The notes beneath the pieces were generated by a model that saw nothing but the letters and a program-made list of their open reading frames with translations, was not told the DNA's origin and searched no databases. Below, piece after piece: positions 1 to 64,000 of a stretch of DNA of 64,000 nucleotides (positions within the stretch are counted from its first letter, which is position 1; every line of letters starts with the position of its first letter). A program made the position numbers and the translations under genes. This DNA is from Guillardia theta CCMP2712 (taxonomy: Eukaryota > Protista > Cryptophyta), in contig NW_005434652.1 in NCBI RefSeq assembly GCF_000315625.1, positions 488,384-552,383 of the forward strand, given 5' to 3'.

Positions 1-523
1 CCGGAGGCTCTCTCAGTGCGCTCAGTGCGGCCCGTGTGGTGAGCGGGGATGAGGTCCATGGCTTTTGGAGCCGTCGGGCGAGCGATGGAAGTTGTAGAGA
101 GGCGATGAGGAGGATGAAGATGGCGAGAGAGATGATAGATGATGATGGATATGGTCGCTAACTGTGTTGTTGCATGTGTGGGACACCGTGCTTTCTAGGA
201 TTCAGACTGTATGTTGCGGTCTATGCCATTCACAAGCTGTGAAAAGTGCTGTTAGGTGCAAGGTGATGAAGGCAGTGCGATGTGCGACTCAACCGGTCAT
301 GCCGCATTATGAGAGATACGAGGGCAGAGACTGGGTAGTGCAAGGATGTTGAATGGAGGAGCAGTGAGGACGAGAAACTAATACGGCGGCACTGCAAACT
401 TTGGATAGTTTTCCTCTTCACAAACTAAGAGGAGCCTGAATGATGGTTTGCAGGACGGTCGGCCTTCGAGCGACAACCAACAAGAGATGAGAGCAGCTCC
501 TTGAACCTCGAGGAAGGGAACCA

Positions 524-3500
524 ATGAAGTCCCTCCTCCAGAAATTCCGAAAGGAGGAGAAGGAGCAGCCGCTGGGCGAGTGCGGAGTGGGGATCGTGTT
601 TGCCCCAGGGCCAGACAAGGGGTTGTATGTCCGTGAGATCGCAGAGGGAGGCCCAGCCTGGAGGGCAAACGAGGGGTACAGCGGCCCGATCAATGGCAGG
701 GAGAGCGTCGTCAGGGTCGGCGATTGCCTTCTTGATGTACAGGTGAAGCTCGTTTGTGAAGACTTTGGGTTGTCCTAACAGTGTTGGATCAGGACGTCTT
801 GGAGCCCTACAACCCCTACTCAGACAAGCCGGCAAAGAAGGGCAAGAAGCACGATGTGTTCGGCAAGAACCTGAGCCACGTCATCCGTGTCCTAAGAGGG
901 CCGCCGGATAGCTACGTCGAGCTCACCTTCCGGCGCGTCACCAACCGCGGGCTTGCTGTGCCTGTGACTGTCTGCATCCAGCGCGGAGAACCGGCAACCA
1001 CACGAGACGTCGACAACTATCGTGTGAAGCGACTGAGCGCTGAGCTGCAAGAGAGGTTCAAGGACATCGACGAGGACAACAGCGGCGAGATCTCGTTGGA
1101 TGAAGTTGTTTCCTACCTCCTTCGAAACCCGTTGCCTGGCCAAGGTGACGTGTGGAAGACCGCCAACTTCCTCTTCAAGAGGGCGGACAAGGATGAGAGT
1201 GGGTCCATCAGCGCCGCTGAGTTTGAGAAGGAGTTCAACAAGCTCTATGAGCAGATGGCGTCACAAACAGCTCCTACCGATCTGGAGGAGCAGGCGGAAG
1301 TTTCCATCGAAGAAGCTTTCAGCAACTCTCTAGCCTCCATGCGCGAGGATCTGATTCGAGCGATTCATGTGATCAAACGCCCGTACATGATGCAGCTGTG
1401 GCAACACATTCGAGACCCGGAGGACGCGTTTCTGATCTCCAGCATGTACCGGTTGGAGGGCTACGACTCCCAGAAGCCAGGCTCTGGCAAGTACATCCTG
1501 CACTCGAAGATCTATGATGCCAGTAGCCAGTTCTTCTGGAAATGCTTCTTGCGCATTCATGCTGCGCTGCACACTGCGCAAGCGATCTTGAAGAAGGAGA
1601 TGGAGCAGGAGTTCATCGACGAGGAGGAAGAGGAAGGAGCCATCATTGAAGTCAGCAAGCTGCTTGTCCTGCCAAGGGTCATCTCCCTCGATGAGCTTTC
1701 AAGAGAGCACGAATCGCGCTCCACCATCATGGTGAACGTGAGCCGTTGCCCTGGTCGAGGATACCCGCCGCGGTTGTGGCAGCCGAAAGAGAAAGTTATT
1801 GATCTGTTTGCGAGCCAGAAGTTCATCGAGATGCCTTCGCCGTTCATAGGCCGAACAGAGTCAGTCTATCACGTGATCGAGTCTCTAACTCTCAAGAGGC
1901 TCAACACCATCATCGGTGAGACCGGGTTCGGCAAGAGCTACACCCTCCGTGCCGTCTTGCACACCCTGCAGGTGCGAGCAGAGGAGTCTCCGACGGGAAG
2001 GTACATGTACAAGGACGGAGTCTTCCTCGTCGACTGCATAGACATCCGATCCTTCGAGCGCCTGGCTTACGTTCTTGGGACGTCGTTCGGGCTGCTGAGC
2101 GTGTCGGTCAAGGAGATCATTCGGGACATTCATGGCGCAAATTTCCTGCTGGCGCTGGATGGAGTCGACGGGCTGCTGGACATCGGGCTGAGCGAGATGC
2201 GCACCTTCATAACAGACCTGCTGGAGGGATGCCCGGGGATGAGCATGATTATGACGTGCAACAGCGCGTGCGGCATCCCCTACGAGAACATCATCGGCCT
2301 CACCATGCTGAACCACAACGAGCTCGCGCAGCTCGTGTGCTACGACTTCCCCCCGGGCAAGGACTACCGCTTCACGTCGTCGGAGGTCGTCTGCGACTAC
2401 CTCAACGGCAACCCCTTCGCTGCAAGGCTGGCGGCGTCGCTGATCTCGGAGAAGATCAGCCCGGCCGAGATGCAGGACGTGATCTCAACCCTCAAGGACA
2501 TCGACGTCAGGAACACACGGGCCAGCCTCATCGACGCGGACCCCTGGGCTGACGGCACGCGGGTGATCCTCAACTTGGACGGCTCGGTCTACGGCTCTTC
2601 CTTGTGCCTGTGTGCCTGGATGAAGATGGCGCTGGGCCACACCACGACTCACTTCGAACGTGCCTACAACTTCGTGCGGTTCCTTGTGTTCTTCCCGGGA
2701 GGCGTGCTGTACCGGGACGTGACGGCGCTGGTGCACGAGGCCGAGAAAGTTCTCGATTGGCTGATCAACTCGTTCAAGTTCGTGGATGTCTTGAATCTCG
2801 ACGGGACCACCTGCTCCCTGAAGGAAGCGATCGCGAGCAAGAGCGCGGTCCTCAAGCTGAGGACGAGCGTGGCCAAGGTGGTGAATATCATGAACGAGCC
2901 GTTCCCAAAGGAGAGCAGGCGGTACCTCAAGCTCATGTTTCCGCTGCTCGAGCGCCATGCGGAGGATGTGCTCCAGAGCATTGAGCACAACGACAGCGCC
3001 ACTGCCGTGATGATGCTCTCGATGATCGAGTCCAACATCCTCTCCTGCACAGACGCGGAGGTGATGCTGCGCGCTGACATCTGCGGCACAGACACGGAGA
3101 TGATCGAGAGCATCGGGAAGGTTTCTTACACCCTTGCAATCATCCTGATGTCTTTCAACCGCCTGCCGGAGGCCCTTGACGCCTGTGCAACTGCCTGCTT
3201 CTTCTTCAAGACCGTCTGCGAGTACGAGATCACCGGCCCGTCGATCGCTCAGAGGCGCCTGGATGACCATCCCGTCAAGGGTCCAGCTAGCCTCGCCCGT
3301 GGCCTCCGTCTGTCAGGCGAGATCAAGCTCATGGTTGGTGCTCTTGACTCGGCGATGGAGGACCTGAAGAACGGCTACTTGCTGGAGTGCCCCAAGAAGT
3401 TGTCGGTGATCGCCTTCAGTCACCTCGGCTCGCCCATCGGGCAGGGAGACTGCCTGACGGCGCTCGGGGAGATCGAGTTGCTCACAGGAGATTTCCCGGC

Positions 3501-6396
3501 GAGCAGCGAGTACCTCAAGCACGGGCTCAAGGCGTACCGCGAGGTCAACAGCGAGGAGGGGATCTCTGTGCTCAAGGTGCTGGCAAGCCAGCTGAAGGCA
3601 GCAACCGGCGACATGCTCGGAGCGTTCAGCACCATCAACTTCAGCATCCAGAAGTTCCGAGAGGGCGAGAGCGCGTGGCGGCTCGCCAGCGCTCTCTGCA
3701 ACCGATCGGAGTACGCACTGTCGATATCGAACCTTGCTCGAGCACGAGAAGACATTCAAGAGGCCCTCACTATCTTCCTCATCAGGAACGACCTCGTTGG
3801 TGTGGCGCTCGCCAAGAAGCTGCTGGGGGAGTGCTGCTACAATCTTACCGAGTACCCAGCTGCTATCCGACACCTAAGCGAGGCCAAGACCTTCGCTCAC
3901 ATGGCACACTCGGACTTCCTGGAGGGCGAGAGCGAGCGATGCATGGGCCTCGTCACCTCGACTCACATCTTCATGGGCGAGGGCAGGCCGAGGTACGCGC
4001 ATGCGATCAAGCACATGAACAACGCGCTCGCCATCTTCGGGAGGATCCACTACTTGGTGGGGGAGGGAAACTGCTACAGGAGCCTCGCAGCGATCTACAA
4101 GAAGCTCAAGCACAAGCATCATCGCATTGAGTCCCTCAACCTCGCGCTCAAGGCCTACCAGCGCGTCGGACACAGGCTGGGCATCGCGATCGTCGACAGT
4201 GAGCTTGCGAGGATCTACGAGAAGATGGGCAAGTTGGAGGAGGCCAACACCAAAGTCCAGGAGGCGCTTCCTGCCCTGCAGGCGAGTAGTGAGGGAGGAC
4301 GGGAGAAGGTTGACGACGAGTTGGCAGGAGGTGGGCAAGAGATATCGAGTCATCTCCAAGTCAGGGTTGCTGATGGTGGAGGGAAACGACAGGAACAAGG
4401 ACTCACAGAAACCCAAGACCTCCCTGGAAGAAGACGATTACTGGAAGAAAAAGTAGCTAAGTCTTGTCCTTGTGCTTCTGCTAACCCCGCTGATCCTACT
4501 TCTTCCTGCCACTCTCTCCTTAACCCCCCCCCATGTCTTTCCTTCCATGATCCACTCCTCCTTTTCATCCTCCTCCCCTCCTCAACCTCTTCCTCCCCTC
4601 TCACTCCTCCCCCTCCCCCTCCAACCCCTTTCCGCCTCCTCCGTAAACCTACTAATCACGAGCATACAGGATGCCAGAAATCGACTTCAAGGCAGCTGGC
4701 GAGGCTTCTGCTGCAGACCTTATCCGAAAGGTCCTGGGCCATTACGCCATGGACGACGTGCAGGGCACAGCCGGCATCAAGAGGCAAGTGCTAGTGGGCC
4801 ATACCGGCGTCAGCTTCCTCGGTTCGTCGCGCCGCGCGTGTCTGCTGCGCTTGACCATGGATGCAGATGTACCGCACGTGTGGGTTGAAGGAGAGGGATG
4901 GAAATACTGCGATGACAAGGAGCACGATGCGTTCGAAGAGGTGAGAAGTGGGAGAAGAGAGAGGAGAGTGGGGGAAGGAGGAGGAAGGGAAGAGGGGGAT
5001 GGAGGAGGAGGAGGAGGAAGGGAAGGAGAGAAGAGAGGAGGGGAAGGAGGTGGAGGAGAGAAGAGAGGATGGAGTGGAGGTGGAGGGAGCGGAGGGAGGA
5101 GACGGAGGGGCATGGGGAGCTGACCCGCTGCAAGATTCACTGGTACAGCACGGACGTGAAGGGCAAGAGGGTGAGCTTTGTCTTGCCTTCTTGGGAGCGA
5201 AGGCTGATGAGGTGCAGATGGCGGCAGAGGAGTCGAAGAAAAGCAAGAAGAATGTACTCGCACGCTCTCTTCCTATCGCAAACTCCCCAATCCCCCTTCT
5301 TCTTGGTCTTGGTCTTGCTCCTCAGCCTCCGGAGACATCTACTCTGCCTTCTCCTCATTCCTCCGCCAATCGATCCCCTCCCTTCTCCTCCTCACCATCA
5401 CCAAAGAGCTTCCTGCTGCTTGTGATTTCTCATCTTCAGGCAAATGCCATGCTGCGGGCGCTGGGGCTGCATGACGAGAAGGACTTGACCAAGGTCTGCC
5501 CCTCCCCTCCCCTTGTCCTCCTCAACTGCTCCAGCTCCGGGACCAAGCTGTTCGTGTCTTCCGGCAGTTCGACGACGACAACAGCGGCAAGGTGATGGAA
5601 GACATCGCTGCCTCCCATCCCTCCACTCCTCCTCCTCTCTCTGTCCTCCGTTCCCCTTCCCTCCTCCCCTCTCCCTCCCTCTAATGTTCTTCCTCCTCCC
5701 GTCTCTGACAAGACTCATAGCTCACCGCCTCGGAGATCAAGGAAGCGTTTGAGAACCTGGGCATGAGGTCCTCGCGTGCGGCTCTCAGCTCATCCTCACC
5801 CTCTCACAGCATCTCGCTCAAGGAGGTTCGCGCCATGATCGACATGATCGGTAGACATACTTAGCGCTCTCCCGCAAGCTCATCCCCCCGCAGACGACAA
5901 CGGCGACGGCATGGTGGACGAAGAGGAGTTCTGCACTCTGGTAAGGTTGGGGAGGAGGAGGGTAGCGGGCTCACCTGCTGCAGGTGTTCAAGTCCATCAG
6001 AGAGTGGAGGGACGCGGAAGATGATGAAGAGAAGCTCGAGGAAGTGGATAAGTATGCTGCTCCTCCCCCTTCACCTCTGCGCCAACTCCTTGGCCCTGCC
6101 TGTCCTCTTCTGTCCTGCCTTCCTGCCTGCCTGCCGGCCGGCCGGCCGGCCTCGCTCGTCTGACAAACTCTTTACAGTGACGTCAAGATGCTGAACAAGA
6201 GACGCGGCAAAGTCGTGAAGTCGCAGGAGATAGAAGGAGCAGAGTAACCCCCGCTTCGCCTCCTTTCCTTTTACGTGACGGCTCTGTGTGCAGCCTGGCC
6301 CAAGAAGACAGTCCCAGCGGCGCGTCTAGGATGAGCGGAAAGGAGGAAGGTGGCGGGCTCTCGGAGGAGGAGGACGAGGCTCTGGCCGTCGTCTGA
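524..6396 (+). CDS. Multi-exon NLR-like protein: PDZ - 2 EF-hands - STAND/NB-ARC P-loop NTPase - TPR repeats - 2 EF-hands
   Basis: The exon at 524 (GVGIVFAPGPDKGLYVREIAEGGPA...VRVGDCLLDVQ) splices via a GT-AG intron at 743-792 to ...VIRVLRGPPDSYVELTFRR, giving a PDZ domain. EF loops DIDEDNSGEISLDE and DKDESGSISAAEF follow. FIGRTES...RLNTIIGETGFGKS is a Walker A (1915-1938), LLALDGVD a Walker B and GNPFA a GLPL-like motif. Helical TPR-like repeats span ~3250-4280. C-terminal exons give DDDNSGK and DDNGDGMVDEEEF. Stop TGA at 6394-6396. Confidence 0.85.
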
Positions 6397-6823
6397 GGGA
6401 TAGAAGGATAACGGACTGGTATGAGAACTTTCAGACTAGTTGAGGAATCGCATAGCCGCGTGTAGTAGGTTTGCAGTGAATGCAGTAACATGACTGTCGA
6501 CCAAGTTCCTCGTCTCAGTCACGGCGTATTTACGTGCCGCAGTGCAGCACTGAGCACTGCGACCCAGCCGAGCGAGACCCGGACTCGGGGCGCATGCCAG
6601 TGACCGATCGGACCGCCGGCCGGACTCCGGACTGAGTCCGCCGCCGCTCAATGGACCTCTTCCCCTCATCGACCCTTCACCCCGCGCCACCTGCCCGCGC
6701 CAGCCCGCAGCCAGCCCGCCCCAGAGCCTGCCCTCAAACTCGCAATGGTTTCGAAATCGACGCTGCGCTTGTCCCTGCGCTGGAGTAGGGCATGATAGGC
6801 GGCGAAGAAGGAGAAGAGGGATC

Positions 6824-8153
6824 ATGAACCGATCTCTCGATCGCAAGAAATGCATCCTTTTGCTCGCTCTGTATGTGATTTGTCTCAATGCTCCAGCAGC
6901 AAGCATTGAGCGAGGTAAGGTAGACGCATACGCGGCTTCAGTCCATGCCCTCAGAGAGAGGCTGAAGAAGAGAGCCCCCACGGACGAGAACAATGATCAG
7001 AACCTTCTGGAGCTCCAGAACTTGTTGGCGACAGCTGAAAATTCGATCAGGGACAAGAAAACAGATGCCAAGAAGCAAATGGAAGAACTTCGTAAGCGGG
7101 AAGCAGGATTACATCGAAGTCAAGTCCTCTGGCGCAGCAAAGCCAAGGAAGCAGAGAGAAACGCTGAGATGGCGCGCAAGAAGGAGGCCGAGGCGGTGAA
7201 AGCGAAGGATCTGGCACAGGTTTCATCCCAAGAAGCATACAGCCTCGAGGTTGCCTCAAAACAGTGCGAGGAGGAAACCCGATGTTTGAAATCAAGTGTC
7301 TCTCAACTGATGGAAGAGACTAAGGACGCAGAAATCGAGCTGAGTGAGCTGAAGAGCCAGATCAAGGATCTTTCATTATCCAGTAGGCTTGCTATTGCTC
7401 GTCAAGTCAAGGCGAGGCCAGCTGAGGGGTTGAGAAGATTTGCCGGTCAACGGTATGAGGCGGAGATCATGAACGCGGACGTGGCAGACAAGAACAGTAG
7501 GACAATCCCACTAGAAGGTGACGACAGGACAAAGTTAAGAGATGCCAGCAGACAAACAGCGGAGGAGATCGGAGGAAGAACTGAGAGTGGGCCCAGCGCT
7601 ATCCGGAGGAGGCTCGATCCGAAGGATTCCGATCTTCCTCCCTTGGATGGCCTGAGGGATGAATCGGAGCCCGAGCAAGCTGAGACTGCAAATCAAGATA
7701 CGTTTCAGTCAAGGTCATTGGCGGAGATGATTGAGGACGGGGCTGAAGCTGCATCAAAGGATGGAAACGGTGAGCATGTCGCGAGTGCAAAGCGTCAGTC
7801 CAAGCGAACCAAACAAGGCACCTTGGTTCAATCCGTTGATGCCAGCACAGAGGCTCCTGAAAGGGCCAGTAGCGTCTCCAAGGGCCACTCAAAGAGCAAG
7901 GAGAAGGATCATGAGGTACTCCTTCAGTCTCGGCACTGCCTGTCCTGATCCTTGACGATATACAGTTGAGGTGTACCCCGACTGCTGCAAACTTCCACGA
8001 AGACCGTCAGAGCCCGGATCAAAACCTTGCTGGTAGTCACTGCCACTGTCTGATGCCAGATGTCTCTTACACGGATGAGATGCAGATGGAGACAATGACA
8101 AGATAACCCGTAAGTCTTCGTCCAAAGAGAGCAAGCACAGTGAAGGTAGATGA
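6824..8153 (+). CDS. Hypothetical secreted/ER coiled-coil protein
   Basis: 374-aa open frame with an N-terminal hydrophobic signal-like segment (CILLLALYVICLNAPAA), heptad-rich E/K/Q region and low-complexity tail. The 3' exons are inferred from short GT-AG introns, so the end is uncertain. Confidence 0.65.
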
Positions 8154-8415
8154 AGCCTTTCCTTGTCGTTCCCCTCATCTCGACCCCGCGGCAGGCAAGA
8201 AGAAGAAGGAAAAGAAGAAGAAGAAGCCGGTTGCTTTGTAATTTATTTTGAAAAGTATGTGATTCTTTGTGCCAACTATCATGCTTGCTATAGTCACACT
8301 TTTGGGTCACTCACTGATACTGCTAAATTACAAGAGGAGCTGATCAAAGATTACTTGCAAAGCAATCTTCATGTTGTAGCTGAAACCTGCTTGAGACTTG
8401 GAAGACAAGTCTGTC

Positions 8416-8880
8416 CTATGATTCGTTGACCTTCTTGATTCGTCCTGTGAACGGCATGCCGCTACGGAAGCCAGTCTTAAACCGAGCGAACACTTTTTTC
8501 ATGTGGCGGCGTCTTCCCATGCCTTCAGGATTCTTCTTGAGGGTGTAGCGCTTCATCTTCTGAGAGCTATGGCGACTTTTACGCGGATAGCTCATGTGAT
8601 ACTTGTACCCGGGATGAGACTTCGCTCCTGTCCCATGCTTTCCCTGCGAGGCAGTTCCCTTCTTGCCTCCTGATAGGCGCAGGACAGATGGCATATGGTC
8701 CACAAGAGTGGCATGATGGGCTGAAGATTGAAGAAATGAAGTGATCAGTGACTTTCGGTTGCTGGAACATACGATGAGTTGACTTGGGAGGCTTTTCTCG
8801 TCAGATGCTGATGCGACCTGAATACTGCTTGCAACAAGAGAAACCAAGACCAACAGCATGTTGGGGATCATGTTTGCCAT
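8416..8880 (-). CDS. RPL37: Ribosomal protein eL37-like (zinc finger lost) with N-terminal bipartite targeting leader
   Basis: The C-terminal 82 aa (KKGTASQGKH...SYPRK...GMGRRRHMKKVFARFKTGFRSG) align by eye with eL37 (TKGTSSFGKR...GYPAK...[22 protein letters not shown]). The N-terminal 72 aa are a signal peptide (MLLVLVSLVASSIQVASA) plus a Ser-rich spacer ending VLRLSGG. Intronless. Confidence 0.8.
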   Translation of the reverse strand: MANMIPNMLLVLVSLVASSIQVASASDEKSLPSQLIVCSSNRKSLITSFLQSSAHHATLVDHMPSVLRLSGGKKGTASQGKHGTGAKSHPGYKYHMSYPRKSRHSSQKMKRYTLKKNPEGMGRRRHMKKVFARFKTGFRSGMPFTGRIKKVNES

Positions 8881-9748
8881 GACGGAGGATCTAGCCAGAG
8901 AGAAAGAGCAAAGAGAGTCGGGGGCCGAAGGATGGCTCGAAGAAATCAGAACAGGACGGCGCTGGGACTGAGCTTGAACCTGCTGCGCAGGGTGTGCATG
9001 AGCGGCCGGGAGGGGAAACGGTGGGATGGCCTAGGGGTGGGGGTGGTAGGATTCGACGTAGACGGGAGGGGTGTTTCCTACTAGAAACCTGGGTAGGGGT
9101 AGTTAGTTGAGAAAGTTTGAAAGTTCTACCAGAGGAAGATCAATTCCAAAGTTTTCAAACGAAGTTCATTGAGAAGTTTGGAAGTTTGGATCAATTACCC
9201 CTACCCTCCAATTAACAGAGAAAATAACCGGTGTGAAAATTCAATTTGAATCCGACCATGGCCGATGGGTACCCGACGGGATCCCGGGGTGGTGACGATG
9301 GCAGAAGATGCGAGAAGAGTGAGAGAAGAAGAGACGAAGAAAGAAGATTTGGGTATACGTAGACAGACAGAGCATGACCAGCATGGAAAAGTGTGGAGGA
9401 AGGATCAGGAGGAGAGATGGCAATCTAGACTTGGGCGACGAAGGGGTTGTGGAGCGAAAGAAGGATTCCACGGCGAGCATGAAGGAAGGGATGAAAATGA
9501 TTATAGACATGGAAGAGGAATAGAACGATCCTATGCTCAAGCAATGAACAATCAGGAGTGATAAAGCATTTAGTCATCTATAAATACAAAGATTTCTCCA
9601 CATTGAATTTTGTTGAACCGCAGTCTGACTCCTGCTTGAATTAGTTCAAACAAAGTTTATGACATTTTAATTCTTGGGGCATCCGAAACTTTCTGGTAAG
9701 GGGCTTCTACCGTTTGAACCTTTCCATGATGTACGAACTCACACCAGA

Positions 9749-12700
9749 ATGAGCGGCGCCGTTCCCTCCACCCCGATGACACAGACTCGTCAAACTCGTT
9801 CCTCGCGTACCCACACAGGTGAACTTCATGACAGTGAATGATCCTTCTAATACCCTGGAATCAGATGAATTCGACAAAGAAAATCTTCCGCCTCCCTTCG
9901 CCACTCCGATCGGCAAGCCAGTTCCTGCATCTGCAACCCCTGTGCATCCTGGAAGCCATGCTTGCTCAGGCACTCGCACCTTGCTGTTTGATTGCTATTT
10001 CAGTGTTGTGAACCAAGATACAGAAACTCCATCTAACAAACCCACATTCACCCCGAGCTCCAAGACAGGAGAGGCCCCCAAGACCTTAGACCAGGTGATT
10101 GCTTTTCTCATTGATTGCGATGGGCTCACCGGATGTTGCAGTGGGACAAGATACTTCGGAGTTTGCCCATGTCGACAGCAGCTGACAGGGTGAAGTTGTC
10201 TTGTCAGGTACAGAGGCAAGTCATGTTGCTCATTCTTTTTGGTTGACAGGCGAGACTCGAGCGTCTCTTCGAACGAGTTCTGGGGTCCGGCAGCGGCACG
10301 GAGGAGCTTGAGATTTCTTCTCATAAAGACAACGAGGTCTGGCGCTGTGCTTGCAATACGATGAGGGATTGAGGATGTGTTGATGCAGACCTACATCTCT
10401 CTTTGGCTCTACCGGATAACTCTTGACCCGGATGAGGGATTGTCGTACACGAAGTTTATGCGAAAATGGCACATTGGAAGAAAATGTGCTGCTGTCTATA
10501 TCCAGCAGGCACTCTCATCATCTTGTTGTATAATGGTTCGAGAGTTGATGGATACACCAGGGACTTCTTTCAGGAGACAAAGCATACAAGCCTATTCAGG
10601 TGGAGCACCAACCCCACTGCTTTGACCTGAGATCATGCATTTCTGTGCAGGAGGGGAAAGAGAATGGTGCCCAACCTGTGTCTGTCCTCGATGACCTGCT
10701 CAAATCTGGAGGGTCAGAAAGTTGCTCACCCGATTGATGTTTCTGAAAAGCGTTTGTAGCGATGGGAAGCCCTTTCAAGATGTTTGTCATGAAGTTTTGA
10801 AATCTTATCCCGAGGTACACACTAACTCTTTCCGTGAAGACAACTGACATGCTCTACGTTCAGGTCCGGTCGATGCTCTCGTTGGACAAAAAAGTAGAGA
10901 GTTCTTCTGGCTAGAGTTTGGCGTGCGATGACTTTTCTCTAGGCATCGGGGTCGACTCAGACTGCTCCGCCTGTGCAAGAGGTTTTCCCCCTGATTGCTT
11001 TGGTTCTGCTTCCTGAAATCTTCAAAGCAGCCAAAGGAGGATACCGTTGTGTTCCAGACCAAGGTCACCATACAGACTCCTGGTGTCAATGTGATGATCT
11101 TCCACCACAGGCGGACAAGACTCCAAAGGTCGCAAAGAAGGTGATATTTCCCCAGCGCTGTCCTGTCATATCCCTTTGCCGACTCTGAAGTCATGACGAA
11201 TACATGATGCTCTTTGAATGCTTCAGGCTGCAATTGAGGAGAAAGAGGAGACTGTGGTCTTCAGCAAGGACATGCATGGAAGTGCCTCGAAGGGAACCTC
11301 ACTTCGAAGTCGGACGGAAACGGAATCCGCGAAGTCGGACGGAAAACCAGAGGAGAAGAAGAGTTCTTCCATCAGACGCGGAGCCTTGCGTTCCGTGAAG
11401 AGAACGGGATTGGGAGGTGATTCCCCTCCATCGTTCTCCTGCGCCGGTTTGAATTGCAGCAGCTGGTCCAGCAAGGCGAGTTTGCCCCAACGAGGCTGTC
11501 GCTGAGGATGAAGAGGCCACCAAGACAGGTTGGGACTTGTCATGCTGGCAGCATGTCTTCCTGACAGATTTCGTCAGTCGATCCCGTCGAAGTCTCCGAG
11601 CGAACAAGGTAGGGCTTCATGATTACGTGCTGCGTGCTGTTCGCCTCGAGATGAATCCTTGCGGCAGTGAGAAAACTTTGGAGCATTCTGCTGAATCAGC
11701 AGAGATCCCCCCCTCCTCCAAGGGCATCCAACACCTTGTGACCGCAGCTTCCCCATGGTTGTATGAGCGCCTGACCTCGTTCCCAGCCTCCCATCACAGA
11801 GCAGGAAGGAAGAAGTTCCAGTGAAGGGAACAACAGGTTCGTGCCTGTTCCTCTCTCCAGCTCGAGCTGACCTGCGCTCAGCATCTCTTCGGGCACGTCC
11901 AACGATTCTGTGAACCGAACTCTGACGCAGGTCTTGCCCGGCTACCTGAACCCTCAACGCATTCACTGTCTCCATAGGAACAAAATCATCTGTCGGACAT
12001 GCCAACTCAACCGATCGACAATGGTAGGACGGGAGGGGTTTGAACTTGCCTGAGTGGCTGAACTCGTTCTGGGCAGGCAAATGCGGCGGCTCTCCCTCCT
12101 TCTCCGGTGCTGCTGCCTCCAAGGGCTTACGAGAGTCCCTGACTGTCATCGACAGATCTCCCGACCCAGCCTCAGCCCAGCATGTTGGGTTCCAGACCGT
12201 CGGGTAGGATTGAGAGGGAGGTCGAGGAGGTGATTTTCCGGCCGCTGGCAAGTAGCATGGAGGCCGAGCAGGTAGCTGACGACTCGTGGGAATGGAAGGG
12301 CTGGACTCTGACGCGACTGTTTATAGCAGGCAAGAGTGCAAGAGGTGCCCAAGGTTTCTCAACAGGAGCGCGAAGCTGCAGACTCTGACGCCTGCGGTTC
12401 CAGGGATACATCTCCGTCAACTCGAAGTTGTACAAGAAGGTAGGCGGGTTGCCCTGCCTCGTGCTTGCTCTTGACGAGAAGAGCAGATTGAAGTGAAGGG
12501 GAAGGGAGGAGGAGGGAAAGTGTACAAAGTTCACCTCAAGGACGACCCGAACAGCATCTGGGCCATTAAGAAGATCAAGGTGATGGAGAGGAGGAGGTCG
12601 TCGTTCCTCCTGCTGAAATCTCTTCAGCTGGAAGGCGACGAAGAGCTCAGAGTGAGCGTGCAAAACGAGATCGACCTGCTGATCGCCTTGAGGTGGAGCG

Positions 12701-15693
12701 TGAGGGGAGAGGGGAGAGGGGAGAGGGGAGCGAGAGACAAGGACAGTGAAGGGGAGTTGTGTTGTCAGGAATGTGATGGTGATGACGGTGACAGGGGGCA
12801 GCCTTCCATCATTCACATGGAAGATTATGAGATCGGAGATGACTTGGTTTACATGGTGATGGAATGTGGAGAGCAGGTGAAGCTGTCGGAGGAGTTGGAA
12901 TGTTGTCACTGACATGCGGCAGGATCTTGCCCAAGCTCTGCACAAGAGACAAGTCAGCCATCCACCACTAGCTCCTCTTCCTCTTCGTTCTTCTTCCCCT
13001 CCATCTTCCAACTCCTCATCCGACTTCTGCTTCTCCTCCCTCCCCGCACCTTATCTTCCCTTCAGCCCCTTCCTTCACGCACCCCCTGATGATTTTCGTC
13101 TCAACCTCCTGACTGCCATCCCCTGCAGGTCCGCTCGCTCCGAGGGGTTTGGAAGGCGATGCTCGAGGCCGTGCAGGTAGCGCCGCGTCTTCTCCTCCCC
13201 TCGAGCCCCGACCCTCTCGCCAGGTCGTTCACGAGCAGCGAGTGGTGCACGGAGACCTGAAGCCAGCCAACTTCCTCATGGTGAACAAGGAGCTCAAGGT
13301 GCCCTCTCCTTCTCTCCACTTCCCTCCTTTTNNNNNNNNNNNNNNNNNNNNNNNNNNNNNNNNNNNNNNNNNNNNNNNNNNNNNNNNNNNNNNNNNNNNN
13401 NNNNNNNNNNNNNNNNNNNNNNNNNNNNNNNNNNNNNNNNNNNNNNNNNNNNNNNNNNNNNNNNNNNNNNNNNNNNNNNNNNNNNNNNNNNNNNNNNNNN
13501 NNNNNNNNNNNNNNNNNNNNNNNNNNNNNNNNNNNNNNNNNNNNNNNNNNNNNNNNNNNNNNNNNNNNNNNNNNNNNNNNNNNNNNNNNNNNNNNNNNNN
13601 NNNNNNNNNNNNNNNNNNNNNNNNNNNNNNNNNNNNNNNNNNNNNNNNNNNNNNNNNNNNNNNNNNNNNNNNNNNNNNNNNNNNNNNNNNNNNNNNNNNN
13701 NNNNNNNNNNNNNNNNNNNNNNNNNNNNNNNNNNNNNNNNNNNNNNNNNNNNNNNNNNNNNNNNNNNNNNNNNNNNNNNNNNNNNNNNNNNNNNNNNNNN
13801 NNNNNNNNNNNNNNNNNNNNNNNNNNNNNNNNNNNNNNNNNNNNNNNNNNNNNNNNNNNNNNNNNNNNNNNNNNNNNNNNNNNNNNNNNNNNNNNNNNNN
13901 NNNNNNNNNNNNNNNNNNNNNNNNNNNNNNNNNNNNNNNNNNNNNNNNNNNNNNNNNNNNNNNNNNNNNNNNNNNNNNNNNNNNNNNNNNNNNNNNNNNN
14001 NNNNNNNNNNNNNNNNNNNNNNNNNNNNNNNNNNNNNNNNNNNNNNNNNNNNNNNNNNNNNNNNNNNNNNNNNNNNNNNNNNNNNNNNNNNNNNNNNNNN
14101 NNNNNNNNNNNNNNNNNNNNNNNNNNNNNNNNNNNNNNNNNNNNNNNNNNNNNNNNNNNNNGTCCTCCTCCTCCTCCTCCTCCTCCTCCTCCTCCTCCTC
14201 CTCCTCCTCCTCCTCCTCCTTCTCCTCCTCCTCCTCCTCCTCCCTCCCCAACCACCACCACTCATTATCACCTCCTCCTCCTCCTCCTCCTCCTCCTCCT
14301 CCTCCTCCTCCTCCTCCTCCTCCTCCTCCTCCTCCTCCCTCTCCAACACCACCATCATCATCACCACCACCACCACCACCACCACCTCCTCCTCCTCCTC
14401 CTCCTACACCACCAGTACCACCACCATCGCCATCACATCCTCCTCCTCGGCCTTACCACACATCTCAACCTTCCTGCTCCTGCCCGCCTTCCTGAGACTC
14501 TTGTAGGCTATCACGGACAAGAATCACAACATCGACTTCCCAGCCATGGGCCCAAGTGCGCCGGTGGAGAAAGAGGTGAAGGAGACAGAGGGAGGAAGCG
14601 ACAAGCTGACGTCACGAGGCAGTTGATCGACGTCCTCAAGCGAACCCTCGAGCGAGATCCTGCCAAGAGGCCCTCCATCCCTCAGGCAACTCCTCCCTCC
14701 CTCCCTCCCTCCCTCCTCCCTCCCTACTTCTCTCCTCCCATCTCCCTTCTCCCCGCCCTCCTCCCTCCTCCTCGTCGCCACTCTGACGTACCCGACAGCT
14801 CAAGCAGCATCCCTGGCTTGTCCCTCCCAAGTTCGCCCTCGACTCCTACAACATCCTTGTCATGGTTTCTAAGGTCTCTGACTCAGTCCCCGTGCTCCAT
14901 CCTCCCCTATTCTCCTCCCTCCCTCCCTCCCTCCCTCCTCATTGCTCTCCAGGTTCGAGCGCTCCATCGTGAGAACCCCGAGAGGACGGACGAAGACATC
15001 AAAGAGCTTCTCATCCCTCTCATGGAAGCTGCTGGCTTGGCCATCAAGGAGCCTCCTGCTCCTCCTGCGTCGAAATCCGTTCCTTCCGCTTCTGCCGCTC
15101 CTCCTCCTCCTCCTCCTCCTCCTGCCGCTGCTCCACCTGCCCCTCCTCCGCCTGCTGCCCTTCCATCCAAACCTTGCGGTCAACAAGCTCTAGCCCCGTG
15201 AGCAGTTTAAGTTTCCAACTGCTCAGCTGACGTGCGGACAGGAACTCAAGTGCGGGGATCAGAAGCACCGCTCCTCCTCCTCCTCCTCCTCAGTCTCACT
15301 CGTCGAGCTGTGGGCTCGGAGTGTCCGCAGCTGAAGTTCTTGCGCAAAGACACAAGCTCAAGAAAGTTGAGGTAACTCTTGCAGCCTCCCTCTTCCTCTT
15401 CCTCTTCCCCTTCCTCTTCCTCTTCCTCTTCCTCTTTCTGTTCCTCTTCCTGTTCCTCTCCTCCTCCTTCCCTTCCTCTTCCCTTCCCTTCCTCTTCCTC
15501 TTCCTCTTTCTGTTCCTCTTCCTGTTCCTCTCCTCCTCCTTCCCTTCCTCTTCCCCTTCCTCTTCCTCTCCCCCTACCTCTCCTCCTTCCTCTCCCCTCC
15601 TCCTCCCCTTCCTCTCCTCACGAATTGCCTTCACAGCCTGCCCCAAGGCGCCAGCGAGCAGCGGAAGCATGGCAGGGGAGCTCGGGGATCTGA
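9749..15693 (+). CDS. MPS1: Mps1/TTK-type spindle-checkpoint kinase (KEN box, Mad3/Bub1-like TPR, kinase, Pro-rich WH2-like tail); interrupted by an assembly gap
   Basis: Spliced kinase motifs GKGGGGKVYKV, WAIKKI, NEIDLL, YMVMECGEQDL, VVHGDLKPANFLMV and LIDVLKRTLERDPAKRPSIPQLKQHPW are typical of Mps1. The N-terminal part has DKENLPP and LWLYRI...FMRKWHIGRKCAAVYIQQ...GKENGAQP. The 3' end is uncertain. Confidence 0.8.
13332..14161. other. Assembly gap (N run) within the Mps1 kinase gene
   Basis: Run of N flanked by (CCT)n microsatellite. It hides the DFG/APE region of the kinase. Confidence 0.99.
14163..14450. repeat. (CCT)n/(CCA)n trinucleotide microsatellite, intronic
   Basis: Long pure CCT runs followed by CCA runs, directly visible. 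Confidence 0.95.
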
Positions 15694-15854
15694 TCAAGTA
15701 CGGGCTGGAGAGCATCAGGGCAGGAGTAGCGGATGAGAGCACAGGAGAGCACTCGGGGAAGACATGGGAGTTCACCTCGGAGTTCTCGAGCGGGGGGGGA
15801 TATGAACCCCAATTGCTCCGAATGAAAGAGGAGGCAGAAACATGCTCCAAGTTT

Positions 15855-18800
15855 TTACTTGCAGGTTCTGGGCCCTGTTACTTCCTCCTCCTCCTCCTCC
15901 TCCTCCTCCTCCGTATCTTTCTCCTCACTCTGCCACTGCCCCACCTTCTTGAGCATGTGGGAGTACTTGTCCACGAGGGCTGGCTGCTTCAGTCGCTTGT
16001 AGATGGCGACCAGCTGGGTCAGCGCATCCTTCCTCTCCGCCTCTGAGGGCTGCACTTCATGCTCCAACACCTGCGTCCTCGTCAACAGCGGCAGCACTCA
16101 ACCTCCCCTCCTCTCTCCGCTCCTTTCATTCCTCCCCTCCCCTCCACTCTCCTCTCCTCCCTCCCTCCGCACCTGCCGACAAGCTTCGGCGGCAGCAGGT
16201 AGGTCGTTCTCTCCCAGGCACGTCTGGGCGAGGAGGAGGTGAAGCGCCGCACGGTTGCTCGTCTCGAGGGCTCTGCGGAGGGTGGAGGACGCGAGGCTGA
16301 AGATGCCGGCCTTGACCTGCAGCCTCGCCATCTGCTCTAGGATGAAAGTCCCTACGGGGAACGTCTCTGACGTCGATAGCCCCAGCTTGAGCGCCTGCTG
16401 CAGGGCCAGCTCGCTCTCGTCCGGTTTCCCGGCCTCCATGGCGATCACCGAGAGCATCCCCCACACCTGCGGGTTCGACGGGTCGAGGATGTTCGCCTCA
16501 CACAGCGCCTCCTCAGCCTGCCCGAGCTCGTTCTGCTTGTAGCAGGCGAGGCCCAGGGCCAGCCAGGAGGAGGCGGAGGGGAGGAGCTTGCACGCCTTGA
16601 TCGCCACATCCTTGGCCTCGTAGAACTTGCCGGTCCACAGGTAGAGGCGGCAGAGCCGGAGGTACTGCAGGGGCTCGAGGTTGGGGCTGCGCTGACCCAT
16701 CGCTTTCTCGTAGAAGCTCATGACCTCCTTGCCCGACGAGCTCGCGGGCTTGTCGCAGCTCAGCGTGTCCCAGCGGCCCTCGAGGAAGAGCGCATGCCCC
16801 AACAGCGTCATGGCGACCGCGTGCCTCTTGTCCTTGCCCAAGATGCCGTCGGGGGGCAGCAGCATCTCCTTGACCCTCTCCAGCTGCCGGACTGACAAGT
16901 AGGTCTTCGCCAGCAGGATCTCAAACTCCTGGCTGGGCCCGTTCTTGACAAGGTCCTGTCAACGAGGCTCAGGTGGGGCCTTGCTGAATCTTCCTGTACC
17001 TGAGCAGCTGCTCTCTCCACGAGTTGCACTGCATGCAGCTCGGAGGCGAAGAGTCCGCGCGGATGTAGGCGCTGCAGCAGCAGCGTAAGAGGNNNNNNNN
17101 NNNNNNNNNNNNNNNNNNNNNNNNNNNNNNNNNNNNNNNNNNNNNNNNNNNNNNNNNNNNNNNNNNNNNNNNNNNNNNNNNNNNNNNNNNNNNNNNNNNN
17201 NNNNNNNNNNNNNNNNNNNNNNNNNNNNNNNNNNNNNNNNNNNNNNNNNNNNNNNNNNNNNNNNNNNNNNNNNNNNNNNNNNNNNNNNNNNNNNNNNNNN
17301 NNNNNNNNNNNNNNNNNNNNNNNNNNNNNNNNNNNNNNNNNNNNNNNNNNNNNNNNNNNNNNNNNNNNNNNNNNNNNNNNNNNNNNNNNNNNNNNNNNNN
17401 NNNNNNNNNNNNNNNNNNNNNNNNNNNNNNNNNNNNNNNNNNNNNNNNNNNNNNNNNNNNNNNNNNNNNNNNNNNNNNNNNNNNNNNNNNGGAGGAGGAG
17501 GAGGAGGAGGAGGAGAGAGAGAGAGAGAGAGAGGGTGAGCTGGAGGAGGAGGAGGAAGGGGGGGGGGGGGGAGGAAGTGGAGGTGGCAGTGGACAAGGAG
17601 GAGGAGGAGAAGCGACCTTGAAGTAAGTCTCTGCATCGGCATATCGATTCATAGTGCACAGCAGGACTCCGTAGCTCATGAGCGCCTGGATATGTCGGGG
17701 GTCGAGCATGAGCGCCTCTCGCAGGCACTCCTCCGCCTTCTCAGGCATGCCAGCGCGGATGCAGAAGGTCCCGTAGTCGAACCAGAGGACGGCGTCGGAG
17801 GCGTCGGTGATGATGCGCTGGTTGAGGTGGGAGGCAGCAAGGTGGAGATCCTGGTTCATTTCTGCCTCGATCGCCAGCCTCATCTGCTCCCTCAGGTACT
17901 TCTTCTTGGCTTCTTCCGAGCGCTCGACGGCTGAGATCTTCTTCGGGGGGCAAGACCTTGTTGAGGTTGCTGTTCATGAGCTCTTGCAGGTAGACGTACA
18001 GCTGGGAGATGAACTGGAGCAGGGTGAGAGTAAGAGAGAGGAGAGCGGATCAGATGGAGGAGGAGGAGGAGGAGGAGAGGTAGGAAGGAGGAGGAGGAGA
18101 AGGAGGAGGAGGAGGAGGAGGAGGAGAGGTAGGAAGGAGGAAGGGGAGGGGGAGGGGGAGGAAGTAGAGGGATAGGAGGAGGAAAGTGGAGGAAGACGCC
18201 ATCACCTTCTTTCCTTCCTCCGACGTCGCATCAAGACCTGACTTGTGAAATTTCTCATGAATCAGGCGAACGATGCTCTTCTTCAGTCTCTCCTTGTAGT
18301 CATAGTACTTCCCAGATGAGTTCAGATGAAAGATAGCCTGCAGGAAAGTAGCCGGTCAACACCAAGGTGCGACACTGATGATGCAGGATGCATTTCTGTG
18401 GGGGAGGAGGAGGGGATGAAGAGAGGGGGTGGGGGGAGAGAGGAGGAGGAGGAGGAATACGTCTTGCCCAACCTGCTGTCGTCTTGCCTCCATCCCTTCC
18501 GCTGAGATGTTGGAGCTGACTTCGCCGAGGAACATCTCATGGTACTCGTCCGCCAACTGGTAGATGATCTCCTTGACATCGTCGCCGAACTGATCGGCAG
18601 CTGACAGTGGTTTCTCAACCACATCCACGGGAGGCCGGGTAGGGAGCAAGTCCCCGACTTTGGGCAGGACGGGTGGAGGAGGCTTCGGCTTCTCGAAGAG
18701 CGGGTTCAGCAGCTCGATCTCCAGCAGGAGGTAGGTCTCAGCGAGCAGGTAAGGATTCGCGTCCTCGTCCTCCTCAGGCTCCCCACCAGGTGGAGGACAG

Positions 18801-20380
18801 GCCTCGAGCTCCTCCGGGGTCGGCCGCGCGTAATCGTCCGCAGGCTGGACGGCACAGCGGCAGACGACCTTGGTCTCTCCGGGCACCAGCAACTTGTCGC
18901 AGTCCACGTAGACAACACCGTGATACTTCTTGGCGTACACGTAGTCCTCCCCACTCCGCAGCTGCCTCCTAAGATCGATGGACAGAGCGTTGCGACTCGA
19001 GAGCATCTTGAACGGCAAGGGTCAGACCCCTTCCAAATTCCCTTTCCCCTCACCTTCTTCAGGTTGCTCGTCGCCGATCCACGAATGACTCCCCGGTGCT
19101 GGTGATCGAAGACTATACGCGCATCTGTCTTCTCGTTCCTTGCAAACACCTGATCGGCAGATGAGATACTTTCACTGCCAGACAAGCCCGAGAACCCGTT
19201 ACCCACCTTGGACTCAGTCCGTTGGATTTCAAACGTCTCATCATCTTCCTCCTCTTTCTCCACTTTCTCCCCCCCTTCCTTCGTTTCTTGACCTTGCTCT
19301 GCATTTTCAGGCTCTGCAGGCTCGGCGCCTGCCTTGGCGATCGCCCTTCCAGGCTCTGCCTTGAGCTCGAGGATTTGATCCTCCCCTGGCAACGAGTAGA
19401 GCAGCGAGTAGATGTAGTCGTGAGCGTCCTCCTGCTTGTCCTCGCTGGGGCCCCACAGCGGCGGCAGCTGGTGCAGGGAATGAAGTTTGACGGAGAGCAG
19501 GTTGAGGCTGGGCAGCTCGTCAGGGGGAACGAGCATCTCCGACAGCGCAATCTTGATGAAGACCTGTCAAAGCAAGTCAACTCAACCACGAGCTCCCTGC
19601 TCCCCATCACCGCGGCCTCTGCCGGGAAGGAGTCTCCCTCGCCGCCCTCCTCCCCCCGCACGAGGGGATACCATCCTTGGACGAAAGACCCAGGGTGACC
19701 GGGGAGGAACTCCTCTTCGTCTGGGTCATCAGGGGTGGGTTCTTGCTTCCATACAAGGTGCTTCAGGGGCACAACGACTTTAGCTGGTGCCGCGAGACCT
19801 GAAGAGGCCGTGAGCAGGAGGGGCGAGGAGCAGCTTCATTGCCTTCCACTGTGAACTCGATCGGCTCCGTGATGAGCTTGAAGAGCAGGTAGTCCGACAC
19901 AGCAGGGACCTTGAACTCAGCTTGGAAATCGTACTTGTGCTCTGTGCCGGGTTGTGGGGATTCGAACTCAGTTGTCGAGCCTGATAACCAGGGAGACTAA
20001 GGTAAGAGAAGAGTAGAGGGAAGGACAAGCAAGGGCTCGATACCAGCTACCAGCCCTAAGGTTTCAGATTCCTCCGATTCACCCTCAATGAGCTGAAGGG
20101 GGGAAGGCAACAACACCGTCAGGCACAAGCCTATCGCCAACACAAGCACGCTGGACCTCGTCCTTGACGAGCGTGTATCTGAATGAGACCTTGGATGTCG
20201 AGTCCTCCGGGAGACCCCGACATGACCTGATGTAGACGTTCAACTTCCTGTAGGAAGAGCTTGTGCCGTCTGCACAACAGGGTCAACAAGTACTGGCATG
20301 TTGCTCTTCGTTTCCTGCACACCTTCTGGTGACTCGTTGGGCACGGCCTCTGTCTCGGGGGCTTCACCCTCCCCGGACAT
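15855..20380 (-). CDS. CFAP70: Cilia- and flagella-associated protein 70 (TTC18), TPR protein
   Basis: Spliced motifs NSSGKYYDYKERLKKSIVRLIHEKF, LWFDYGTFCIRAGMPEKAEECLREAL and SASSWLALGLACY...AEEALCEANILDPSNPQVWG match the CFAP70 family. Start MSGEGEAPE at 20380. Contains an N gap. Confidence 0.85.
17093..17490. other. Assembly gap (N run) in the CFAP70 gene
   Basis: Run of N flanked by GGA/GA repeats. Confidence 0.99.
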
Positions 20381-20679
20381 CTCAGAGAAGAGATCTGCCG
20401 TTACCACGAAGAAGTCAATTCAGGTTCGAAAGTGCATTCCGCGGGGTACAGCGGTATCGAAACCTCTGTATGCTCCTATTTTTCGATTCCATGCTTACTT
20501 TCCTGATGCGTATTGGTATCCTCCCTAAAATTCCTAGGTTTGCTGCCTCCTTAACTACCCCACGACATCGTTCACCCTTGATTTGTTCATTGTCAACCTT
20601 GCAGTTTGACGTCCTTGACCTTTCCTTCATGGTTTCCCTTATCATTCCTCCACACCTCCTCCATACTACTCATCGTTTC

Positions 20680-20742
20680 CTCTCTGTCTCTCTGTCTCTG
20701 TCTCTCTGTCTCTCTGTCTCTCTGTCTCTCTGTCTCTCTGTC
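20680..20742. repeat. (CTCTGTCT)n simple repeat
   Basis: Tandem CTCTGTCT/CTGTCT units visible. Confidence 0.9.
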
Positions 20743-21374
20743 TTTCCGTCTCCTCTCCTCCTCCTTCCTGGCTTCCGCAGTTCCTCTCCTTCGCCTGCAT
20801 TCAACGATTTCAACGCACACCCCAAACTTTGCAACGAAACTTCGAACAATTAGAGCTAAACTTTGCACTTTCAAACTTTCCGAACTGAGCGGCCGGGCCC
20901 CGGCCCTGTGACCGGGCGCGGCCGGGCGCTGCAGCCGCGGCCTCCGAATCACCCTTTACTCAAACTTAATCACAGTAGTATAGTGCGTAGGCCCGGCCGT
21001 CGAGTCTCAGAGCGCCGAGGCCAAGTCCGGATCCCTCATCGGGATGACGCCCGGCCATTCAAGACCCGGCCCGGGCAGTGCCACGGTTCAACGGTTGACG
21101 CCGGGTTGAGTGAGTGGCCGCTGGCATTGCCGCTGAATCACGGCGGCCGCCAGCTCATATCGTCACAATCAACCTCTTCAAATTTCTCATATGATAATTC
21201 ATTCCAATTACAAGTAGGATCACGATCACAACTACGCGGCAGCGCCGGATTGCCACGCCCCGGGCCCGCCACCAGGATCATCGATCATCATCGGATTTCG
21301 TATCAGTGAGCACCATGATGCAATCATGTTGAAAAATTCCGAGCATCACAGTGTCAAGTTTTCTAACGCGCCAG

Positions 21375-22770
21375 TTAGATTCTATATCGTTGAAGTTCTT
21401 TGGACGTGAATTCCTCGCTGTCTCCATCCTCGTACTGTATCATGTACAGCTTCGCTGCTGCATCGTAAGACACGACCTTCCCAGTGAATTCTTGCATTCT
21501 GTTCTTCACAAGGAAGCCTTTGCGGACCTTGGTGCCTATCATAGAGATGATCTTCTCGGGGGTCTTGCTGACCTTAGGCCTTTTGCCTCTCCTCGAAGTC
21601 TCAGGCTTCTCAGAGTTCTCCATCTTCATCGACAAGCGCTTTCCTCTCAACGTGCTGGCGATCTCCAGCTCCTCGACAGCTGGGTTCTTGATCTCAGCCT
21701 CACGATCGGAGTCGTCCACGTCATCAATGGCGAATTCGTTCCTCTTGTTGATGCTAGAAGGTGACTGCTTCTGCTTGTCTTTGCTCGATTCCGACGATTG
21801 CCTTTTCAGCAGCCCGCTGAAACTCTTGCCGGGACTCTTGGAGTTGGAGTACTTCCTTCCTCCGACCCTCTCTCTTACCTTTCCCGTAGAAAGTCCGGGG
21901 CTACCATCCTTCACGGAATCTCCAGGGCTCCCAAGGGCAAGCAAGCTCGGAGAAACCGCAGTTGTGTTCTTCACGTTCTCAATAAACTTTTCTTTGACGG
22001 TCTTCCTGGATTTCTCCGGAGTCATCTCACGGGCACGGGCTTCAAGAGCGTTCCTCATCACCGCCATAAGAACCTCTTTTCCTTCCCGGTCACCACTCTC
22101 CTCAAAGAGCTTGTCGTGAATGCTCCGAAGCAATTCATTTGCCTTCTTCCCCAGAGCTCGCAATGGCATGTTGTACTTGTTTTTGCACTGTAGACACTCT
22201 ACCACTGATGTCTTCGTGCCCAGATCCGCATTAGTACACAGGCAGCACAACCTTCGCTCACTTCCATTTTCGCTCGAATCCTTGTTTTTGAGTCCACATT
22301 TCATTGGATTCTTGGAGCTCGGCTCGACCCGAATGTTGCATTGGGAACAGTCATATTGTGGAAGTGGCTGATTGGACAACTTAGAGCCCATGGTTGTTGC
22401 CCTGCAAGAAATAGAATCAATACAGTGCTTGGGACAAAAACCTATCGTACGAAATCCTGCTGTATGAAAATGCACTGCGATTCTTGATGTACACACTCTC
22501 CGCTGCGTATCTTAGACATAATCTTGAGAAGTTCTCTGAATTCACTGTCTCAAACTCGACCTTTCCATCCTCCTTAGTGCAACTCTTGTCCAAACAGAAA
22601 ATCCTCCTCGCCTCTGTTGCTACACCTCATGCTTGTTCCTAGACGCGTTCACACATGCAATCTCTTCTAGTTCTTGTATCTCTGTGGAGAAGGGCATGAC
22701 GCCTTATAATCTCTTCCTGCCTGCCTTCCTGCCTGCCTTCCTGCCTGCCTTCCTGCCTTCCTGCCTGCCT

Positions 22771-22811
<41 letters not shown>

Positions 22812-22972
22812 CGTGTCATGCTTCCACTCATTCCCATCCCACATGAATGTGATAGCCTCTCAGATTCAAATCGAAAGAAGCAACTCCAGTCCGCCTCAGA
22901 GTGTCACTTGGGATCTGCGGAAGACAGCAAATCCACTCTCTCCGCCAGCCTCGGAAATGGCACCGGCGCCAT
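21375..22972 (-). CDS. Nuclear protein with a Cys-rich (PHD/RING-like) zinc finger and a C-terminal Tudor-like domain
   Basis: CSQC...C...CCLC...CLQC cluster, basic NLS-like segments, and the C-terminal IGTKVRKGF...FTGKVVSYDAAAKLYMIQYEDGDSEEF of PTM/DIR17-type Tudor domains. The 5' exons and start are uncertain. Confidence 0.7.
22715..22811. repeat. (CCTG/CCTT)n tetranucleotide repeat, intronic
   Basis: Directly visible tandem repeat. Confidence 0.9.
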
Positions 22973-23142
22973 GGAAGATTCAAGCCCAGGCAATGAGCGA
23001 GGATGCGGGGAGACAGGGTTGCAGGAGCATGAGCAGAGTCAGGAACATGAGAATGGGAAGGGTAAAGGGTTTGAGGAGGAGGGGCGTGCCTAGGGCGGGG
23101 CGGGGCGGGGCGGGAAGAAGGGAGACAATGTAAGGGAAACGG

Positions 23143-24176
23143 ATGGGAAAGGGCTTGTCTGTCGAGCTTCAAGCACTTGATTCACGTCTGATCAACGCAG
23201 CAGAACTTGAGCTGGATCGTTCTCGCGGTTGTGATTTCCTTCCCGATACGGATAATCAGGCAGGCAAACTCGGTGAGCAGCGACGAGCAGGCGGAGGCAA
23301 GCTGGACGAGTGATAAGGTGGGGCTCAGGTGGACCTGATCGGGCAGATCATAGCCCTCGGCTGCTCCGTCCTCGTCAACATGATCCTGTGGATCGGGATG
23401 GCGCGGGGGGAGCCGAGCTCACGTCACCTTGCAGGTGTGCAACGCAGGTGGTCACCGTCGTCAACTTGTACGAGTACTCCAAGGACCATATGTGACCCTG
23501 CCATTGCTGTGCTGCCACGTGGCGCTGAGATGGTGCCTGCGAAGAAACCACTTCGACGTCGAGAAGTCTCTTTCAAGGCTGCTCTTTCCTGAGCAGGTCC
23601 TGCAGGCAAGACCGAACGGGCGTCTTCCTTCCCGCGTTTAACGTGTTGAAACAAGATCGTCCTGACCATGCTGCATCTGTGGAACGGGACGTGGACGCAT
23701 GCGATACTTCAGGTGAACCGACAGGCGAAGAAAGCCTGCTTGCTCTGTTAAAGCAAGTGGCCGGAGGTGTTTCACTGTTTGTCCTCAGCTTCCTCTGGCT
23801 CTTTGGCATTGCGCCTGTATTCTCTCTGGACGGCCTCCAATCCATGCTGTGCTAGGGTGCTCCGTTGACGATGCTGATGAAACCGATTGATCTGAAGGTT
23901 GCTCACAGCGAGGGGCGAAAGTTTGATGAGCAAGTTCAGAGGATGAAGAAGTTCAACATACTCAAGGTGAATAGCTCGCACTCATCTCTCGTGAAGTCTG
24001 ATACCGCACTCGCAGGCAGCTCTCTATTGTGCCTCCATGATCTATGGCATCGTCGCCCTCTGTCCGTTGATCATACAGGTGACGTCATCACTTCGAGTTC
24101 TTCACTCGCAGACTTTTGCTTGCACCACAGGGGATCATGGGAAGTAACGCGTTCAAGGCCGTCTTGCACGCTCTGA
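23143..24176 (+). CDS. Hypothetical multi-exon membrane protein
   Basis: Coding-like segments separated by short GT-AG introns, with hydrophobic stretches (LIGQIIALGCSVLVNMILWIGM; ALYCASMIYGIVALCPLII). No family recognised. Confidence 0.4.
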
Positions 24177-24649
24177 GGAGCAATTACATACCGAATCATT
24201 TATCCGGATAACAGGAGACCCTCATTATATAGTCACGGGGGTTCATCGCTGAGAGATTATCATGCAATGTTATCATGCAATTTACTTGGGGGACTCTTTT
24301 TTTGACAGAAAACAGTCCCGGGGAAGCTTTTTGATGCAGGATCCTGTGCGTTCGTACACTTCGCAAGTTTGCGTATCGCACAGACCAAACCTCTTTACTT
24401 GACCTCCATGGGATTGCCAAGCTCCGATTCCTTTGAGGGCGATCCGAAGAGGACCAGTTGTGTTATGGACGGTACAGCAGAGATTGCAAGACGGAGATTG
24501 CCAATATTCAGTGGCGGGATGACAAACCAAGCACCATGTAAATAGACCAAAACTGATTATGTGTCAGGTTTTGTTTAAAATCATAAATTTCCATTCAGTC
24601 TTGAAATACAAAATCTCTTCTCTAGTATCCTCTACAGTATGTTCACTAA

Positions 24650-26223
24650 TTACATCGTCTCGTTCCTTGTGGTCTTCGTGACACAAGTTCTGAGCAAAAT
24701 CCTAAACCTTTACACGAATATACAACAGGTGTTGGCATTCTTGGATGGAAATAACAACGCAGGCAAATCGATCACAAAAGCACGCAAAACTTGCAAATCC
24801 ATATGATAGCAGTTGGTGGCAGAAGCGTAGTCAGCAACGGGCAAGCAGCAAAAGCGTCTGCACTCCCATGAGAGCCTCCTTGTCTAAGGGAGGCACACCC
24901 ACTTGCTCGCCCTGGAACAAGAGTCAAACATTGCAAACCAAGACGAGATTCACGAGAGCGAAATTGAAGAGTGTATGCAAGGATGGGAGCATGTACCTTG
25001 GTATCTGACGACACAATGTTTTTCAGGGCCAAAGCGATTGGAGGGAGTCTGATATTCTTATCCATTTTGGCAACCTGGACGTCTTCTCGTGGACCATGCC
25101 TATTCAGAACTGGATGATTGGCATCGTCCTGCAACTTTGGAGAATTTGGAACAGAATTCGGTCCAGCATTCGGGTTCTAGAGAGAGGTGGCACTTGCGTT
25201 AAAAGCCTTCCGGCACAAGAACACATGCAAACCTTGTTCAGAATGTCCATCAGAGATTGAAGCAATGAGTCGGTTTGGTCATTCATCGCTTCGTGACTTT
25301 CAGCATGACCCTGCAACCAGTGGGTCAGAAGCGGACTACATTGTTCACCAAAAAGAAGTTTACCTCATGTCGCTGTCGCTTGAAAGCTTTGAATTCTATT
25401 TCTATTTCATGGAATTCTTCAGCATTTCTCATGCTGAAAGTCTTGCAGGCCCTATCTAAAACTGTGGCCATCTTCCCAATCCTACATTCAAGATTCTGCA
25501 TGATAGCATCTCAGTCAGAACTTGTCTCTCCATGTTCGCCAATCCACCTCTTGTCGAACTTTGCTTTCAACCATTTGCGAATAAATCCTCTTATTTTCTT
25601 CTTCTTTTTCCATGAATACTGCTTCCAATTTCTTATGCTTCGATCTTTGGAAAATGTGAGACACAAAAACTTTCGATTGTAGCAGCAATCAAACCTGAGA
25701 TCATGGATGTCGTTGAAAAGTTTATCAACAGCGGTTCTATCGAAGTCATTTTTCGAGCGTCCAAGTACTTCCTTCTCAGAAGCATTGTTTGTGGCAATCT
25801 TTCTTCGAATATCTTTGAAAAGGTGCTCGTTTCCTTGCCTGCGCAAGCGATGCAGTGCTAAAGTCAGATCACGTGTGGAGTTCAGCATTGCTTGTACTTG
25901 AACATGGGATGAGCAAACTCGCAGACATCAGGCTCCTGAGATGTCTTGTGAAATCCATACAGGTTCAATTGTCGCACAAAGGATGCAAAGTTGCTGTGTT
26001 TGAAGTACCTGTTCAACAATCAGACATTCCAGAAATTTTGCTAACACTGCACAACGCACACGAAATACCTTGGCAAAATCTGGGTAGCAAAGCTCGAAGG
26101 ATCAACAATAAGCAGCGCCTCGCCATTGGGGGACCAAGTCACGAAGGGTGCTGCCGATTGATCTTGAAGCATCAATGCTAGTTTGCCGATGAAGGAGGGG
26201 ACATTCTGTCTGTTTTCCTCCAT
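24650..26223 (-). CDS. HSF: Heat-shock transcription factor (HSF DNA-binding domain + coiled coil)
   Basis: [12 protein letters not shown]...[27 protein letters not shown]|[19 protein letters not shown]...EFAHPMF...[12 protein letters not shown] is a canonical HSF DBD, followed by a heptad region. The 3' end is approximate. Confidence 0.9.
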
Positions 26224-26252
26224 ACTATGTACGGAATGGAGACTGGTCGAAG

Positions 26253-26309
26253 AGAAATACTGTGTCGGTAAGATATTGTATAGAAATACTGTGTCGGTAA
26301 GATATTGTA
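26253..26309. repeat. Direct tandem duplication (28-bp identical unit, 29-bp period) just upstream of the HSF start
   Basis: AGAAATACTGTGTCGGTAAGATATTGTA occurs at 26253-26280 and 26282-26309. Confidence 0.9.
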
Positions 26310-28554
26310 CCAATCAGAGTCTATTCACAGAGCAAAACACTTCCTTCACGGCTTCAAGGCTTCCCGGTCATATCTCATGTTGTATGTTGCTGATGAGCAA
26401 AAAGATTTGATGAGGCAGGTAATTGTGTTGCACGTATACACCTGTTGGATATGCAGTGCTGTGTGTTATATTCTTTTTCCAGGATACGAAGGTGTCTGTC
26501 TGAATATAGGGCAAGATAAGGCACGTTTGACAAGCTAAACTGATCACGAGCGAAGGCTAGGAGGGCAATTGCAGAAAGCGGCTTCTCCTCGGAGCGTTGT
26601 AGAGATACTGGGAGATGTTTGCAAGTATGCTAGAAAAACAAGGAACAAAAAGCAAGATGGCTGAGCACGAGGGCGGGAGGAAGGGCGGGAGGAAGGGCGG
26701 ATCCTGGCAATGGCGGCTGTCAGAGACTCGAGGTGGTGGGGAAAACGGTTGAAGGAGACAGAAAACTGTTGCACGTCGAGGAGGGAACGAAGGAAAGCGA
26801 GAAGGACGGGGTTGGTGCAAAGGAACAAGACAGCAAGGTTGAAGGGCAGGGTAAGGACTTGGGAGGACGGGGGAGGTTGGGGGAGGCAACGGGGCGGGCG
26901 AGGAGGAAACGATTCTGGTACTGTCACTTTGTTCGAAAAGAGATAGTTTCAATTCAATTTTATCTTGAAAAGATCTTTTTTCATTTCGAAGCTCAATTAT
27001 CTTCCTAGGACCCTGCTATGAAGCCTAATACTACTTCCTATCACCGCCCCGATAGGTCACAGTACCCCCAGCCAGGGCTGCAATCAGAAATCCCTGCATT
27101 CCTCCCATGATGGACATGTGCCATGGTGGTTGAAGATCTACCACCCTGAACCCATGTGTTGACTAAAAAACATATTACAAATCTTATATATCAAACATCT
27201 CAATGATAGTAAATGATGTTATCATGTCATGGAATACTTGTTCTTCGGCACCCCTTCCAGATAAAAAGTATTTCAAGGGACAACCTGCACCCCAATTACC
27301 GAAAATTCTTCACCCCCATCATTTCCCACTACCCCACCCGGGCACAACTAGAACACTACCCTACCCCTGCGGAGTAATGCCATTCACCCCTATTTCTAGA
27401 GATATCATGATTCCACCCTACCCTCCGTCTTGCCAGTATCACAATGAATTACCCTAGGTGGTCATCACCACCCCTACCCCTACAAAATAGCCGAATCTTG
27501 TTCTCTACCCCATGAAACTGTAGTAAACAGTACGGTGGTCTCCTGAATCCCTGCAGCTGTTTGTCTTTCCACCTCTACCCCCTAAAATCAAACTTTATCA
27601 CCCCCTACCCCAACTTCAAGGTGTAACCCATCATAAAACTTTTATAAAAAAAGAAGGATCCGAAATCAGGGGACTGTTCCACTCGCCTATCACCGCTCAC
27701 CCAACCCCCACCCACCCCATCTTCCATTTCGCCTTGCGACTTGAATATCACCGGTCATTCAAATAACAAATTTGGGGGGGGGCCGGGTGGGGAGGGTAAG
27801 TCAGCCGGTGGCGGGAGATTATGGGAGATTGTGTGGTAAAAACAAGAAAGTTCTAATTGGAGGTGATGCGGAGGCTTCCTTCCTGGAGAAGCCTGAGGGA
27901 AGGGGTGAAAGGTCGGCGAGAGTATAAGTGAGGTCTCAGATAAAGAAGAGGAGGTCTGGACCTTTGCTGACTCAGAACAGCCTCGTCCTCAAGTCATGCC
28001 ATGGCACGGCCCGACGCACGGTCGGTTGATCGAACAGCCGCCGGTCTAAAAGTTGGTCCGGGCCGCCGCACGGCGCCGCCGGCCTAGCCCGGCCGGCCCG
28101 GGGCCGCCCGGGCGACCAGTCACTATGGGAACAGACCGAAAAACCGGACTCGGACATCGCGAGATGTGGCCTCCCAGAGCATGGCAGCGAGGAGGTGGGG
28201 AGGACGTACAGCTGGAAGGGGAGGCGAGAGGAGAGGAGAATGGAAGGGGAGGCGAGATGAGAGGAGAACAAGGAGTACGGTCGAAAGATAAAGGGTGCAT
28301 TGTAGCGCGCATCAGATATCAAAGAAGGGAAGGGTGAGAGGATTCTCGAAGAAGGGCAAGAATGGCGAAGATGTTTGGAAAGTTTAGATAACTTTACGAG
28401 GAGGCATCCGAGGTTTTAGAAGAGGAATTCTCGACCATTGAAAGACGTCATAAGTGATGAAAATAATGTATGAGATTCTCGATATGTATGAGATTCTCGA
28501 TATGAGTACGAGGCCCACAGCTAGGGAAACTGATGGTTTCATTCCAGGCTTCAG

Positions 28555-30045
28555 ATGTCAAGATTTGGCGGAAATCATGGAATTCTCCTTGTCATCGTCC
28601 TTGGTCTGTACGTTTCCAGCGCTGTCACTCAAGATACAAAGGTTTGTTTTGATTAACTTGGCCGTGTTCACACTTGTTGATTCGCTTCCCTGTGCAGATG
28701 AAATTGCGAGATGCGTTTGACCAACTTGAAGACACAATGAGAGAAGCGAGCAATGAGACGGAAGAGATTGCGACGGAGTTCGAAGAATTGCAAAAGCAGC
28801 TGGACCAGAGCCCAAAAACAGGCACGCCCGATACAACAATCCAGTTTGACTCAGACACGGCGCAAGCTGCAGCTGATCTGCTGAACATGGATGTGCAAGA
28901 CCTGATGGGCGATGGACAGGAGCTCTTCGAGAGGTTGAAAGAGATTAATGCAAAGCTGGAGAGTGCAGGAGTCAAAGCATTCGGTGATCTTGATGAGGAG
29001 GGATCGGAGAAGACTTGGAAGGCCGAAGATGGAAGCTGGTCAATCGATCAGTTGAAAGCCGATCTTCAGGCGTGCTCCGATGAATTGAGTGCAAGATTGG
29101 AAACAAGTCAGAAGGATGCGACAAAGGACGAGGAGCCCAAGGTTCAGTTGAGAGAAAATAAAGGTGAACCCTCATGAATGCCTGGATTGTCGTCTCATGC
29201 AGGAATCTGCAGGAACGGAAGCTGTTGAGACGAACAAAGCAGGGGAGGGTGAAACGAATGATGTGTGCGAGCCATGCAAGAAAATAGACGAGGCTCTTGA
29301 AGACCTGGAAAAGGAAGGGGAGGAACTTTTCCGGTATTTACCTAGGGATTGATGAGTACCCTGCCCTTTTAACTTGAAGACAGCAAGCTAAAGGAGTTGA
29401 ATCCGTACGTGGAACGAAAAGTGTACATGAGGGGAGGGAAGTGGAGAATAGATATCTTGAAATACGACATCGAAGCATGTTCACAAGGAGGTATGCGATC
29501 CGCAGGTTTGCTGTAGTTGAACTGAATGTGATGTAAGAAAACGAATGCGACGGCGATGTGTGCAGCCTGAAACAAGATTCAGACGATCAAGAGCACAGCG
29601 ATAGGGAGGTGACAGGTGACGATTTGTTCGAGGAGTTGCTGCAGCTGAATGCTGAGCTGGAAGAGAAAGGGGTGAGACTGACCCAACTCCCTCGGATACC
29701 CGTGCTGAGGTTCAAACAGGTCAAAGCTTTCGGAGAGATCGAGAAGGGGAGCTATTTTGCCAATGGGAACTGGAATCTTGAAATCCTTAGAGAAGACCTT
29801 GAAATGTGCAGGTGACCTTGTGCTTGTAGATTTCCTACCTTCTCCACCGTACTTACCGTGACCTCCACAGGGAGGAACTGAGATTGCAAGAAGACGAGGC
29901 CGACAAGACCAGCAACACTCACGCTCTCAAGCAGGAGTCCAGTGACCGCGTGAAGAAGTTCGCCAAGATCCTGGAGGATTCTGCCGCATCAAAGCAAGAA
30001 GAATCTCAACAAGAGAAGCCTATGAAAGTGAAGTTAAGGGAATGA
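28555..30045 (+). CDS. Secreted/ER acidic protein with three copies of an unrecognised ~45-aa repeat
   Basis: MSRFGGNHGILLVIVLGLYVSSA signal peptide splices in frame to MKLRDAFDQLE. Three repeats of the form G-x-[ED]-LF-xx-L-xx-[LI]N...G-x-W-x-[IL][DE]-x-L-xx-D-[LI]-xx-C. Stop at 30043-30045. Confidence 0.75.
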
Positions 30046-30547
30046 ACTCCAGACTTTCAGACCAACAGTGTTGCCGCCGGAACATGGCGACAGGACAGTG
30101 CCAGCTGATCCGAGCCTGCCAAGTTGCCGGAGTGGCCTCGGCAATCATTATCGTCGTGGCGCCTGCCGTGCCGCACGGCACCCGGCAGGCAGCAGCATAT
30201 TGATGATAGTTTCCCGTAAGGGTCTGAGAGTCTGAGTCTGCCTGTCACGCCGGGGACTCTCTCAACCGCAACTCAGTTCTATGCTGATCGTATCCGATCA
30301 TCGGCGGTTTTGAGTTCCCCGATTAATTTCAGGGCCGATCGGCCGGTTCGAAGCTGCCTGGCTACCACCGTTGATTTACTTCCGATTACGCTGCCCATGC
30401 ATCGGAATGGCTTCAGCCTCGCAGCGATTGGCTCACAGTCAGGGCCTAAATCGGACGGTACAGGACGGGCCACCGCTGTAAGAAGCCCTCCAAGTGTACG
30501 AGAAGACTTTGAACTTCAATCGGACATCGGCGGCAAGGTCACTGGTC

Positions 30548-30759
30548 TCTTTACTCAAAGGCACCGGTAGTACGTGACGGTGTACCGGCGTACGGTTGTT
30601 GCCAGTATCACATTGGGCTGCGGTACTATATGTGGGGGGAAGAGGGTCCGCAGTGATGTACGGTGCTTCGAGACGGAAAATGGAGGGGTAGGGGTGGGTG
30701 TAAAAAGATGAACTATGGATTGTCCTCCTACTGATTTTTAACTTAACTTTGAGTAAAGA
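30548..30759. mobile_element. Candidate MITE-like element (13-bp perfect terminal inverted repeats)
   Basis: TCTTTACTCAAAG (30548-30560) and CTTTGAGTAAAGA (30747-30759). TGGT lies at 30543-30546 and 30760-30763 and is a possible TSD offset by 1 nt. No coding capacity. Confidence 0.4.
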
Positions 30760-31647
30760 TGGTAGCATTATCAGGTAGGGTGGGTACAAGGGGCTCTACC
30801 AAGAACCATGAAGTGATAGTAAAATATGAGTTACTTTATCTAGTAAAATAAGAGGGTACAAAAAAGTTGAAGTCAAGGGGTCCATAGTACCACCGTGCTC
30901 TATACAATGTCTTGGCGTAGTATTTTTGCCCCTTGGTTGCAAAGTAATCCATTTGCAGTATTCCTCTATTAATCTTAAATGCCATTCATTCCTTCTCTCC
31001 TCTATTCGTACGCCAACTTGAAATGACGCGGGGAAGCAAATCCCGGCTGCCGGCCGCTCGGCCTCCAGTACGGAGATGTAAAGGGGGTCACTAGTACCCC
31101 TAGTTTTATGCCTCTAAAACCACTCATTATCCCCCACGGGTGATACCTCCACCCCCAATTTTAGCGCTTTACAGTTGTTTCCGGGGCAGGTCATTCTGCT
31201 TCTGAGGTAGGGGCCAAATTATCACTGATGCATCGACCAGAGTCACGACTGATATCGAAAATCCCCAAATTTTCCGTGGATTTTTCAGAAATTCTAGTCA
31301 AGTTTGGGGAGCCGCATCCCAACGTGCATGTAAGAAATATCCCATGCGGCAAATCAAAGGATTTACCTAGGATACCATCCTATACCATCCTTAGAACCTC
31401 TCCGTAGGGTATAGGGCAGCGGGATCGCATAAAGATTACCCCTACTTTTTACTGTAAATACCCCACCCCCTCTAGCTTTATATCCCCCCTCCTCTTTCCC
31501 GCCCTCAACAAACCCGCGGCTTCCCTGCCGCGAGGAGAGCATCAGTCCTTCTAGACCCTCTCCTCGCTCTCCCTCCCCTTCCCAGCCTCTCTCTCCTTGC
31601 TCAAGCAGGGAGTCTCCCCTGGTCTGTGGGTTTTCTTCCCTGGCTCC

Positions 31648-34600
31648 ATGCTCTCTGCAACTCGAGTGCAGCTGGCTGCGGCCTTGGTGGCCGTGGCTGC
31701 AGCGTCAGTTTCGGCAGCCACAGGTCACCAGCTTCGGGATCCGGCCTTTGCCTTCCTCCCGCAATATGGACAACCTTCGCTCAGAGCATCTTCAATGACC
31801 TGTAAGGGCAAAATCTGCAAGAGTGGCGCTTCTGCGGTGAAGAGAATGAGGCCCCCCCTTCGTTCTCGGTTTGGTCCACTCTCAGGTGTGGTGTTAGATG
31901 GTTTGTCCGTGCAAAAACTGACCCGTTTGTTTCGTGTAGGACTGCACATGGTTGCAGTCGATACAACCCAAGAGGGAGCTCTTGCTGGAACGGACAAAAT
32001 TGCTGAATACGTCAAGGCAAAAGGCGGCAATTACCCAATCAGGAAGATCCTAATCGCAAACAATGGCATGGCAGCAACTAAGTGCATTCTTTCCATTCGT
32101 CAGTGGGCTTACATGGAACTTGGCGATGAGAAGGCTATCAAGTTTGTTGCCATGGCAACACCGGAGGATCTCAATGCCAACGCAGAATTTATCAGGCTGG
32201 CTGACTCCTTCGTAGAAGTCCCGGGTGGGAGCAACAAGAACAATTATGCGAACGTTGACGTCATCGTCGACATCGCTGTCAGTCAGGGAGTTGATGCAGT
32301 CTGGCCTGGCTGGGGACATGCTTCTGAAAATCCTCGCTTGCCAAACACACTTGCCCAGAAGGGAATCAAGTTCATCGGACCGAAGGGTCCTGTTATGTAC
32401 GCACTCGGTGACAAGATTGCAGCAAACATCCTTGCTCAGACTGCTGGAGTAAGTCCTGAACCATTTCTTGAAGTGAAGTCCTGACCTTTGAAACCAGGTC
32501 CCCAGTATCCCTTGGTCAGGATCGTTTGGGGGACCCAACGACGGCCCTCTCGTCGGTGAGCTCGATGACAAGGTAGATGCTACGGCTCCCACTTATGGGC
32601 TCAACTCTAACCTCCGTTTCTAGGGCACACTTGATGCGGAGGTCTTTCAGAAGGCCACTGTCAAGACTGTTGATGAAGCCCTGGCTGCAGCCAACAGAAT
32701 CGGATATCCCGTTATGCTCAAGGCGTCAGAGGGTGGCGGTGGAAAGGGTATTCGTATGTCTGCTAACGATGAAGAGCTCCGCTCCAACTTCGTCCAGGTT
32801 CAGAATGAGGTTCCAGGATCTCCAATGTTCATGATGCAACTGTGCAAGAATGCCCGTCACTTGGAAGTCCAGATTGTGGGAGACGAGCATGGAAACGCTG
32901 TTGCTCTGAATGGCCGCGATTGCTCAACCCAAAGGCGCTTCCAGAAAATTTTCGAGGAGGGCCCACCAACCATTGCAAAAGCTAATACCTTTCGTGAAAT
33001 GGAGAAGGCTGCAATGCGCTTGACTCAATCCATTGGTTACAACGGTGCGGGAACGGTCGAGTACTTGTACAACGCCGAATCCGACAAGTTCTTCTTCTTG
33101 GAGTTGAACCCTCGTCTTCAGGTAGAGCATCCTGTCACTGAGGGGATCACTGGAGTCAATCTTCCTGCCACTCAGCTTCAGGTAGCTATGGGAATCCCAT
33201 TGTACCGTATGCCCCAGGTTCGTCGTTTCTTCGGAAAGAAATCTGATGGAACCGAAGCCATCGATTTTCAGAACGAGGAATACACACCCATCACCAAGCA
33301 CGTTATTGCTGCTCGTATCACTGCCGAGAACCCTGATGAAGGCTTCAAGCCAACCTCTGGAAGGATTGATCGAGTCAAGTTCCAATCCAGCGAGAAAGTT
33401 TGGGGATATTTTTCTGTTGGAAACAACGGTGGTATCCATGAATATGCTGATTCTCAGTTTGGTCATCTTTTTGCAAGCGGAGACAACCGTGAAGCAGCTC
33501 GCAAATCTTTGGTCTTGGCGTTGAAAGAGATTGATGTCAGGGGAGAAATTCGCAATCCAGTTGAGTACTTGACCAAGCTTCTTGAAACTGATGACTTTAA
33601 GTCAAACAAGATTGATACTTCCTGGTTGGACGGAATCATCAAGAACAAGTCTGTAACAACTAAGGCTGACACTGCTACCGTTGTGCTGGGAGCTGCAATC
33701 TATCGTGCTCATCAGTACGTCAAGAAGGAGTTCGTTAGTTTTGAGGAGAGTTTGAAGAAAGGGCAAACAAGTGTCAGTGACATTTCCAGCATCAACTCGT
33801 TCTCAACCGAAATTACCTATCAAGGTGTGAAGTATCCTTTCAAGGTCAACCGTGCTAGTCCAGACAGGTTCAGCTTGACGTTGCCCAGCGGAGACACTAC
33901 GAACATCAAATTCCGTGAACAAGCAGACGGCAGCCTTCTTTGCTCTTTTGGTGGAGTTGTGCGCAAGGTTTATGGTCAAGAGGAGCCTCTTGGACTTCGC
34001 ATGGTCATTGATGGCTCTACAATCATGATCCCCAACGTCTTTGATCCATCGGAACTTCGCTCAGACGTGACTGGCAAGGTCGTCCGTTACCTTCACGAAG
34101 ACGGTGCTGCAGTGGAAGCTGGAGTACCCTATGTGGAATGTGAAGCTATGAAGATGATCATGCAACTCAGAACAACCGAAGCAGGCAACATCAAGCACGA
34201 ACTGCAGGCTGGTTCCATCATCTCAGCAGGCGACTTGATTGCATCCCTCGACCTCAAAGACCCCTCCAAGGTTGCTAAGATTGAACTCTTTGAGGGTGAC
34301 TTGAACGTGGAATCTGGCCCTAGCGATCAGTCCCCAATGCACCTTCTTGAACTTATTCTCGCTGGATATCCCGGTGAGGTTGAAACCCAGCTTTCAAAGG
34401 CTCTCCTGGATGTCGATGCTGACACTGCAAATGAACGTGTTGTAAGCCTGTTGCAGAGGTATCTTGCTGTTGAAGACCTCTTCAAAGGAAAACCACTTGA
34501 TCTCGCGGTGCTTGATCTGATCAACTCAAACAAGGATAACACCCGCCCAGTGATTGATGCGGTGCAAGCTCACAGCGCTCTGAAGAGCAGGAATACCCTT

Positions 34601-37600
34601 GTTCTGGCAATCTTGAGAAACATGGCTGGATTTGTTGACCGATTCCCAGGATACAAAGTCAGCGATGGGGTCAACACCGTCTTGGAGCGATTGGCAGCTT
34701 TGACCGGCACTGAATATGGTGAAGTGGCTCTTACAGCCTCAGCCATTCTCAACGAGTTCAAGGTGCCAGACTTCAATGCCAGGATTGAGGAGCTCAAGAC
34801 TTTGATCATGTCTGATTCTCCAGATGTTGTCAGCAAGTCCCGCAAGCTTTCCTTGGCCGTCGATTTCTTGACGCAGCTCTTTGACCATCCTGAGGAGGCT
34901 GTGAGGAAGGCTGCTCTCGAAGTCTATGTTCGTCGTACCTACCGTGCTCATGTCATCCAGGATGTCAAAATTTCTGACAAGAATGGAGTTTCTACGATCA
35001 AATGGAAATTCACCCTTCAGGACCTTCCTGCCAGTGAGGCTCCTATTCGTCATGGCATGCTCATGGTCTTGCAGTCGGCCAAGGACGTTCCTGCTGCGCT
35101 ACCAGCTGCTCTCCAAGAGTTCAAGGACAACGGTGCAACTGCTAGCCCCTCGGAGGCGCTGAACACTTTTCACATTGCCTTCAAGGCCAATGAAGTCATC
35201 ACCAACGATGATCAATTCATCGCTGAGGCTGAGCGTGTGCTAAGAGAGAACAAGTCCACTTTCCGTGCACTGGGTGTTCGCCATGTGAACTACATTGTGC
35301 CTCAGATCCCCAAGGCTCCAAGATACTTCACTTTCTTGGAGTGCCATGACTTCTCCGAGGAGCCTTTGAGAAGAGACATGCGTGCTTCATTCCCTTACAT
35401 CCTTGAGTTGACTCGCTTGCAAGGAAACTATGACCTCACTCGCATCCCTGCTCTTGGCAGGAATGCTCAGCTTTGGATTGGAACTGAGAAACCCGATGAC
35501 AACGTCGTCGTGACTCGTCCTCGTCCTCAGACCATCTTTCTCCGCGCCTTGTCTCACAGTGTAGACACAGACACCAACTCTGGAGCTGAGAGATTGATGC
35601 TGGCTGCCATGGACGAGTTGGACCGTGCCCTCCTTCACCCGCTCGTCACCGGTCAACAGAGAATGAAGACTCCCTACCCTGTGCAGTATGGAGCAGCTTC
35701 AACTCGCATCTTCCTCCACGTCTTGAACGAATACGAGGCTGACACCCAATCCGTTATCAAGGGCTTCAAGAGCATCTTGGACAATCTGCTGGCCAAGCAC
35801 TCGACCCGTCTCCTTCAGTTGAGAGTTGATGAGATCGAAGTGAAGGCAAGGATCAGCTACGTCGTCGATGGACGCAAGCACATCCAACCGATCAGACTTG
35901 TTGCTTCGTCTACTTCGGGTGACTGGCTCAAGACGGACGCATACCTTGAGTATCCTGATCCCGTTACTGGAGTTACGAAGCAGTTCCGCTCTCTGGAGGA
36001 AGCCCAAGCTGGAGTTATGCAGATCTCTCCCTACCCAACTTCTAATACCGTCCAGATGAAGCGTGCTACTGCTAGAAGAGTCGGTTCTACCTACGCGTTC
36101 GACTTCTTGGGTCTCTTTGAAGTCGGACTTATCCAACAATGGGGCAAGAGGCCCGATCTTCAGATGCCTCCGTCCGGCAGCTTGTTCGAGGCCAAAGAGC
36201 TTGTTCTTGGAGCTGATGGTGAGCTCCAGCAACAGGTTCGTCCTGTTGGATCCAACAAGATTGGAATGCTCGCATGGGTTTGCAAGATGAAGACGCCCGA
36301 ATATCCCAACGGCAGAGAGGTGGTGCTCATTGCTAACGACGTCACTGTTCAGAGTGGATCATTTGGAGTGGAAGAAGATCAGTTCTACTTTAAAGCATCC
36401 GAGTACGCGCGCAAGCGAGGTCTTCCAAGGCTCTACATCGCTTGCAACTCAGGAGCTAGGATCGGATTGGTAGAGGAGCTCAAGCCCAAGTTCAAGGTTG
36501 CATGGAATGATGACAAGGACACAACCAAGGGCTTCAAGTACCTCTATCTCACCGAAGATGACTACAAGGCCCTGCCCGAGGGAACTGTCCAGGCTACCAA
36601 GACTTCCGGACCTTCTGGCGAGGTGAGGTATGCCCTTGATACCATCGTGGGCACCAACCACGGCATTGGTGTCGAGAACTTGAGAGGATCTGGCATGATT
36701 GCTGGAGAAACCAGCCGAGCCTACGACGAGACTTTCACCCTCAGCTATGTCACTGGCAGGTCTGTTGGAATCGGCGCATACATCGTTCGCCTTGGACAGC
36801 GTATCATTCAAATGGTTGATGGTCCAATGATCTTGACCGGCTACAGTGCGTTGAACAAGCTCCTCGGAAAGGATGTGTACACCTCCCAGGATCAGCTTGG
36901 TGGACCACAGGTCATGTTTCCCAACGGAGTGACGCATCAGGTTGTCGGAAACGATCAGGAAGGTGTCAAGGCTATGCTGGATTGGTTGTCCTTCGTGCCA
37001 GAGACCAAGTTCTCTGTTCCTCCTATCCTCCCCGTGTCTGATCCAGTTGAGCGAGAGATCGAATTCGTTCCTACCAAGACTCCTTACGATCCCCGACACA
37101 TGCTTGCCGGCTACAACAAGGCTGATGGAAGCTGGGTGAGCGGATTCTTCGACAAGGACACCTTCAAGGAGTACTTGGCAGGGTGGGGCAAGTCAGTGGT
37201 GACTGGCCGTGCTCGTCTTGGAGGCATCCCAATGGGAGTGATCGCTGTTGAGACAAGATTGGTCGATCGTCGCATCCCCGCAGATCCTGCTAACCCTGAG
37301 TCCAGAGAATCCATTGAGCCGCAAGCCGGCCAAGTGTGGTTCCCAGACTCGGCCTACAAGACAGCTCAGGCCATCGAAGACTTCAACAGGGGAGAGAACC
37401 TTCCTCTTATCATCTTCGCCAACTGGAGAGGATTCTCCGGTGGTACCAGGGACATGTATAACGAGATCTTGAAGTTCGGATCCATGATCGTCGACGGCCT
37501 TCGCACCTACAAGCACCCTGTCTTCGTCTACCTCCCTCCCAACGGTGAACTTCGTGGAGGCGCCTGGGTTGTGGTGGATCCTACCATCAATGAGGAGATG

Positions 37601-38212
37601 ATGGAGATGTATGCTGACGTACAGTCTCGCGGCGGTATCCTCGAGCCTCCTGGCATCTGCGAGGTCAAGTACAGGGCCCCCGACCAGATCAAGACTATGC
37701 ACAGGTTGGACCCTGAGCTGCAGGAGCTCGACGCTAAGCTGGACAAGGCCACGGCCGAGGAGGCAGCACAGATTAAGGAACAGATCAAGAAGCGCGAGAA
37801 CACGTTGATGCCGCTCTACTTGCAGATCGCTCACGAGTTTGCGGATCTTCACGATCGTGCCGGACGCATGAAGGCCAAGGGCGTGATCCGTGATGCTCTC
37901 TCATGGAAGAAGTCGCGAGAGTACTTCTACTGGCGCGTGCAGCGAAGGCTGGCAGAGATGAAGTTGCGCAAGGCGATGATGCACGCGAACCCACACATGA
38001 CCTTCTCCGAGGTGACTGCCAAGATGCAGAGCATGGTGACCTGCGACTGGGACGACGACCGTGCCGTCCTCCAGTGGTTCACAGCCGAGCAGGACTCGAT
38101 CAACAAGACGGTTGCTCATATGCGGGCTGATGGAATCGCTTCTGCTGTCGAGGAGATGCTGGCGAAACTTTCTCCGGATGATCGCGCTAACATCGTGAGC
38201 AAGCTGAGATAA
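31648..38212 (+). CDS. ACC: Homomeric (multifunctional) acetyl-CoA carboxylase, plastid-targeted
   Basis: Biotin carboxylase motifs ([52 protein letters not shown]), biotinylation motif EAMKM (34142-34156) and carboxyltransferase motifs ([36 protein letters not shown]). The N-terminal signal peptide ends in AFA-F and is followed by a transit-like S/R/K-rich peptide. Confidence 0.97.
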
Positions 38213-38308
38213 ATGCAGAGAGATGGTTGAGATTCGATTTAATAAAACGAGTGGAAAGAAACACCTCGGCTGACATTAAACGCATTATGACCGGCTCATG
38301 GACTCGGT

Positions 38309-61064: not shown

Positions 61065-64000
61065 ATGAGCAGACTACTCCCTTCCTTCTCTCTTCCTCTC
61101 TTCTCTCTTGTTTCTTCTCTCCTTCCCTTCTCTCTCCGTCTCTCTGAGCGCTGTCTCCTCTCTCTCCCTCTTGTGGTAAGAGGAATTCCCTACGAACACT
61201 ACAACTCTACATGTTCTCGTTTCGTTTGTCGCGTAGGGTGTGAAGAAAGTTAGGCAAACTCACCTCACCTGACAGATGAGCATGAGGTGGAAGCTGAGGC
61301 TGGTCTCCCTTCACGCTGTCTTCCTCCATCAGTGTCTGAGCTTCACGACCCCAAGTTTGTGGCCCAGCCACGTAGGGACAAGGCAGTGAGTCCGATGCCT
61401 CCCCCCTACTTCATCTTGACCTCTGCCCTACTCAGAAACCTTCCTCTCGACTGTCCCCTTCGCCGAACCCTCCGGCGACCTTCCAGGATGTGTGGACTCG
61501 AGATGGCGAAGAGTTTCGACAGCGAGTTCGAGCAATGGTACCGAATGGAAAAAGCTGCCAAGGAGTACGCGGAGGCGAAAGAGAAGGATAAGGTGCGGGA
61601 GCTCCGACCTTACGGCTGCTCCTGATGCTGCTGTAAGGGCAACGTCCACCAGATCGGAGATGTGGTCCGTCAAGGCTCTTCGGCATGGATCATTACAGGC
61701 GTCCAAGGGGTGGAGGGTCCTGCGTGGAGGTTCGCGGGGAAAGAAGAGAGCTCGGGAGCAGCAGTGAGCATTCACTGTCTGTCCTTGAGGCAGATGGGAG
61801 GGAACTGGCAGGTTCACTCCGCACCAGTACAGCATCCTTCCTTCTCATTTGCTCCACAGTTCCTAGATAAATTCCAACAGCGGGCTCGGCTGCTCAAGGT
61901 GAGCTGGAGTCAACCTCCTCCTGTTGCCCTTCCGGTGCCCTTGACGAAGACGCGCAGAATGTTCGCGTCGACGGGGTTCCGAAGGTCCTTCGTCTCCAAG
62001 AGTGCGAGCAAGGGCGATGCTGAGATCGTTTTACAGCTGCTGCAGTCCTTCGAAGCAGACACAGAATCTGACAAGGCGTACTACATGATCTTTGAGGTTC
62101 CAGCCCCCCGTTCCTTCTTGCTGATTGATCAGTTTGATAGTCTCCTTCCGATGTCACTCTACAAGATCTGCTCGATGCGGTTTCTCTCTCCTCTCTTTCC
62201 TCTTTCCTCCCCTCCTTTCCCTCATCCCTTTCTCCCTATCCTCCCTTCTGTGTCTCCCCTCCCTGTCCTCCCTCCTATCCCCCCCCACCCGGTCTGCCTT
62301 TCATGGTTCCGAGTTTCCGGTAGGGGCTTCGACCAACGGAGGAAGAGATCATGGAGATCGGGGTTGCAGTCCTTGAGGTTTGACGGGAGGGAGACGAGGG
62401 GCCTCGATCTCACCCGCGCTGCTTCACAGATCATGGAGGAGCTGTACGAGAAGAGGCCGCCCGTGTATCATTCTGCCATCACTCCTGACAACATCTTGAT
62501 CTCCGCCGAGTCAAGGAGAGAAGGTTGACACCAGGAGGAGGAGGAGGATGGGAGGAGGAGGAGGATGGGAGGATGAGGACAGATCGTTCTGAAAGAGAGG
62601 GACGGGGGGACTGGAGAGGGAGAGGCAGGAGGCAGGCATTGGAGGGCTTTCTCACTCCCATGAAGGAGGACGAGGGATCTGGCTCTCTGGGTTCGTTCCC
62701 GACGACAAATCCCGCACGAGAGCGCTGGCTGAGGGTTACCTTCCTCCTAACTCCCTCCTCCGACCACCGTCAGCAGGAAAGCCCATGGGGAGCAAGGTTG
62801 AGCATGACTGTTCTTCAGATGATGACGTCTTCTCCGTTGGAGCTGTGATGCTGCGCATGCTCTCTGGAAGGTCTTGACTCCGCCCGTCCTGTCTGCAGCT
62901 CACCGTTGCACCCAAGGGACCCCGTGGAGTTTCTGGTGCAGGAGAAGTCTGGGCTGGGAATGATGTCAATAAGGTTTCGTGGGGAGGTTGTAGAGGCGCC
63001 AGGAGTGTCGGGGCTCATCAACTGCAGGTGGTGATGAGCTCAAGGCTGGCCAAAGTCGTGGATGAAATGCTCGGTCTTTTTCTGTCCCTTCCCTCCCGTC
63101 CTCCTCTTTGCTCTGCCCCCTCCTCCCTCATCCACACTTTTGACCCATCCTCTCTTCCCCTCTTCTTCCTTATCGCTTCTCCTACAGCATTCAACAGCCC
63201 AGTCTTCCGGAGCCCTCAGAGTGCCCTGGTGTCTCTCAAGCAAGCGGCGAGTGCCAAGACAGTGAGAGGGTCGAAGTGCAGAGTAGCAACGATGACGAGC
63301 GCGTGTGTTCACAGGAAGCCCTAGTGACTTCACTTCCGACCGTGCAGGCAATTGATGTGCGAGCTGAGGAAAAGCTGACAGCTGTCCCCCCCCCCCCCCC
63401 AGACCGCAAGAAAGCCAGCGAACACCAAAGTCAGCCAAGGAGCATTCTCCTCTCGGCTCCTCTAACGCTCTTCGATCCTCCAGGTCGAGCTGATCAGGGG
63501 CCTCGACTCCCTGCAGCTGATGGTCCCTGCGGTCAGACCCTCCTCGAGCAACCATGGCAGTGACTCGCACTCAGGATGGGATGAGCTCGTCCACCCTGTC
63601 GACCGGAGGCTTCACAGTCGCTTGGAATTTCGGTACGTCAGGAGGAGGGGAGGGAGGAGGGGGGGAGGTGGCAGGAGGGAGGGAAGGAAATTTTTAGAGC
63701 TGCGTGAAGGCATCGGCATGTGGACTGTGAGCGCCATCACCGGAGGAGCTCCCCTCCTCTTCACCGCCTTCTCCATCCCCTTCTGGATCGTGGGGGCGAG
63801 ACTCGCAAGGGTGCAGCAGCTAGTGAATGAGAGAAGGAGAGTGACTGGGGCCGGCAGGACACGTTCAAGTCAGCGTTGGTGGGGGTCAGGTGGATGGTCG
63901 AGGCAGGATGAGGGGGCTCTCAAGGTGACCAGGTTGAACATGGACCGAGACGAGTTCTCGCTGCGGGAGGAGATAGTCGGAGGGACTGAGTACAAAGTGA
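61065..64000 (+). CDS. Kinase-like (probable pseudokinase) protein with a cyanobacterial-type C-terminal two-TM domain; runs off the window end
   Basis: Spliced FLDKFQQRARLLK, SFEADTESDKAYYMIFE, PPVYHSAITPDNILI, DVFSVGAVMLRMLSG, then FTVAWN...MWTVSAITGGAPLLFTAFSIPFWIVG. The start is uncertain. Confidence 0.65.

Follow-up and report, generated by a model that had tools for sequence, protein, structure and literature searches.

The eL37-like gene and its surroundings

The Guillardia theta DNA studied here is a single stretch of 64 kb, which we refer to throughout as the window. On its minus strand, a single exon at 8416..8880 encodes a protein of 154 amino acids (P0001), with the stop codon at 8416-8418. 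The coding sequence is supported by the list of open reading frames, by collinearity with Hanusia phi and by RNA contigs. Hanusia phi, a cryptophyte of the Geminigeraceae, is the closest named relative, and its transcript product (P0002) is collinear with P0001 from the first Met, with 72% identity. Starting from the N-terminus, the protein is composed of a predicted ER signal peptide (aa 1-25, 8806..8880), a transit-peptide-like spacer (aa 26-66, 8683..8805), the ubiquitin C-terminus motif LRLSGG (aa 67-72, 8665..8682), after whose last residue, Gly72, we propose a cut, and a mature eL37-like domain (aa 73-154, 8419..8664), all of them on the minus strand.

The transcribed region, as given by contigs of the X1, X4 and X12 sets, extends over 8232..9021 on the minus strand and includes a 5' UTR of about 140 nt, the coding sequence and a 3' UTR. 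Logan transcriptome contigs from independent studies span 8232-9021 free of gaps and introns, and the mean word depth over this region is 219 in X1 and 100 in X4, both sets of RNA-derived contigs. The X1 and X4 contigs also hold a GT..AG splice (8032-8084) of the convergent neighbour gene; the presence of this spliced intron on the very same contigs indicates that they derive from RNA, and hence that the coding sequence of the eL37-like gene is intron-less. The gene is expressed. As its 3' end fuses with the convergent neighbour in the RNA contigs, the ends of the transcript are only approximate, and the raw RNA reads of X22 (nine reads, all in the 3' region) define neither the transcript ends nor the strand for the coding sequence. 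The X4 assembly graph forks at 8881, next to the ATG (8880): one branch is the genomic 5' UTR (8852-9009), and the other runs into a 1792-nt contig with a different upstream sequence, whose 30 nt nearest the junction do not occur in the window. No AG acceptor is present in the genome at this branch point, and the fork could stem from a paralogue, from the use of an alternative 5' end or from chimeric assembly.

The convergent neighbour (6824-8146, plus strand) is made of an open reading frame at 6824-7948, rich in coiled coils and with a hydrophobic N-terminus, and of two small 3' exons, 7964-8031 and 8085-8146, on either side of the intron described above. An (AAG)n-type repeat (8195-8231) lies between the two genes. 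Elsewhere in the window, within 12001-16000, a low-GC block (GC content 0.38 at 12001-14000) gives way to a strong negative skew at 14001-16000 (GC -0.44, AT -0.25), and several long overlapping open reading frames are found on both strands at 13101-14495.

Mature domain, leader and junction

The mature domain has 82 residues, of which 24 are Lys or Arg, 2 are Asp or Glu and none is Cys. In a single-sequence phmmer search of the PDB, eL37 accounted for 49 of 50 matches (best E 5e-4), and with a profile of six mature domains it accounted for all 51 (best E 6e-5), being thus the only family matched by the profile, as the sequence-only reading of this DNA had proposed for the mature part. Positions 2-71 of the profile align with eL37 residues 3-83 in the HMMER alignments, so that the Lys following the Gly-Gly corresponds to eL37 residue 2, which comes next after the initiator Met; the earlier suggestion that eL37 homology begins right after the Gly-Gly is therefore upheld. 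KGTASQGK aligns with KGTSSFGK, and GxGRxRHLKKVxRRFKNGFR with its canonical eL37 counterpart, and a helix in the AlphaFold2 (AF2) model (123-135) covers the GxGRxRH..RFK motif. The stretch between these two eL37 motifs, where eL37 has its zinc ribbon, falls short of the eL37 length by about 11 residues; all four zinc-ribbon cysteines are missing from P0001, and no Cys position is conserved across 17 full-length relatives. The sequence-only reading had not remarked on this loss. Pfam-A gave no match for P0001 or five relatives at E values up to 10. Across deep clades the mature domain nevertheless keeps 77% identity over +1 to +22 and 36 invariant positions. Judging from these alignments, we regard the mature part as a real but strongly derived, zinc-less eL37; given the loss of the zinc ribbon and the lack of a match to the Pfam L37e family, it is uncertain whether it functions as an eL37.

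The leader starts with a hydrophobic core at aa 8-17 (mean Kyte-Doolittle value 3.07), which the AF2 model of P0001 places in a helix (5-18). The predicted signal peptide cut, A-S-A|S, is located by the -3/-1 rule only, and on that rule the +1 residue is Ser26. Each of 16 full-length relatives likewise has an N-terminal hydrophobic core within its first 25 residues (Kyte-Doolittle 1.9-3.6); in one relative, P0027, the residue at +1 after the signal peptide is possibly Phe. The spacer that follows is unconserved and contains 31% Ser and Thr, and it appears to be disordered, as aa 24-62 have pLDDT values below 50 and no secondary structure in an AF2 model that was built on 17 sequences and is of low overall confidence (mean pLDDT 56). 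Leaders measure from 68 to 100 residues across the family. A degenerate ubiquitin domain within the leader was considered and rejected: six members gave no Pfam ubiquitin match at E values up to 10, and the leader in the AF2 model is devoid of beta structure.

The Val that closes the spacer and the hexapeptide together read V-LRLSGG (aa 66-72, 8665-8685), immediately followed by KKGTASQGK. The sequence-only reading is correct in both the coordinates and the order of signal peptide, Ser-rich spacer, ubiquitin-like tail and eL37 N-terminus. With the 64-kb window translated in all six frames, LRLSGG is its sole L[RK]LxGG. A lone LRLxGG is unremarkable, about 0.5 being expected by chance per window (a rough estimate, not computed); it is the placement of the motif and its conservation that go far beyond chance. 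Neither the window nor 80 kb of related contigs yielded a second gene bearing LRLRGG, as is to be expected from the rarity of such genes.

The profile used for the deep search was made from mature domains alone, and the junction motif was not part of the query. Exhaustive searching with it yielded 18 proteins, among which every family member carries LRLRGG directly before (K/Y)KGT, the non-family matches being canonical eL37 C-termini. The family grew to 35 members, including Guillardia and Hanusia, through a later word search with a wider alignment. The placement in cryptophytes covers these two members of the 35 (Guillardia theta and Hanusia phi), and the contigs of the others are metagenomic or come from the NCBI assemblies GCA_041443025.1 and GCA_041442895.1. 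In all 35 members [L/M]RL[R/S/T]GG stands directly before (K/Y)KGT, in the form LRLRGG in 32, MRLRGG in one (P0046), LRLSGG in Guillardia and LRLTGG in Hanusia, with R at position -3 in 32 of the 35. When 24 distinct leaders, pairwise less than 50% identical, were aligned at the leader/mature junction, the residues L, R, L, G and G proved invariant. In this alignment the leader from -36 to -7 shows column entropies of 2.2-3.6 bits and a mean pairwise identity of 0.12, the motif from -6 to -1 shows 0 bits, except for 0.5 at -3, and an identity of 0.97, and the mature sequence from +1 to +22 has an identity of 0.77.

The codons of the motif differ between lineages (CTG, TTG, CTT or CTA for Leu; CGT, CGC, CGA or AGG for Arg; GGT, GGC, GGA or GGG for Gly), and these synonymous changes, including CGN/AGG and CTN/TTG, indicate that selection acts on the peptide. 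A chance origin of the motif was rejected, since all 35 members keep it at the junction in spite of such codon changes. The ubiquitin tail is L-V-LRLRGG, LRLRGG being also the tail of ISG15, and in several clades of the family the likeness reaches L-[TV]-LRLRGG. The Guillardia hexapeptide had been described as a mimic of the ubiquitin tail; selection at the protein level speaks for this description, with the amendment that, as relatives carry the exact LRLRGG, LRLSGG is a derived form. The sole tolerant position (R/S/T) corresponds to P3, which is the free position of LxGG-type sites in papain-like proteases and deubiquitinases. As far as conservation goes, the hexapeptide would fit equally well as the end of the leader or as the start of the mature protein.

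Some features of the relatives deserve mention in their own right. In the leaders of P0035 and P0038, which belong to two GC-rich lineages, the motif recurs in degenerate form (GLLLRLEG and GLLLARLGDGG) about 30 residues upstream of LRLRGG, and this copy may have arisen by duplication of the junction and later decay. Most relatives (P0027, P0030-P0032, P0034, P0038, P0040, P0053, P0054, L012-L014 and L018) have an intron after ...SYKYNL, where prokaryote-style gene calls consequently stop or run on, and some have an intron earlier, after GTG; at the point after SYKYNL there is no intron in Guillardia, and several GC-rich relatives read through (e.g., L001-L005 and L007-L009). In L002-L005, metagenomic contigs of one environmental lineage, a cyclophilin-RRM gene (PPIL4/CYP59-like) lies head-to-head with the eL37-like gene, the two genes being at about 720-2270 on the minus strand and 2792-3214 on the plus strand of L002, whose cyclophilin-RRM protein matches plant proteins with about 55% identity. 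A related pair, P0063 and P0043, on contigs that are both 4007 nt long, suggests that this linkage is conserved.

Compartment and fate of the leader

Targeting to the periplastid compartment (PPC) and not to the stroma has a published signature, in which a transit-peptide-like stretch comes after the signal peptide and the +1 residue is not Phe (the Phe rule); the predicted Ser at +1 would fit the PPC over the stroma. The nucleomorph ribosomal proteins of G. theta, Hemiselmis andersenii, Cryptomonas paramecium and Bigelowiella natans are listed in Table S2 of Maier et al. 2013 (PMC3879969). The possibility that rpl37 is missing from the nucleomorph had been raised along with the first description of the gene, and rpL37 is indeed missing from the nucleomorph list of that table, all three cryptophytes included, while rpL36, rpL37A, rpL40 and rpS27A are present; proteins of the periplastid 80S ribosome that are missing from nucleomorphs are encoded in the nucleus (PMC3879969). 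The eL37-like protein is probably such a nucleus-encoded periplastid ribosomal protein. As eL37 is not nucleomorph-encoded, the gap in the periplastid ribosome would be filled by a nuclear gene, and the one described here would supply the missing eL37; the loss of its zinc ribbon would then bear on how the reduced, nucleomorph-associated ribosomes are constructed.

Our preferred reading, which we hold with a little more confidence than doubt, is that of a periplastid eL37 whose leader is removed after the Gly-Gly by a protease specific for the ubiquitin tail, where we infer the localisation as well as the cleavage. The precursor would be brought to the ER by its signal peptide and would cross the periplastid membrane along the ubiquitin-dependent SELMA route, by means of the disordered transit-peptide-like spacer. 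Once in the PPC, a cysteine protease reading the L-R-L-x-G-G ubiquitin tail would cleave after Gly72, and the released mature protein would start with KKGT... at canonical eL37 residue 2, with an N-terminus fit for incorporation into the large subunit. An invariant ubiquitin tail that meets a ribosomal protein exactly at its start offers a precise candidate cut and points to one enzyme class, and we regard the junction motif as a strong candidate for the cleavage site of a deubiquitinase-like leader peptidase. Read in this manner, the architecture is that of a ubiquitin-ribosomal protein precursor in which the ubiquitin body has been swapped for a bipartite targeting signal. The PPC should also process the nucleomorph-encoded eL40 and eS31, if these are ubiquitin fusions as they are elsewhere. 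Both proteins (rpL40 and rpS27A) are made as ubiquitin fusions in other eukaryotes; if the nucleomorph-encoded versions are fusions too, the PPC must contain ubiquitin C-terminal hydrolase activity, which would favour the preferred reading.

Several considerations count against this reading. Typical UCH and USP enzymes cleave efficiently only where the ubiquitin fold is present, and the leader is devoid of it. In addition, Lys and Tyr at the N-terminus are destabilising in the classical N-degron pathway, and a cut after the Gly-Gly would expose precisely Lys, or Tyr in one relative. The invariance of the motif would in fact need no cleavage if the hexapeptide were a sorting, retention or machinery-recognition signal, with the leader either staying in place or being removed at another point by an ordinary peptidase; its readers might be the ubiquitin binders or handlers of SELMA (E1/E2/E3, Cdc48-Ufd1-Npl4 or a catalytically dead deubiquitinase), holding the cargo in the PPC. 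This alternative draws support from Toxoplasma PUBL, a case that also counts against the preferred reading: the RGG that directly precedes the mature domain there escapes processing, and its mutation has no effect (PMC5487736). It draws support, too, from ptDUP, the only named periplastid deubiquitinase, which a 2025 phylogenetic study reported to be absent from cryptophytes; the same study expects 'an alternative enzyme' there, which favours the preferred reading (PMC12412216). A pure sorting signal, however, has no need to abut the start of eL37 homology exactly, as the motif does, and the retention of a disordered extension of at least 47 residues would be hard to square with ribosome assembly, and we consider a signal of this sort unlikely. 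The N-terminus of eL37 is normally buried in rRNA in 80S structures.

The remaining alternatives differ in what they take the hexapeptide, or the protein itself, to be. LRL(R/S)GG might be the mature protein's own conserved basic extension, lying on rRNA at its N-terminus, in which case the cut would be located upstream and the likeness to ubiquitin would be a coincidence; conservation does start at -6 and continues unbroken into the mature domain, and the hexapeptide is basic, as is the rest of the protein. This would nevertheless require that a conserved hexamer be LRLRGG by chance, the probability of which we estimate from residue frequencies at about 1e-7, and canonical eL37 has nothing ahead of residue 2, making a mature extension quite improbable. 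A different origin can be envisaged in which the motif is the relic of a ubiquitin-eL37 fusion, or of a leader borrowed from a polyubiquitin-derived PPC ubiquitin gene; the ubiquitin body would have decayed into a targeting signal while the tail was kept as a processing site. The extended likeness, L-[TV]-LRLRGG, in several clades agrees with such a history, as does the fact that ubiquitin-ribosomal protein fusions are a known gene architecture; against it, no member has a ubiquitin-like sequence or fold upstream, and the leaders are unrelated between clades, so that we give it a slim chance. As it concerns origin, it is compatible with removal of the leader by a tail-specific protease. Finally, the signal peptide, the lost zinc ribbon and the lack of a Pfam match would also be found in a secreted or endomembrane basic protein, or in a decaying eL37 paralogue with no ribosomal role. 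A protein outside the periplastid compartment is hardly credible, in view of the strong conservation of the mature domain in deep clades (77% over +1 to +22, 36 invariant positions), the expression of the gene and the lack of eL37 in nucleomorphs that otherwise encode most large-subunit proteins.

The preferred reading, a periplastid eL37 freed from its leader at the Gly-Gly, would link presequence removal with the ubiquitin machinery that drives SELMA import. We further propose, tentatively and with slightly less than even confidence, that the ubiquitin hexapeptide is a general processing site of cryptophyte periplastid leaders, and that a tail-specific protease other than ptDUP acts as the presequence peptidase. 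Were the site general, a single set of ubiquitin tools would serve both SELMA import and the removal of leaders, presequence processing would here be of a kind distinct from signal peptidase and from the MPP/SPP metalloproteases, and the eL37 gene would stand as the cleanest case of a cut that yields the native N-terminus; a motif both general and cleaved would amount to a new mechanism. Our literature search, which left subscription journals largely outside, found neither RLRGG in connection with a plastid leader nor LRLRGG in connection with a transit peptide, and none of the papers searched, those dealing with diatom N-termini and with the periplastid proteome among them, describes a periplastid leader peptidase or cleavage motif. 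Within the literature searched, we found no published description of this eL37 leader architecture.

Relation to known precursors and import signals

The closest architectural parallel is offered by the ubiquitin fusions of eL40 and eS31, in which, as in the eL37-like precursor, the extension ends in the ubiquitin tail and the ribosomal protein comes directly after the Gly-Gly; release by a deubiquitinase is expected for these fusions and, by our proposal, for the eL37 leader. In contrast with Ub-eL40 and Ub-eS31, however, the extension consists here of a signal peptide and a disordered spacer, and only its last six to eight residues are ubiquitin-like. FUBI-eS30 is a further fusion precursor, cleaved by USP36. 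To our knowledge, eL37 is not among the ribosomal proteins known as ubiquitin fusion partners. The mature domain has two motifs in common with canonical eL37, KGTxSxGK at the N-terminus and GxGRxRHhxxVxxRFKxGFR at the C-terminus, arranged alike and beginning at residue 2, and it differs from canonical eL37 in having about 11 residues fewer, in the loss of the four zinc-binding Cys, in falling below Pfam detection and in its 72-aa leader.

As regards import, the leader resembles the bipartite periplastid signals of cryptophytes and diatoms in its signal peptide, its transit-peptide-like stretch and its predicted non-aromatic +1 residue, and proteins imported through SELMA depend on a ubiquitin-based import machinery, as we propose for the eL37-like protein. 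The literature searched describes no conserved C-terminal motif or processing enzyme for periplastid leaders, whereas the eL37 leader has such a motif. ptDUP removes conjugated ubiquitin, unlike the proposed leader-cutting protease. Toxoplasma PUBL is likewise imported into a complex red plastid and has a leader ending in RGG before the mature domain, for which its authors considered a deubiquitinase; unlike the eL37-like protein, the PUBL cargo is itself ubiquitin-like (PMC5487736).

The site itself can be compared with those of viral proteases. For viral papain-like proteases, such as coronavirus PLpro, an unfolded LxGG resembling the ubiquitin tail is the whole recognition site, and we know of no PLpro-like enzyme in the PPC. 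As in PLpro sites, P4 Leu and the Gly-Gly at P2/P1 are fixed in the eL37 family and P3 is free (R, S or T), with the difference that PLpro sites belong to a viral polyprotein and the eL37 site to an organelle import leader.
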